Shown in pieces: positions 1-64,000 of a stretch of DNA of 64,000 nt. The DNA is taken from positions 96,001 to 160,000 of the forward strand of contig JBNKUM010000085.1 in assembly GCA_050298595.1 (NCBI GenBank), read 5' to 3'. The stretch is from Gammaproteobacteria bacterium (GTDB taxonomy: Bacteria > Pseudomonadota > Gammaproteobacteria > GCA-001735895). How positions within the stretch are numbered: the first letter of the stretch is position 1; each line of letters starts with the position of its first letter. The position numbers were made by a program, and so were the translations under genes. Under the pieces are notes generated by a model, which was not told the origin of the DNA, ran no database searches, and saw only the letters and a program-made list of their open reading frames with translations.

Positions 1-2250
1 GCCGAAGTAGACTATAAGGATAAAACCTCATGCGCCATCGACGTTAAGTTTCTGGTAGAAGATGAGAAAGCTTTTATTGAATGTTTTCATAACGTGCCCG
101 ACTATCATGGTGAAGGCCCACTATCTGTAGTCATCTGGACCACTACACCCTGGACCCTGCCTGCTAATCTTGCGGTTTCCTTACACCCTGATTTTGAATA
201 CGTAATTGTCGAAGTCACTACGGAAGAAGGCAAACAGCGACTGGTACTGGCTGAAGATCTGCTTAAAGACTGTATGGCTCGATATGCCATTGAAGACTAT
301 AAAGTCATCGCTTACGGCACCGGTAGTGCGCTGGAAAACCAGACCCTGAAACACCCATTCTATGATCGTGAATCCTTAATCATTATTGGTGATCATGTCA
401 CGCTGGAAGCCGGTACTGGAGCCGTACACACAGCCCCTGGTCATGGTCAGGATGACTTTATCATAGGCCAGAAATATGGCCTGGAGCCCTATAACCCAGT
501 GGGTGATAATGGCTGTTTTCTACCCAATACCGAACTCTTCGCCGGAGAGCATGTATTCAATGCCAACGATCATGTGGTTGAGGTATTGCAGGAGCATAAC
601 GCACTGATGCATACGGAAAAACTTCTGCATAGCTACCCTCACTGCTGGCGTCATAAAACCCCTATCATCTTCCGTGCTACCCCGCAGTGGTTTATCAGTA
701 TGGAGAAAGAAGGTCTGCGTCAGACCGCTCTTGATGAAATCAAGAATGTACAGTGGATTCCTGACTGGGGTCAGGCACGTATCACCGGTATGATCGCCAA
801 CCGTCCTGACTGGTGTATCTCGCGTCAGCGTTTCTGGGGTGTGCCCATTCCCTTATTTATTCATAAACAGACCCAGCAGTTGCATCCAGACACTTCAGCG
901 TTGATTGAAAAGGTCGCGTTACAGATGGAACAGAAAGGTATTGCTGCCTGGTTTGATCTAGATACTACTGAACTACTGGGCGAGGATGAAGAGAACTACA
1001 GCAAGACTACCGATACACTGGATGTATGGTTTGACTCGGGTAGCACTCATTTCAGTGTCATGCATAACGATGACCGTTTTCACTTCCCTGCTGACATGTA
1101 TCTGGAAGGTTCCGACCAGCACCGTGGCTGGTTCCATAGCTCACTGCTCACCTCCTGCGCAATGAATGGAGTCGCACCATACAAGCAGGTGCTGACACAT
1201 GGCTTTACCGTTGATGCCAAAGGCATGAAGATGTCCAAGTCGGTGGGTAACGTGGTCGCGCCACAGAAAGTCTTCAACTCGCTGGGGGCCGATATCCTGC
1301 GCCTCTGGGTTGCCTCTACCGATTATTCCGGTGAGATGAGCATCTCGGATGAAATCCTCAAACGCACCTCCGATTCCTATCGCCGTATCCGCAACACCCT
1401 GCGCTTTCTGCTGGCCAACATGAATGGTTTTGAACCCACACAGCACATGGTAGATAAGGACCAGCTATTGTCACTGGATCACTGGGTGGTGGCACAGACT
1501 CTGCAACTGCAGGATGAACTCAGGCAATTGTTTGATAGTTACCAATTTCATATAGCGATGCAGAAGATCACCTTCTTCTGCTCTGAAACTCTTAGTGGTT
1601 TCTATCTGGATGTCATCAAGGATCGGCAGTACACAACACAGGCAGACTCACTGCCGCGTCGATCCTGCCAGAGCGCCATGTACCATGTTGCGGAAGCGAT
1701 GACACGCTGGATTGCGCCCATCCTGAGTTTTACTGCCGATGAGGTCTGGGAAAACCTGCCCGGCGAGCATGCTGAACTGGGCGTGTTTACCGCCACCTGG
1801 TATGAAGGTCTATTCGACTTCCAGGATTCCGAACTGGGCGATGAAGTTTGGACTCAGCTATTGGCTATTCGCGAACAGAATACTTTAGTGCTGGAAAAGC
1901 TACGTCAGGATGGAAAGATTGGTTCGTCACTGGATGCGGAAGTGACCATTTACTGCGACGATGGCCTCTTGCGCTCGTTGGAGATGCTAAGCGAAGAGCT
2001 GCGCTTTATCCTCATTACATCAGAAGCCACCCTTGCCAAGCTTGAAGAGGCACCAAATGACGTCGTCATGGTTTCATTGCAAGGTGACAGCCATGAGTTC
2101 GCGATACAGGCTACCCCCAGTGAGCATGCCAAATGCGTGCGTTGCTGGCACCATCGCCCAGAAGTCGGCAGCATTAAAAAGCACCCAGAACTATGCGGTC
2201 GCTGTGTAGACAATGTCGACGGTGAGGGTGAAACACGCCAGTATGCTTAA
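1..2250 (+). CDS. ileS: Isoleucine--tRNA ligase (5' end lies outside the window)
   Basis: The frame is open from base 1 (AEVDYKDKTS..). Motifs WTTTPWTLP, GTGAVHTAPGHG, DWCISRQR, GSDQHRGWF and KMSKS, plus a C-terminal CxRC..CxRC zinc finger. Confidence 0.98.
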   Translation, partial: AEVDYKDKTSCAIDVKFLVEDEKAFIECFHNVPDYHGEGPLSVVIWTTTPWTLPANLAVSLHPDFEYVIVEVTTEEGKQRLVLAEDLLKDCMARYAIEDYKVIAYGTGSALENQTLKHPFYDRESLIIIGDHVTLEAGTGAVHTAPGHGQDDFIIGQKYGLEPYNPVGDNGCFLPNTELFAGEHVFNANDHVVEVLQEHNALMHTEKLLHSYPHCWRHKTPIIFRATPQWFISMEKEGLRQTALDEIKNVQWIPDWGQARITGMIANRPDWCISRQRFWGVPIPLFIHKQTQQLHPDTSALIEKVALQMEQKGIAAWFDLDTTELLGEDEENYSKTTDTLDVWFDSGSTHFSVMHNDDRFHFPADMYLEGSDQHRGWFHSSLLTSCAMNGVAPYKQVLTHGFTVDAKGMKMSKSVGNVVAPQKVFNSLGADILRLWVASTDYSGEMSISDEILKRTSDSYRRIRNTLRFLLANMNGFEPTQHMVDKDQLLSLDHWVVAQTLQLQDELRQLFDSYQFHIAMQKITFFCSETLSGFYLDVIKDRQYTTQADSLPRRSCQSAMYHVAEAMTRWIAPILSFTADEVWENLPGEHAELGVFTATWYEGLFDFQDSELGDEVWTQLLAIREQNTLVLEKLRQDGKIGSSLDAEVTIYCDDGLLRSLEMLSEELRFILITSEATLAKLEEAPNDVVMVSLQGDSHEFAIQATPSEHAKCVRCWHHRPEVGSIKKHPELCGRCVDNVDGEGETRQYA

Positions 2251-2731
2251 GTATCTATGGATCAGTGTGCTGGTCATTATTGCAGACCAGCTCACAAAAT
2301 GGCTGGCTAACACCCAACTTGAATACCACCAGGCCGTCACTGTGCTACCTTATTTCGAGTGGTTTCTATCCTACAACCCTGGCGCTGCTTTCAGCTTTCT
2401 GTCCGATGCGGGCGGCTGGCAGCGCTGGTTTTTTACTGTGCTAGCTATAGTCATCAGCATCGCACTGTTTGTGTGGATCAAAAAGCTAAGCAACAACGAA
2501 AAGCTTACCGCTATTGCCTTAACACTGATATTGGGTGGCGCTATAGGCAACTTAATCGATCGTGTTCTTTACGGCTATGTCATCGATTTCATTCAGGTAT
2601 GGCTAGGCAGTTATGCCTGGCCGGCTTTTAATATCGCCGACTCAGCTATCTCAGTCGGTGCAGTGGTACTGCTGACAGCAGGCATACTTAGCCCCTATCT
2701 GGATAATACCGATGAAAAAAATCACGCCTGA
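2243..2731 (+). CDS. lspA: Lipoprotein signal peptidase II
   Basis: DQLTK, NPGAAFSFL, GNLIDR, VIDFI and FNIADS motifs. The ATG at 2243 overlaps the ileS end, as in the canonical operon. Confidence 0.97.
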   Translation: MLKYLWISVLVIIADQLTKWLANTQLEYHQAVTVLPYFEWFLSYNPGAAFSFLSDAGGWQRWFFTVLAIVISIALFVWIKKLSNNEKLTAIALTLILGGAIGNLIDRVLYGYVIDFIQVWLGSYAWPAFNIADSAISVGAVVLLTAGILSPYLDNTDEKNHA

Positions 2732-3164
2732 TAGTATCGTCACCCTGCACTATCAGCTTGGTTATACAGACGGTAGCCTGCTGGAAGACACCTTCGATCA
2801 GGAGCCCATGACATTTCGACTGGGCACTGGCGAATTAGCAGAAGGACTGGAACTGTCTTTAATGGACTTATGTGAAGGTGAAGAACAGACCCTGGACATC
2901 GGCCCCGATCTTGCGTTTGGATATACCGATCAGGCAATGATCCAGCAGTTGCAAAGGGATGAGTTTGCCGAAGATTTTGAGCTGGAAGCAGGCTTGATTA
3001 TAGAGTTCAGCACCCCTGGCGGCGAGACCATTCCCGGCACAATTCTTGAGTTTGATGATAAAAAGGTAAAGGTCGACTTCAATCATCCTCTGGCCGGGCA
3101 TGTGGTTAGATACCGGGTCAAGATCGTGCAGATTGAAACCCCCTCCATGGAAACCATTAACTGA
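2712..3164 (+). CDS. fkpB: FKBP-type peptidyl-prolyl isomerase (SlpA/FkpB)
   Basis: VTLHY, AFG and VDFNHPLAG motifs; sits between lspA and ispH. Confidence 0.92.
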
Positions 3165-4099
3165 TGCAAATCCTGCTCGCTAATCCGCGTGGATTTTGTG
3201 CCGGAGTGGATCGAGCAATCGATATCGTCGAGCGAGCACTCGAATTATTCGGCGCACCTATCTATGTACGTCATGAAGTCGTGCATAACCGCTATGTAGT
3301 TGACGACCTGAAAAACAAAGGTGCCATATTCGTTGATGAATTGGATCAAATCCCCGATGATCAATATGTCATCTTCAGCGCGCACGGGGTTTCCCGCGCG
3401 GTACAGGATCAGGCCAGACAACGTGGCCTCAAGGTATTTGATGCCACCTGCCCACTGGTAACCAAGGTTCACCTTGAGGTATCTCGATATAGTCTGCAAG
3501 GTATAGAAACTATTCTTATAGGTCATAAAGGACATCCTGAGGTTGAAGGCACCATGGGACAATACGATCATAGTCACCGGGGAAACATCTATCTGGTAGA
3601 GTCCGTTGAGGACGTATCCCAGCTAAAGATTAACAACCCGCAACAGCTCAGGTTTGTCACTCAGACCACGCTCTCTATGGACGATACAAGCAGAGTGATA
3701 GATGCATTACACAAAAATTTTCCGTCCATTAAGGGACCGAAGAAAGACGATATCTGTTATGCCACTCAGAATCGTCAGGATGCCGTTAAAAAGCTAACCG
3801 AAGACTGTGATTTAATCCTGGTCGTTGGTTCACGCAATAGCTCTAACTCAAACCGCCTGCGTGAAATCGCGCAAAACCACCAGATTGATGGCTACCTGAT
3901 TGACGGCGCTGAAGACATAAACCCCGAGTGGCTTAGCGGTAAAAAACGCATTGGTGTAACCGCTGGCGCATCAGCGCCTGAATTACTGGTTAAAGGTGTT
4001 ATCGATTTTCTATGCGGACTGGAACAATTTGAAGTGAAGTCACTGGGGTTCACCGAGAATGTTACTTTTCAATTACCAAAAGAATTACGCAGAGACTAA
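3164..4099 (+). CDS. ispH: 4-hydroxy-3-methylbut-2-enyl diphosphate reductase
   Basis: [28 protein letters not shown] and SSNSNRL motifs. Confidence 0.98.
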
Positions 4100-4149
4100 G
4101 CTCAACCTGCTCATTTTGACTCATCAAGAGTAATTTCAAAGCACGATAA

Positions 4150-6087
4150 TCACCCGCCCGATATCTGCCCCATAGCCTCCACGCAAGCACTCAGTACCTG
4201 AGGGAAAGGCTGATCAGACAATGCGCCGAAGTCGGGGTGTTTCAACGACCCGGCTCTCGACAGACGGGGGCTGGTGATACCACATAGAAAGCGTGCCAGT
4301 TGACGTGGTCGCTCGATCACTTCGGGACATCGCCGATAGTACCCAGCGAAGCTGCGGCTATCCACGTCCTGGTATTCCGATGTAGGCAACTGCGAGGCCG
4401 CTTTTCCACGGCAATGACTGCAATGTCCGCAAGCCTGTGGCCGTTGTTCACCGAAATACGCCATTAGCGCATTACTATAACAGCTGTCACTTTCAACCCA
4501 TCGACAGACTTCCTGCAACCGGTCGATTTCGCGTTGCTCACGTCGAGCGAAGAGTTTGAACATTTTTTCACACAAGGCATCGTTGTCAATATTGCTGTCC
4601 ATACGACGATATCCCTGGCGTACACCGCTTAGTGATAACTCGATCAATCCTTTTTCTTCCAGATAGTTTAGCGCCTTAACGATGCGCAGCCGTTCTTCTC
4701 CGAGAGCTTCGGCAACTTCCCTAGGTTTGACTGTCAGCCACTTTCTCCCTTTTTTACCAGCAGCGAACACAGTCCGTAAAAAATCACTGCGGTTCTGATC
4801 GAAATGAGAAAAGATCGTTTCGGCTGGTTCGAGAAACTGGATTTTGTAGTCAGTGTAGAACACCGCCGTAGCCTGGATAATGCCATCCAGTTCGAGATAG
4901 GTCAGCAGAGTGGTAATGACCAACGGACGCATGTCGTATTGATAAGATAGCTCGTAGGCAGCCAGATCGAAGTCACCTGCCAGAGTCATTATCCATTCAA
5001 TACACTGGCTAAGCGATTCGCGCTCGGGAGTATCGCCGTAAACGAAATTCTGCAGCACCGTCAAATCATCTCCCGAGGGGATTAGCGTACATTGCGCGGA
5101 TTGGCCGTCGCGCCCGGCACGACCGATTTCCTGCATGTAGTTTTCCAGCGATTTGGGCAGGTTGTAATGTACAATAGCGCGGATATTGGCTTTGTCGATA
5201 CCCATGCCGAAGGCGATAGTGGCAACAACAATATCAACCTCTCCACGCATGAAGGCTTCCTGGATGGCATGACGTACATCATCCTTCAGCCCGGCATGAT
5301 AAGGCTGGGCTCGCAAGCCTGTTGTGCTCAACCGCTCTGCCACCTGCTCTGCGGTCTTCTGTAATGTGACATACACGATGCTCGGTTCCGCCCCGTGTTT
5401 CTGCTGGTGTCCGTTGAGCAGATTTTCGAGGTATTCATCGCGCTGTTCGATGGATTGTGGTGCGATATCGAGGTCGAGATTGGGGCGGTAAAACCCGGTA
5501 TGCATCCTGTCCTGCGCCTGAATGTCGAACTGTCGGCAGATATCGTCTGCCACCTCCGGTGTTGCTGTAGCGGTCAGAGCCAGCACACGTCCGACCCCCA
5601 GACTGCGGGAGAGAGGGGCCAGTTTCAGGTAATCAGGGCGAAAGTTATGCCCCCACTCTGAAATGCAGTGGGCCTCGTCTATAGCCATCATGGCAATTGG
5701 CAACTGTGACAACTGGATGATAAAGCGTTCGTTCTTGAAACGCTCCGGAGAAACGTATAGCAGCTTGAGTTGCCCGTCATGCAGTTGCCGCATGATATCC
5801 TGGGTTTGCGCAGGGTTCAGTGAAGAGTCAAGGCGTGCAGCAGGCAAGTGAAGCGCCTGCAACTGATCGATCTGGTCTTTCATCAAGGCGATCAATGGAG
5901 AGACGACCAGTGTTACCCCCCCCATCAACAACGCTGGTAATTGATAACACAGACTCTTGCCGCCACCAGTCGGAAAAATTGCCAGGGCCGAACGCCCTTC
6001 CAGCAAACTCTGGATGACCTGCTTCTGGCCAGGCCGAAACTCCTTGAAGCCAAAATGCCTGTCTAAGCTTTGTTCTAGAATATCCAT
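4150..6087 (-). CDS. RecQ-family ATP-dependent DNA helicase (no HRDC domain evident)
   Basis: PTGGGKSLCYQLP, DEAHCISEWGHNFRPDY, ATIAFGMGIDK, QEIGRAGRDG and the CGHCSHC Zn motif. The true start is probably ATG 6087, after an AGGAGAGG RBS. Confidence 0.93.
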   Translation of the reverse strand: MDILEQSLDRHFGFKEFRPGQKQVIQSLLEGRSALAIFPTGGGKSLCYQLPALLMGGVTLVVSPLIALMKDQIDQLQALHLPAARLDSSLNPAQTQDIMRQLHDGQLKLLYVSPERFKNERFIIQLSQLPIAMMAIDEAHCISEWGHNFRPDYLKLAPLSRSLGVGRVLALTATATPEVADDICRQFDIQAQDRMHTGFYRPNLDLDIAPQSIEQRDEYLENLLNGHQQKHGAEPSIVYVTLQKTAEQVAERLSTTGLRAQPYHAGLKDDVRHAIQEAFMRGEVDIVVATIAFGMGIDKANIRAIVHYNLPKSLENYMQEIGRAGRDGQSAQCTLIPSGDDLTVLQNFVYGDTPERESLSQCIEWIMTLAGDFDLAAYELSYQYDMRPLVITTLLTYLELDGIIQATAVFYTDYKIQFLEPAETIFSHFDQNRSDFLRTVFAAGKKGRKWLTVKPREVAEALGEERLRIVKALNYLEEKGLIELSLSGVRQGYRRMDSNIDNDALCEKMFKLFARREQREIDRLQEVCRWVESDSCYSNALMAYFGEQRPQACGHCSHCRGKAASQLPTSEYQDVDSRSFAGYYRRCPEVIERPRQLARFLCGITSPRLSRAGSLKHPDFGALSDQPFPQVLSACVEAMGQISGG

Positions 6088-6103
6088 ATTCCTCTCCTGT
6101 TCG

Positions 6104-8019
6104 TTACTGTGTATCAGATAGCGCCAGCAGGCCTGCCATGCTTTGCGCCAGCTTATCGAGTGCCTCTTTTTCCCTGAATTTGACGGTGAGCTGGTAGCCG
6201 CCCTGATCATCAGGCACGATACAGTCCTCCAGGCTTTTTCTGAGCTTTGCGGTAAGTTCGCCAGGCTCCTGCGCTGGTTGGGGCAGCAGTTCATTCATAA
6301 ACTCGAATACAGCGCTTAGCATCTGACCGCCAGCCTCCGCGACGCGCTGCTGGCGTTCGAGTTGCTGTCCAGTTTCTCGTAGAGCGGATGCATCCACCGG
6401 GGCTTCAGGCACGGCCCCGAGCAGAATTTCCAGGCGCTGATTCAATTCGTCAAGACCGGAAGACAGATCCACCTGATCGATATCGGTATCTGGGTCGAGT
6501 GACGCTAGCGCCAACTGGTGTTTGGCGGAGAGTGTGCCCAGCATGCTCTCCTCAATGGTGCCTTCGGTGACCAGTATAAAGACCTGTACCGGGCGCTTCT
6601 GACCCATGCGGTCGGCACGCGCGATACGCTGTTCCAGCACAGCAGGGTTCCATGGCAGGTCGACATTGATGATGGTATTGGCCGCTTGCAGATTAAGACC
6701 GGTAGCAACGGCATTGCTGGCCATAAAAACCTGACAGCGCGCACCGGTCTGAAACTGGTTCACAAGTTGCTGGCGTTGCTTCTGCGGCACGGAGCCATCC
6801 AGACGCACGAACCCCAGCCCTGCCTCCCTCACAAGCGGTTCAATCAGATCCAGCATGGTGGTCCATTCGGAAAACAGTACGATCTTGCGTTCGTCCTCAG
6901 CGCCCAGGGTCATCAACAGATTACGTAATTCGTCCAGCTTGCTGGAATAGCCGGGTGCCTGTTTGTCGATCTGGTAGGTGCTGTCAGCTGCCATGCGGCA
7001 CATCAGCAGCGCTTTTTGCAGACGCAGTAGATCCATTTCGCTGATATAACGTTTTTGCAGGATGGCACTGACCGTGCGTCTATGACCATCGTGCAGCTCG
7101 AGTTGCTCTTCGGTCGGTGTAATGCGAATAACTTCATTATGCCGAGGGGGTAATTGCTGCATGACTGAGGCACGGGTACGACGTAACAAAATCGGTTCGA
7201 GGCGTTTGCGTATGGCAGAGAGATTTTTGTACCCGACGACCTTGCCCTTCTCATCCAGTACACGGTGACTGTTAAAAAAGCGGTAGGCCGGCCCCAGGCG
7301 TCTGTCATCGACGAATTCGACCACCGAATACAAATCGTCGAGCCGGTTCTCCAACGGCGTACCCGATAAAACCAGGGCAAAGCGAGAATGCAATGACTTG
7401 ATCGCCTGCGAGGTTTTCGCCTCCCAGTTCTTGATGCGCTGGCCCTCGTCGAGAATGATCAAATCCCATTGCTGTGCTGAAACCGTACCGATATCGCGCA
7501 GGATTTGTACGTAGTTGCACAGCGTGAAAAAGGCACCACTCGTGTATTGCGCGGTGCGTTCCTGCGCAGAGCCAATGACAATTTGCGCATCACGCTCACA
7601 GAATTTGTAGATTTCCTCACGCCACTGAGATTTCAGCGAGGTCGGCATAATGACCAGAACCCGTTGTATCCCGGCTTCTCGTGCCAGCCATTCAGCCACG
7701 CCGATACCCTGGATGGTCTTACCCAGGCCCATATCGTCAGCAAGGATGGCTCCACCTGCACCAACCGCAAACGCGATACCGTATCGCTCAGAAACAGCGT
7801 CACCGATGCTCGAGCTCCTAGACTCAGGGACAGCTGTTTACTGCCGAAATCCACCTGCTTGTCTATATCGATTTCATAAGCGCCGCCGCTACGTAGCAAC
7901 GCCGCACCATCAGCCCTCAGTCGCTTGATCGCCTGCTGGTAGGTCAATCTGGACAGCCTGTCGCGGAGGGTTAGATCTGATGTGGCTTTAACTTGCATGG
8001 TATTTTTTAAAGCGCTCAT
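6104..8019 (-). pseudogene. SNF2-family helicase, frameshifted with an apparent internal deletion
   Basis: The helicase core (GIAFAVGAGGAILADDMGLGKT, LDEGQRIKN, SGTPLENRL, DLPWNPA) is out of frame with the upstream N-terminal segment (LRDRLSRLTY.., ORF 7633-8019). The junction is near 7780, and the track's ATG at 7732 lies inside motif I. Confidence 0.75.
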
Positions 8020-8207
8020 TACGATATTGTTGTATTTTTATTTGCAGCCCAGAATGGGCTGAAGTTTAGCGAAAATCCGGCTACAGGTATAGCAGGGGGG
8101 GTGAGGGAATGCTGTCAAAAAAGAGGTCAGAGAGTCAAATGCAGGGGCTTTGAGTATACCGGCTCGGAGCAGCATGTGTATCCAATCTCCTAGTAGGATA
8201 GCATGCT

Positions 8208-8834
8208 TCACTTTGCAGCTATCAACACCAAATTAAACGCCAGCATGATAAACACCACACTGACCAGGCGATTCATCAACCGTCTGCGTGATGGGGAATG
8301 TGTCAGCTTTTCACTATACACACCAGCCAGCATAGCAATGCAACCAAACACTAGTAAGGTCGAGACAATAAACAGAAAACCCAGAAACACGATTTGAAAA
8401 GTAACCGGCCAGCCATCCTGACTCACAAACTGAGGCAGGAAGGCAATAAAAAACAGGCCTACCTTGGGGTTGGTCAGGTTCATGATCACCCCTCTGAGAT
8501 AAAGTTTTCCGGGGCCAAGTTGAAGCTGTGGTTTCGCAGCGGAATCATCCGGTAATGCTGTCCAGCTTTGCCAGGCAAGATAGATCAGATAGGCAACCCC
8601 CAGCCATTTGATCATCTGAAAAAGTGTCGGAGAGGCTGCAAGTATCGCAGCGACTCCAAGCGCGACCATAGCGGTGTGTCCCAGTAAACCAGTGCATAAG
8701 CCCAGTGTCACCATCACACCGGATCTTTGCCCATAAGCCAGAGATTGCGAAAGTACGAATATGTTATCCGGGCCTGGCGTCAGCCCAAGCAATATTGACG
8801 CGATAAAAAATACGGAGAGTGTTTCAAATGGCAT
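8208..8834 (-). CDS. LysE/RhtB family amino-acid exporter
   Basis: TPGPDN, G..YLIYLAW and NLTNPK motifs; hydrophobic, 208 aa. Confidence 0.92.
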   Translation of the reverse strand: MPFETLSVFFIASILLGLTPGPDNIFVLSQSLAYGQRSGVMVTLGLCTGLLGHTAMVALGVAAILAASPTLFQMIKWLGVAYLIYLAWQSWTALPDDSAAKPQLQLGPGKLYLRGVIMNLTNPKVGLFFIAFLPQFVSQDGWPVTFQIVFLGFLFIVSTLLVFGCIAMLAGVYSEKLTHSPSRRRLMNRLVSVVFIMLAFNLVLIAAK

Positions 8835-9073
8835 TAGAATAAACTTGAAATAAATCTCAACAACTATGGTATGTCGATTAAGAAAAAGAGCGTTAGTGTA
8901 ACCAGAAGAAATATAAATGGCAGCATATATCTGGCGTTCCTTTTTTCTGACTCAACCGATACTCAATATCATCAACCTGACGATGCATATCCCGCATCAC
9001 CTTTTTAGCGACTCGTCGGCGCACAATGTGATCAACCACTACCTAAAAACTGCTCTAAAACAAAGCTCACTCA

Positions 9074-9106
9074 GTTCAGTTAACGTTCATCAAGCATCGA
9101 TAGACT
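9074..9106 (+). promoter_or_regulatory. OmpR/PhoP-type direct-repeat operator with -10 box
   Basis: GTTCAG-N5-GTTCAT at 9074-9090, followed by TAGACT at 9101-9106, upstream of ORF 9139. Confidence 0.45.
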
Positions 9107-9138
9107 AGTCCCGAACCTAAACTAAACGGGAGTTCAAA

Positions 9139-9474
9139 ATGAAACTACAAACACTAAAAATAGTTAAACTTTCCGCCCTGGTACTGGTTGCCAGCCTTGC
9201 CGCCACTGTACCTGTTAAATCTATGGCACATGACAGCGGCCATATCAATGCTGAAATTCTGATAAATCTTTCACCATTACTACATACACATCAAGTTCAT
9301 CAATATGGACACAGCACTTATTACCCGCGTCAAATCGAACGTCATCATAAACACCATAAAGCCAGATACTATGATCGCAGATATCACCATGCAAGGCATC
9401 ATCAGCCAGAACGCATAGTGCGCAGCTATGACCGTTACTCGGATAATAAAATTATCCGCAAGCACTTTAAATAA
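9139..9474 (+). CDS. Small secreted His/Arg/Tyr-rich hypothetical protein
   Basis: Signal peptide ending SMA-H, then many His residues (RHHKHHK, YHHARHH); GGGAG RBS. Confidence 0.7.
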   Translation: MKLQTLKIVKLSALVLVASLAATVPVKSMAHDSGHINAEILINLSPLLHTHQVHQYGHSTYYPRQIERHHKHHKARYYDRRYHHARHHQPERIVRSYDRYSDNKIIRKHFK

Positions 9475-9491
9475 ATCCTGAAGAGGCGCGA

Positions 9492-10238
9492 GTGATGAAG
9501 ACTTTAAAAATTATACTGCTGTGTCTATTACCTTCGCTGGCATTTGCTGGCACTACAGAAACTGTATCGGTACGCAGTGTAGGCAAAATGATAACTGACG
9601 ATAGTATTAATCTTACTCAACAGCTTGAATTAAGCCCAACAATCAGCCTGCAGAAACCATCTTCATCGCAAGGCACTGATTTATTATCTCTGCGTCAAAG
9701 CAACCGAATAACAATCAGTTATTCAGATCCTGTCCAGTTTGACCTGTTCGATGCCTGGGTAGACCTGAGTGGAGACCTTGATCAGGATGGTTACTATCAT
9801 AATATCAAGGTCAGCTTTGATGCCGACGTCAATACACAAACCACCGAGGCTGTGTATGCAAAAATCTATCTCAGTTATCAGGGCGGCCCCTGGTTTCAAT
9901 TGAGTACAACAGATTTATTCGAAATTTACAGTAACTCCGCTGATGACAGTTTCGAGATACTCAATGAGCTGGAACAGGGTTTTGAACCTGGTGATTACGA
10001 AGTGTTGATAGAATTGCACAGCCTCTACCATAGCGGTATTGTGAGTCAGAGAATTGTGCAACTTGACCGCTCGGGTTATCTGATCACTCTGGAAGATTTT
10101 GATCACGATCAACCTGCTTATACTGTCGAGTATGTCGATAGTTATGGATATGCGGTTTCAGGAAGTTTTTCTATTACAGGATTATTACTGATAGGTTTGT
10201 TAGGCGTGATTAAATTTCGATTTTCAAACAGGCATTAA
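9492..10238 (+). CDS. Choice-of-anchor H-like secreted protein with a GlyGly-CTERM-like tail
   Basis: Signal peptide; DLDQDGYY..FDAD..VYAKIYLS..GGPW..DYEVLIEL pattern; C-terminal SGS, hydrophobic helix and basic end. Confidence 0.7.
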   Translation: MMKTLKIILLCLLPSLAFAGTTETVSVRSVGKMITDDSINLTQQLELSPTISLQKPSSSQGTDLLSLRQSNRITISYSDPVQFDLFDAWVDLSGDLDQDGYYHNIKVSFDADVNTQTTEAVYAKIYLSYQGGPWFQLSTTDLFEIYSNSADDSFEILNELEQGFEPGDYEVLIELHSLYHSGIVSQRIVQLDRSGYLITLEDFDHDQPAYTVEYVDSYGYAVSGSFSITGLLLIGLLGVIKFRFSNRH

Positions 10239-10425
10239 AATACCCCAGCACTGTGCATACATGAATAAGGGAGGGACATGCACAGCCTGGAGTAAAGGGT
10301 GAAATCGGTATTCTATAAAATTGATCAGCTCAACTTTTAAAAGGTATAGTGAGCTATTCAATTTAAAATAATTCTTCAACTTTAATCACTGGCATCCTTG
10401 CCAGTTCTAAAACGCCTCTCCATCG
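10237..10425 (-). ncRNA. Candidate small RNA divergent from regB
   Basis: -10 TATTCT (10437-10432) downstream of a RegA-type box. Three hairpins: an AGGA-loop stem at 10388-10405, a stem at 10321-10361, and a long terminal stem at 10241-10294 with a CCCUCCC loop and U tract. G-U pairs favour the minus strand. Confidence 0.5.
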
Positions 10426-10460
10426 ATGCTAAGAATAGGAAAAAACCAGAACCTGGAGAA

Positions 10461-10475
10461 GTGACAAATTGTCGC
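10461..10475. promoter_or_regulatory. Putative RegA/PrrA binding site
   Basis: GTGAC-N5-GTCGC resembles the GCG(G/A)C-N5-GTCGC RegA/PrrA consensus; about 110 bp upstream of regB. Confidence 0.6.
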
Positions 10476-10581
10476 ACTCACCCTAAAGCAGTTGATTTGG
10501 CGAGTAAAAAACAGGCCTTCAGGGTGATTTAGATACGCGTTGCGGCTACACTACCCCTTGTATTAATTCAGAGTAGTATTT

Positions 10582-11868
10582 ATGTCGAGCAACGGCATCC
10601 AGAGTTCAGCAAGAATACTTCGCCAGCTATACCTGCTACGTAATGTCACCATTATTTTCATTTCACTGATGGTGATACTGGCGTTCTACGGCCTCAATAT
10701 AAACCTGCCTGTCATTCCATTAAGCATCATCTTACTGATTATGGCTGGAACCAATCTACTCACCCGTTTGATGATTGACCAGAATAAAGCCATCAGCCAG
10801 CGTGTGATTTTTATTCAGTTGATGATCGAGATTATTTCCTTTTCTCTAATCCTTTACTTTGCCGGTGGCGCCACCAACCCTTTAACCTTCTTTTATCTGA
10901 TCCCGTTGGCGATTGCTGCCACCGTGATCCCCGGCCGCTACACCTGGACACTCACCCTGTTTACCATCGCTCTGTATAGTCTGTTACTGGAGTTCTATAT
11001 CCCGCTTTCCTATCAGATGCATGATCACCAGCATATGCAAGCTGGTGATAGCCAGTTCAATCAGCATGTACTGGGCATGTGGTTTGGTTTTCTGGTCAGC
11101 GCCTTACTGGTGACCTGGTTTATCACCTATCTGGCTCAGGAACTTAAATCTCGAGACATCGCCATCAACGAGGCACGTCAAAGAGAGTTACGCGATCAGC
11201 AAATGGTCACTCTGGGCACACTGGCCGCTGGTACTGCACATGAGTTGAGTACCCCATTAGCCACACTGGCTATAGTCAGTGGTGAGCTGACCGATGGTTT
11301 CGACCCAGTGAAGCATGAAGAATTGTTTGAGAACCAGCAAATCCTGCGCGACCAGATAGCACGCTGTAAGGATATTCTGTCTGTATTATCTGAATCTGCC
11401 GGTGAGGTGCGAGCCGACGAGGGTTATTTGATACCTGCCGAAGACTTTATCGACCAAACCATTCATCACTGGCAAAGCCTGCGTGATGGCATGCTGTTCG
11501 AGCTTAACAAAGCAGCTATGCCACACCATGCTCGTCTATTATTCGATAAAACCATCAGCCAGTCAGTGATCAATCTGCTCAACAATGCAGCCGAAGTATC
11601 GACCGACCCGATACTGATAAACACCCAGATCCAGCAGGATATGCTCGAAATTGAGATTATCGATAATGGCCCAGGCATGAGTGACGAGCAAATAGCAATG
11701 GCCGGTGAAACCAGTTTTTCCGATAAACCCCACGGCATGGGCATAGGGTTATTCCTGGCTATCAGCACCCTGCGCCGGTGTGGTGGTAGTGTCCAGTTTG
11801 AACGCTTAACCCATCGGGGTACCTCTACCCTTATCACTATGCCCCTAATTATATCCGAGTCAACATAA
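10582..11868 (+). CDS. regB: Redox sensor histidine kinase, RegB/PrrB/RoxS family
   Basis: Six TM segments, GGATNPL quinone-site motif, AAGTAHELSTPL H-box, ARCKDIL redox cysteine, DNGPG and GMGIGL ATP lid. Confidence 0.9.
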   Translation: MSSNGIQSSARILRQLYLLRNVTIIFISLMVILAFYGLNINLPVIPLSIILLIMAGTNLLTRLMIDQNKAISQRVIFIQLMIEIISFSLILYFAGGATNPLTFFYLIPLAIAATVIPGRYTWTLTLFTIALYSLLLEFYIPLSYQMHDHQHMQAGDSQFNQHVLGMWFGFLVSALLVTWFITYLAQELKSRDIAINEARQRELRDQQMVTLGTLAAGTAHELSTPLATLAIVSGELTDGFDPVKHEELFENQQILRDQIARCKDILSVLSESAGEVRADEGYLIPAEDFIDQTIHHWQSLRDGMLFELNKAAMPHHARLLFDKTISQSVINLLNNAAEVSTDPILINTQIQQDMLEIEIIDNGPGMSDEQIAMAGETSFSDKPHGMGIGLFLAISTLRRCGGSVQFERLTHRGTSTLITMPLIISEST

Positions 11869-12413
11869 TGGAAAATAACCCAGACCAGGCCAACCTGTTA
11901 GTGGTTGATGATGATGAAGTGCTTTGTCATGTGCTCTCCAGAGCGCTGACTAAAAGACATTTTAATGTGCAGGTTGCTCACAGCCTTGACCAGGCCCTGA
12001 TTAGCGCTCATCAAAACCCTCCCGAATTCGCCGTGGTAGATTTACGTATAGGCACTGATTCAGGCTTAAGCGTGATCAAGGAACTGGTCGCAACTGAGCC
12101 AGGCATTCGCATCGTGGTGTTAACGGGATACGCCAGTATCAGTACTGCGGTCGAGTCCATAAAACTGGGTGCCCAACATTACCTGACCAAACCCGCTGAA
12201 GTGGATGACATTATCCAGGCTTTTTATCACGAAGAAGGTCGTACCGAGATCGATATCTCTCCACAGCCCATGTCGGTTAAACGCATGGAGTGGGAGCATT
12301 TACAGAAAGTCCTGAATGATAATGATGGTAATATTTCAGCCGCTGCACGCGCCATGGGAATGCATCGCAGAACCCTGCAAAGAAAACTCGCCAAGAAGCC
12401 AGTAAAGCAATAA
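11868..12413 (+). CDS. regA: Response regulator, RegA/PrrA family
   Basis: Receiver domain followed by EWEHLQ..GNISAAAR.MGMHRRTLQRKL. Confidence 0.95.
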   Translation: MENNPDQANLLVVDDDEVLCHVLSRALTKRHFNVQVAHSLDQALISAHQNPPEFAVVDLRIGTDSGLSVIKELVATEPGIRIVVLTGYASISTAVESIKLGAQHYLTKPAEVDDIIQAFYHEEGRTEIDISPQPMSVKRMEWEHLQKVLNDNDGNISAAARAMGMHRRTLQRKLAKKPVKQ

Positions 12414-12457
12414 AAAAGCCGACTGACGGGGCACTTTCATACAGCATAAAATCACCG

Positions 12458-13822
12458 CTATTTGGTGATTATCTCCGGCCCCATCATCAGGGTTGGTAAC
12501 CAGGTAGAAATCCATGGAATATAGGTAACAAGAATCAGAAACAGGAACATCACACCTAACCAGGGCGCGGCAGCCCTGACGATATTCAGCATAGACATTC
12601 CAGCAACCCCTGCGGTTACGAACAGGTTTAGACCAACCGGTGGGGTTATCATGCCGATCTCCATATTCACTACCATGATGATCCCCAGATGTATCGGATC
12701 TATACCCAACTGGATGGCAATCGGAAATACCAGAGGCGCAACAATAATCAGCAGCCCAGAAGGCTCCATAAACTGACCACCGATCAGCAACAGGATATTG
12801 ACGACGATAAGGAACATGATGGGACCAAAACCTGCTGACAACATGGCTTCGGTAATCATCTGCGGAATACGTTCTTCGGTTAACACATGCTTAAGAATCA
12901 AAGCATTGGCTATAATGAACAGCAGCATGATGGTTAATTTACCGGCTTCAAACAGGCTCTTCTTGGTGTCGTGATGCCAGAATACCGACAACCCACGCCA
13001 CAACAGCATCACTCCGGTTGGTCCTTTTTCCTTAAAAGGCCCCATATCACGATAGATAAAATTAGCTATGAAAAATGCATAGATTGCAGCCACGGCAGCA
13101 GCCTCGGTAGGGGTGAAAATACCACCATATATACCGCCTAGAATGATCACTATCAGCATCAGGCCCCATATTGCATCGCGCGCCGCTGCAAATATCTCGC
13201 TCCATCCAGCCCAGGGTTGGGCCGGTAAATTCTTATAGCGTGCGAAGGCATAGATAGCCAGCATCAACATGCCACCAGCCACCAGACCAGGCACCACACC
13301 AGCCAGAAACATGCGCCCGACCGATACATCGGTAGCCGCCGCATAAACCACCATAACGATAGAAGGCGGGATCAGAATACCCAGCGTACCCGCGTTACAG
13401 ATAACGCCTGCAGCAAATTCTTTGGTATAACCGACCTGTACCATACCCGCTATGACTATGCTACCTATCGCCACCACCGTAGCAGGGGATGAACCCGATA
13501 ATGCGGCAAACATCATACAGGCGAATACCGAGGCCATTGCCAGCCCACCACGGAATGAGCCCACCACTGCAATGGCAAAGCGAATAATCCGATGCGCCAC
13601 ACCACCCGTAGACATAAATACAGAAGCTAGAATAAAGAAAGGAATCGCCAGCAGGGTATAATGCCCTTCAAAGGCTGAAAACAGGGTTTGAGCAACCGAA
13701 TCCAGCGAGGCATCCGAATGCATCATCAGAAAAATAATGCTCGACAGACCCAGTGATACCGCTATGGGTACCCCAATCAACATAAAGCCAACAACCATCA
13801 GGAAAAGAATTGCGATATCCAT
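12458..13822 (-). CDS. dctM: TRAP C4-dicarboxylate transporter, large permease
   Basis: LLAIPFF, SGSSPAT, LIPPSI, FTPTEAA and GMITPPVG motifs. Confidence 0.95.
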   Translation of the reverse strand: MDIAILFLMVVGFMLIGVPIAVSLGLSSIIFLMMHSDASLDSVAQTLFSAFEGHYTLLAIPFFILASVFMSTGGVAHRIIRFAIAVVGSFRGGLAMASVFACMMFAALSGSSPATVVAIGSIVIAGMVQVGYTKEFAAGVICNAGTLGILIPPSIVMVVYAAATDVSVGRMFLAGVVPGLVAGGMLMLAIYAFARYKNLPAQPWAGWSEIFAAARDAIWGLMLIVIILGGIYGGIFTPTEAAAVAAIYAFFIANFIYRDMGPFKEKGPTGVMLLWRGLSVFWHHDTKKSLFEAGKLTIMLLFIIANALILKHVLTEERIPQMITEAMLSAGFGPIMFLIVVNILLLIGGQFMEPSGLLIIVAPLVFPIAIQLGIDPIHLGIIMVVNMEIGMITPPVGLNLFVTAGVAGMSMLNIVRAAAPWLGVMFLFLILVTYIPWISTWLPTLMMGPEIITK

Positions 13823-14520
13823 TATTTTTCCTCCTGATGGGCTTTTACTTCTTCCAGTTCATCCTCTACCTCATGGCTGGCGATTATCTTATCCAGCTCT
13901 CCAGTGAGCACCTTCCAGCCCAGCTCTAAAAATCTAAAGGCCAATAAAAAAATACCCAGCGGCAATGCCAGATAAGGAAGAAAACGGGGTATTTTTTCGT
14001 AAACTATCGGCTCGTATTCATAATCGTTTTCATCTTCATAAGCCTTGCGACAACTGACATCCTGCTCTGAATCACTCATCCCGCATTCGTTAACAAACCC
14101 TTCAATAAAACGTAACGAATCCGGCATAGGGATATCCTGTGTTTCCAGCCAGGCCCTTTCAGTCGCAAAGGGGTACCAGTAATTCCACGACCCGATTAAT
14201 AGCATCACAGAAAAAACAAGGCAGGCAGAAACCGCAATCATGGCCATGATCTTTCGATGCAGGGGGGACAACATATTAATCACCACATCTACGCCGATAT
14301 GGATATGCTTTTTAACCCCGTAAGATGCACCCATCAATACCAGCCAGGCAAACAGGTATACCGTCATTTCCAGTGCCCACAGGATATTGCTGTTGAATAT
14401 ATAACGTGCGATTACGTTAGCGAAGGTTAACAGGGTCATTAACCCCAGGCAGATGGCAATACTGGTTTCTTCAATATTATCTGTTATCCGCCCTAGCTTG
14501 CTCGTAGCTTGGTGATTCAT
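13822..14520 (-). CDS. dctQ: TRAP transporter, small permease
   Basis: NVIARY, WALE and HIGVD motifs; four TM segments; ATG 14520 follows a GGGAG RBS. Confidence 0.9.
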   Translation of the reverse strand: MNHQATSKLGRITDNIEETSIAICLGLMTLLTFANVIARYIFNSNILWALEMTVYLFAWLVLMGASYGVKKHIHIGVDVVINMLSPLHRKIMAMIAVSACLVFSVMLLIGSWNYWYPFATERAWLETQDIPMPDSLRFIEGFVNECGMSDSEQDVSCRKAYEDENDYEYEPIVYEKIPRFLPYLALPLGIFLLAFRFLELGWKVLTGELDKIIASHEVEDELEEVKAHQEEK

Positions 14521-14613
14521 TGCTGGCTCCCGGAAAGTGTCGGATGACACCGAAAATATCCAGATTTCACAGTCAGAAATCGAAAGATATGACGGTCTGT
14601 TTTATAATTATGG

Positions 14614-14650
14614 GTGAACCCAGCGGCCACGTAATGACCACTGGGTCCAC
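14614..14650 (-). other. Intercistronic stem-loop between dctP and dctQ
   Basis: GTGGACCCAGTGGTCA / TGGCCGCTGGGTTCAC stem with G-U pairs on the minus strand and no U tract. It may stabilise the dctP mRNA segment. Confidence 0.5.
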
Positions 14651-14688
14651 TATACTGCTAAAGGTTAATTAAATTAACCCGATATTCA

Positions 14689-15687
14689 TTACTTATTGGA
14701 TTTTAAAGCAGCTTGCATCAGATCAGAACCGATATCCTTCTCAAATTTCTTCCATACAGGTTTCATGGCATCTACCCAGGCCTGACGTTGAGCGGTAGTC
14801 AGGGTACGTACTACGCCACCAGCTTTGATAATATTTTCCTTATTCTGTAGATTCACTCTATTCGATTCAGCATTACGTGTTTCACTCACTTCTTTCAAAA
14901 TAGTACTTAACTGGGTGCGCACATCCTTAGGTAAGCCCTTCCACCATTTAGAAGAAGTTACCACCAGATAATCCAGAATACCGTGGTTGGTTTCAGTCAC
15001 CCCGTCCTGCACTTCAAAGAACTTTTTGCCATAGATGTTAGACCAGGTGTTTTCCTGACCATCAACCACTTTGGTTTGTAGGCCACCGTAAACCTCTTTA
15101 AATGACATCTTCTGTGGAGATGCACCTAACTGCTCGAACTGTGCAACCAGCACGTCTGAAGCCTGCACGCGGAACTTAAGGCCTTTGGCGTCAGAAGGCT
15201 TGATCAACGGTTTGTTGGCGGACATCTGCTTCATACCGTTATGCCAGAAAGCCAGACCTTTCAAACCACGACGAACCATCGAGTTCTTTAGCCTTTCACC
15301 ATCTCTGGAATTCTGAAAACGGTCTACCGCATTTACGTCTTCAAATACAAAAGGCAGATCGAAGATACGAAATTTCTTGGTGAATTTTTCGAATTTTGAT
15401 AATGAAGGGGCTGCCAAATGAACATCGCCATTCAGCATCGCTTCCAGTACTTTATTATCATCATACAGAGTAGAGTTAGGGAAAACCTCCATACAGGCTT
15501 TACCGTTCATTTCTTCATTGACGCGTTTTTCTAACAGCGATGCGGCAATCCCTTTTGGGTGCTTGTCGGTATTGGTCACGTGGCTGAATTTAATGACGAT
15601 TTCACCTGGGTCGCAGTTTGCCAGAGCAGCAGAACTTGAAACAGCGAGTACAGAAGATACAGCCAGACCGATGAGTGCTTTACGCAT
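14689..15687 (-). CDS. dctP: TRAP C4-dicarboxylate-binding periplasmic protein
   Basis: Signal peptide; IKFSHV, HPKG, FDLPF, GLKFRVQ and VVDGQEN motifs. Confidence 0.95.
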   Translation of the reverse strand: MRKALIGLAVSSVLAVSSSAALANCDPGEIVIKFSHVTNTDKHPKGIAASLLEKRVNEEMNGKACMEVFPNSTLYDDNKVLEAMLNGDVHLAAPSLSKFEKFTKKFRIFDLPFVFEDVNAVDRFQNSRDGERLKNSMVRRGLKGLAFWHNGMKQMSANKPLIKPSDAKGLKFRVQASDVLVAQFEQLGASPQKMSFKEVYGGLQTKVVDGQENTWSNIYGKKFFEVQDGVTETNHGILDYLVVTSSKWWKGLPKDVRTQLSTILKEVSETRNAESNRVNLQNKENIIKAGGVVRTLTTAQRQAWVDAMKPVWKKFEKDIGSDLMQAALKSNK

Positions 15688-15752
15688 TTGATAACCTCCG
15701 GGGTTTGTTTATTGTTTTGGGGAATGCCCCCCTGATCGAACAAAGCTTTATT

Positions 15753-15768
15753 AGCATAGCCTGTGCCA
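15753..15768 (-). promoter_or_regulatory. Sigma-54 (-24/-12) promoter of dctPQM
   Basis: TGGCAC-AGGCT-ATGCT on the minus strand, about 65 bp upstream of dctP. Confidence 0.7.
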
Positions 15769-15855
15769 GTTTTTAACGCATGCTGAAACGATCCTGCAAG
15801 CCACTGAAATCCAAAGTGTTTTATCGGCTAGCATAATTTTAACCCAAACCATTCA

Positions 15856-15873
15856 TGGGCGGATTTCCACCCA
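15856..15873. promoter_or_regulatory. DctD-type upstream activator site
   Basis: Imperfect palindrome TGGGCGGATTTCCACCCA resembling TGTGCGGAAATCCGCACA, about 90 bp upstream of the sigma-54 site. Confidence 0.6.
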
Positions 15874-16029
15874 TTTGACACGATTACATGTTTCCCATCT
15901 CACCCAGAGTGATACCTTTAGGCAACTTCGATCAAGGATGAGCGTTATCAACCAGGGATATTCAAATAGCATTGGAGAGACGCGTAAAATGGGGTAATCT
16001 TGCGCCTGATTTTCAATCTGGACTGGTTC

Positions 16030-16965
16030 ATGTCTCGCTTTCTACAGGCTCTTTTTTCTATCTCATTACTGCTCTGCGTCCCTCATGCTGTCATTGCGGC
16101 ACCGCAGGTAGTGGTCACGATAAAGCCGATTCACTCTCTTGTAACCAATGTCATGCAGGGGGTATCTACCCCACAGCTATTAATAACAGGTAATCACTCG
16201 CCGCATACCTTCACCCTGAAGCCCTCGCAGATGCGCCAGCTCGAAACTGCTGACATAATTTTCTGGGTCGGTGAGTTACTGGAAACTTCACTCGAAAAGA
16301 CACTGCATCATGCAGCTAAAAACAGTCAGGTTGTAGAACTTATCGAAACCCCAGGTCTGCAGCAACTGGCAGCCAGAGCTCTGCACAACGGGGCGCAGCT
16401 GGAACACAAACCAGTCCTATCTGGACATCAGCATGATTCGTCCATCGATCCACATATCTGGCTATCGCCATTTAATGCCAGCAAGATGGTACAACATATC
16501 AGCAATACGCTGATCAAGCTTGATCCCGAAAATGCAGCGCAATATCTGGCGAATACTCAACAGACACTGCAACATATTCAACAGCTGGATCAGCAAATCA
16601 GCCATCAATTAAGCCCATTAGCAGGGCGACCCTTTGTAGTGTTTCACGATGCTTACCAGTATTTTGAACGGCATTACCAGCTAAAATCCATCGCTGCCGT
16701 TGCCCTCAGCCCCGACAGGCTACCGGGTGCCCGACACATCAGCAAAATAAAGAAGCGGATTAAAGCACTTAATGTAGCCTGCATATTTAAAGAAACTCAG
16801 TTCAGCTCTCAGCTTGTTAACACCATAAGCGAAGGTAGTAAGGTGAAAACTGGCTCGCTTGACCCACTGGGAGCCACCCTGACCGCAGGCCCAGACGCCT
16901 GGTTTGAGCTAATGCAAAACCTGAGCAACTCGATATCCGATTGTCTAACAACGAATCATGAATAA
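16030..16965 (+). CDS. znuA: Zinc ABC transporter substrate-binding protein
   Basis: TIKPIHSLV, SPHTF.LKPS, DPHIWLSP, VFHDAYQYF and LDPLG motifs. Confidence 0.93.
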   Translation: MSRFLQALFSISLLLCVPHAVIAAPQVVVTIKPIHSLVTNVMQGVSTPQLLITGNHSPHTFTLKPSQMRQLETADIIFWVGELLETSLEKTLHHAAKNSQVVELIETPGLQQLAARALHNGAQLEHKPVLSGHQHDSSIDPHIWLSPFNASKMVQHISNTLIKLDPENAAQYLANTQQTLQHIQQLDQQISHQLSPLAGRPFVVFHDAYQYFERHYQLKSIAAVALSPDRLPGARHISKIKKRIKALNVACIFKETQFSSQLVNTISEGSKVKTGSLDPLGATLTAGPDAWFELMQNLSNSISDCLTTNHE

Positions 16966-17060
16966 CCCCTCCTCTCTGCATTATGTTTAAATGCTGCTAC
17001 TTTATTATCATTAAGCGATCATGATTCCAGCGCTATTTCCAATTAACTATTGCATCCAGG

Positions 17061-17837
17061 ATGACTGCAATGAGCGATAAACCGTGGCTTATCAAGGCCA
17101 GCGGGATAGAGGTTAGTTATAACCAACGCAACATCCTGGAGGGCATAGATCTTGAGGTTGCTGAGGGCGAAATCGTTACCCTGATTGGCCCCAATGGCGC
17201 AGGTAAAACCACTCTGGTACGTGTCATGCTGGGGCTGATCAAGCCAACAGCTGGAAAGGTTCAACGTAAACCAGATCTCACCATTGGTTATATGCCTCAA
17301 CGTCTGCAATTACCCGAGACTCTGCCATTGACGGTCGCACGTTTTCTGCGTCTAAGTGGCATTCAGGATAAACAGAATTATCTGGGACTGGTACAGGAGC
17401 TGAGCATTCAACATCTGCTGGACAGCCCAATGATCAAGTTATCCGGGGGTGAAACTCAAAGAGTATTACTGGCACGCGCTTTGATAAAAAAGCCGCAACT
17501 ACTTGTTCTGGATGAGCCGGTTCAGGGCGTAGACGTTACCGGACAGTCTGAGCTCTACGCCCTCATAGCGCGCCTGAGAAAACGCTATCATTGCGGCATT
17601 TTGATGATATCTCACGATCTGCATCTGGTGATGGCAACCACCGACCGGGTGCTATGCATTAATCGGCATCTATGCTGTGTCGGTCATCCAGAAAGTGTCA
17701 GTCAGCACCCTGCCTATCTGGAGCTGTTCGGAGCGCCTGTGAGTGAGAACCTGGCCCTGTATACCCATCATCACGATCATACCCACGATATCCATGGCAA
17801 TGTGATAGAACTGGACGAGGATTCATCGCATGGATGA
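17061..17837 (+). CDS. znuC: Zinc ABC transporter ATPase
   Basis: [17 protein letters not shown] and [11 protein letters not shown] motifs; His-rich tail. Confidence 0.95.
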
Positions 17838-18615
17838 TTTTCTATTGCGCGCCATCCTCGCCGGTTGCGGAGTTGCCATAGTCGCCGCCCCGCTGGGCAG
17901 TTTTGTGGTATGGCGTCGCATGTCCTATTTCGGTGACACACTGGCACATTCCGCCCTGCTGGGCGTTGCACTGGGGTTTCTATTTGATATCAATCTCAAT
18001 CTTGCTATTGTTTGCGTTGCTGTCATCATAGCTATGCTAATGCTTGGCCTGCAAAATCGCCGCCTGCTAGCGAGCGATACATTACTCGGCATACTTTCGC
18101 ATGGCACCCTGTCGATAGGACTGGTCGTTATAGCGACTCAAGACGATCTGCGCGTCGACCTGATGGGGTATCTATTTGGCGATATTCTAGCGGTTACCCC
18201 GACTGATTTACTTTGGGTATGGGGAGGCGGCCTGGTGGTGCTCGGGCTTTTGCTAAAGATATGGTACCCCTTACTCTCCCTGACCGTTCACCAGGACCTG
18301 GCTCAGGTAGAAGGGGTTGCGGTTAACAAGGTACAGATGATTTTCATGCTGATGATCGCACTGGTGATTGCCATATCGATGAAGATCGTTGGGGTTTTAT
18401 TGATCACCTCAATGCTCATCATCCCGGCTGCTGCCGCGCGTCGCTTTAGTCAGACCCCCGAGCAGATGGCCCTGATTGCAGCATTGACTGGAGTAACCTC
18501 GGTAGGATTAGGATTAACCGCCTCGTGGTTTTGGGATAGCCCGGCTGGGCCATCGATTGTGGTTGCCGCCACCTTGCTATTCGTAAGTAGTCAATTATTC
18601 AACCGTGTCGATTAG
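17830..18615 (+). CDS. znuB: Zinc ABC transporter permease
   Basis: [22 protein letters not shown] and IIPAAAAR motifs. Confidence 0.95.
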
Positions 18616-18711
18616 TTCATCTTTGATTCAGCAACATGCACCTACTATCTACTCGCTGTAAGCTGCCGACTATGACAAAATCCGCCCTTTAACCCGAAAC
18701 CCAGATTACTC

Positions 18712-20877
18712 TTGCCCGTAACCATCCGATCAATCCTGACTCTATGCTGCCTGGGCCTTACGCTCAATTCGGTACAGGCCGAGGACTGGAGTCTTTGCTC
18801 TGTTCCTGTGATCACCCCTGATCCAGATCTGAACAACTCGAATTTTACCAGTGAAATAACTGCCGACCAGTTATTCAGCCAGAACAATGATTATCTGTTG
18901 TTCACTGGGCAGGTTGAATTCAAACGCAACACAGAATCGATCAATGCGGATAGACTTGAGTTTTATCGAGACCCGCAGCATTTACAGGCAAGCGGTAATA
19001 TTATTTACTCGGACAATTTACTAAAGCTCACCACCAATGCCATGTCATTCAACGATGAGCTAAAACAGGGACTGTTTGATAACAGTGATTTCCAGCTGTT
19101 TGAGAATCATATACGCGGTTCGGCTGAATACATTGAGCAATCAGATGAGCTACATAGTCAGTTTAAGAATGTGAGTTTTACTACCTGCGATCCGGGTGAC
19201 AATCATTGGTCATTAAGCGCCAGCAAACTTGAGCTGGATAAAGATACGCGTCAGGGTACCGCTCAGAATGCGCTATTAAAAATCGGCCCGCTGCCGGTAT
19301 TTTACTTCCCCTGGATGATGTTCCCCCTTGGCGACCAGCGCATGAGTGGGATACTGTCACCCACCATTTCTGATTCAGACAAAGATGGCACCACTATATC
19401 CTTACCGGTTTACTGGAATCAGGCTGAAAACTACGATATGACCATCACTCCGGTGTCATACAGCAAACGTTCTTTACAGATCAATACCGAGAACCGTTAT
19501 CTGTTTCAAAATAATCAGGGCCAGCTACAACTGTCATGGCTGGATGACGATATCACTGGAAAAGAGCGCTGGTACCGTCAGTGGCTGCATGAAATGGATG
19601 CCCCCTTGGGCATACACACCTCAATCACCTATCAAAAGGTTTCAGATGAAGCATTTCTGAAAGACTTCGAACAGCTGGAATCGGTTACCTATGTTGACTT
19701 TCTAAAAAGCTCGATTAGCTTTTCTAACACTTTCGCTGAATGGGATACAAAGCTGCTATTCGAGGAATATCAGACTATAGATCTCACACAAAGTGTCGCC
19801 TCACGCCCTTACCGGCGCCAGCCGCGTTTGACGATTGACAGGACAAAGGCGCAGGAAGCTTTCAGCCTGAATCTAAACTGGCAGAATGAACTGGTTCGCT
19901 TTGATCGTGATGACAGCATTACCGGTGACCGACTACATATAAAACCAGCCATCAGCTACCCGATGCAAGGCGATTATTATTATGTTAACCCCTCGCTACA
20001 GCTGGATTTCACCGAATACCGACTGGATAACAACAAAAATGACATCAACTCGATTCAGCGCTCCATCCCGTTACTGAGTATCGACAGTGGCCTTATCTTT
20101 GAACGTGACGCTGGTACAGATGACCTACAGACTCTGGAACCACGGCTTTATCTGCTCTATGTGCCATACGAAGAGCAGTCGGATATACCGAAATTTGACA
20201 CCTCTCTAATCGTTGAAAACTATAACAGCCTGTTCATCAACAATCGATTCTCCGGTGCAGACCGCATCGGCGATACCGAACAGGCCAGCTTTGGGGTCAC
20301 GACCAGACTACTGGACAAGGAAAAGGGCAACGAATGGTTTAGCGCCAGTATCGCCCAGGCATTTTATGCCGGAGATCGCAAAGTCAGCCTGGATTCGACT
20401 GTCGACGAGCGGCGCAAATCCAACCTGATGACAAACCTTAGCTATAAGCCCAGCCCTGAGTGGAGTCTTCAACTCAACTCAGCCTATGACCAACAGCTTA
20501 AAGAACACCCTTCGTATGATGTCTCATTACGAAGACGTTCCGGGAATCAGGTTTTTAACCTGGAATACCATTTCAGAAAAGACTCACTGGAACAATCTAC
20601 ATTATCGATGGTCTACCCTGTCACCCATCGATGGACCAGTTATATCAAACACCAGTATTCATACCTTAAGCATAGGCCGGTACACAATCTGTTTGGCCTC
20701 GAATATGACAGCTGTTGCTGGCGTGTTGACCTGCTGTACGAGGATTCATCGGACGAAGCTTTGACCGAAACGGATCACAGTGTTTATTTTCAATTTACCT
20801 TTAAAGGTCTGAGTAATGCAGGAAAAGATATCAGTGCAATCCTTGAAGATGGTATCCTTGGCTATACCCCTGATTAA
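18712..20877 (+). CDS. lptD: LPS assembly outer-membrane protein
   Basis: FTTCDP, LEPRLYLLYVPY, NRFSGADRIGD and YDSCCW motifs; directly upstream of surA. Confidence 0.93.
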   Translation: MPVTIRSILTLCCLGLTLNSVQAEDWSLCSVPVITPDPDLNNSNFTSEITADQLFSQNNDYLLFTGQVEFKRNTESINADRLEFYRDPQHLQASGNIIYSDNLLKLTTNAMSFNDELKQGLFDNSDFQLFENHIRGSAEYIEQSDELHSQFKNVSFTTCDPGDNHWSLSASKLELDKDTRQGTAQNALLKIGPLPVFYFPWMMFPLGDQRMSGILSPTISDSDKDGTTISLPVYWNQAENYDMTITPVSYSKRSLQINTENRYLFQNNQGQLQLSWLDDDITGKERWYRQWLHEMDAPLGIHTSITYQKVSDEAFLKDFEQLESVTYVDFLKSSISFSNTFAEWDTKLLFEEYQTIDLTQSVASRPYRRQPRLTIDRTKAQEAFSLNLNWQNELVRFDRDDSITGDRLHIKPAISYPMQGDYYYVNPSLQLDFTEYRLDNNKNDINSIQRSIPLLSIDSGLIFERDAGTDDLQTLEPRLYLLYVPYEEQSDIPKFDTSLIVENYNSLFINNRFSGADRIGDTEQASFGVTTRLLDKEKGNEWFSASIAQAFYAGDRKVSLDSTVDERRKSNLMTNLSYKPSPEWSLQLNSAYDQQLKEHPSYDVSLRRRSGNQVFNLEYHFRKDSLEQSTLSMVYPVTHRWTSYIKHQYSYLKHRPVHNLFGLEYDSCCWRVDLLYEDSSDEALTETDHSVYFQFTFKGLSNAGKDISAILEDGILGYTPD

Positions 20878-20895
20878 TTTGTTTCTATAAATTCT

Positions 20896-22179
20896 ATGAA
20901 GTTAACTCCGAAAATATTACTCCTTTTACTGCTTATGCAGGCTGGTTCGAGTTTTGCAGCCGCACAGTTTATCGATGCCGCGATTGCCATCGTAGAAGAC
21001 GATGTCATTACCAATTATGAGTTGAGCAGGGAAGTTGATCGAATCCGCACGGATTTAGTCAAACAGGGTCGCAAGATTCCACCCGAGGTATCACTCAACC
21101 GTCAGGTGCTGGAATTAATGATCAACAAATCCATACTGCTGCAACAGGCGAATAGCCGAGGCGTTGTCATCACCGACACCCAACTAAATTCAACACTGCA
21201 AAATATGGCGCGTCGCAATCAAATGACCCTGACGCAATTTCGTAGCGCATTAGTTAATTCTGGGATAGATTACAATCGCTTCCGTCAGGATATCAGAGAC
21301 GAACTGGCCATAAATCACATCAAAAACCAGTATGCGCTACAGAATGTCGAGGTATCGGATCAGGAAGTCGAAGACTTTCTCGCGCGCAATAGCGAAAACA
21401 ATAACGCCGAAGAATATAAACTCAGCCATATCCTGATTGCACTACCCGATGCAGCCAGTAGTGAACAGGTCAGTAAGGCTCGCGAAAGTATAGAAAGCAT
21501 CAAGCAAAATATCGAACAGGGTGCAGATTTCGCCCAACAGGCCAGTGAATTTTCAGCTGGCGGCAATGCCCTGCAAGGCGGTGATCTAGGATGGCGCAAG
21601 CTGGCTGAAATCCCCAGCTTATTTGCCAATATCGTGCCCAAAATGAAAACCGGTGCCCTCAGTGAAGTACTACGCAGTGCCAGTGGCTTTCATATCATCA
21701 GGCTGGATGAGAAGCGCAATGGCGAACAGGTTCTGGTTCAACAAACCCATGCGCGACACATCCTGATAAAAACCGATGAAATCACTGATTTACAACAGGC
21801 AAGGCAAAAGCTGGAAGATATCCGCCTGCGCATCATCAACGGTGATGACTTTGCAGAACTGGCCAAACAGTATTCCGATGACCCTGGCTCAGGTGGACTG
21901 GGCGGCGATCTGGGATGGTTTGGAGCAGGAACGATGGTAAAAGAATTTCAGCAGGTAGTGGATGACACCGCTATTAATGAAGTCAGTGAAGTCTTCCGCT
22001 CACCCTTTGGCTGGCATCTGATACAGGTACTTGGACGAAGAACCATCGATGAAACCGATGAAAGCAAACGCAACAGTATTCGCTCACAGCTGCAGGAACA
22101 GAAAAAGAAGGAAGTGCTGGAATTATGGGAGCGTCGACTCAGAGATCAGGCTTTTGTAAAACTCGTCAATGCCAGGTAA
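20896..22179 (+). CDS. surA: Periplasmic chaperone/PPIase SurA
   Basis: Signal peptide, SurA N-domain and two parvulin domains (HILI, GGDLGW, GFHI/GWHL). Confidence 0.95.
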   Translation: MKLTPKILLLLLLMQAGSSFAAAQFIDAAIAIVEDDVITNYELSREVDRIRTDLVKQGRKIPPEVSLNRQVLELMINKSILLQQANSRGVVITDTQLNSTLQNMARRNQMTLTQFRSALVNSGIDYNRFRQDIRDELAINHIKNQYALQNVEVSDQEVEDFLARNSENNNAEEYKLSHILIALPDAASSEQVSKARESIESIKQNIEQGADFAQQASEFSAGGNALQGGDLGWRKLAEIPSLFANIVPKMKTGALSEVLRSASGFHIIRLDEKRNGEQVLVQQTHARHILIKTDEITDLQQARQKLEDIRLRIINGDDFAELAKQYSDDPGSGGLGGDLGWFGAGTMVKEFQQVVDDTAINEVSEVFRSPFGWHLIQVLGRRTIDETDESKRNSIRSQLQEQKKKEVLELWERRLRDQAFVKLVNAR

Positions 22180-23158
22180 ACCCATTATCGCGATTACCAG
22201 CGGTGAACCTGCTGGTATAGGCCCAGAATTAATGGCTTCTATTCATGCCAATGAATTTGATGCCCGACTAGTGGTGCTAGGTGATGAAAATCTGATCCGA
22301 TCACGCGCTGCATCGATAGACCGCAGCATTCATTTGCAATCCTTTGATCCAGACATAGTCGTTCCCAATGGTGCGCTGGAAATCAGGCATATTCCCTTAC
22401 ATAAGCCAGCTGTGGCTGGAAAGCTTGATTCAGCAAATGCTGGCTATGTACTGGAAACCCTGGACGATGCCTGCCATGGCTGCTTAAACAATACCTATCA
22501 AGCCATGGTCACAGCCCCCATCCAGAAAGACATCATTAACATAGCCGGCATCCCATTTAGTGGGCATACCGAATACCTGGCTGAATTATGCAAAGCGCCT
22601 AAACCTGTCATGATGCTGGCTACTGATACCTTACGCGTGGCTCTGGCGACCACACATTTACCGCTACGCGATGTCGCTGACGCTATCAATTCCGAAGAAC
22701 TGGAAAACATCATCAACATCATTCATCACGATCTTAAATCCCGCTTCGGCTTAACTCGACCTCATATCAAGGTATGCGGATTAAACCCTCATGCGGGCGA
22801 GAATGGTTATCTTGGTCAAGAAGAGATAGACATCATTATCCCGCTTATCAGGAAAATGCAGTCGGCAGGTATCAATGTCAGCGGTCCTTATCCTGCCGAT
22901 ACAGTCTTCACCATTGATTCATTAAAAGATGCCGATATCGTCCTTGCTATGTACCACGATCAGGGCCTACCGGTTCTTAAACATGCTGGATTCAACCATT
23001 CGATCAATACCACCCTGGGGTTGCCTATCATCCGAACCTCGGTAGATCATGGCACTGCCTTGCATCTTGCAGGAACTGGAAAAGCTAAACCAGACAGCCT
23101 GTTTGCCGCTATCCGTTCAGCCATGAGTCAATGTCAACACCTGCAGCGACTGCAATGA
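22169..23158 (+). CDS. pdxA: 4-hydroxythreonine-4-phosphate dehydrogenase
   Basis: GEPAGIGPE, GHTEYLA, LNPHAGE, AMYHDQGL and RTSVDHGTA motifs. Confidence 0.97.
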   Translation: MPGKPIIAITSGEPAGIGPELMASIHANEFDARLVVLGDENLIRSRAASIDRSIHLQSFDPDIVVPNGALEIRHIPLHKPAVAGKLDSANAGYVLETLDDACHGCLNNTYQAMVTAPIQKDIINIAGIPFSGHTEYLAELCKAPKPVMMLATDTLRVALATTHLPLRDVADAINSEELENIINIIHHDLKSRFGLTRPHIKVCGLNPHAGENGYLGQEEIDIIIPLIRKMQSAGINVSGPYPADTVFTIDSLKDADIVLAMYHDQGLPVLKHAGFNHSINTTLGLPIIRTSVDHGTALHLAGTGKAKPDSLFAAIRSAMSQCQHLQRLQ

Positions 23159-23931
23159 CTCATAAGGCACGTAAACGTTTCGGTCAGCATTTTCTGCACG
23201 ATCAGAATATCATCCATAAGATCATCTCTGCACTGAACCCGCAGCCGGGGCAGAATATTGTCGAGATTGGTCCTGGGCAGGGCGCGCTAACCCTGCCCCT
23301 GTTAAAGCGCTGTCAGAGGCTCACTGCGATTGAACTGGATCGAGACCTGATTCCGATACTGCAACGCAAATCTGCTGACATTGGCGAGTTGACTCTGGTG
23401 AATCAGGATGTGCTGAATTTTGATCTGGCGGCGCTTGAATTAGATCCTCCATTCAGGATGGTCGGTAATCTTCCATACAACATATCCACCCCTTTGATGT
23501 TTCATCTATTGAAATCCAGCGCGCTGATCAGCGATATGGTTTTCATGCTGCAAAAAGAGGTCGCACAGCGCATCATTGCCGACCCGCACAACAAGCTTTA
23601 CGGTAAATTAACCGTGATGATGCAATACTTCTGCGAAAGTGAGTATTTGTTCGATGTACCCCCCGGCTGTTTCTCTCCCCCACCCAGGGTGGATTCGGCG
23701 GTGATACGTCTGCGTCCACACGCCACTTTACCTGCCAATGTGGATGTCGATGAACTCGAAAAAGTGGTCTCAGCCGCTTTTAACCAACGCAGAAAAACTA
23801 TCAGTAATTCACTTAAAAACCTGATCGACAGGAGTATAATAAATAGTTTAGGAATAGACCCATCTGCTCGAGCAGAAAATTTGTCCCTGACCCATTTTGT
23901 ACAACTAACACAGGCAATGCTGAATCAATAA
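23155..23931 (+). CDS. rsmA: 16S rRNA adenine dimethyltransferase
   Basis: RKRFGQHFL, EIGPGQG, GNLPYNIS and PPPRVDS motifs. Confidence 0.97.
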   Translation: MTHKARKRFGQHFLHDQNIIHKIISALNPQPGQNIVEIGPGQGALTLPLLKRCQRLTAIELDRDLIPILQRKSADIGELTLVNQDVLNFDLAALELDPPFRMVGNLPYNISTPLMFHLLKSSALISDMVFMLQKEVAQRIIADPHNKLYGKLTVMMQYFCESEYLFDVPPGCFSPPPRVDSAVIRLRPHATLPANVDVDELEKVVSAAFNQRRKTISNSLKNLIDRSIINSLGIDPSARAENLSLTHFVQLTQAMLNQ

Positions 23932-23932
23932 C

Positions 23933-24424
23933 ATGACCACATCTCTTTCAATTATCTGTGCTATGGATCAGAACCGGCTGATTGGCAAGAATAATGCCTT
24001 ACCCTGGCACCTGCCTGCTGACCTGGCATTTTTTAAGCAAAACACCCTGGGGAAACCGATTGTGATGGGGCGCAAGACCTATGAATCGATTGGACGCCCC
24101 CTGCCCGGCAGGCAAAATATAATCATCACACGCGATGCTAATTACCGGGCCGAAGGTTGTGATTGCTGCTCAAGTATCGAAGCCGCGCTTGAGCTGGCCC
24201 GCGATCATGCTGAAGTGATGCTGATCGGTGGCGCAAGCCTCTATCAACAAACGCTGGAAAAGGCACAGCACCTCTACTTAACTCGAATTCACTCAAGCTT
24301 TGAAGGCGACGCCTGGTTTCCAGAAATTAACCCTGATGACTGGAAGGAGATCTGGCGCGAAGACCACCGCTCGGATGAAAAAAATATATGCGATTTCTCT
24401 TTTGTTAAATATTCCAGAAAATAA
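23933..24424 (+). CDS. folA: Dihydrofolate reductase
   Basis: LPWHLPADL, MGRKTYESIG, LPGRQN, IGGA and GDAWFP motifs. Confidence 0.97.
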   Translation: MTTSLSIICAMDQNRLIGKNNALPWHLPADLAFFKQNTLGKPIVMGRKTYESIGRPLPGRQNIIITRDANYRAEGCDCCSSIEAALELARDHAEVMLIGGASLYQQTLEKAQHLYLTRIHSSFEGDAWFPEINPDDWKEIWREDHRSDEKNICDFSFVKYSRK

Positions 24425-24492
24425 ACGACCAGCGCGCTTGGCTTATCAACATTGATTTACTAGAATGACCGTCCATTTAATGAGAGAGCGCT

Positions 24493-24777
24493 ATGGAGCT
24501 AGATAAAATGGAAAGCCGCACCTACATTATTGGTAGAGAAGGGCATATATATCTGAACGACAAAACTGTCAGTAAGCAGCATGCAGAGATTCAGATTATG
24601 AACGGCGAAATATACCTGAGAGATCTTGAGTCCACCAACGGTACCTATCTGGTAAAAAATAATCGTCTGGTTGCTTTTGCTGAAGGTTATGTACAGCTTA
24701 ACCAGGCAATAGTTATTGGAAATAAGCAATACACGATTAAGAAATTACTGGAAATGGCCGGGGCTATCGCTGCCTGA
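24493..24777 (+). CDS. Stand-alone FHA-domain protein
   Basis: IIGR, VSKQHA and DLESTNGTY are the FHA signature; 94 aa. Confidence 0.85.
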   Translation: MELDKMESRTYIIGREGHIYLNDKTVSKQHAEIQIMNGEIYLRDLESTNGTYLVKNNRLVAFAEGYVQLNQAIVIGNKQYTIKKLLEMAGAIAA

Positions 24778-24815
24778 TTGAGGACATTATTCACCCTTTC
24801 GCAACACCTGTTCAG

Positions 24816-25097
24816 CTAGCTGATCGCTTTTTTCTGGCTTCTTTCATCGATAAAAACAGCAGAAGAATCAACAGTTTCAACGACTCTCATCTCCATCTCT
24901 TCTAACTCACCAGGCGCCAGATAGTAGACCATATCAATTTGATGTCGGATATATCTTGATGGTAATCGTGTTAATGAATAACAGGCGACATCGAGAAAAA
25001 ACTCTTCATCATGCTGTGGGTATTTGTCCACCAGAGTTTGACTAATATACTCAAACACCAGATTTTCGTAATAATTATACAAACTGGCAAAATTCAT
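24816..25097 (-). CDS. ComFB-family protein
   Basis: NYYE.LV, DVACYSL.RLP.RY.R and DM.Y pattern typical of ComFB. Confidence 0.85.
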   Translation of the reverse strand: MNFASLYNYYENLVFEYISQTLVDKYPQHDEEFFLDVACYSLTRLPSRYIRHQIDMVYYLAPGELEEMEMRVVETVDSSAVFIDERSQKKAIS

Positions 25098-25113
25098 TCG
25101 ACTTACCTCTTTG

Positions 25114-26154
25114 TTATAGCCCTAGTCCAAATAGCGCACCACCTATTAACCAGGGCCAGAGTCCATTTTCTTCTTCTGGTGGTTTTGCATTCTGGTAAAT
25201 TTTTGATTCTGCTTCGTTCAGCAGCCCAGGAACTGGTTCTTGATTATCCATCTTCTGCACCTTGCCCCAGTCTGCCACAGCATATTGCCCCTGAGCAAGC
25301 TCTCCCTGCACACCTTCTTCATCTTTCAAAGTAATCGCCCCCTTCAGTACCGCCACATGCAAACGGCTGTCTTCAGATGCACTGTTTGCTGAGTGTTCAC
25401 AGTCATTAACTTGACATAGCATTAGCACATAATCAGTGCCGCGTACGCCAATAGTCATGACTCCTGCACTAACCCGATAAATACTTAAGGGATTAGCCGC
25501 AATAGCCCCGGTAATTTTACGCAACCCCCCCTTGATTAGATCAATGATACTGCGGCTGCCTTTTTCAAAGGCTGACTTCATCACGTACTCAGTAATACGT
25601 ACAGAACTATCCGTTTTTAAATACAACTTTGCACCATCAACCATATCTATAGCTACCGTACTATCTGTGGAAGTTTTTATCCTGTCACCTTCATATACCG
25701 GAGAGTTTTGCTGGAGTGCATTCTGCTTTCCATTTTTATCGGTAGCTATAACATAACCATTAACACCTTTGATGACGCCTACCTGGACAAATCGATTAAC
25801 CGCATTGAGTTTAGCGGGTTTACCGGGTTCACGGAGTTCACGGAGTTCATGGATTTTTTTAATGGTAACCATTTTTAACGATGACCCTACGATCAGTTGA
25901 CCAGTAAAACTGTCAAACGCTTCAGGGTTAAACTCCTGTATCTTCTGTTTTATCTGCGGCCAGAGGGGCTTATGCTCCGCATATATCTGCTCCACCAGTT
26001 TATCCAGAGTTTGATCTGGCCCAACTCGCATAATTTGGCGTGAAGATTCTACAAATTCGTAATGAATTTCCTCTGCATTTAGCGGGGTAAGTAAACAAAT
26101 AAACACCAGAAAAAATCCAAACCCCAGAACACTCCTGGGTAAATAATGAATCAT
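25114..26154 (-). CDS. Exported LysM(FimV-like)-FecR domain protein with a C-terminal hydrophobic anchor
   Basis: Signal peptide; VGPDQTL..NPEAF..L.VG segment; VYEGDRIKT, GGLRKITG and IGVRGTDY FecR motifs; ends WPWLIGGALFGLGL. Confidence 0.75.
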   Translation of the reverse strand: MIHYLPRSVLGFGFFLVFICLLTPLNAEEIHYEFVESSRQIMRVGPDQTLDKLVEQIYAEHKPLWPQIKQKIQEFNPEAFDSFTGQLIVGSSLKMVTIKKIHELRELREPGKPAKLNAVNRFVQVGVIKGVNGYVIATDKNGKQNALQQNSPVYEGDRIKTSTDSTVAIDMVDGAKLYLKTDSSVRITEYVMKSAFEKGSRSIIDLIKGGLRKITGAIAANPLSIYRVSAGVMTIGVRGTDYVLMLCQVNDCEHSANSASEDSRLHVAVLKGAITLKDEEGVQGELAQGQYAVADWGKVQKMDNQEPVPGLLNEAESKIYQNAKPPEEENGLWPWLIGGALFGLGL

Positions 26155-26777
26155 TTTGGCTCTCCATCAATAAAGGTTAATTTTTGCACGCATTCAAGTA
26201 CCTGACTGGCCATCCTGCCTGCAACATGCAGAATATTCAAGTCATTGATATCAAATGCAGCATCCTGTTTGTGGTTGACTACTTCAATCGCGCCAACAAC
26301 CTCGTCTTCGATAGTCACGGGAGTACACATCAGTGAAGATGTTTGGAAATTAAGGCGTTCATCGATTGACGCTGACCATTGCTTAGAGGCATGAACGTCT
26401 TCAACGAGCAATGCCTCTTTAGTCTTTATCACATGCCCAACCAATCCAGTATCTAGTGAAATCCGGTGATTAAGTAAGTGATCATGCGATTCACCAACGA
26501 CCGCGACGAACTCTAATTCACTGGTTTCCTCATCGATGAGTATTAACGAACCATTTTCGGTATTACAGGCATGCATCACCATCTCCAATAATTCATTGAG
26601 CAATTCTGGAAGCTCCAGATTTATACTCATCGAGTGGGTCCTGGTATCAAGCTCTGCCAGTACTCGAAACGCCTGTTGATGCCTGGCAAGTTTTTTACTG
26701 ACCTGCTGGTTACGCACTTTCAGCAGATCATTCTCATCCCGTAGCATCTGAATAATATCGCGCCGATTAATTGCCAT
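26151..26777 (-). CDS. Coiled-coil plus GAF domain protein with no output domain
   Basis: GSLILID, GLVGHV..TKE, SLMCTP, VGAIEVVN and F..NDL GAF pattern. Confidence 0.85.
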   Translation of the reverse strand: MAINRRDIIQMLRDENDLLKVRNQQVSKKLARHQQAFRVLAELDTRTHSMSINLELPELLNELLEMVMHACNTENGSLILIDEETSELEFVAVVGESHDHLLNHRISLDTGLVGHVIKTKEALLVEDVHASKQWSASIDERLNFQTSSLMCTPVTIEDEVVGAIEVVNHKQDAAFDINDLNILHVAGRMASQVLECVQKLTFIDGEPK

Positions 26778-26929
26778 ATAGATAAATCCATTCACAAAGT
26801 GTGCATAATATGATAGAGGACGACCGCTAAAAACACCAATCGTGTTAACATACTGAATTTAAAGGCCAGACGGTTAGGTTATTCGACAAAATGCATTATT
26901 TCTTGCGTAAGAGGAATGCGTTTAATCAA

Positions 26930-27778
26930 TTAACGGGAAGATTTTCTTTCTGATGTGGCAGTTTTTTCGCAGGAAAGACTAAACCAGCGTGGTGTTTTCT
27001 TATCGATACGTAGAGCTGTGATGCGCCCGCCCCATAAGCAACCACTGTCAATAGCAAAACAACCGCCATACTGATTGGTGGGCAAGGTTGACCAGTGACC
27101 GAAAGCCAGGCGGTTATGCTTGATAGCAGATTGACTAAATTCAAACCAGGGATTGACATCGCTGGAGTTAACTTTTTGCGGCGCACCTTTGATTTCAAGA
27201 TCAAGGCTGCCATCATTTCGCAGGTAACGCATGCGGGTAAATACGTTGGTAATAAAGCGCAGCCTTTCCATTCCGTCGAGTTGATCTGACCAAATTGCGG
27301 GATGATTACCGTACATTTCCCTTAGAAAATCGACTATGCGTTCTCCACGTAACGCTTGCTCAACTTCCCGTGCGCACTCATAAGCCTGGGTAAGACTCCA
27401 TCCAGGGTAAATACCCGCATGAACCATGGCAAAATTCAACCCAATATCGTAATGCAGAAGCGGTCTGAACCTGAGCCACTCAATCAATTCCTTGCAGTCA
27501 TCAGCTTGCAGAATCTGGTTTAAGCTATTACTTGATTTAACTTTGACCTGCCCATAATAGAGTGCCAGTAAGTGCAGATCATGGTTACCCAATACGCTGA
27601 CCGCGCTATCGCCCAAAGAGCGCACAAAACGTAATGTTTTCAAGGACTGTGGCCCACGATTGACCAGATCTCCGACGAACCATAATTGATCCGTTTGCTG
27701 ATCATAATTTATCGCTTTGAGCAGCTTTTTCAGGTTGCTGTAACAACCCTGTACATCGCCAATCACATAAACAGCCAT
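26930..27778 (-). CDS. apaH: Symmetrical bis(5'-nucleosyl)-tetraphosphatase
   Basis: IGDVQGC, GDLVNRGP, LGNHDLH, FGHWS and DSGCLWG motifs. Confidence 0.97.
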   Translation of the reverse strand: MAVYVIGDVQGCYSNLKKLLKAINYDQQTDQLWFVGDLVNRGPQSLKTLRFVRSLGDSAVSVLGNHDLHLLALYYGQVKVKSSNSLNQILQADDCKELIEWLRFRPLLHYDIGLNFAMVHAGIYPGWSLTQAYECAREVEQALRGERIVDFLREMYGNHPAIWSDQLDGMERLRFITNVFTRMRYLRNDGSLDLEIKGAPQKVNSSDVNPWFEFSQSAIKHNRLAFGHWSTLPTNQYGGCFAIDSGCLWGGRITALRIDKKTPRWFSLSCEKTATSERKSSR

Positions 27779-27785
27779 CTCAGCC

Positions 27786-28403
27786 TCATTCAGCAGACGC
27801 TGATTTTTTTAATTCAATATAACGAAACCAGCCATTTGCCAGGGCTGGCTCATCACTTACTAATGTGAGCTGATTGCATTTAGCCAGTAAATGCTCAAAT
27901 ACCACATTGGTTTTGGTGGCAAAATGTCTAATCAGAGGATTGATCAAACGACGTCCTAATGCCAGCTGTCCGGGACGTAAGAATTTATCGACAATCAGTA
28001 ATTGCCCGCCAGGCTTTAATATTCTGCTAGCTTCAGTCAGGGCCTTAAATGAGTCGGGAACGATGGCGAGTATTAAATGCATGATGACCGCATCAAAGGC
28101 ATTATCTTCAAACGGCAATTTCATTGCATCCGCCTGTTGAAGCGTGAGATCAAGATCATCACGCTGGGCAGCTCGGTTACGTGCTTTAGCTAACATCGCA
28201 GGTGTTATATCAATGCCAGTATAGCTGGCTTTTGGGTTGAGAAAAGGTATATCCAGCCCGGTACCGATACCGACAATTAACGTGTCTGGGGTACCCTGAT
28301 GATTCAGACGTAGCAGGCTCTTCTGCCTTAGCGGCCTGGTTGCACTATCTACCATGACATCGTAAATGGGTGCCAGTAACGTATAGCTGTGTTTTAGCGC
28401 CAC
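27786..28403 (-). CDS. Class I SAM-dependent methyltransferase (PmtA-like)
   Basis: [24 protein letters not shown] and LKPGG motifs. Confidence 0.8.
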
Positions 28404-28771
28404 TAATGTAATACTCTGGGTGTAGATAATACAAACTCATCAATAGTCGCATCGAATAACTTGCCATCTTCAGCCCGCATTTCATAACTGCCGCGCATGG
28501 TACCTATAGAGGTTTCCAGCATGGTTCCAGAGGTATACACAAACTGTTCACCCGGTTTTAAATGTGGTTGCTCACCTACCACACCTTCTCCGCGAACCTC
28601 CTGCACCTTTTGGTTGGAGTCGGTGATTATCCAGTGCCTGTTGATTAATTTCGCCGCCTGGTCACCCTTGTTGACAATAGTGATGGTATAGGCAAATACA
28701 TAATAATCCTGCTCTGGATTGGATTGCTCTTCGATATAATGGGTTTGCACATCAACCTGTATGTTATTCAT
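28403..28771 (-). CDS. apaG: ApaG (Co2+/Mg2+ efflux-associated protein)
   Basis: [23 protein letters not shown] and YTSG motifs. Confidence 0.96.
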
Positions 28772-28788
28772 CAATCGCTCCTTAGTCG

Positions 28789-29583
28789 TTAAACGGCTAC
28801 CGGTGCCTTGATATGCTCATGACATTGATACCCCAGTAGCTCAAAATCATCGTATTTAAAATTATATATATCCTTAACATCTGGATTGAGACGCATTTCT
28901 GGTAATGGAAATGTGTCACGCGATAACTGCAGATCAGTTTGCTGCAGATGGTTAGAATACAGGTGTGCATCACCCAGAGTATGCACAAACTCTCCCACTT
29001 TTAAATCGCATACCTGCGCAACCATCATCAGCAACAAAGCATAAGAAGCTATATTAAACGGCACACCCAGGAAAATATCCGCACTTCGCTGATATAATTG
29101 GCAGGATAGTTTACCTTCGGCGATATAAAACTGAAAAAAGGCATGGCAGGGCGGTAAAGCCATATTGTCCAGCTCACCCACGTTCCATGCACTGACAATC
29201 AAACGTCTTGAATCTGGATTCGTCTTAATCTGTTCTATCAATTGAGAGATCTGATCTATATGCCGACCATCTGCCGACGTCCATGAGCGCCACTGGGAGC
29301 CATATACAGGCCCGAGATTACCTTCTTCATCCGCCCATTCGTCCCAGATACTGACGCCATTCTGTTTCAGATAATCGATATTAGTATCACCTTTCAGGAA
29401 CCAGAGTAGCTCATGAATAATCGACCGTAAGTGCAACTTTTTAGTCGTTACTACAGGAAAACCTTCTGCCAGGTCAAAACGCATCTGGTAACCAAATACC
29501 GAACGCGTACCGGTACCTGTGCGGTCTGTTTTTTTTACACCATGATCGCGTACATGACGCATGAGTTCGAGATATTGCTGCAT
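28789..29583 (-). CDS. thyA: Thymidylate synthase
   Basis: DRTGTGT, ELLWFL, ALPPCH and [14 protein letters not shown] motifs. Confidence 0.98.
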
Positions 29584-30443
29584 TAATTCGCCCTTCTTCT
29601 ATAGGCTAGCGTGATAATAATTATACCCAGCAAAAGCATAGGCAAAGATAACAGCATACCCATTGTTAACCAGCTTGTATCTATCAGATAACCTAGATTT
29701 GCGTCTGGTAGCCGAATCGTTTCAACCAATGACCTGAACAGGCCATAACCCACTAAAAACAACCCCGAAGTGGCCATTAAAGGGCGCGGTCGAGAAGTAT
29801 AGAGCCATAATATTATGAACAATACAAAACCTTCCAGAATCATTTCATAAAGCATTGAGGGATGCCGCGGTGTAGAACATAGTGCGCCTGCAAAATCAGA
29901 ATAGCGTTGAGGCGGGTATTGATCGCAGGGCAATTTCATCGCCCAGGGTAAGCTAGATGGCCCGCCCCATAACTCACCATTGATAAAATTACCCAAACGT
30001 CCGGCCGCTAGCCCCAATGGTGCCAAAGGCGCAATAAAATCTGTAATCTGAAAAAAACTACAACCGAGTTTCCTACGGTACACCTCCATCGCTACCATTA
30101 CGCCGAGAAAGCCCCCATGAAAAGACATCCCGCCCTTCCAGATTTTGAACAGATAAAGCGGGTTAGCTAGAAAGCTATCCAGATTATAGAAAAACACCGA
30201 ACCAATTCGACCGCCTAACACAACTCCAATAGCACCATAGAAGATCAGATCATCCACTTGCTGAGGAGAAATTAAGCCATCAGAGGTCACTGCCCGTTTT
30301 TTCCCCAGCCACCAGGCTGAAGCAAAAGCGCATACATACATCACGCCATACCAGTGAATTTGGAGTGGGCCAAACTCGTACGAGAATATATTGAACGGAC
30401 CAAGTTCAAGTAAAACTGGGTCTATAGAGGGGTAAGCAATCAT
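29583..30443 (-). CDS. lgt: Prolipoprotein diacylglyceryl transferase
   Basis: [25 protein letters not shown] and HPSMLYE motifs. Confidence 0.97.
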
Positions 30444-30550
30444 ATAACGGGGAATTCTCTTGGAATACTTTAATAGCGTTGATTATGCCTTATTCAACTG
30501 CGTTTCTCATCTTCAATAGGATAAAAACTTTAGATCAATGAAGCCCAACT

Positions 30551-30913
30551 TCAGAAGAACAATACCAGCATCCAGGTGAGAACCACTATGGAAATAGCGA
30601 TAAATACCGCAGCCGAACCCATGTCCTTCGCACGGCCAGAAAGCTCATGCTGCTCTCCACCAAAACGGTCAACAACAGCTTCTATGGCAGAATTTAACAC
30701 TTCAACCAACAGTAATAGCAACACACTAACAACCAGCACTACCTTTTCAACGCCACCTTCTCCCAGATAAAGTCCGAGCGGGATCAGTACCAGAGCCAAC
30801 ATTAGCTCCTGACGAAATGCCTCTTCATTTTTATACGAAGCCTTCAACCCCTGCCAGGAGTAGACCGTTGCCTTGAGAATTCTATTGAGACCAGTATTGC
30901 CGCTGTCTGCCAT
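30551..30913 (-). CDS. dgkA: Diacylglycerol kinase
   Basis: EEAFRQE, EVLNSAIEAVVDR and AKDMGSAAV motifs. Confidence 0.96.
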   Translation of the reverse strand: MADSGNTGLNRILKATVYSWQGLKASYKNEEAFRQELMLALVLIPLGLYLGEGGVEKVVLVVSVLLLLLVEVLNSAIEAVVDRFGGEQHELSGRAKDMGSAAVFIAISIVVLTWMLVLFF

Positions 30914-30920
30914 GTTTATC

Positions 30921-32111
30921 CTACTGCAGTTGTGAGTTTCGGTGCTGCAGTATAAACATTTCTATCAATCGATGCAGTTGCTCAAAATTTAGCAGATGTA
31001 AGTTTGCGAGAGTTATTTTTAAATATTGATCTAGAAGCTGGATTCCCAATCTAATCGGCAGCTCACTCAGGCTGACCAATAACTGATCAATAAACTTGCT
31101 GTTAGCCATTTCATTTTCTATCAGTATCACACAGCGCCCTGCTGCCTCGGGTACCTCTTCAGTTTTTATACCCGCCTGATTAAATTGTTGCCTCAGGTAG
31201 CTAGCCATAACCATAGATTGAACAGCCTGTTGTTGAAGCGCAGAAAAACCTTGCATACGGAAATAAATCAAACAATGTAAGGTAGCCTGAGGATCTAGCG
31301 AAGCGTCGGATAGCATGCCAACCGATAAGGGATTTTCTGCCAGCGTTTTCCATTGATAGGTTTCATCATTCTTACCCGCCATAGGAACAGGCAGATAACC
31401 TGAAAATTTAGCATTCGATAAGACTGCATTGCAGCCTTTATCCAGGCCGCATATATAAGCCACATCCAGATGCAGGATGTCGGCCCTGAGCCATTCGGAA
31501 GCTTCACTTAGTGCCAATAGATATTGTCCTGATCCATCTAAATATAAAGGGATATCGAGTTGATCCAGCTTACCCCTGATGGACTCCAGATAGTTAACAT
31601 TATCATCAATACCTGGCAGTGACACCACCAGCGCAGCACAATCATCATTGAGAAAATCTGTAATATTTTCCGGATTTAAAAACCTTACTCTCAGATTCAA
31701 CTCTTTGGCCACATCAGCAACCTCATCCAGCCCCTTCATCAATACGATCTGATTTCTCTGCCGCCTGTTTTTCTGTTGATACTTAATCACCATAGACAGA
31801 CAAGCAAAGATAGCCATGCGGCGATTTAATGCTGCCAGTGATACAGAAGGGTAACCGGTAAATACAGCTATACGTTGTTGTAAATCAAAAATTGTCGATA
31901 GCACACCCTGTTGCCTCGAATCAGGAATCTTTGAGTTATAGCCTTCCGGACATATTTTATTAGCTATGCGAGATGCCGTTAATATTGCATTACTCTCTAG
32001 TGCAATCGACTGATACAACGCATTCATCTGCTCACCCGAATTCGAACAAAGCGATTCGATATCTTTTATGCCACGCAGTTGATCAGCAGAAATTTCAGGT
32101 AATAAATTCAT
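30921..32111 (-). CDS. Highly diverged glycine decarboxylase subunit 2 (GcvPB)-like protein lacking the PLP lysine motif
   Basis: Residual matches QQGVL..IFDLQ...FTG...VSL, LYLDGS, ADILHL, YLPVP and PLSVG. NLHKTF, PLGSCTMK, HGTNPAS and GGGGPG are absent. Confidence 0.7.
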   Translation of the reverse strand: MNLLPEISADQLRGIKDIESLCSNSGEQMNALYQSIALESNAILTASRIANKICPEGYNSKIPDSRQQGVLSTIFDLQQRIAVFTGYPSVSLAALNRRMAIFACLSMVIKYQQKNRRQRNQIVLMKGLDEVADVAKELNLRVRFLNPENITDFLNDDCAALVVSLPGIDDNVNYLESIRGKLDQLDIPLYLDGSGQYLLALSEASEWLRADILHLDVAYICGLDKGCNAVLSNAKFSGYLPVPMAGKNDETYQWKTLAENPLSVGMLSDASLDPQATLHCLIYFRMQGFSALQQQAVQSMVMASYLRQQFNQAGIKTEEVPEAAGRCVILIENEMANSKFIDQLLVSLSELPIRLGIQLLDQYLKITLANLHLLNFEQLHRLIEMFILQHRNSQLQ

Positions 32112-32141
32112 GAATTAGTCATCGCATCTAATGCCGATATT

Positions 32142-33425
32142 TCATGTGAATTTTGGTTTAACGGGGCAACCCGCAGTAGAAAGGTTTTTAACCACGGTAG
32201 CCATCTTTTGTACAAAGCGATCAATCATCGATAGATCGTGTTGATCAGTACAGTGAATCAATAAACAGTTCTCCAGCTCAGGGAATTCATCCCCCAAAGG
32301 GTAGCCAGCCAGGATATTGTGACCAGCCAGAATTTGCAGGGCACGGTTCAGGTCGATGCTATCGAAATGGATTACACACTCATGGGTAAACGCTGATTCA
32401 AACTTCAAGCTGACAGCAGGAATCTGGACTAATTTCTCTATCAGACTGGTTAAATTTTGCTGCGCCAGTTTACCTGCTTGCTGGATTTGATTAGCAGATT
32501 GGCAGGCGAAAAACGACTGGATAGTCATCAACTCGTTTATTAATAAGCCAGGCTCTATAGTTTTATCTAGCCTAGCTTTATCTACATTGGCTTTTTCTGA
32601 GTTAGCAGAATCAGCTCGCAGCGTAAGCGCATTACCTTTCCTGCTCAAAGGGAAGCCAAGGGGTTGTAAATCGCACAAGGTATAATCAATATATTCACTC
32701 AACTGGGCAGGAGGTTTCAGATAAGTAAGTGATAAAGCATCAGACAGCACGATGGTTTTAATGCCGTATTGTTGCGCCCAATCTGCAACGTCAGCGACAT
32801 TTTCCAGTACACCGAAAAAATTTGGATAAGGCAATAAGATAGCCAACAGGTCATCAGCAACCAACTCTTCTAGCTGTGACCGGGAAACCTGCCCTGTTAG
32901 CGTATCAAAACCGATAACTACAGTCTCTATACACTGGTATTTTAACTGTGTTCGTAGCGCCGAACGCAGGCCTGGCGGCATGCTTGCTGCGAGCAAAACC
33001 TTTTGTCTTATCCCTGTGCCAGCCTGCTGCTCATGACTATACAGCTCAAGCAGTAAATCTTTTAACACCTGGCTTAGACACTCACCCAGCACTTTAGCAT
33101 TTTCCATGCCTACGAGTTGCGCAAGTTTCGACTCGACCCCCTTTTTTATTTCCTGATAACTTTCCAGTGAGGCCCCACAAGCTGGGTATGGCATTAATCG
33201 AGAGATTGAATCCAGGGCTTGAAGCGCAACCGGTCTGTAGAAATCATAAGATCCTGCAGCAAGAAAGTTCATACCAGCTCCATCCCGAGACAATAGCTCA
33301 ACACAGGAAAGAACGAGATCTTTTTCTGTTTCAACAGGGCGAATTTGTTCTGCTGGCAACTTCAATCTGGGCAGTGATATACCGCTTTCAGATGCCAGCT
33401 TCTGCAGTTGATTTTCGGTTAACAT
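32142..33425 (-). CDS. Highly diverged glycine decarboxylase subunit 1 (GcvPA)-like protein
   Basis: FLAAGSYDFYRP, LVGMENA, PYPNFFG, DLQPLGFP and GYPLG.EFPEL.NCLLI match GcvPA. YTPYQPE and REQHIRR.KATSNIC are absent. Confidence 0.8.
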   Translation of the reverse strand: MLTENQLQKLASESGISLPRLKLPAEQIRPVETEKDLVLSCVELLSRDGAGMNFLAAGSYDFYRPVALQALDSISRLMPYPACGASLESYQEIKKGVESKLAQLVGMENAKVLGECLSQVLKDLLLELYSHEQQAGTGIRQKVLLAASMPPGLRSALRTQLKYQCIETVVIGFDTLTGQVSRSQLEELVADDLLAILLPYPNFFGVLENVADVADWAQQYGIKTIVLSDALSLTYLKPPAQLSEYIDYTLCDLQPLGFPLSRKGNALTLRADSANSEKANVDKARLDKTIEPGLLINELMTIQSFFACQSANQIQQAGKLAQQNLTSLIEKLVQIPAVSLKFESAFTHECVIHFDSIDLNRALQILAGHNILAGYPLGDEFPELENCLLIHCTDQHDLSMIDRFVQKMATVVKNLSTAGCPVKPKFT

Positions 33426-33462
33426 AAAGGCATATATTGTCAGTGTGTTAAGAAGCAAACAT

Positions 33463-33486
33463 AAAAGCCCTGAAAACAGGGCTTTT
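33463..33486 (-). terminator. Intrinsic terminator after tpsA
   Basis: AAAAGCCCTG-AAAA-CAGGGCTTTT. Confidence 0.75.
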
Positions 33487-33517
33487 TGTTAATCGACATG
33501 CCATCTGAATAGATCAA

Positions 33518-36500
33518 CTACTTACACACCAGCCTGGGAGCGCGCTTTTTCTCGTCATCTTCTTCATCCTCAGTTTCAATACTGGCAACCTTGTCAACAA
33601 AGCTCATTGTCTTAACCATCTGTTGATGATCTAGCTCTCCACTATCAAACAACGTTTCAAGCAGATTCGAAACTTTATCCATATCTTCATTAGAAACCAC
33701 AACCGTATCTTTAAATGTAAACGTCCCCTGATTGATTATTCTGAAAGGATTATTGATTTGTAAAATAGAAGTATCGGGAGAAAACCAGTTAACCGTCCCG
33801 GTAGGTGTGATCAGCCAGTCAGTACCTAAAACTCCACTAACCAAATCTACGCGACCAGAAGTTGTCAAACCTGTACCATTAATAGTTCCCGTATCCCACA
33901 ACATGTCGCCCGCATAGTTTAGGTTATTAGCTTTAAGCGTCCCTCCTACAAGTTCTATCCTGGCAATTTGGAGTGGCGTATTGGCAACTAAAGACGACCC
34001 TGATGAAATCGATATACTTCCTCCACCGGTCAAGCTTGACATAGCATTAACAGTTAACTCAGTGTTATTTAGAGCTAAAACTTTACCTTGCTGCACCTGT
34101 ATTGATGAAGCCTGGACAGCAACTAACAGAGGATTTTGTGTATTGCTACCTATAAAACTACCCCCATCGACGATTACGGATGTAGATGCAGAAATCACCA
34201 GATTCCCTTCAGCCTGAATTTCGCTACTACCCGACATCGTCACGCTCGTTGGCAAGACAGGAATGTTCTGCACTCTGGAAACCACTCCATCAACCAACTC
34301 CCAGTTTATGGTCGTATCGTAAACAAGGGGATGAATATCTACAGCAAACTCAGAAGTATTGTTTAAGGATAAAAGTCCTGAACCTAAAAACTGGGCGTTA
34401 CTGCTGGCTGATGACAGGGAGACACCATCTGATAAGGAAAGTTGTGCGCCATTCGCCCAGGACATAATGCCTTTATTGTCTATAGAGCCTGTACCGGTAA
34501 AGACATTAGTTCCACTACTGGCATCTATCGCAAACAATGCATTGTTCACCAGATTGCCATTTATCTGAAAGGGAGTACCTACACTGGTTTGAATTTCACC
34601 CCAGTTAACAGCGTCAGCAGACAGGGTGCCCTGATCAAGTTTAAGCGTTGCACCTAAATTATATAAAACACCTGTACCCGTTCTGGACACTAAGGCATCG
34701 GATGCAGAAATGGCTAACCCACCACTACCATTGAACGGATCAAGTATAAAAGCATTGCCACTTATATCAAGGCTACCACCAGCGCCTACTTTGATCTGGC
34801 CATGCGCCTGAATTCCTCTAACAGCAGCAGTAGAGGTGATATCAACAACTGGGGTAGTTGTTCCATCAATAAATACATCCGTGCTTGAATCAGGCGCCAC
34901 CGTCGCAGTAAGCCCAGTAGAGAGATCCATCCAGTTATCTAGATCACTCCAACTGGTTGGAGAAGTAGATGATAACCCCGTCCATTGATAGATATTACTG
35001 GTATCTATGCTACCAATTGTATAACTGGCCGTATCAGCAATAACTGATCCATAATCAACAGTGCCTGCTGAAGTTGTCGCAATAGGGTCAACAATGGTGT
35101 CAAAGCCACTCCCTGAAAAACAACCAGTACCCGTGCAACCAACTACCGATACAGTGTTGCTAGAACTATCAGCAGCTAGTACAGCTGAGCTATCTTGCCA
35201 GTTCAAAATCAAATCACCACCATTAATAGCAACAGTATTCGCACTCACATAACTTGACACCATGCCATCTGATGCCGCCAGGACTGAATATAAGCCCCCA
35301 GAATTAAACACTAGATCACCATTAATAGTTAATGTGCCTGGGCTTGTTGAGTCATCTCCACCAGCGATCACGCCACCATTCACGGTTACACTGCTGTTTA
35401 TAGCAGCCCATCCAGAACTACTGAGACCTGAACCAGGTCCGAGCTCAAGCACTCCTCCAGTTAAAGTCAGCGTATTGTTATCCTGTATGTCGATCCATCC
35501 TGGATTTTTGAAATTTATAAACTGAGTATCTATAGTCGAGATAGAAGTAGTAAAGCTATTAAGATTAATATTCCCCTTATTATAAAACTGCCCTGTACCT
35601 GTGATACTGGCATTCTCCATATTGATATCACCGCCATTGGTCAACATTGAAGTGGCGTCTAAATCTAGTGTTGTAAACTGCATATCGATCGAATGTCCCT
35701 GCTGCACATTCCAGCTGGTATTTTGTAGTTTTAGAGCACCGCCTCCGGTTATTGATGTATTACCATTTACCATTAAGCTACCAGCATTGGTAGCAAGATC
35801 TACATTAAAACTTGCGGTTGAAGCAAACGTTTTAAAGTTAACCAGACCTGAGCCATCATTATCTATGTCTGGATTCAATATAAGGTTTAATGCACCGGTG
35901 CCTGTTGCAGAGATAGTGAGATTACTAGCAGCTGCATCAAAAATAATGTCATTGTGTGCATTTAACGTAAGTGAAACAGCGCTACTCGATAGAGAATTGA
36001 TATCCGCCAGGATGGTAATATCACCTGCTTGACTATTACCCCCAGCTGTAGCTGTTGAAACAGTGACATTTGTGCCTGCGTTGAGAGCAGCTTCTATAGA
36101 TGCGACACTCAAATAAGCACTGTCACCCGTTGAAATAAAATCAGGGTCACCTGTGATGAGAGCATCTGCAGTCGAACTAATTGTTATATTATTTGGATCA
36201 ATCAACCACTCACCTGCATTACCATTAAGTGCCGAGGCATCCGGCACCGATGTAATATCCAGATAGTGTTTACCAGAGGTTTCTATAAACCCACCATCAC
36301 CACTAACCGCACCACCACGCGCAGTTACTTCACCATGTACGTGCACATCTTTCTCTGCAAATACGATGACTTTGCCTCCATTTCCTGTCGTGTCGGCATC
36401 AGCATTGACACTGGCACCGGCAGCTATCGTGGTTGAGCTTGCATTGTGGATCTCGGGATTCAACCCCTGCTGATCACCACCGATAAGAATCTCTCCACCA

Positions 36501-37384
36501 GCAGTATCACCAGATGCATTGATATTCGCACCCTCATCAATGTTGACTGTATCGCCAAGTATCTCGATATACCCGCCCTGAATACCTGAGGCGTCTACGC
36601 GGCCACTAACCTGATTGGTAGCTTTGGCAACCAGGCTGATACTTCCATCAGCATTCTGCACCAGACCTCCAGCACGAATTGAACCACTGTGCTTCAAGGC
36701 CCCTGCAAACAAACTGGCACTACCCTGATTCGCTAAAATTTTACCCAGATTGGTCACCGTGTTTTCACTTCCAGTAACTTCAAACTGTATGGCCGGATTC
36801 TCCAGACTGCTGATGGTAATCGATTGCCCTGCCGCCAGTATGATATTTCCATTATCGACTTCGATAACGCCACCGTTTTCGATATTCGGTGCGATCAATA
36901 CAATATTGCCATTATCTCCTGCATGGATATAGCCCTGATTGCTAATTCCAGCTGAGCTATCACCTTCAAACTTTAGATTTCCATTCAGGTAATCACTATC
37001 TGTTATATTCAATGTGGAAGCGAAAAAACCGGCTGTATTGATTTGCGCACCAGCCCCAACAAGGAGGCCATGTTGATTAATCAGAAATACCTTACCATTT
37101 GAATTCAAATTACCCAGCAACTGGCTAGGGTTATTGGATATCACGCGATTTAATACGGAACTCGCCGCAGAGGGCTGAATAAAATTGGTGGTTTGTCCGG
37201 CGCCGATATTGAACGATTGCCAGTTGATGATGGCATTATTACTGTTCGTAACATTTAAAACATTTACACTGGGATTAGAAAAGGTAGCCGAGCCGTGAAC
37301 AACCTGCCCACCCGCAGGGTTGGCGTTGGCCATTTGACTACTCAGAATCAGACTGATGGTAAAAGCTAGCGTATTGTATTTCAT
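33518..37384 (-). CDS. Two-partner secretion exoprotein (TpsA, filamentous haemagglutinin N-terminal domain)
   Basis: Signal peptide then ANPAGGQVV.G; IINWQSFNI, VLNRV, LINQHG, GGFIETSG and WLIDP motifs; S/T/G/N-rich beta-helix body. Confidence 0.9.
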   Translation of the reverse strand: MKYNTLAFTISLILSSQMANANPAGGQVVHGSATFSNPSVNVLNVTNSNNAIINWQSFNIGAGQTTNFIQPSAASSVLNRVISNNPSQLLGNLNSNGKVFLINQHGLLVGAGAQINTAGFFASTLNITDSDYLNGNLKFEGDSSAGISNQGYIHAGDNGNIVLIAPNIENGGVIEVDNGNIILAAGQSITISSLENPAIQFEVTGSENTVTNLGKILANQGSASLFAGALKHSGSIRAGGLVQNADGSISLVAKATNQVSGRVDASGIQGGYIEILGDTVNIDEGANINASGDTAGGEILIGGDQQGLNPEIHNASSTTIAAGASVNADADTTGNGGKVIVFAEKDVHVHGEVTARGGAVSGDGGFIETSGKHYLDITSVPDASALNGNAGEWLIDPNNITISSTADALITGDPDFISTGDSAYLSVASIEAALNAGTNVTVSTATAGGNSQAGDITILADINSLSSSAVSLTLNAHNDIIFDAAASNLTISATGTGALNLILNPDIDNDGSGLVNFKTFASTASFNVDLATNAGSLMVNGNTSITGGGALKLQNTSWNVQQGHSIDMQFTTLDLDATSMLTNGGDINMENASITGTGQFYNKGNINLNSFTTSISTIDTQFINFKNPGWIDIQDNNTLTLTGGVLELGPGSGLSSSGWAAINSSVTVNGGVIAGGDDSTSPGTLTINGDLVFNSGGLYSVLAASDGMVSSYVSANTVAINGGDLILNWQDSSAVLAADSSSNTVSVVGCTGTGCFSGSGFDTIVDPIATTSAGTVDYGSVIADTASYTIGSIDTSNIYQWTGLSSTSPTSWSDLDNWMDLSTGLTATVAPDSSTDVFIDGTTTPVVDITSTAAVRGIQAHGQIKVGAGGSLDISGNAFILDPFNGSGGLAISASDALVSRTGTGVLYNLGATLKLDQGTLSADAVNWGEIQTSVGTPFQINGNLVNNALFAIDASSGTNVFTGTGSIDNKGIMSWANGAQLSLSDGVSLSSASSNAQFLGSGLLSLNNTSEFAVDIHPLVYDTTINWELVDGVVSRVQNIPVLPTSVTMSGSSEIQAEGNLVISASTSVIVDGGSFIGSNTQNPLLVAVQASSIQVQQGKVLALNNTELTVNAMSSLTGGGSISISSGSSLVANTPLQIARIELVGGTLKANNLNYAGDMLWDTGTINGTGLTTSGRVDLVSGVLGTDWLITPTGTVNWFSPDTSILQINNPFRIINQGTFTFKDTVVVSNEDMDKVSNLLETLFDSGELDHQQMVKTMSFVDKVASIETEDEEDDEKKRAPRLVCK

Positions 37385-37412
37385 AATGATGGCTCCTCTG
37401 GTCTACAGTAAA

Positions 37413-38879
37413 TTACTGCAGACGGCATTCAAACTCCTCTTTATCACTACCTTTGGCACCAAACAAATTAATCTTTTTCTGCATTTTCAGTGACAACTGT
37501 GAAGGCACAGGGATCTTGTCAAACTTCTGGAAAGGCGGAACAAAGTTCAGGCGTATGGTCTTCCCGGCAAGCCCTGCTAAACCAGCCTCACCCTTACCCA
37601 GATTAACAACACTGCCATCGACACCCTCAACCGCAACATCACCGTCTCGCACATTAACATATAACCCCGGCTCAATATTCTGTCTATCTGAGCCACTAAA
37701 CAGATCATCTCTAATTGTGATTCGATCAGGTCTGGGCGCATTACCCATGGTACGAAGATGGACCGGAAAATCAGGTATGATCACCGGTTTGGTGAATCCA
37801 TTTTTGACAAATGCTGCCTTACCATTTTCCAGTAGCATTTTGCCGCCTTCAAATTGCAACTCTATGGCACCACTCCACACCCTGGCATACATGCCACTGC
37901 CGCTTAAGGCATAAGCTGGTTTCAAAAAGAATTGCAACAGTTTTGCAACCACCGTTTCACTCAGTGGGTCCTGCAATGCCGTGTTGTCCACACAATCACC
38001 ATCACAGGCCAGGTCAAAGCCAGTACCACGGATACCTATGGTTGCTGTTGGCGTTGCCACTCGATAGGAGCGCTCATTCAAGCGCCCAATAGCGCCAGTG
38101 ATCAGACGCAAGCCACCTCGAATAAACCTTAAAAATGCATTATTCTCTGCTGGCACTTCAGGCTTATAGTAATGTTCTTCAATCTTAAAGGCTGAAGACG
38201 GACTCATCGTGATACGGCTTTTATCGTTAAACACTAAAACAGCAAACGATTTAATTCCGGTTTGTATTTGATCAAGCTCGTATACTGCTGCACCAGTCGA
38301 TAAGGGGCGTGATTTATTATTAGCGTCCAGTGCACTGGCCTTACCCTGCATTAAAGCAATACGGCCGATAACCTTTGATTCATTCTGCGAATTCTTATTC
38401 AGTGCTCGATTTTCTTCATCACACTCAGCACTTTCACACAGTCGGGCGTCAAATTCAGTACCCCGAATACCGATGGTGGCTACTCGAGTATTGATACGAA
38501 AAGCACTGGGGCGACTTTTACTGATGAGACCTGTTATGGCTCGAAAGCCGCCTCGAATCAAATTCATCAATGCGCTTTCACTACCCTTAGTCGTATTTAC
38601 GTCCTCAATTTTAAACGTTGTATTAGGTCGAAGCGTCATGCGCGTACCGTCTTCCAGTTTGATCACGGCAAAGCTGCTAGTGCCTGTATTCAAAGTTTCA
38701 CCTTTATACAATGACCCACCTTTGCCCAGAATCTGGAGAGCATCATTGCCAACCTGCCCTGTTAGCACTCCTCGGGTATAAGCCACCTCACCTACTTCAG
38801 TCGCGGCAAATACAGAACCTTGCAGGCACAGTAAAAATGAGAAAAACAAACTACGGTGAATCATGCTTTTTCTATCCAT
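37413..38879 (-). CDS. Exported protein with tandem FecR-like domains
   Basis: Signal peptide; two repeats with GGFRAITG/GGLRLITG and ATIGIRGT(E/G)FD, each followed by a Cys pair. Confidence 0.8.
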   Translation of the reverse strand: MDRKSMIHRSLFFSFLLCLQGSVFAATEVGEVAYTRGVLTGQVGNDALQILGKGGSLYKGETLNTGTSSFAVIKLEDGTRMTLRPNTTFKIEDVNTTKGSESALMNLIRGGFRAITGLISKSRPSAFRINTRVATIGIRGTEFDARLCESAECDEENRALNKNSQNESKVIGRIALMQGKASALDANNKSRPLSTGAAVYELDQIQTGIKSFAVLVFNDKSRITMSPSSAFKIEEHYYKPEVPAENNAFLRFIRGGLRLITGAIGRLNERSYRVATPTATIGIRGTGFDLACDGDCVDNTALQDPLSETVVAKLLQFFLKPAYALSGSGMYARVWSGAIELQFEGGKMLLENGKAAFVKNGFTKPVIIPDFPVHLRTMGNAPRPDRITIRDDLFSGSDRQNIEPGLYVNVRDGDVAVEGVDGSVVNLGKGEAGLAGLAGKTIRLNFVPPFQKFDKIPVPSQLSLKMQKKINLFGAKGSDKEEFECRLQ

Positions 38880-38887
38880 AGCCTGCC

Positions 38888-40435
38888 TCAGAATCGGTAA
38901 ATCAAGTTAAAGTGGGCCTTATCGTCACCATCCTGGTTGATCGTGGCATCAGGACCACCACCTTTATTGATGACAGCATAATCAAGCGCAACACTTAGCT
39001 GTTCTTTCCAGCTCCAGCGTAACCCGACTCCATAGGAAGAAAGATCGTAATCTCCACTGTCGTTAAATTTGACCTTAGCCTGATCAATAAAAACCAGATA
39101 GCGCATATTTGCAAAGGCCGGGGTCCAGATTTCAAAAGAAGTTTGATAGCCGCTATCACCGATTACGGAACGTTCTTCAAAACCACGCAGCGTAGAACTA
39201 CCACCCACACCAAATTGTTCGCCTGAAATCAGTAAATCACTACTACTTTGCCCACTTAAACCCGCGTGCAAGAGCCAGTCTTTAGAGAAAATCAGATCAT
39301 AAGCAAGGTTGTATCGTATAGCAGTCCAGTCATTTTTGGCGCCTGTACGGAGCAGTTCATAATCCTCATCACTATTGTTACTGCCAGAATCAATATTCAA
39401 ATCATAGAAAAAATCACCACTAATGGAGCTTGATTTGGCTGTATAGGTAAAACCATAACCCAGTTCTAGAGGAAAACTCCCTACATCGGCATTTGATACG
39501 TTCCCATTAATATCAATCTCATTCTCGAAGAGTTTATTTTGAAACCCAACAGACCACTGGTGATTAAAGTTGGTATCGGTCAACATCGGACGCGAATAAG
39601 TAAAACCAAATACCGAGCCCTTTCCGGTAATAGCTACACCTCCACCCACTTCACCAGAATTGACCTCCGAATCTGAAAATATAAAATCCAGATTGGCACC
39701 ATGTGAATATAGCGGTATATGGTAGCTCAGACCAAACTGATTGGTGGCATCCGGGTCTTCTGGAGCTACGGTCAAGGTTGCGGTTATCGTGTGATCGCGG
39801 TTGAATAGATTGCCATTCTGATATCCCAGAGTACTGCGGAATTCACTGGTATCTTTGCTACCAGTATTATCCAGCGTCAGGAAAAAAAGCTGCGGGTTAC
39901 GATCATTGACGGTTAAATTAGCATCAATGGTATCTCCCTCGTCACCTTCCTTAAACTTAAGCACCATATTCTTGGAAGCGTGATTATTAGCAAGTTTCAA
40001 AGAACGCGACAATTCCCTGGTATTTGGTGTACTACCAACACTTAACTCAGGAAGAGAGCTACGGATATTCCGTTCATTAAAGAACTTATTACCCGATATA
40101 TTTATCGCCCCGATAGTAAAATGAATAACATTCAACTCGACGGTACCAGAGATTAATTGCTGAGGAGGCAGGGACACTCGGTGAAAACTATAACCCTGTT
40201 TAATAATTTCCTGTTCCAGGGCATCAGCCGCAGCAGATAACCCATCCAGACCATAATGCTCACCTAGATAGGATTGCAGTACTTTTTGCGCTTTGTCCGC
40301 TATTGGGTTATCACCAGTGACGTCAAAGCTAGAAACCGTAAAACGCATTGGCGTATAAGTAGTTTGGGCATACCCTACCATTGGCAACAGAGTAACAAAA
40401 AATAAAACAAAGGCACTTCCCTGAGGTATTCGCAT
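38888..40435 (-). CDS. ShlB/FhaC/HecB family outer-membrane transporter (TpsB)
   Basis: POTRA region (V.LPPQ), LDNTGS, EQFGVGG.STLRGF (VRGY-like loop) and terminal aromatic ..YRF. The start could be 40495. Confidence 0.9.
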   Translation of the reverse strand: MRIPQGSAFVLFFVTLLPMVGYAQTTYTPMRFTVSSFDVTGDNPIADKAQKVLQSYLGEHYGLDGLSAAADALEQEIIKQGYSFHRVSLPPQQLISGTVELNVIHFTIGAINISGNKFFNERNIRSSLPELSVGSTPNTRELSRSLKLANNHASKNMVLKFKEGDEGDTIDANLTVNDRNPQLFFLTLDNTGSKDTSEFRSTLGYQNGNLFNRDHTITATLTVAPEDPDATNQFGLSYHIPLYSHGANLDFIFSDSEVNSGEVGGGVAITGKGSVFGFTYSRPMLTDTNFNHQWSVGFQNKLFENEIDINGNVSNADVGSFPLELGYGFTYTAKSSSISGDFFYDLNIDSGSNNSDEDYELLRTGAKNDWTAIRYNLAYDLIFSKDWLLHAGLSGQSSSDLLISGEQFGVGGSSTLRGFEERSVIGDSGYQTSFEIWTPAFANMRYLVFIDQAKVKFNDSGDYDLSSYGVGLRWSWKEQLSVALDYAVINKGGGPDATINQDGDDKAHFNLIYRF

Positions 40436-40958
40436 GACTATAAATTCTTCATTCTCGAATTTAAAATCATATCGACTGGTGATTACATTGTCCATGATAA
40501 ACTGGCTCAGGACATGCTATTTAGAGTACTTTCTATTAACTTGGACTTAATAAAGGATACTCTGTCTAGAATTATCATACCCACATGACAAATCTAAATA
40601 GTAAAACCATTTTGCTGCGCATAAACATGCTTTAACGCAGTAATAAACATACTTTGCCATAACTGTTTCGGCTTTGCGCTGACTCTCAAAACCTCTCAAA
40701 CACTTCGATTGATACAGGTAATCACCAGCATCCAATAATAGCCCAGCCTGCAGATCCAGAGCCTGAAACATTTTTACCAATAACAGCGATAGCGCTATAG
40801 AAGGAACATCTAGTGCACTTTTCCAGGATCCTGTCGGATTTAGGGTGAATCTACTGCGGAAAAGGCATTTTGGCCAACAATCCGATCATTTTCGTTAAAT
40901 AGGCTCACTATTCGCCTCAAATGATCGAAATATTTCGACTCAAAATACCGTTCCTTCG

Positions 40959-42290
40959 CTACGATAACCTAAACCCGACAGACTCCTGGCTCGCCATCAA
41001 TGCTTCAATATCCTTTACACTGCTAGGCACCCCAGCGGTCAGCACTTCATGCCCTTTTGGCGTTACCAGAACATCATCTTCAATACGAATACCGATATCC
41101 CACCATTTACGATGCACCCCTTTACTCTGAGCAGGGATATAGATACCCGGTTCAACGGTCAGAACCATCCCCGGCTCCAGTAAACGCCATTGATCACCCA
41201 CTTTATAGTCCCCAACATCGTGCACATCGAGCCCTAACCAGTGCCCCGTGCGATGCATGTAAAAACGTCGGCAAGCATGTTCTTTCAACAGCTTGGGCAG
41301 CGTACCTTTGAGTATCTTAAGCTCCAGCAAACCTTTGGTAATGACACGTACTGCTGCATTATGCGGATCGTTCCAGTGATTCCCTGGCATTACCTTTTTA
41401 ATTGCCGCCTGTTGCGCCTGTAAAACAATTTCATAAACATCTCTCTGCGCCGAAGAAAACTTCCCATTTACAGGGAAAGTTCGTGTGATATCGGAAGCAT
41501 AACCATCAACCTCACAACCGGCATCGATTAGCAATAAATCACCATCTTTCAGAGCATCGGTATTTTCAGTGTAATGCAGAATGCAGCCATTGCGCCCACC
41601 ACCCACTATCGGTGGATAGGCATGCTCTGCTCCATTTCGACTGAATTCATAGTTATATTCTGCTTCGATACTGTACTCAAACAGTCCCGGCTTACAAGCT
41701 TGCATAGCCTTTGTATGAGCCGCAACGCTAATTTTCGCCGCCTTTTTCATCGCACTTAGCTCAGCGCGGCTCTTATACAAACGCATATCGTGCAAAAGAT
41801 GGTCTAGCGAAACGAATTCGTAGGGTACATGTACACCGGAACGCGATTGCGCCTTAATTTGATTCACCCACCCCATCAGCCGTGCATCAAACTCCGGATA
41901 ACGCCCCATCACCTGAAAAACCTTTTCTCGATCCTCCAGTAGCCCCGGCAGAATATCGTCGATATCATCAATGGGGAAAGAGTCATCAGCACCATATTGC
42001 TCAATCGCACCCTGCTGGCCTGCACGGCGGCCGTGCCAGGTTTCCTGCTCAGGGTCATTTTCACGGCAAAACAGGATGAATTCTCCGTGCTTACGCCCAG
42101 GTACAAGCACCAGTACCGAATCGGGTTCTCTAAAACCAGTTAAATACAGAAAATCACTATCCTGACGAAACGGGTATTCGACATCGCGATTTCTAACCTG
42201 TGAGGACGCCGAAGAAACGATAGCTATGCTGCCTTTACCGATCATCTTCATTAACTGTGCACGACGGCGCTTAAATTCACTTGCATTCAT
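40959..42290 (-). CDS. pepP: Xaa-Pro aminopeptidase
   Basis: RQDSDFLYLTG, LLIDAG, DITRTFP, GHWLGLDVHD, TVEPGIY and GIRIEDD motifs. Confidence 0.96.
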   Translation of the reverse strand: MNASEFKRRRAQLMKMIGKGSIAIVSSASSQVRNRDVEYPFRQDSDFLYLTGFREPDSVLVLVPGRKHGEFILFCRENDPEQETWHGRRAGQQGAIEQYGADDSFPIDDIDDILPGLLEDREKVFQVMGRYPEFDARLMGWVNQIKAQSRSGVHVPYEFVSLDHLLHDMRLYKSRAELSAMKKAAKISVAAHTKAMQACKPGLFEYSIEAEYNYEFSRNGAEHAYPPIVGGGRNGCILHYTENTDALKDGDLLLIDAGCEVDGYASDITRTFPVNGKFSSAQRDVYEIVLQAQQAAIKKVMPGNHWNDPHNAAVRVITKGLLELKILKGTLPKLLKEHACRRFYMHRTGHWLGLDVHDVGDYKVGDQWRLLEPGMVLTVEPGIYIPAQSKGVHRKWWDIGIRIEDDVLVTPKGHEVLTAGVPSSVKDIEALMASQESVGFRLS

Positions 42291-42292
42291 TA

Positions 42293-42835
42293 TTAATGGA
42301 CCTGTGTGTTCACTGCTATAGGATTCATCTCTTCATTCATAAAAATCACCGACAACCGAACATGTTCGACTACCTCTGCATAAACCGTTTCCGCGTCATC
42401 CGTTTCTTCCTCATCGTGACTCAATTGACTGATCTGAAGTAGATCATCCATGCATTCCCGCCCCTGCTCAGACAGATTGTTCAATCTGGCCTCGCCATTT
42501 ACCGCCAGGCCATAAAGATACCCCTGACACCAGCTACCCAGTCCCAGCAAGCGCAGGGCAAACTCCTGATCCTCATCGGGCAGCAATAACTCGAATGTCA
42601 TATCATCCGAATTTAACTGTACCTTAGTTTGATTAAATAATTCCTGTAGTATTTCTAGCGACTCTTTGGCTAGCAGGTCATTCGGGTCGGGAAGCTTTTC
42701 TAGCGTAAACCCTAACCAACGAGCAAAATCATCCCCGCCCAGTAATAAACCACATAAAGTACCGTGGGCTTCGGCTGCGTCGGTCATTGCATCCAGTTGC
42801 TGCAAACTATTTTGTACCTGATCAAAATCTATCAT
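42293..42835 (-). CDS. ygfB: UPF0149 family protein (YgfB)
   Basis: AEAHGTLCG, LLLPD, WCQGYLYG and EVVEHVR motifs; upstream of pepP. Confidence 0.9.
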   Translation of the reverse strand: MIDFDQVQNSLQQLDAMTDAAEAHGTLCGLLLGGDDFARWLGFTLEKLPDPNDLLAKESLEILQELFNQTKVQLNSDDMTFELLLPDEDQEFALRLLGLGSWCQGYLYGLAVNGEARLNNLSEQGRECMDDLLQISQLSHDEEETDDAETVYAEVVEHVRLSVIFMNEEMNPIAVNTQVH

Positions 42836-43003
42836 TGTGTAAATTCAACTTGTTCGTATAATTTTCGCATTCTATCACCCGGGTATGCTTTTCTCATTAG
42901 TACCAGGCCTGAAGTGGCTCTGTTTAATGATAAATCAGAATCCTGATGATTATGGATTATAATCAGCTGTTGACAGTTAATCTTTCATCCCCAAAAATGC
43001 GCT

Positions 43004-43234
43004 ATGGATTCAGATAATAAAGCTTTTACAGAATCAGACCTGCTCAAACTGGAAAATCAGATCGATGCCCTGATTGATACCGTTAGCCAACTGAAGCAGG
43101 AAAACAGTAACCTCCGCCACCAGCAGGACAGCCTGATGTCTGAGCGATCCCAATTGATAGAAAAAACCGAGTTAGCGCGCAGCCGCGTTGAAGCGATGAT
43201 CACTCGCCTCAGATCTCTGGAATTACATTCATGA
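43004..43234 (+). CDS. ZapB-like coiled-coil protein (TIGR02449-type)
   Basis: L..EN..LR...ER..L.EK...AR.RVEAMI.RL pattern; precedes zapA. Confidence 0.88.
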   Translation: MDSDNKAFTESDLLKLENQIDALIDTVSQLKQENSNLRHQQDSLMSERSQLIEKTELARSRVEAMITRLRSLELHS

Positions 43235-43542
43235 GCAAACCATTAGCGATTAATATCTCCATTCTGGATAAAGAATACAAGATTGCCTGCCCATCTGGTG
43301 AACAACCAGCACTACTGGCATCGGCTGAATATCTGGACAGCAAGATGCGAGAAGTACGTGATAGTGGAAGCATTATTGGCTCGGAAAGGATTGCAGTAAT
43401 AACCGCACTAAACATTGCACATGAGCTTTTAAACTCCAGCCAGCAGAGCGACAAACTTGACAAGGGCCTGTCTCCGCGCCTTAAAAATCTGGAAATCAAG
43501 ATCAGTGATGCCTTGCAGAAAGTGCGCCAGCTTGAAATCTAA
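43231..43542 (+). CDS. zapA: Cell division protein ZapA
   Basis: ILDKEY.IACP and ERIAVITALNIAHELL motifs. Confidence 0.95.
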   Translation: MSKPLAINISILDKEYKIACPSGEQPALLASAEYLDSKMREVRDSGSIIGSERIAVITALNIAHELLNSSQQSDKLDKGLSPRLKNLEIKISDALQKVRQLEI

Positions 43543-43671
43543 CCCACCAATTAACTCTAATTATGCGCTTGCCCCGCAAATTTTATAAATTTAATTTGAC
43601 ACTCAGGGTCATAAAAAAAATCTACAACATAGCCGGTGCAATTATTTTAGAAGTGTCGTATAGTTTATTAA

Positions 43672-43851
43672 ACCAACTGCGGTGTTAGTTAGCTTCTATA
43701 AGATCCTTGAGCCTAATTATCAACTTCGGGGCGATCAGTGTCATACTGGTGTGCATGCCCGAGATTTTTCGGGAAGCCTGATGGATGCCCTCTTGCCCCA
43801 CCTGAACCTTCTGGTTCAAGGTTGATAGTCTGCGACGGCATCGCGGTTGGT
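43672..43851 (+). ncRNA. ssrS: 6S RNA
   Basis: Lies between zapA and the 5-FTHF cyclo-ligase gene; about 180 nt; pairing ends ACCAACTGCGGTGT..GCATCGCGGTTGGT; TCCTTGAGCC and CTGAACC..GGTTCAAG elements. Confidence 0.9.
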
Positions 43852-43875
43852 ATTTTCTCCTTCTAATAATAAAGT

Positions 43876-44460
43876 ATGCTGCCGCAACAGATTCGCCAAC
43901 ATTACCGCCGTCTACGTAAAAACCTCTCTTACCTGGAACAGCAGTCCAACGCTCAGCGCCTGGCTGACAATATCAATGATTACCTGGGTAATTATAAGCG
44001 CTATAAGATTGCCGCTTATCTGGCTGTGCAGGGAGAGATTTCTTTAGCAAACTGGATGGCATCGCAATTGCTGCATAGTATTTATCTTCCAAAACTCTAC
44101 GAACCCATTCAGCCGAATTTACGTTTTGCCCCATTAACCGAGCAAACTGCCTGGGTTAAAAATCGATTTAACATCATAGAACCTAAAGCTCACTGGGGTG
44201 AGACACTGCACTCCAGAGAACTGGATATCATCCTGATGCCGTTAGTGGCCTTCGACAGGTCTGGAAATAGAATGGGTATGGGAGCCGGCTATTATGATCG
44301 AGCGCTCGCATTTAAACGCGCTCGTCAACACTATACTAAACCCATTCTTATCGGGGTGGCTCATAGCATACAGGAGCACCCGGAATTAATAAGCAATAAA
44401 TGGGACATAGGCATGGATTACATTATCACCGAAAAAGAGGTTATTCAGCCAACCACCTGA
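43876..44460 (+). CDS. ygfA: 5-formyltetrahydrofolate cyclo-ligase
   Basis: NRFNIIEP and PLVAFD..GNRMGMGAGYYDR motifs. Confidence 0.95.
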   Translation: MLPQQIRQHYRRLRKNLSYLEQQSNAQRLADNINDYLGNYKRYKIAAYLAVQGEISLANWMASQLLHSIYLPKLYEPIQPNLRFAPLTEQTAWVKNRFNIIEPKAHWGETLHSRELDIILMPLVAFDRSGNRMGMGAGYYDRALAFKRARQHYTKPILIGVAHSIQEHPELISNKWDIGMDYIITEKEVIQPTT

Positions 44461-44473
44461 CCTTTGAAAACGC

Positions 44474-45997
44474 TTATTGCAGGAATAAGCGATAGGCTGA
44501 GTTATCACTTTCATCCCAATAAGGAAACTCCAGTGACGCAAGGCAATGCCTGAATTCCTGATATTCAGCCCTATCCACCTGTATACCCATCAGGACACGA
44601 CCATAGTCTGCGCCATGATTTCTATAGTGAAAAAGGCTGATATTCCAACGCCTGCCAATCTCTGAGAGAAACTTTAATAACGCGCCAGGCTTTTCCGGGA
44701 ACTGAAAACGGTAAAGCAGCTCATTATCGACCCCAGGACCTGGATGGCCACCGACCATATAACGCGTATGCAGTTTGGCAACCTCGTTATCGGTCATATC
44801 CTCGACCAGATAATTCCTGTCCGTCAAATGCTTGATAATCTGCTCTTTTTCTTCAATACCCCGAGATAACTGTATCCCCGCAAACACTCTTGCCTTTTTC
44901 GAGTCGGCATATCGATAATTGAATTCGGTAATCTGACGCTTGCCAATAATCTGGCAAAACTGCTTAAAACTGCCTGGCTTTTCTGGAATTTCTACAGCAA
45001 TTAAAGCTTCGCGCTGCTCACCAATCTCCGCACGCTCAGAAACATGGCGCAAACGATCAAAGTTCATATTGGCGCCACTATTGATAGCGACCAATGTTTT
45101 ACCTGATAGCTTTTTCTTCTCCACATACTTTTTCAACCCGGCCAAAGACACTGCCCCAGCAGGTTCACAGATTGCACGAGTATTATCATAGGTATCCTTG
45201 ATTGCTGCACAGATTTGATCAGTCGAAACCGTCATCACTTCATCAACCAGATTGCGGATCATTTTAAAAGTATTCTGGCCAACCTGACGCACTGCAACAC
45301 CATCAGCAAATATACCGACTTCATTTAGGCACACTCGTCGTTTTGCTTTCATCGCGGCATACAGGCACGCCGCATCTTCAGGCTCCACACCTATCACTTT
45401 GATAGAAGGTTTGACGGCTTTTATAAATCCAACAATACCGGCGAGCAAACCACCACCACCTACCGGCACAAATATCGCATCGATGTTATCGGGGTTCTGA
45501 CGAATTATTTCATGCGCAATGGTCGCCTGACCGGCCATCACATCAATATCGTCATATGGATGAATAAAAGATAAACTTTCCTGTTCGGCCAATTCCAGTG
45601 AGTGCTCATAAGCCTCATCAAAATTCTCCCCGAACAAAACCGTTTTTGCACCGCGTGATTTTACTGCATTGACCTTAATAGTCGGCGTTGTTGCTGGCAT
45701 AACAATCACCGCCTGCATATTTAACTTGTTAGCTGCCAGCGCCACCCCCTGAGCATGATTCCCTGCTGAAGCTGCAATCACGCCTTTTAAATCAGGGTTT
45801 TGTCGCTTCATCTGATAGGCTTTATTAAATGCACCACGCAATTTAAAAGAAAAAACGGGCTGCAAATCCTCCCTTTTCAACAACACCTCATTATTCAATC
45901 TCAGTGATAGCTCTGGCATAGGATCCAATGGCGTTTCATTAGCCACATCATAGACTCGGGCAGTGAGCACTTTTTCGAGAAATTTAGCAGGTGTCAT
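44474..45997 (-). CDS. ilvA: Biosynthetic threonine ammonia-lyase
   Basis: KREDLQPVFSFKLRGA, SAGNHAQG and GGGGL motifs; two C-terminal ACT-like domains. Confidence 0.97.
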   Translation of the reverse strand: MTPAKFLEKVLTARVYDVANETPLDPMPELSLRLNNEVLLKREDLQPVFSFKLRGAFNKAYQMKRQNPDLKGVIAASAGNHAQGVALAANKLNMQAVIVMPATTPTIKVNAVKSRGAKTVLFGENFDEAYEHSLELAEQESLSFIHPYDDIDVMAGQATIAHEIIRQNPDNIDAIFVPVGGGGLLAGIVGFIKAVKPSIKVIGVEPEDAACLYAAMKAKRRVCLNEVGIFADGVAVRQVGQNTFKMIRNLVDEVMTVSTDQICAAIKDTYDNTRAICEPAGAVSLAGLKKYVEKKKLSGKTLVAINSGANMNFDRLRHVSERAEIGEQREALIAVEIPEKPGSFKQFCQIIGKRQITEFNYRYADSKKARVFAGIQLSRGIEEKEQIIKHLTDRNYLVEDMTDNEVAKLHTRYMVGGHPGPGVDNELLYRFQFPEKPGALLKFLSEIGRRWNISLFHYRNHGADYGRVLMGIQVDRAEYQEFRHCLASLEFPYWDESDNSAYRLFLQ

Positions 45998-46177
45998 GGA
46001 GTAACCTCAAATAACGATCTGGCATTATCAGGAAACACTTGTAATTAGGCAATAGCCGCGGCCTTAAGATTCAGAATGAACAGGTTGTGTAAAACTTACC
46101 TCATGATTCCTGATTACCGATGACATTTCCCACCGCTATCGTTACTATTCACATTTTTATAATAAGGTTATAAATTT

Positions 46178-46840
46178 ATGGATGCTGACGCTAAAAAGAA
46201 AATGGCTGCACAGGCTGCTCTGGATTATGTGATACCCGGCACGATAATAGGCGTGGGTACCGGCTCCACGGTCAACCACTTTATCGACGCCCTGGCTGAA
46301 AAAATGAAAACCGCTGTCGAGGCTGCGGTATCCAGTTCTGAAGCCTCAACAGAGCGACTCAAGCAGCACGGCATTCCAGTCATTGATTTAAATTCAGCCG
46401 GGCAACTTTCCATTTACGTGGATGGCGCTGATGAATCAAATCGACAACTGCATCTGATAAAAGGTGGTGGTGGCGCACTCACCCGTGAGAAAATTGTCGC
46501 TGCCGCCAGTGACACCTTCGTTTGTATTGCGGACGAAAGTAAACTGGTCGATCACCTTGGCGCATTTCCATTACCGGTTGAAGTTATCCCTATGGCCAGA
46601 AGTCTGGTTGCTCGAGAACTGACCAAGCTCGGCGGACAACCCAAATGGCGGGAAAACTTTGTAACCGATAATGGCAATGACATACTCGATGTGCACAATT
46701 TAAAAATTATGGACCCGATGAAAATTGAGACACTGATTAATCAGATTGCTGGTGTTGTAACCGTTGGCATTTTTGCTCATCGCCCGGCCGACGTCCTGCT
46801 ACTAGGCGGTGACAATGGTATTACCACAATAAAACCCTGA
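46178..46840 (+). CDS. rpiA: Ribose-5-phosphate isomerase A
   Basis: GVGTGST, DGADE and [11 protein letters not shown] motifs. Confidence 0.98.
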
Positions 46841-46845
46841 ATAAC

Positions 46846-46881
46846 AAAAGCCCCCCTGACCCGACCTGCGGGGGCTTTTTT
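46846..46881. terminator. Bidirectional intrinsic terminator
   Basis: AAAAGCCCCC..GGGGGCTTTTTT between convergent rpiA and rhodanese genes. Confidence 0.8.
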
Positions 46882-46894
46882 AGAATAAAACCAT

Positions 46895-47602
46895 CTATTC
46901 TTCCGGCACCACAACCGTCAGACCCAGTGACTGCCAGGCCTGCATACCACCGCGATAGTAATATAGTTTCTCGGCTGGATAGCCTAACTTCAATAACCCT
47001 TGTAGAGCATGTGGGGACTGAGCACACCACATGCCGTTGCACCAAAGCATCAGCTTCTTGACATTGGTAAAATCCCATTCATCATTTTTCTGGTTTCCAC
47101 CCAATAAACCCAGGGTTTCAATACTACGCGTAAAGTCGCTAACATCTCCGCGTCTTTTTGCACCTAATTCGTGCATAGTTTCTATCAGCAGCGGGTCATC
47201 TCTATCCAGTGTAAATACTGTAAATGGAATATTCACTGAACCAGGGATAGTACCTCGCTTCCACCAGGCAGGAGTTCTCGCATCAATAATTACCCCAGTC
47301 CCATCCAGCAATTCATGCTCCATAAAATCAAACATCTCAAGCTGACCGACCGTTGTGACCCCGTCACCAGCAGACATTGGCTGTATACAGAAGGGCGGGC
47401 ATTTGCGTGATGTCCTGGCAAACCCACCCTCAAGAATATGATCCTGATCTTGAATACGTTCGATTTTAATCAGCTTGCTTTGATGGATGACCTCAACAAA
47501 TTCCTTGTCAGGGGTAAGTTTGACATCTAGCGCCTGGACACTTGCAACTGAAGTTATAGATACAAGTAGAAACAACCATTTAGTTATTGAGTACCTCATC
47601 AT
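46895..47602 (-). CDS. Periplasmic rhodanese-like sulfurtransferase
   Basis: Signal peptide; CPPFCIQP, DARTP, TIPGSVNIP, WCNGMWCAQS and YRGGMQAW motifs. Confidence 0.88.
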   Translation of the reverse strand: MMRYSITKWLFLLVSITSVASVQALDVKLTPDKEFVEVIHQSKLIKIERIQDQDHILEGGFARTSRKCPPFCIQPMSAGDGVTTVGQLEMFDFMEHELLDGTGVIIDARTPAWWKRGTIPGSVNIPFTVFTLDRDDPLLIETMHELGAKRRGDVSDFTRSIETLGLLGGNQKNDEWDFTNVKKLMLWCNGMWCAQSPHALQGLLKLGYPAEKLYYYRGGMQAWQSLGLTVVVPEE

Positions 47603-47973
47603 TTTTTGCTCACCTTTTGAATTATATCTCGCACCGAATCTGGATCCGGATTTCCCTGATAAGACGCGTAAACTTCGTCTTTCTGGCCATTATTGAGGCG
47701 CTTATAAAACAGATAACTACCTATATAGTTTTGCTGCAGGACTTTTTCAAACTGTTCAATGGTTAATCCGCTAACCAATCTACCGGGTGAACCGCCTGAG
47801 TCCAATTTACTAGCAACAGTCTTTGAAACACTGCTCGTAGAGCCAGCCTTTGTTTGCTTATCCAGAGTTACGCTTTCAGCTTCCCCCTTCAGCGACTTTA
47901 AATAATCTGCATTTGACTGGGCCACAGCAGAACCCACAACAAACCCCAGAGCGACAAATAGCATAAAGCGCAC
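47599..47973 (-). CDS. Exported hypothetical protein
   Basis: Signal peptide (..SAVA-Q); its stop overlaps the rhodanese start; GTG follows AGGAAAGGGA. Confidence 0.7.
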   Translation of the reverse strand: MRFMLFVALGFVVGSAVAQSNADYLKSLKGEAESVTLDKQTKAGSTSSVSKTVASKLDSGGSPGRLVSGLTIEQFEKVLQQNYIGSYLFYKRLNNGQKDEVYASYQGNPDPDSVRDIIQKVSKK

Positions 47974-48107
47974 ACTCCCTTTCCTCAAGCACATGTCCAA
48001 AGTTACACTCAACAAGTAAACACCTTTTTTTATTTTTATGGGAATAATACCAGCCCATTTTTATAGATTTTGTGGCTTTTAATAATTTTTTTTACTTTGA
48101 TAAATTC

Positions 48108-48136
48108 AGATTAGTCGCTTGCCAGGCCTGTGTCAA
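48108..48136 (-). promoter_or_regulatory. Sigma-70 promoter for the hypothetical/rhodanese pair
   Basis: TTGACA-N17-TAATCT on the minus strand. Confidence 0.55.
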
Positions 48137-48227
48137 GAAGTCACAGACTCATTAATATCTTTAATTACATAATGTTACATCACCTATTTCGACTTCATAT
48201 TAACAAAATAACAATTTTGACGTGGAC

Positions 48228-48258
48228 AAAAAAAACCCGCTAAAAAGCAGGCTTTTTT
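48228..48258 (-). terminator. Terminator after rpsI
   Basis: AGCCTGCT..AGCGGGTTTTTTTTT on the minus strand. Confidence 0.75.
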
Positions 48259-48283
48259 AGAATAAACAGCTTTAAAAAACTGA

Positions 48284-48676
48284 TTAACGTTTGGAAAACT
48301 GGGTCGCTCTACGAGCTTTTCTTAGACCAACTTTCTTACGTTCAACTTCTCTTGCATCACGAGTAACAAAGCCTTCTTTTCTCAGTGCCGATCTAAATGT
48401 TTCATCATACTGCATCAGGGCACGAGTAATACCCAGGCGAATCGCGCCAGCTTGTCCACTTGGACCACCACCAGAAACATTTACATTAATATCAAACTTT
48501 GAAACCAGATCAACCGTTTCTAATGGCTGGCGAACAACCATACGAGAAGTTTCACGTCCGAAATAATCTTCAATAGATTTTTTGTTGACGGTAATGTTTC
48601 CACTGCCTTCAGTCATATACACACGAGCTGCTGAGCTTTTGCGACGACCTGTTCCGTAATACTGTTCTGCAGACAT
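48284..48676 (-). CDS. rpsI: 30S ribosomal protein S9
   Basis: [18 protein letters not shown] and QFSKR motifs. Confidence 0.99.
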
Positions 48677-48687
48677 ATCTGATTCTC

Positions 48688-49116
48688 TTAAATATCTAGT
48701 ATCTGAGGCTGTTGTGCAGAGTGATTATGATTTTCACCCGCATACACCTTAAGTTTCTTAAACATGGCTCGACCCAGTGGATTCTTTGGCAACATACCTT
48801 TTACAGCAGTTTCCAGAATTCGCTCAGGATGAGTCGCACGTAACTTTGACAGGTTAACAGACTTCAGGTTACCAATGTATCCAGTATGATGATGATACAT
48901 TTTATCCTGCTCTTTATTACCAGTCACTTTCACCTTCTCAGCATTAACCACGACGATATAATCACCTGTGTCTACATGCGGTGTATATTCAGGCTTGTGT
49001 TTACCACGCAGTCTGCGTGCAATTTCAGTCGAAAGACGGCCTAACGTCTTATCTGTAGCATCAACTAGGAACCAGTCACGTTTTACCGATTCGGGTTTTG
49101 CACTAAAGGTTTTCAT
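48688..49116 (-). CDS. rplM: 50S ribosomal protein L13
   Basis: [19 protein letters not shown] and GMLPK motifs. Confidence 0.99.
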
Positions 49117-49291
49117 AATTTTTCCTAAACTCGCTTAAATGCGTTTGTCTTCTCGAAGAAAGGGCGCGAATACTAACGGATTCATCCGCAATTGACAAGG
49201 TCTATCAAACGCTTTATTCAGATTTTCTCTCTCATTGAGCTGAATCGGCTTGGATAACTAATATTTATTGATTCTGAAGTAAAAAATTGTT

Positions 49292-49386
49292 AAAAAAAGG
49301 CGTGGCTGGTAGGCCACGCCAATACCACCAAAGGAGGATGGAGGAGTTATGCTGGGGAGGCCAAAGGGCGCCTCCTGATTCAGCAT
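49292..49386 (-). ncRNA. Candidate trans-acting sRNA (about 95 nt) with a CUCCUCCAUCCUCCU seed
   Basis: Has its own TTGACA-N17-GATAAT promoter, a 5' stem-loop, a single-stranded CU-rich tract, and an 8-bp GC terminator stem followed by U7. Confidence 0.75.
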
Positions 49387-49392
49387 ATAAGG

Positions 49393-49421
49393 ATTATCTA
49401 ATGCAGATACCTTATTGTCAA
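49393..49421 (-). promoter_or_regulatory. Sigma-70 promoter of the candidate sRNA, overlapped by an imperfect palindrome
   Basis: TTGACA (49421-49416), 17-bp spacer, GATAAT (49398-49393); inverted repeat ATAAGGTATCT..AGATAATCCTTAT. Confidence 0.7.
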
Positions 49422-49584
49422 CCTGGACACTCCCTCATTTGCGCCTACCAGCCCACAGTTAACAAATGTTTTACTTATATCGATAACAATTCATAACCTC
49501 AAACACTTTCGCTCTACTGCGACTTACACTTCCACCCAACCGGATGGACATCCTTAATTCTATAAGTTAAGCATAGAGCCCACT

Positions 49585-50013
49585 TTATTCAGCTGCCCCA
49601 CTTTGGCGAATCTCAAAATCATGGGTAATGACTGCAGTTTTGCCCAGCATCACAGAAGCAGAGCAATATTTCTCGGCAGAAAGGTTTATTGCCTTTTCCA
49701 CCTTGCTTGCATCCAGGTTGTTTCCAGTGACCACAAAGTGCATATGAATCTTTGTGAAAACCTTCGGCTCCACATCTGCGCGCTCATATTCTAGTTCAAG
49801 CTCGCAATTCTCCACCTGCTGCCTGGATTTTTTCAGGATCAAAATAACATCAAAGGAGCTACACCCGCCTAAGCCCAGTATCAACATTTCCATTGGCCGA
49901 ATCCCAAGATTGCGCCCACCAAACTCGGGGGGGCCATCCATCACTACCGCATGACCACTCGCCGATTCCCCGACAAATGTCATGTTATCTAGCCACTTTA
50001 CTTTTGATTTCAT
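49585..50013 (-). CDS. OsmC-family protein (YhfA-like)
   Basis: RPMEM..LGLGGCSS.DV and SAEKYCSAS motifs; divergent from crp. Confidence 0.92.
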   Translation of the reverse strand: MKSKVKWLDNMTFVGESASGHAVVMDGPPEFGGRNLGIRPMEMLILGLGGCSSFDVILILKKSRQQVENCELELEYERADVEPKVFTKIHMHFVVTGNNLDASKVEKAINLSAEKYCSASVMLGKTAVITHDFEIRQSGAAE

Positions 50014-50097
50014 TAATCTCGCCTATTCTCGTCTTGTTAAACAACTGAATTATGGTATGTTATCGTGAATTTAGAATTTATAAAAAAAGGAACTGTT

Positions 50098-50745
50098 GTG
50101 AGCTTAGAGCCTATCCAAAAAATACCACCGACAGAAAACCCCGCCCTGGACAGTTTTCTTAAACATTGCCACCGCAAAACTCTGCCCGCTCGACAAACAA
50201 TCATCCATGCTCGCGATGAATCGCATACATTGTATTACATTATCGATGGCTCGGTTAGCGTGGTCATCGAGGATGAAGACTGCAACGAAATTGTGCTGGC
50301 TTATCTAAACTCGGGTGACTTTTTTGGAGAAATGGGACTTTTTGAAGAAAACCTGAAACGCAGCGCCTGGGTCATCACCCGAACTCAATGTGAAATTGCT
50401 GAAATTCATTACAATCAGTTCATGCAACTAGCCAGAGACACCCCTGAAATTCTGTTCCAACTATCTGCTCAGCTTGCCGCCCGATTACGCAATACCAGTC
50501 GCAAGGTCAGCAACCTGGCGTTTATGGATGTGACAGGTCGTGTAGCAAGAACTTTACTTGATCTGGCCAAACAGCCAGACGCTATGACCCATCCTGACGG
50601 CATGCAAATCAAGGTTACACGTCAGGAAATTGCAAAGATTGTGGGTTGTTCAAGAGAAATGGCTGGCCGTGTGATCAAGACACTGGAAGAGGACAACCTG
50701 ATCTCTGCTCATGGTAAAACTATAGTAGTTTTTGGTACTCGCTAA
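50098..50745 (+). CDS. crp: cAMP receptor protein (Crp/Vfr)
   Basis: [33 protein letters not shown] and [14 protein letters not shown] motifs. The start is GTG 50098 or 50065. Confidence 0.95.
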
Positions 50746-50760
50746 CGCAATAAGCGCCTT

Positions 50761-51564
50761 CTAAACAGAGAATATTGCAGCCAGTTCGCTTCCAGGATCT
50801 GGCGCTCGCATAAAAGCTTCACCTACTAGAAAAGCATTCACCTGATGACTTCGCATCAAAGCGACATCTGCTTGACTATGAATTCCACTCTCAGTAACCA
50901 CAAAACAATTGTCAGGCACCATACTTAGCATATTGATCGTAGTCTGCAAACTGGTTTCGAAGGTTCGTAGATTTCGATTATTGATGCCAACCATAGGTAG
51001 ATCAATCCGCAAGGCCCGTTCCATTTCCGCCTCATCGTGTACCTCAACCAGTACATCCAGTGATAGCTCTTGCGCGCACTGATAAAGATCCAGTAATTGA
51101 GGCTGATCTAACGCTGCAACAATCAACAGGATACAGTCTGCCTCTAATGCACGCGCCTCATGTATCTGATAGGTATCGATGATAAAGTCCTTGCGAATAA
51201 CCGGTAGAGAACAGGCTGCACGTGCCTGCTGCAGGTATGCATCACTACCCTGGAAAAAATCCACATCGGTTAATACTGAAAGGCAGGCAGCCCCACCTTG
51301 CTGGTAGGACCTGGCTATCTCTGGCGGATTAAAGTCTGGCCGAATGACACCTTTACTGGGTGAGGCCTTTTTAATTTCCGCAATTACCGCTGACTGATTG
51401 CTGGAAATTTTATTTTGAAGCGCATTGACAAAACCTCGCACTGTTGAAGCCTGCTGAATGCGTTGCTGTAACTCATTTATCGAGGTTTGAGATTGACGCT
51501 GAGTTATTTCCTCGACCTTACGTGCGAGAATTTTAGTGAGGATATTAGACACTGGTTTGCTCAA
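50761..51564 (-). CDS. trpC: Indole-3-glycerol phosphate synthase
   Basis: [29 protein letters not shown] and ESGI motifs. Confidence 0.97.
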
Positions 51565-52558
51565 TCAGCTTCTTAAGAACTTCGGAAGCGGATCCATCAT
51601 CTATAACTTTAGCCGCCATTTCGACGCCCTGATGGTGCGAATCTGCAAGCCCGGAAACATAGATAGCAGCCCCTGCATTGAGGCAAACAATATCTCGTGC
51701 CGGCCCGGGCTGCTTATCAAATACCGAGTGAATCATCGCCAGGCTTTGCTCAACACCATCGACTCGAATGCCTTCGATATCGGCTATTTGCATACCAAAA
51801 TCCTGTGGAGAAATAGTATAGGTACTAACAACACCATCCTTCAGCTCGGCAACTTGAGTAGTAGTTGAAATACTGATTTCATCCATCCCATCATCGGCAT
51901 GCACCACCATCACATGACGGCTACCTAACTGCTTGAGTACCTGCGCCATGGTTTCTACCAGCTCGGCATCGAATACACCAATAACCTGATTAGGCGCTGA
52001 TGCAGGATTGGTCAAAGGGCCTAATACGTTAAATATGGTACGCACTGCCATTTCTTTACGCGGACCAATGGCATGACGCATAGCACTGTGATGTTTTTGT
52101 GCGAATAAAAAACCAACCCCTACTTCATCGATACAGCGCCCGACAGCCTCGGCATCTATATCCAGATTTACCCCTGCCGCTTCCAGCACATCGGCACTAC
52201 CTGATTTACTGGATACCGAACGGTTACCATGCTTGGCTACATGTGCACCTGCTGCGGCAGCGACAATAGCACTAGCAGTTGAGATATTAAAGCTACCCGA
52301 TGAATCACCACCAGTACCACAAGTGTCCACCAGATGATCTGAATGGGTTTCTACCCGAGTAGCGAGATCACGCATAACACTTGCAGCGGCAGTAATCTCA
52401 TCCACTGTCTCACCTTTCATACGCAGACCAATCAGAAAGCCACCAATCTGGGATGGCGTTGCCTCTCCGGTCATAATCTGCTGCATGACGCTCGCCATTT
52501 CCTCATGGCTCAGATCCTGTCTTGCAATAACTGCTTTAATCGCTTGCTGTATATCCAA
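51545..52558 (-). CDS. trpD: Anthranilate phosphoribosyltransferase
   Basis: [27 protein letters not shown] and GPLTNP motifs. Probable TTG start at 52558. Confidence 0.97.
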
Positions 52559-52562
52559 TGTG

Positions 52563-53156
52563 CTAGCCCTCAATCTTTGTATTCAGAAAATTCTGTAGTA
52601 AGTCATATCCATGCTCGGTCAGGATAGATTCAGGATGAAACTGCACGCCTTCGACTGCCAGGGTTTTATGCTTCACCCCCATAATCTCATCAAAACTTCC
52701 ATCCTCGAATTCAGTCCAGGCAGTGACTTCCAGACAATCAGGCAGACTTGAGTGTTGAATCACCAATGAATGATAACGTGTAGCTATGAATGGATTGTCC
52801 AGCCCTTTGAAAACACCGCTTGCATTATGATGAATCATTGAAGTTTTGCCATGCATAATTTCCCGTGCATGCACCACCAGTCCACCAAAAACCTGCCCAA
52901 TACTCTGATGCCCAAGACAGACACCCAGCAAAGGCTTAACCCCTGCCATAGCCTGAATCACCTGCATAGAGATACCTGCTTCATTCGGGGTACAGGGTCC
53001 GGGTGAAATCATAATATGGCTGGCATCATTATTTTTCACAAACTCAACGTCGACCTCGTCATTACGCACGACCTCAACATCAACCTTTAATTCACCCAGA
53101 TATTGCACCAGGTTATAGGTAAAGGAGTCATAATTATCGATCATCAATACTTTCAT
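52563..53156 (-). CDS. trpG: Anthranilate synthase component II (glutamine amidotransferase)
   Basis: [27 protein letters not shown] and QFHPES motifs. Confidence 0.95.
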
Positions 53157-54670
53157 GACTTAACACCCTCTCCCTCAACTAATTCTAAGGGATCTTTGGG
53201 AGTCAATCCCGACTCTGCAAGTGATACGGCACGAAAGATGGCGCGCCCCTTATTCATGGTTTCAGCCCATTCATTTTCTGGTACTGAATCATAGACAATC
53301 CCGGCACCAGCCTGAATATATAATTTTTTATCCTTGATCACGGCAGTACGAATGGCGATTGCTGTATCCATGTTACCACTCCATGACAGATAGCCCACCG
53401 CACCGGAGTAGATACCGCGTTTCACAGGTTCCAGCTCATCGATAATTTCCATCGCACGAATCTTGGGTGCACCGGAAACAGTTCCGGCAGGAAAGGTGGC
53501 TCTCAGCACATCCATTGCGGTTAAACCGTTTTTCAGTTTGCCAGTAACATTGGAAACAATATGCATCACGTGAGAGTAACGCTCGATGATCATCTTGTCG
53601 GTTAATTCAATACTGCCGGTTTCACTCACTCGGCCTGCATCATTACGCCCCAGATCGATCAGCATTAAATGCTCAGCCAATTCTTTAGGATCACTTAATA
53701 GTTCCCGTTCCAGCGCGCGATCTTCAGCCTCTGTATAACCTCTAGGACGCGTGCCTGCGATCGGTCTGACTGTTAACTCCCCCTGCTCCAGTCGCACCAG
53801 AATTTCTGGCGACGAGCCGACCACATAATGATCACCCAGATTCAAATAGTACATATAAGGAGAAGGGTTGAGCCCACGTAGCGCACGATATAAATTTAGC
53901 GGGTCTGAATTAAATGGAACGGAAAGACGTTGTGACAACACAATCTGCATCGCATCACCATCAATAATATACTGACGCGCCTTTTCTACCGCATCCATAT
54001 AGCCTTCGCGAGTGAATTCAGATTCAAAATCCTGCTCATTGACTATGGCCCCGTTTGACTGCTGCGGCACGTCGGCAGTATCCCGCTGAATTTTATTCAC
54101 CAACTGTTCCAGCCTTACCTGCCCGCGCTGATAGGAGCCCCGCTCATTCGGATCGGCATAAACAATGATATACATACGCGATGCCAGGTTATCGAAAACC
54201 ACCAACTGATCACTTAGCATTAACAGGATATCAGGCGTGCCATGTTTGTCAGGATTAGGATTTTTGGCAAGTTTGGGCTCTACATAGCGAATAGTGTCAT
54301 ATCCAAAATACCCCACCAGCCCGCCATTAAAGCGCGGCAGGAAATCCAGCTCAACCACCTTGAAAGATTGCAGATAATCTTCGATATACTGCAATGGATC
54401 ATCCACCGTCTGCTGGTCAACAATCTGATCATAGGTTTGCAGAGTCACTTCATGATCATAAACCTTTAAATGGGTATGACAGCCCAGGCCTATGATGGAA
54501 TAACGCCCCCACTTTTCGCCACCCTGAACGGACTCAAAAAGATAACTATAGGGATTATTGGCAAGCTTAAGGTAAACGCTTAAGGGAGTATCTAGATCAG
54601 CAAACACCTCTTTAACCAGAGGTACGCGATTATAGGAATATTTTAATTTTTCAAATTGTTCCGGGTTCAT
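53153..54670 (-). CDS. trpE: Anthranilate synthase component I
   Basis: [33 protein letters not shown] and [10 protein letters not shown] motifs. Confidence 0.97.
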
Positions 54671-54724
54671 AATAATGACTCAGCAAATAATTAATAGGCA
54701 ATACACAGTTAGGACGAGAGTGTT

Positions 54725-54793
54725 TCACCATCGCCAGCAGGTATATGCTTTAACATTAATTATTTGTTGGTCAGTCATCATGCTTCGAATCAT
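54725..54793 (-). CDS. trpL: Putative trp leader peptide (MIRSMMTDQQIINVKAYTCWRW)
   Basis: Short ORF ending Trp-Arg-Trp-stop 54 nt before trpE. Its first ATG directly follows the gph stop; alternative ATGs are at 54781 and 54778. Confidence 0.7.
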   Translation of the reverse strand: MIRSMMTDQQIINVKAYTCWRW

Positions 54794-55462
54794 TTAAAGG
54801 TATTGCGGTAATTCTGCAAAGGAATCTAACACAGCATCGGGATTGAAGCTACGAATATCTTCACCATGATTGTAACCATAACTCATACACACAATCTGGA
54901 ACCCCGCAGCTCTTGCGGCTTTCACATCGCTTTGTGAATCTCCTATCATGAGTGACTTCTGTGGATCGATAGACAGGCGCTCTGCCGCAGTCAATAACGG
55001 AAGAGGATCGGGCTTTTTGCGCGCAGTATCATCACCACAGATGATCACTTCAAAATATTCATAAATACTCAGATCGCGTAAAATCGGCAGGGTAAATTCA
55101 CCGGCTTTATTGGTCACACAACCTAATGTGTAGCCCGCGTTTTTCAGATAATCCAGGCCCGTGATTACGCCATCATACAGATGGCTGCGCTTTGAAGTAT
55201 TCTCTGCATACAGTTCACGGAATACAGCTAAAGCTTTCTGGTATAGCGCCTCTTCCGGCTCACCATCCATGGAATCAGTGAGTGCACGCTTTACCAGTCG
55301 CTCCACACCATTACCGACCCACTGCCTGACCGAGGCTTCACCACGTTCAGGCAAATCCAGAGCTTTTTGCATCTCGTCGACACAAAAAGACAGATCAGGC
55401 ACACTATCGACCAGCGTACCATCAACATCGATCAGGATCATGTCAGGTTTGCGCAGAAGCAT
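54794..55462 (-). CDS. gph: Phosphoglycolate phosphatase
   Basis: DVDGTLVDS, WVGNG, VTNK, KPDP and IGDS..D HAD motifs; between rpe and trpE. Confidence 0.95.
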   Translation of the reverse strand: MLLRKPDMILIDVDGTLVDSVPDLSFCVDEMQKALDLPERGEASVRQWVGNGVERLVKRALTDSMDGEPEEALYQKALAVFRELYAENTSKRSHLYDGVITGLDYLKNAGYTLGCVTNKAGEFTLPILRDLSIYEYFEVIICGDDTARKKPDPLPLLTAAERLSIDPQKSLMIGDSQSDVKAARAAGFQIVCMSYGYNHGEDIRSFNPDAVLDSFAELPQYL

Positions 55463-55468
55463 ACCCAC

Positions 55469-56155
55469 TTATACCGTTGCTAACTGCTCACGCATTTCAG
55501 CGACAATACTATTGTATTTATTCGCGTCACTGTCTTTAGCCTTACCAAAGATGCCCGAACCAGAAACAAACATATCAGCACCGGCAGCAGCGATTTCAGA
55601 GATATTATCGGCTTTCACGCCACCATCTATCTCAAGCAGAATGTCATAACCAGACTCATCGATCATTTTTCTCGCCTGGCGCAGCTTATCCAGAGTAGCT
55701 GGAATAAAGCTCTGTCCACCAAAACCAGGGTTAACCGACATCAGCAAAATCACATCCACCTTATCCATCACATAATCCAGATAACTTAATGGAGTTGCCG
55801 GATTAAACACCAGACCAGATTTACAGCCACTTTCACGAATCAATGAAAGACTTCGATCAATATGCTCAGAAGCTTCTGGGTGAAAAGTAATGTAGCTTGC
55901 GCCCGCTGCAGCAAAATCAGGAATAATACGATCTACAGGCTTCACCATAAGGTGCACATCGATAGGAGCAGTAACACCATGCTTTCTCAACGCTTCGCAA
56001 ACCAGCGGACCTATCGTCAGGTTTGGAACGTAATGATTGTCCATTACATCGAAATGAACCACATCAGCACCGGAAGCGAGTACATTGTCCACTTCTTCTC
56101 CCAGTTTCGCGAAATCAGCCGACAGAATTGACGGCGCAATCAAATAATCAGTCAT
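55469..56155 (-). CDS. rpe: Ribulose-phosphate 3-epimerase
   Basis: [32 protein letters not shown] and IDGG motifs. Confidence 0.98.
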
Positions 56156-56292
56156 AACATTCCCCATTAGCGCTTAAAATTAGATCCGCGAATGTACACG
56201 AATCACGTGCAAATTTCAGCTCCTATATAAACAAATGCATACCTGCTTATAATAAAACGTTAAAATATCTCAAAATTTAAAAAGGTAGAACA

Positions 56293-56751
56293 ATGGCAAT
56301 TAATTTAGGTTTACACGCTATATCAATGATGATCTGGGTTGGTGGAATGTTTTTCGCCCATATGATTTTACGTCCAGCAGCAGTCAGTCAGCTTGAACCA
56401 CCCTTACGCCTGAATCTATGGCGTCATGTATTTAATCGGTTTTTCCCAGTAGTCTGGGCAATCATCTTAATCATCCCTATTACAGGTATCGGCTTAACTC
56501 ACCCTTACGGTGGATTTGCAAAAGCTCCTCTATATATACACATTATGACCGGACTAGGTACGGTTATGATCATGATTTTTCTGTATATTTACTTCGGCCC
56601 TTTTAAACGTCTCAAGCAACGACTGGACCAGAATGATATACCCGGCGCAGCCAAACAACTGAATCAAATTAGAATGCTGGTCGGGCTGAATACCTTGATA
56701 GGCTTTCTGACTATCGCTATTGCTACTGCAGGTAAGTATTACCTGACATAG
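56293..56751 (+). CDS. CopD/DUF4149-like four-TM membrane protein
   Basis: H....WVGGMFFA..LRP, FFP.VW and YIHIM motifs. Confidence 0.8.
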   Translation: MAINLGLHAISMMIWVGGMFFAHMILRPAAVSQLEPPLRLNLWRHVFNRFFPVVWAIILIIPITGIGLTHPYGGFAKAPLYIHIMTGLGTVMIMIFLYIYFGPFKRLKQRLDQNDIPGAAKQLNQIRMLVGLNTLIGFLTIAIATAGKYYLT

Positions 56752-56773
56752 CCGATAAATAAATGACTGGCAC

Positions 56774-56799
56774 AAAAAAACCGGGGTAACCCGGTTTTT
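56774..56799. terminator. Bidirectional intrinsic terminator
   Basis: AAAAAAACCGGG-GTAA-CCCGGTTTTT between convergent genes. Confidence 0.8.
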
Positions 56800-56821
56800 C
56801 CAACTTTAGATTTCGAAAATC

Positions 56822-57127
56822 TTACAGGCTACCAATATAAGCAGCCAGGTTCTCGATATCATCATCCGACAAACCCGCAGCCATAGCATTCATGGTTGGA
56901 TTTTGTCGAGTACCGCTACGGAAATTAGTCAGATTCTCCTGAACAAAAGCTTCATTCCTGCCTTTCAATGAGGGGTAGGTAGGTACTACACTGACACCTC
57001 CGGCACCATGACAACCGATACAGCCTTTAGCGGCAAAAGCAGACTTTCCAGAGGCCACATCACCAGCAAATACCTGACCAGAAGCAACAAGTGCAGATGC
57101 TAGAACTACAGATGAAAACAGATTCAT
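56822..57127 (-). CDS. Monoheme class I cytochrome c (c553/c4-like)
   Basis: Signal peptide, CIGCHG, YPSLKG, axial Met (PTMNAMA) and LSDDDIENLAAY. Confidence 0.93.
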   Translation of the reverse strand: MNLFSSVVLASALVASGQVFAGDVASGKSAFAAKGCIGCHGAGGVSVVPTYPSLKGRNEAFVQENLTNFRSGTRQNPTMNAMAAGLSDDDIENLAAYIGSL

Positions 57128-57270
57128 TAAACAACCCCCGAACTATAGTAGAACAACCACCACCAAAAATAATGGCTTGCTAAAGCAGCTCGGCATTGTT
57201 ACAAAGCCACCAGATTTTGTAAAGTCTACCAATATTAACTGAATAAAAGCTGAATACCGGTGCCCCAGCC

Positions 57271-57864
57271 ATGAATGATTTCAAAGAATTTAACCAAAAG
57301 ATTCGGCAGGATATTACTCTGCAAACCACACAGCGTGGACATACGCTTAACCTGAAAACCACCTGGGGCTTATTCTCACCAAAAACGATTGATGAAGGCT
57401 CCAGCATGCTGCTGAAATATCTAGAGATCGAACCCGATGATGACTGTCTCGATCTAGGCTGTGGCTATGGAATTTTAGGATTAAATATGGCGCAATGCGC
57501 TCCACAGGGAAAGACCCTGATGGTAGATAAGGATTTTGTAGCGGTGGAATATGCGGAAAAAAACTGTCGTCTGAATAATATTAATAATGCCGAGTGCCTG
57601 CTCAGCAATGGCTTTAACCAGATTCCACCACAAAAGTTTGACCTGATTGTTTCCAACATACCCGCCAAGGTCGGCAAGGAAATGTTGTATCTGTATCTGT
57701 TCGACGCGCTTAAATATTTAAAACCTGGCGGTTCATTTTATATTGTCACCATCACTGGACTAAGACAGTTTTTCAAACGTGGATTTACAGAAGTTTTCGG
57801 GCATTACGAGAAAATCAAACAAGGAAAAACCTATACCGTTGCCAGAGGCGTCAAGCAAAGGTAG
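57271..57864 (+). CDS. Small-domain (RsmC-like) SAM methyltransferase
   Basis: WGLFSP..IDEGS, LDLGCGYG and SNIP motifs. Confidence 0.85.
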   Translation: MNDFKEFNQKIRQDITLQTTQRGHTLNLKTTWGLFSPKTIDEGSSMLLKYLEIEPDDDCLDLGCGYGILGLNMAQCAPQGKTLMVDKDFVAVEYAEKNCRLNNINNAECLLSNGFNQIPPQKFDLIVSNIPAKVGKEMLYLYLFDALKYLKPGGSFYIVTITGLRQFFKRGFTEVFGHYEKIKQGKTYTVARGVKQR

Positions 57865-57890
57865 CACTTAAAACCATACATTGCTAAAAC

Positions 57891-57916
57891 AAAAAAGGCA
57901 GCCGAGGCTGCCTTTT
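57891..57916. terminator. Bidirectional intrinsic terminator
   Basis: AAAAAAGGCAGC-CGAG-GCTGCCTTTT. Confidence 0.8.
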
Positions 57917-57931
57917 AAGTTTCGATATTTA

Positions 57932-58471
57932 CTATTGTTGAGCTGCTGGTGCAGCAGGTGGCTGCTGAACAGGTGGTGGCTGATAGCCGTATTGGCCATA
58001 GCCATAGTATGGGTTTGAACCGTAAGGAGCAGGACCTCCCCATGGGTTTCCACCCCATCCTCTGTTACCCCATCCTCTGTTACCCCATCCATTATTACCC
58101 CAGCCGCCATTATTGTTGTAATAGTTACCCTGGTAATCACCACGACCATCGCCGTAGCCACTGCCATAGCCATAACTATTGCCACGCCAGTCGGTATTGC
58201 CATCAAAGTCTGAATCTGCATCCATGTTTGCTTTACCACGACCACTGAAATTCAGATCAAATGAACCTTCACCATTACCTGTGCCTCGCCCACGCCCTGT
58301 GCCGCGCCCAGATCCTCTTCCATCTCCATAATAATTACCATATCCATTACCATAACCATTGTAGTTACCATATCCGTATCCACTTCCATCGTTATTATCC
58401 CAGGCTGCACTGGCTGAAACAGAAACTCCCATACATGCTGCTATTGCAGATGCGATCAATATTTTCTTCAT
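57932..58471 (-). CDS. Sulfur globule envelope-like protein (Sgp type), G/Y/N/W-rich
   Basis: Signal peptide ending ASA-AW; GYG repeats; central GEGSFDLNFSGRG; WGGPAPYG.PYYGYG and a Pro/Ala tail. Confidence 0.7.
   Translation of the reverse strand: MKKILIASAIAACMGVSVSASAAWDNNDGSGYGYGNYNGYGNGYGNYYGDGRGSGRGTGRGRGTGNGEGSFDLNFSGRGKANMDADSDFDGNTDWRGNSYGYGSGYGDGRGDYQGNYYNNNGGWGNNGWGNRGWGNRGWGGNPWGGPAPYGSNPYYGYGQYGYQPPPVQQPPAAPAAQQ
58053..58097. repeat. 15-bp tandem repeat (GNRGW/GNNGW) in the Sgp-like gene
   Basis: CCCCATCCTCTGTTA twice, then CCCCATCCATTATTA. Confidence 0.85.
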
Positions 58472-58699
58472 CACTCAATCTCCAGTTTTTTAATGGCATT
58501 TACCATATTTTTTATTCATTGGGATTGCTATGCCGAGCTGATGAACTGCTTTCAGATAAGCAAAACACCCCTTGCAAGAGCTTTTATAACGCAACTCAAA
58601 AAAAGAAGCAAAGCCTCAATTTAATTTGAATGGCTTTAACAGTGGAAAAAAGCGGATTTAAATGGGAAAACCCCAGTGAAAAGATTAAAGAGAACAAGC

Positions 58700-59824
58700 T
58701 CAGGATAAAATATTTCTAGCCCTGGCTAAATTTTCCAGGGCATCCTTTACGTTGTCAGCAAGAAAATTGATATGCCCCATTTTTCGGCCAATGCGCGCCG
58801 CTTTCTTTCCATACAGGTGCAACTTCGCACGATCAATTTCAATGACTTCATCCCATGCAGGCTGTCCCTGGAGAGGCCAGACATTGCCCAGCACATTCAG
58901 CATGGCAACCGGGGTATGCAACTCCCCATTACCTGCAGGCAAACCACAAACCATACGAACCTGTTGTTCGAACTGTGAGCAATAACAGGCATCCAGGGTA
59001 AAATGCCCAGAGTTATGTGGGCGAGGAGCCACCTCATTCACCAGCAACTGCCCCGTGTTTGAGATAAAAAACTCAACCGCCAACACGCCACAATAATTCA
59101 AACCTCTGGCGATAATCTGAGCAGCCTGCTGTGCTTTTCCCTGTAATTCATCGTTAATATCTGCAGGGGCCACAGTTACATCCAGAATACCATTCACATG
59201 CTCATTCTGTGCCACAGGAAAACAAAAACATTCTCCCGTTTCGCTACGCGCCAGTACGACTGAAATTTCCAGTTTCAGATTGATACGCTGTTCCAGCACA
59301 CAGGGCGTATTCAGTGTTTTATAAGCTGCCGCAACCGACTCAGCATTCGGGCAAACAATCTGTCCCTTTCCATCGTAGCCCAGTGTGGCTGTTTTCAATA
59401 TTGCAGGATAGACAACCTCATCCACCTGGGCAAGATCAGCTTCAGATTCAATCGCAATAAAGGGCGAGGTAGCAAGTCCCAGAGACTGGATAAATCTTTT
59501 TTCAGAGATTCGATTCTGTGTAACCGCAAGTGCCTGAGCAGAAGGGTGAACCGGTAACTTGCTGGACAGATAATCCAGTGCATCAGCAGGTACATTTTCA
59601 AACTCGGTCGTAATCACAGCACAATGTTGAGCCATACGCTCAAGTGCTCGACGATCGGTATATTCAGCCTGAAAATGTTCAGTCGCCATGCTACCAGCTG
59701 GACTATGTGGATCAGGATCCAGCACCATAACTTCATAACCCATGGTTCTGGCGGCTGTGACAAACATACGGCCCAGCTGCCCCCCCCCAAGAATGCCAAG
59801 AGTACTACCTGGAAGAATAGCCAT
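58700..59824 (-). CDS. purK: N5-carboxyaminoimidazole ribonucleotide synthase
   Basis: GGGQLGRM, EFEN, GYDGKGQ, NEVAPRPHNSGH and GRKMGH motifs. Confidence 0.97.
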   Translation of the reverse strand: MAILPGSTLGILGGGQLGRMFVTAARTMGYEVMVLDPDPHSPAGSMATEHFQAEYTDRRALERMAQHCAVITTEFENVPADALDYLSSKLPVHPSAQALAVTQNRISEKRFIQSLGLATSPFIAIESEADLAQVDEVVYPAILKTATLGYDGKGQIVCPNAESVAAAYKTLNTPCVLEQRINLKLEISVVLARSETGECFCFPVAQNEHVNGILDVTVAPADINDELQGKAQQAAQIIARGLNYCGVLAVEFFISNTGQLLVNEVAPRPHNSGHFTLDACYCSQFEQQVRMVCGLPAGNGELHTPVAMLNVLGNVWPLQGQPAWDEVIEIDRAKLHLYGKKAARIGRKMGHINFLADNVKDALENLARARNILS

Positions 59825-59836
59825 GAGTGTCAGCCT

Positions 59837-60331
59837 TTAATCTTTTGGTGGTAAAACCATATCAAAAACACTACGTTTTTGATCTTCACGAAACTGTTCC
59901 AGCTTTTCACGCTGATCAGCATTGGTATTCGCCAGCAGAGCAACCGCAAATAAACCGGCATTGATCGCCCCTGCCTCGCCGATAGCAAAGGTTGCTACTG
60001 GTATACCCTTGGGCATCTGAACAATAGAAAGAAGGCTATCTTCACCTTTGAGGTATTTTGAAGGCACCGGAACCCCAAGCACGGGAACCGTAGTATGCGC
60101 TGCCAGCATGCCAGGTAGATGAGCTGCACCACCAGCACCTGCAATAATACAGGCCAGGCCTTCAGCACGCGCTGATTTGGCAAATTCAGCCAATAGATCG
60201 GGAGTTCTATGCGCAGAAACAACCTGTGCCTTATAAGGCACGCCAAACTTCTCCAGCTGTTCTACTGCAAGCTTCATGATGGGCCAGTCACTATCGCTAC
60301 CCATGACTACAGCGACTACAGGTTTAGTCAC
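59837..60331 (-). CDS. purE: N5-CAIR mutase
   Basis: [21 protein letters not shown] and SIVQMP motifs. Confidence 0.98.
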
Positions 60332-60501
60332 GATATTTCTCCGGTAAACTCAGAAAAAACGGCGCATTCTACGCTGTTTCTTAACGAAAAAAACCCTTAA
60401 ATGGCTAATGCCTTGGTTTTCAGCGCATAATCTTATTCTAATCCATCATCTTTCGGAGTAAAATCTCGCTCCTTTTGCAGACTCAGATGAGCCAGATCAA
60501 T

Positions 60502-61386
60502 ATGTCTCAAGCGGTATACCAATCCAACATAGACAACTTGCCCCTGATTGCCAGAGGCAAGGTGCGCGATATTTACCAGATCGACGAACAACACCTACTG
60601 TTTGTCACCACCGACCGCATATCTGCTTTTGACGTCATCATGCCCGACCCGATTCCCGGCAAAGGTATTCTGCTTACTCAGATATCCAATTTCTGGTTCA
60701 AAAAATCTGCAAAACTGATTCCAAATCACCTGACTGATCTTGATCTGGCCGATTATGTCAGTGTCGAAGATTATGCGCTGTTGAAAGATCGCTCTGTCAT
60801 CGTCAAAAAGCTCAGACAACTGCCCGTAGAAGCCATCGTTCGTGGCTACATCATCGGTTCCGGCTGGAAGGATTATCTGGCTAGCGGTGCAATTTGCGGC
60901 ATCGAACTACCCGCTGGATTACAACAGGCCGAGCAATTACCACAACCGATTTACACCCCATCGAGTAAGGCCGAGGTTGGTGATCATGATATTAATATCT
61001 CATTCGATAAAACCGTCGAGCTGATTGGGCTGGAACTTGCTAATCAGATACGTGATGTAAGTATTGCTTTATACAAGATGGCGGCAGAGTATGCTCTGGA
61101 ACGAGGCATTATAATTGCCGATACCAAGTTTGAGTTTGGGCTGGATGAGAATAACCAACTGGTACTGGCGGATGAGGTGTTAACACCCGACTCATCGCGC
61201 TTCTGGCCACGACTTCAGTATCAGCCAGGCACCAGTCCGATGAGTTTTGATAAACAGTTTATACGTGACTATCTGGAGACTCTAGATTGGGATAAGACAG
61301 CTCCAGGGCCAGTGATACCGGCAGATATTCTGGAGAAAACACGTGCTAAGTATCAGGAAGCGTTTGAGATTTTGACGGAGCGATAA
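60502..61386 (+). CDS. purC: SAICAR synthase
   Basis: RGKVRDIY, DRISAFD, ADTKFEFG and DEVLTPDSSRFW motifs. Confidence 0.97.
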   Translation: MSQAVYQSNIDNLPLIARGKVRDIYQIDEQHLLFVTTDRISAFDVIMPDPIPGKGILLTQISNFWFKKSAKLIPNHLTDLDLADYVSVEDYALLKDRSVIVKKLRQLPVEAIVRGYIIGSGWKDYLASGAICGIELPAGLQQAEQLPQPIYTPSSKAEVGDHDINISFDKTVELIGLELANQIRDVSIALYKMAAEYALERGIIIADTKFEFGLDENNQLVLADEVLTPDSSRFWPRLQYQPGTSPMSFDKQFIRDYLETLDWDKTAPGPVIPADILEKTRAKYQEAFEILTER

Positions 61387-61516
61387 TTTGGTGCAGGCTA
61401 GCAACTGTCTTGTGTTGTTTCGCACATCGGAGCAATTAGGACCCTGCAGCCAACGAGCACGCGCCCAAAACTTTTCCCACGGTAAATCGCGCCTTATTTA
61501 TAACTACAAAGCGTTA

Positions 61517-62350
61517 TTAAGACGCGTGAAACCTGGTTTTTGGCAAAAAGCCTTTCCCTGTTGTGAGCAAAGCTGTAATCCAGTGAATTAGATCGGATAA
61601 ATGCCTGTGTGGAGGCCGTCTCTGACAATGTGACTTTTCCAGGTGTTTAATCATCGACTTCATCAAGCGCTTATTATCCGGTGAAAGTTCAGTAAAACGA
61701 GCACCATAGCCTTCGTGTCCATCAACCATGAATTTGTACACCACTTTAGCCCTGGATTTGATATCAAATGTAGTAGGAGCAGCATTTAGTATAAATTCGA
61801 GATTAATATCAGAATCGATCGGCAAATCTATATCTGCTGTTATGAATACTCCACTCTGCGAAATATTTCTGACTGTAGATTGTATCTTACCGTCGATTTC
61901 ACATGGGATATGTGCGGAATATCTCGGCTTAGCCTCCCACCAGCGGATGCGAGGATCCAGGTAAGCTATTCTGACAGCAGGTAAAAGCAGATAAGTAACC
62001 ATCGCAATATTCAACAGCCCGAATCCGATAAAGGATAGCAGCAACCATGCCTGATTGGTCTGATACAGCTCAATCAGGTAAGGGACATTGACGATAAAAA
62101 CCCAGGCTTGAACGGCTAAAAATACAAAATAACTCCATTTTTTTACCGCAAACAATGCTAATCCAGCAACTGGGAACAATAAGAAAAATTCAAAGTTAGT
62201 AATCATCGAGCCCCCATTATGTTCGATTACGACTCGAACAAACTCGAAGGGACTGATGTGCCAGTAAAAACTATAGAATACGATTTTAGTCAGGGGCTCT
62301 ATGAAGTGAAAAAAGGCTAATATTAGTAAAGGCCAGGGTTTGTTTTCCAT
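61517..62350 (-). CDS. Membrane protein with a C-terminal PilZ domain
   Basis: Four hydrophobic segments, then PRIRWWE..PRY, NISQSG and YGARF. Confidence 0.8.
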   Translation of the reverse strand: MENKPWPLLILAFFHFIEPLTKIVFYSFYWHISPFEFVRVVIEHNGGSMITNFEFFLLFPVAGLALFAVKKWSYFVFLAVQAWVFIVNVPYLIELYQTNQAWLLLSFIGFGLLNIAMVTYLLLPAVRIAYLDPRIRWWEAKPRYSAHIPCEIDGKIQSTVRNISQSGVFITADIDLPIDSDINLEFILNAAPTTFDIKSRAKVVYKFMVDGHEGYGARFTELSPDNKRLMKSMIKHLEKSHCQRRPPHRHLSDLIHWITALLTTGKGFLPKTRFHAS

Positions 62351-62407
62351 GATTCTATCTCCATAGTCTTGGTTAAACTCAAAAGCAGAGAGCTGTTTAG
62401 ACTTATC

Positions 62408-62812
62408 TTAAAGCTCCTTACTCACCACGCTTGACATAGCGCTCTCCACACCATCATTGTTAACAGCTGTCATACCAAAGTAATATGTTGTGCCAGTAAC
62501 TAAACCTTCGATAGTATATTCCGATAGATTTGCACCAACATCATCACTGTCGAGCAGTAAATTTACAACCTCATCTGAAGCATATCCATAATAGATTCTA
62601 TAGCCCAGCAGATCATTCAGAGGAGAGCCATCTGTATTTTCAGCCGGGGGGGTCCAGCTAAGGGTCGCCACACCAACATCAGCACCAACATCAGAACCAG
62701 CACCAACATCAGAACCCGAGGGCTCCGCACTGGAACCTGCGCCACAGCCGGATAAACATAAAGCTATAAACAAAATTGTTATCGATATAAAAATATTTTT
62801 CATCCTTGTCAC
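62408..62812 (-). CDS. Lipoprotein with a fibronectin type III domain
   Basis: Lipobox LSGC; LSWTPP.ENTDG..L.DL.GYRIYYG; YYF.MTAVN.DG.ES. Confidence 0.85.
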   Translation of the reverse strand: MTRMKNIFISITILFIALCLSGCGAGSSAEPSGSDVGAGSDVGADVGVATLSWTPPAENTDGSPLNDLLGYRIYYGYASDEVVNLLLDSDDVGANLSEYTIEGLVTGTTYYFGMTAVNNDGVESAMSSVVSKEL

Positions 62813-63166
62813 CTGAATAAATAATGATAACCAGAAAGGATTATGTTACCACCTTACGAGTAAATAGGATGCAAAAAGTTACTCAATCACATGACATCTT
62901 TATAAAGTATAGTGTATATAGACGTGCTGATATTACCGCCTGTCGCCCGATATATTCTCAATTTGTTACATGACTTAATCGTTAAAACTCATGTTTTCAG
63001 CCAGAAAAATACAAAATAGATGCATAGCCAGAGTAGAGCCTGAATTAACATAAATCCCTCATCAAATATCTCTGTAAGATACTTTTTTTACCTACCAGAA
63101 TTTACCTGCAGCACAATACCTGATGACAGCAAATGCCAATTTATTATCCAGCAATATTAAATCACC

Positions 63167-64000
63167 ATGAGTAAACGCACTCAGCCTGGGCTATTGAGCC
63201 ATCGACGGGTTCTAAAAATTGCACTACCTATAGTGCTGTCTAACGCAACTGTTCCCATCCTTGGAGCCGTGGATACTGGCGTGGTGGGTCAGATGGGTGC
63301 TGCTACGCCCATTGGTGCAGTGGGTATAGGAGCTGTGATTGTTGCCTCTATTTACTGGATCTTCGGTTTTCTGCGCATGGGGACGACCGGAATGGTTGCG
63401 CAGACACTAGGGGCTGGAAACCAGGCGGAGGTTTCTGCCCTACTGACGCGGGCACTCATGATTGCCTTCGCAGGCGGTCTACTGCTGATTGTGTTTCAGA
63501 TCCCCATCCTGTGGCTGGTTTTTCAAATTTCACCGGCTTCCGCTGAAGTAGAAACTCTGGCGCGTGCCTATATCAATATCCGCATCTGGTCCGCGCCCTT
63601 TGCCATTTCTATCTATGGCCTTACCGGCTGGCTGATCGCACATGAACGCACTCGCTCAGTGCTGTTATTACAGCTATGGATGAACGGGCTAAATATACTG
63701 CTCGATCTATGCTTCGTACTGGGCCTGGATTGGGGCGTCGAAGGCGTAGCAATAGCGACAGTCATCGCCGAGGTTTCTGGAGCCGCTATGGGACTGTGGC
63801 TGTGTCGAGAGGCAATGACCCACCCCGCCTGGCGTATGGCAGAAAGGATATTTGATCGTGAGCGACTTATACACATGGCGCAGGTAAACACCGACATCCT
63901 GATTCGTTCCGTACTACTGCTATCGATCATCGTAAGCTTCACCTTTTTCGGCTCCAGTTTTGGTGACCTGACACTAGCTGCCAATCAGATACTCATGCAA
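63167..64000 (+). CDS. dinF: MATE family efflux transporter, DinF-type (runs off the window end)
   Basis: Translated by hand: HRRVLKIALPIVLSNATVPILGAVDTGVVG..FGFLRMGTTG. It is missing from the ORF track because there is no stop in the window. Confidence 0.9.
   Translation, partial: MSKRTQPGLLSHRRVLKIALPIVLSNATVPILGAVDTGVVGQMGAATPIGAVGIGAVIVASIYWIFGFLRMGTTGMVAQTLGAGNQAEVSALLTRALMIAFAGGLLLIVFQIPILWLVFQISPASAEVETLARAYINIRIWSAPFAISIYGLTGWLIAHERTRSVLLLQLWMNGLNILLDLCFVLGLDWGVEGVAIATVIAEVSGAAMGLWLCREAMTHPAWRMAERIFDRERLIHMAQVNTDILIRSVLLLSIIVSFTFFGSSFGDLTLAANQILMQ

Follow-up and report, generated by a model that had tools for sequence, protein, structure and literature searches.

In the window, i.e., the whole 64-kb stretch of DNA that was analysed, two adjacent genes encode what appears to be a genus-restricted pseudoenzyme pair derived from the split glycine decarboxylase (GcvPA/GcvPB), which would serve a non-catalytic role and is still under selection in part of one uncultured genus. 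The first-pass annotation had already described the pair as a possible pseudoenzyme without decarboxylase function; this core reading holds, with loss of catalysis and purifying selection, while its two further proposals, a lipoylated partner protein and an atypical C-terminal tail, are not supported (see below). Below, A and B designate the GcvPA-like and GcvPB-like proteins, and their genes are listed with the associated features in Table 1.

Table 1. Features of the locus, in window coordinates.
Feature	Position	Strand	Description
A-like gene	32142..33425	-	stripped GcvPA descendant, 427 aa from ATG
B-like gene	30921..32111	-	stripped GcvPB descendant, 396 aa
dgkA (diacylglycerol kinase)	30551..30913	-	Pfam DAGK_prokar 7.1e-34
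Terminator-like hairpin	33463..33486	-	between tpsA stop and A start (intergenic)
C-terminal tail of A, KMATVVKNLSTAGCPVKPKFT	32145..32207	-	residues 407-427 (translation)
Former PLP-lysine region of B, DILHLDVAYICGLDKG	31434..31481	-	residues 211-226 (translation)

As first described, the two open reading frames (ORFs) are adjacent and uninterrupted, both lying on the minus strand and neither having an internal stop. The ORF listed for A reaches an upstream TTG at 33458, but homologues begin at the ATG instead. The hairpin with its T run (read from 33486 to 33463, with a stem of 10 pairs, 5 of them GC, followed by a T-rich run) overlaps this candidate TTG start. Because this is a single consensus match, for a mean of 2.7 in shuffled sequences, its weight comes from its intergenic position only; it probably separates the tpsA transcript from A–B–dgkA. 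No terminator-like site was returned by the terminator scan between A, B and dgkA, and the 7-nt spacer between the B stop and the dgkA ATG was verified; dgkA is probably co-transcribed with the stripped pair. Among the sequencing runs listed as containing this sequence, none is of RNA. The annotated genes flanking the pair are, on the upstream side, tpsB, a FecR-domain gene and tpsA and, on the downstream side, dgkA, lgt, thyA and apaG; neither gcvT nor gcvH is among them, in agreement with the first-pass annotation. A glycine riboswitch was looked for in the window and not found. The order A–B–dgkA is kept in the window and in eight related loci, among which the canonical operon of locus L010.

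Profile comparisons indicate that A and B are remote homologues of GcvPA and GcvPB, respectively, and that this homology is real. All the motifs from which it was first recognized are present in the translations (NFLAAGSYDFYRP, YPNFFG, DLQPLGFP, GYPLGDEFPEL and the ending AGCPVKPKFT for A; LYLDG, DILHLDVAYICG and YLPVP for B). Against Pfam GDC-P (PF02347), A scores 48.8 bits over residues 42–273, above the cutoff of 26, while B, at 13.3 bits, falls short of membership by that test. Both stay below the cutoffs of the corresponding NCBIfam models, with 121.7 bits for A against GcvPA (NF001696, cutoff 364) and 42.5 bits for B against GcvPB (NF003346, cutoff 441). Family profiles nevertheless match the Thermus structures, 1wyt_A for A (E 2.8e-15) and 1wyt_B for B (E 1.3e-9). 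Orthologue clusters number 23 for A, at 33–100% identity, and 15 for B at E ≤ 1e-30 among 1.84 billion representatives; matches in the ESM Atlas are GcvPA and GcvPB look-alikes only. The AF2 model of A (pLDDT 83.4, pTM 0.81) has as best Foldseek matches 9a73_A (E 1.8e-27, TM 0.72) and 1wyt_A (E 8.4e-24, TM 0.70), which suggests that A retains the P-protein alpha-subunit fold. The monomer model of B, computed from a 12-row alignment, was poor (pLDDT 57) and was left out of the fold search.

Little of the catalytic machinery is left in either protein. Of the 87 columns invariant in seven canonical GcvPA, 15 persist in A (a column counting as persistent if 14 or more of the 16 stripped A proteins keep it), and of the 88 columns conserved in at least nine of ten canonical GcvPB, 10 persist in B (20 or more of the 23 stripped B proteins). 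The first-pass annotation had listed the active-site motifs as missing, and the alignments bear this out. For YTPYQ.E and REQHIRR.KATSNIC, the columns are mostly kept in 0–3 of the 16 stripped A proteins, at most in 7, and several are deleted. In B, the window's subfamily has a deletion of GSCTMKY, a block that is also absent from the wider set, and other residues stand in place of HGTN of HGTNPAS. All 23 proteins lack four columns of the glycine-rich loop TPHGGGGPG, the remainder of which is largely substituted. B is also shorter than canonical GcvPB, by about 60 residues at the N-terminus and about 40 at the C-terminus. The PLP lysine of 1wyt_B (the K of NLHKTF) aligns to Tyr219 of B, HMMER placing HLNLHK over LHLDlaY, and this column holds Y, H, L, Q, A or M in the 23 stripped proteins, K being found in canonical proteins only. 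Lys225 (in LDKG) was considered as a compensating lysine and rejected: it is invariant only in the window's 12-member subfamily, while the 11 wider-family proteins have N, P, S, A, Q, H, E or G in the same column, and the aligned cofactor-site stretch of this wider family has no conserved lysine. More generally, B has almost no invariant residues across the wider family except those common to the canonical enzymes, but some derived residues are shared by stripped B proteins (D216, L371 and L374 in 23/23, C221 in 19/23). In fold-type I enzymes, the canonical residues that are replaced in B contact PLP or the substrate. Taken together, these substitutions and deletions show, at the level of sequence, that the pair should be unable to decarboxylate glycine.

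Synteny and phylogeny show that the stripped pair descends in place from a canonical operon gcvT–gcvH–gcvPA–tpx–gcvPB–dgkA. Locus L010 has the order glycine riboswitch–gcvT–gcvH–gcvPA (ending in GCPVKPKFD)–tpx–gcvPB–dgkA with all canonical motifs, and genome G010, from a sister genus of the same family, has a canonical gcvT–gcvH–gcvPA–tpx–gcvPB. Traces of the intermediate gene persist: in L006, a degenerate Redoxin/tpx-like ORF separates stripped A from stripped B, and in G078 an intact tpx lies between tpsA and dgkA. In the window's genus, tpsB–fecR–tpsA occupies the place held by gcvT–gcvH in related genera. In the phylogeny, a single branch (support 100/100) unites the 16 stripped A proteins and joins the degenerate PA' of the sister genus g3 (100/100), and the nearest canonical sequences are GcvPA bearing the C-terminal tail. 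Since this synteny shows descent in place, neither the dgkA adjacency nor the CPVKPKF tail is new, both being ancestral. The tight link to dgkA is inherited from the canonical gcvPB–dgkA junction seen in L010 and is thus uninformative as to a new function. Our search of the full-text literature found no paper on catalytically dead GcvPA/GcvPB.

The genome from which the window derives also has, on another contig, an intact fused gcvP with a 977-aa open frame, preceded by two ORFs of gcvH and gcvT size (the GcvH identity being confirmed). All eight other genomes with the stripped pair have a fused gcvP (1466–1502 bits for a cutoff of 859), and so do G066 and G072, whose pair is degenerate, so that an intact fused gcvP occurs in 11/11 checked genomes with a degenerate pair, vs. 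0/2 of the checked genomes with a canonical split pair (G007 and G010). In G010, no fused gcvP was found, and in G007 it is only fragmented, with TGA stops. As a split pair found beside an intact fused gcvP is always degenerate, it most likely became redundant, and the co-occurrence pattern fits a subsequent loss of catalysis. The lipoylated partner that had been proposed, an LbpA protein of the sHdr pathway, was not recovered: the Pfam GCV_H search of the genome yielded one true GcvH, adjoining the fused gcvP, and a 22-bit match inside a 600-aa open frame, but no LbpA-like protein.

Orthologues of the pair, a search for which in related genomes had been suggested, are stop-free in 9 of the 14 genomes of the genus: these nine show no internal stop in either A or B (two copies being cut by contig ends). 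The two genes are jointly present in these nine genomes and jointly absent from the other five, except for a 54-aa B remnant in G083. The pair is deleted in G073, G076 and G078, reduced to that remnant in G083 and not found in G079. The dgkA locus was inspected in G073, G076, G078 and G083, while the contig of G079 stops short, its absence call coming from genome-wide searches alone; G076, G078, G079 and G083 are 74–86% complete. The pair is dispensable, and so is its role, because close relatives have cleanly deleted it. In the sister genus g3, a degenerate pair occurs in 2/61 genomes (G066 and G072).

Synonymous divergence is saturated in most genome pairs, which leaves the comparison of the window with its closest genome (L004) and, roughly, that of L009 with L011. 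Between the window and L004, dN/dS is 0.25 for A and 0.31 for B, values that depart from neutrality (binomial test, p 6e-10 and 7e-7, respectively), vs. 0.02–0.21 for neighbouring genes; at this divergence, the chance of staying stop-free under neutrality would be 2e-5 for A and 4e-5 for B. L009 vs. L011, only roughly usable, gives 0.22 for B. These ratios, along with the lack of frameshifts and with a C-terminal tail that is invariant despite varying codons, uphold the initial claim of selection instead of random decay. The stripped proteins evolve about 5–10 times faster than their neighbours. For instance, the window and L005 share 52% identity over A and 41% over B, as opposed to 81–93% over six neighbouring genes.

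The most conserved part of either protein is the C-terminal tail of A (Table 1), in which 16 of 21 positions are invariant or near-invariant, vs. 1 of 60 in residues 271–330. Within it, KNLSTAGCPVKPKF, which contains an invariant Cys, is identical at the protein level in eight genomes, though its codons differ. In the model of A, the last helix stops at residue 418 and residues 420–427 form a low-confidence coil. The ending AGCPVKPKFT had been regarded as atypical, but its CPVKPKF part also terminates the canonical GcvPA of L010 (GCPVKPKFD) and L018 (PCPVKPKFA) and is therefore ancestral in the lineage. Of 401 genomes sampled from the class, two contained the DNA pattern for CPVKPKF, namely the window's own genome and G317, where it terminates a canonical GcvPA. 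A search of genome contigs for the tail pattern matched 43 stretches, at least nine of which encode relatives. Finally, the Cys tail aligns weakly with the linker between the alpha and beta parts of fused P-protein.

Structure prediction was applied to the A–B complex as well. The heterodimer obtained an ipSAE of 0.87, the best control having 0.00, for a mark reached by 116/157 solved complexes and by 2/215 mismatched pairs; across runs, at least 81% of contacts agree, with a partner pLDDT of at least 83. As a prediction, the model supports A–B binding, but its high score may stem from solved P-protein structures already known to the predictor. A clustering of conserved columns at the predicted interface was looked for and rejected, such columns being depleted there in A (odds ratio 0.35, p 0.005) and not significantly different in B (odds ratio 0.89). 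The tail of A lies outside the confident part of this interface.

From these results, we consider it fairly probable that a redundant split decarboxylase turned into a dead but still paired alpha'–beta' complex with an accessory, non-catalytic role. According to this scenario, the split pair, probably once redundant, was stripped of its PLP lysine, of its cofactor loops and of the active-site blocks of the alpha subunit, while the proteins would have kept a P-protein-like fold and the alpha'–beta' pairing. They would then be retained for an accessory role resting mainly on the C-terminal domain of alpha and its invariant Cys tail, and the most plausible activity would be a docking or binding capacity taken over from P-protein, e.g., holding beta' or another component of glycine cleavage.

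At face value, the pair could also be a functionless, dying relic, the frames of which are kept open solely by their position ahead of dgkA in a shared transcript, where a premature stop would lower dgkA expression via polarity or lost translational coupling. The 7-nt spacer and the lack of a terminator-like site within A–B–dgkA speak for this mechanism, as do the clean deletion of the pair in congeners that retain dgkA, its very fast evolution, the lack of enrichment of conserved residues at the predicted interface and the state of the g3 homologues, which are truncated and include, in G066, an A2 match that runs across a TGA stop. However, selection for open frames alone predicts a dN/dS of about 1, while 0.25 and 0.31 are observed, and it also has to face a 14-residue tail invariant in eight genomes while synonymous sites vary, derived residues fixed in 23/23 family members, and two genes that are kept or lost together (bar the B remnant of G083). 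We thus deem such a relic unlikely. Another explanation starts from the position of the pair immediately downstream of tpsA, both in the window and in those related loci with a long enough upstream flank, and from its high sequence divergence: A and B would be an accessory or immunity-like part of the tpsB–fecR–tpsA two-partner secretion system, with fast evolution as a mark of conflict. This is very improbable, as the pair adjoined dgkA before the tps genes (L010, G010, L013 and L014), so that ancestry explains the position. Moreover, a terminator-like hairpin separates tpsA from A, the end of tpsA is retained in four genomes that lost the pair (G073, G076, G078 and G083), and the C-terminal 55–70 residues of TpsA match at 40–66% identity in these four genomes, being conserved and not variable.

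The remaining alternatives grant the cysteines an activity. In B, C221 lies two residues past the old lysine position and C280 adjoins a canonically conserved arginine position, and a new catalytic or redox activity might have arisen there with His, Asp and Tyr residues, possibly with the Cys of the alpha tail, and perhaps using non-covalently bound PLP. C221 replaces Phe in 19/23 proteins, C280 replaces Ala in most and D216 replaces Asn in 23/23; within the window's subfamily, H214, D216, Y219, C221, K225 and C280 are invariant and H279 nearly so. An invariant Cys in the alpha tail and a thiol peroxidase gene within the ancestral operon point the same way. Yet H214, Y219, K225 and H279 are unconserved in the wider family, no more than 17/23 proteins retain the Asp of the canonical Y.DGAN block, and four glycine-rich loop columns are deleted along with the N-terminal GSCTMK block, which makes a reborn active site improbable. 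With a similarly low probability, the dead pair could act as a switch based on thiols or, in the manner of a prozyme, regulate glycine cleavage. The tail and C221/C280 would together sense redox state, an ability inherited from the time when a thiol peroxidase gene lay within the operon, and the assembly would bind H-protein or pair with the active fused GcvP so as to modulate flux. On the redox regulation of the P-protein of Synechocystis, a passage of PMC7259800 concerns a flexible loop that can take a disulfide-bridged or an open form.

Under the preferred reading, a dead alpha'–beta' pair with an accessory role, a regulatory function would make it a bacterial example of a two-subunit PLP pseudoenzyme; were there no such function, it would be an ordinary, well-documented case of relaxed selection. 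In either case, the locus belongs to a natural series in which a two-subunit enzyme dies after becoming redundant, with every stage in one bacterial family: the canonical operon (G010), the stripped but intact pair (nine genomes), the truncated pairs (G066 and G072), the remnant (G083) and the deletions (G073, G076 and G078). Outside this series, G007 shows the reverse outcome, with the split enzyme alive and the fused gene broken up. The 14-residue Cys tail of GcvPA deserves attention too, its constraint being far above that of the rest of the protein and part of it being shared by canonical enzymes. Finally, a warning is in order for annotation, as some sources name family members “glycine dehydrogenase subunit 1” or “subunit 2”.

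Compared to the split GcvPA/GcvPB of Thermus thermophilus (an alpha2beta2 enzyme; 1WYT, 1WYU and 1WYV), the pair has ancestry, fold and gene order in common: the stripped locus is positionally orthologous to gcvPA–tpx–gcvPB–dgkA, and alpha–beta pairing is predicted as in canonical split GcvP. It differs from canonical GcvPA/GcvPB in scoring far under the equivalog cutoffs, and its locus from canonical glycine cleavage loci in having no gcvT, gcvH or glycine riboswitch. Also close to it are the PA'/PB' proteins of g3 (G066 and G072; loci L013 and L014), which have likewise lost YTPYQ, REQHIRR and the PLP lysine, lie upstream of dgkA, co-occur with a fused gcvP and share the same branch (100/100). 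Unlike the pair, they are located behind gcvT–gcvH (in L014, also behind a glycine riboswitch), PB' is truncated to 271–297 aa, and the tail has changed to ACPVAPKF in G072 and has disappeared in G066. Another parallel is provided by the prozymes of trypanosomatid AdoMetDC and deoxyhypusine synthase (DHS), which activate an active partner, the DHS prozyme being essential, according to the abstracts of the two sources (PMC5201418 and PMC3663545). The pair resembles prozymes in its enzyme fold, its lost catalytic residues, the presence of an active counterpart in the genome and purifying selection, but it departs from them in being dispensable in its genus and in that both subunits of the heteromer are dead together.

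Judged from their sequences, the A-like and B-like ORFs (hereafter A and B, 427 and 396 aa) are catalytically dead remnants of a split P-protein that had become redundant. All the motifs quoted in the first-pass annotation, which had proposed a stripped and possibly repurposed GcvPA/GcvPB pair, were found in the two translations. A passes the Pfam GDC-P threshold (48.8 bits) and B fails it (13.3 bits), while both remain below the NCBIfam equivalog cutoffs (A: 121.7 bits for a cutoff of 364; B: 42.5 bits for a cutoff of 441); nevertheless, the family profiles match the Thermus P-protein subunits (alpha: E 2.8e-15; beta: E 1.3e-9). Aligned with the Thermus beta subunit, B has Tyr219 in place of the Schiff-base lysine of HLNLHK and a gap where the glycine-rich loop would be. 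Among stripped B proteins, the lysine column holds Y, H, L, Q, A or M, never K; across the wider family, this stretch has no conserved lysine, Lys225, six residues downstream of the column, being invariant in the window's subfamily only. As for the other columns, 15 of the 87 that are invariant in seven canonical GcvPA are still present in 14 or more of the 16 stripped A sequences, and 10 of the 88 conserved in at least nine of ten canonical GcvPB are kept in at least 20 of the 23 stripped B proteins. The scores, the alignment over Tyr219 and the loss of columns therefore confirm the stripped pair as an observation.

The minus-strand gene order is tpsB, FecR-domain gene, tpsA, A, B, dgkA, lgt, thyA, apaG, methyltransferase and metallophosphoesterase. 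The start of A was placed at the ATG at 33425, because homologues begin there and a terminator-like hairpin (33486-33463) overlaps the upstream TTG.

Coordinates of the features in the window and in related loci (L) or genomes (G)
Feature	Coordinates	Strand	Remark
6S RNA (SsrS), Rfam RF00013	43671-43853	+	101.3 bits, full length
tps cluster	33518-40495	-	tpsB, FecR-domain gene, tpsA
tpsB (ShlB/POTRA)	38888-40495	-	two-partner secretion cluster
FecR-domain gene	37413-38879	-	between tpsB and tpsA
tpsA (TPS domain, 1288 aa)	33518-37384	-	directly upstream of A
A-like ORF	32142-33425	-	
B-like ORF	30921-32111	-	between A and dgkA
dgkA	30551-30913	-	followed by lgt and the genes beyond
thyA	28789-29583	-	264-aa form
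tpx-like ORF	L006:9289-9792		between stripped A and B
Canonical split operon with tpx	L010:6058-11732		tpx between gcvPA and gcvPB
Canonical split operon with tpx	L018:127-3020		tpx between gcvPA and gcvPB
Canonical split operon with tpx	L024:2-3794		tpx between gcvPA and gcvPB
Fused gcvP in pieces	G007:C4:2163-4908		TGA stops and frame changes

Two neighbours of the pair vary between loci. The open frame matching tpsA measures 1498-1534 aa in L004-L006, and exceeds 2600 aa in L009 and L012, where it runs to the locus edge; in the window's genus, the tps cluster occupies the gcvT-gcvH position of related genera. The thyA beside lgt exists in a 283-aa form (L008, L009, L011) and a 264-aa form (window, L004-L006, L012), only ~36% identical, as if the gene at this conserved position had been replaced by a non-orthologous or highly divergent one.

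A tail-motif search over one genome per species gave nine loci, every one of them from an uncultured gammaproteobacterium; the window and each of the eight loci of sufficient length keep the order A-B-dgkA. One locus, L010, is a fully canonical operon composed of a tandem glycine riboswitch, gcvT, gcvH, gcvPA, a Redoxin/Tpx gene, gcvPB and dgkA; its gcvPA carries YTPYQAE and REQHIRRSKATSNIC and ends in GCPVKPKFD, and its gcvPB carries GSCTMK, HGTNPA, HMNLHKTF and HGGGGPG. The arrangement gcvPA-tpx-gcvPB recurs in another family of the class (G317, with gcvPA ending in PCPVKPKFA) and in a sister genus within the window's family (G010, gcvT-gcvH-gcvPA-tpx-gcvPB, without the tail), while in L006 a degenerate tpx-like ORF (Redoxin score of 61 bits vs 106 bits for the L010 copy) persists between stripped A and B. 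In the maximum-likelihood tree, the 16 stripped A proteins form one branch (100/100), joined by the degenerate PA' of the sister genus g3 (100/100), and among the canonical sequences those bearing the tail lie closest to them. The tree is unrooted, with the stripped sequences on long internal branches, so that attraction is possible, but synteny agrees. Both the proximity of dgkA and the CPVKPKF ending are therefore inherited, as the canonical loci, the tree and synteny indicate.

The order surveyed comprises 79 genomes from one family and four genera. Nine of the 14 genomes in the window's genus have both A and B without internal stops (contig ends cut two of the copies); G083 has lost A and 85% of B, so that 54 codons of B stand ahead of dgkA, and the G079 contig stops too early to show the presence or absence of the pair. 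Within g3, recognisable homologues occur in G066 and G072 only (2/61), arranged as gcvT-gcvH-PA' (396-399 aa)-PB' (271-297 aa, truncated)-dgkA, one of the loci (L014) being preceded by a glycine riboswitch. A search with the B profile over 1.84 billion representative proteins retrieved 15 clusters at E<=1e-30, and canonical enzymes only from about E 1e-18 upward.

Moderate purifying selection keeps the pair in part of a single genus. Between the window and L004, omega is 0.25 for A (dN 0.047, dS 0.189) and 0.31 for B (dN 0.051, dS 0.165), for 0.02-0.21 in six neighbouring genes, and nonsynonymous changes make up a smaller share than neutrality predicts (p 6e-10 for A, 7e-7 for B); between L009 and L011, omega of B is 0.22. 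The probability that a neutral copy would carry no stop at K = 0.18 substitutions per site is 2e-5 (A) or 4e-5 (B). By column conservation, the alpha C-terminal domain and tail bear most of the constraint, the tail giving the strongest signal (16 of 21 positions invariant or nearly so, vs 1 of 60 for residues 271-330 of A). Meanwhile, identity is 41-52% for A and B vs 81-93% for neighbouring genes, and conserved columns show no enrichment at the predicted A-B interface; fast evolution, loss of the pair in congeners and this absence of interface enrichment count against a strong function.

The model of A (pLDDT 83.4) has GcvPA chains as its best PDB matches, with a last helix at 398-418 and a low-confidence extended tail at 420-427. 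In a short MAFFT alignment, which is a weak lead, the tail lies over the alpha-beta linker of the genome's own fused GcvP (QPGASFEDKF vs QPGCPVKPKF). Three runs of the A-B complex prediction have a median score of 0.87, a mark that 116 of 157 solved complexes attain, as do 2 of 215 mismatched pairs; the best of the three controls scored 0.00. The runs share at least 81% of their contacts, with a partner pLDDT of 83 or more. This supports A-B binding as a prediction, even if the pass may be memory of solved complexes of the P-protein family, and A and B probably still form a heterodimer.

On balance, we lean towards a non-catalytic binding or docking role for the pair, which would be accessory and dispensable. 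That the reading frames would be kept open only for dgkA expression, the dgkA ATG lying 7 nt beyond B, seems rather improbable, considered along with the alpha-tail stretch KNLSTAGCPVKPKF, whose residues are the same in eight genomes despite differing third codon positions. Derived residues of B (D216, L371 and L374 in 23/23, C221 in 19/23, C280 in most) are consistent with one origin and constraint newly acquired after it, judging from the alignment; a new Cys-based or cofactor activity would have such cysteines at its disposal, and we hold it to be unlikely. Finally, an accessory role in the tps system, whose tpsA adjoins A in the window, is very improbable: in G073 and G076 only ~0.5 kb separates the end of tpsA from dgkA, and G078 has an intact tpx between tpsA and dgkA, without the pair.

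Regarding tpx, GcvPA ends in CPVKPKF in two of the three canonical split operons containing this thiol peroxidase gene, and its insertion there suggests a putative, undescribed redox link to the P-protein. The L006 tpx-like ORF keeps the first Cys motif (PSVDSYIC), its FCGAE-type second Cys region reading ARFKKVEK, and seems to be degenerating together with stripped A and B.

Full-text literature searches turned up no report of dead GcvPA/GcvPB pairs. The window's own genome has a fused gcvP on another contig (open frame of 977 aa), with two upstream ORFs that match gcvH and gcvT in size (GcvH confirmed), and fused gcvP is present in all eight other stripped-pair genomes (1466-1502 bits, cutoff 859), as well as in G066, G072 and G073; in G010, which has the canonical split pair, it was searched and not found. 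Altogether, a degenerate split pair and an intact fused gcvP co-occur in 11/11 genomes, while the canonical split pair comes without an intact fused gcvP in 2/2 (G007, the source of L010, and G010), these counts not being independent since the genomes are related. In G007, the fused gcvP lies in at least five pieces and the split pair is canonical. That genome is the mirror image of the stripped-pair finding: the split version is kept and the fused gene is broken.
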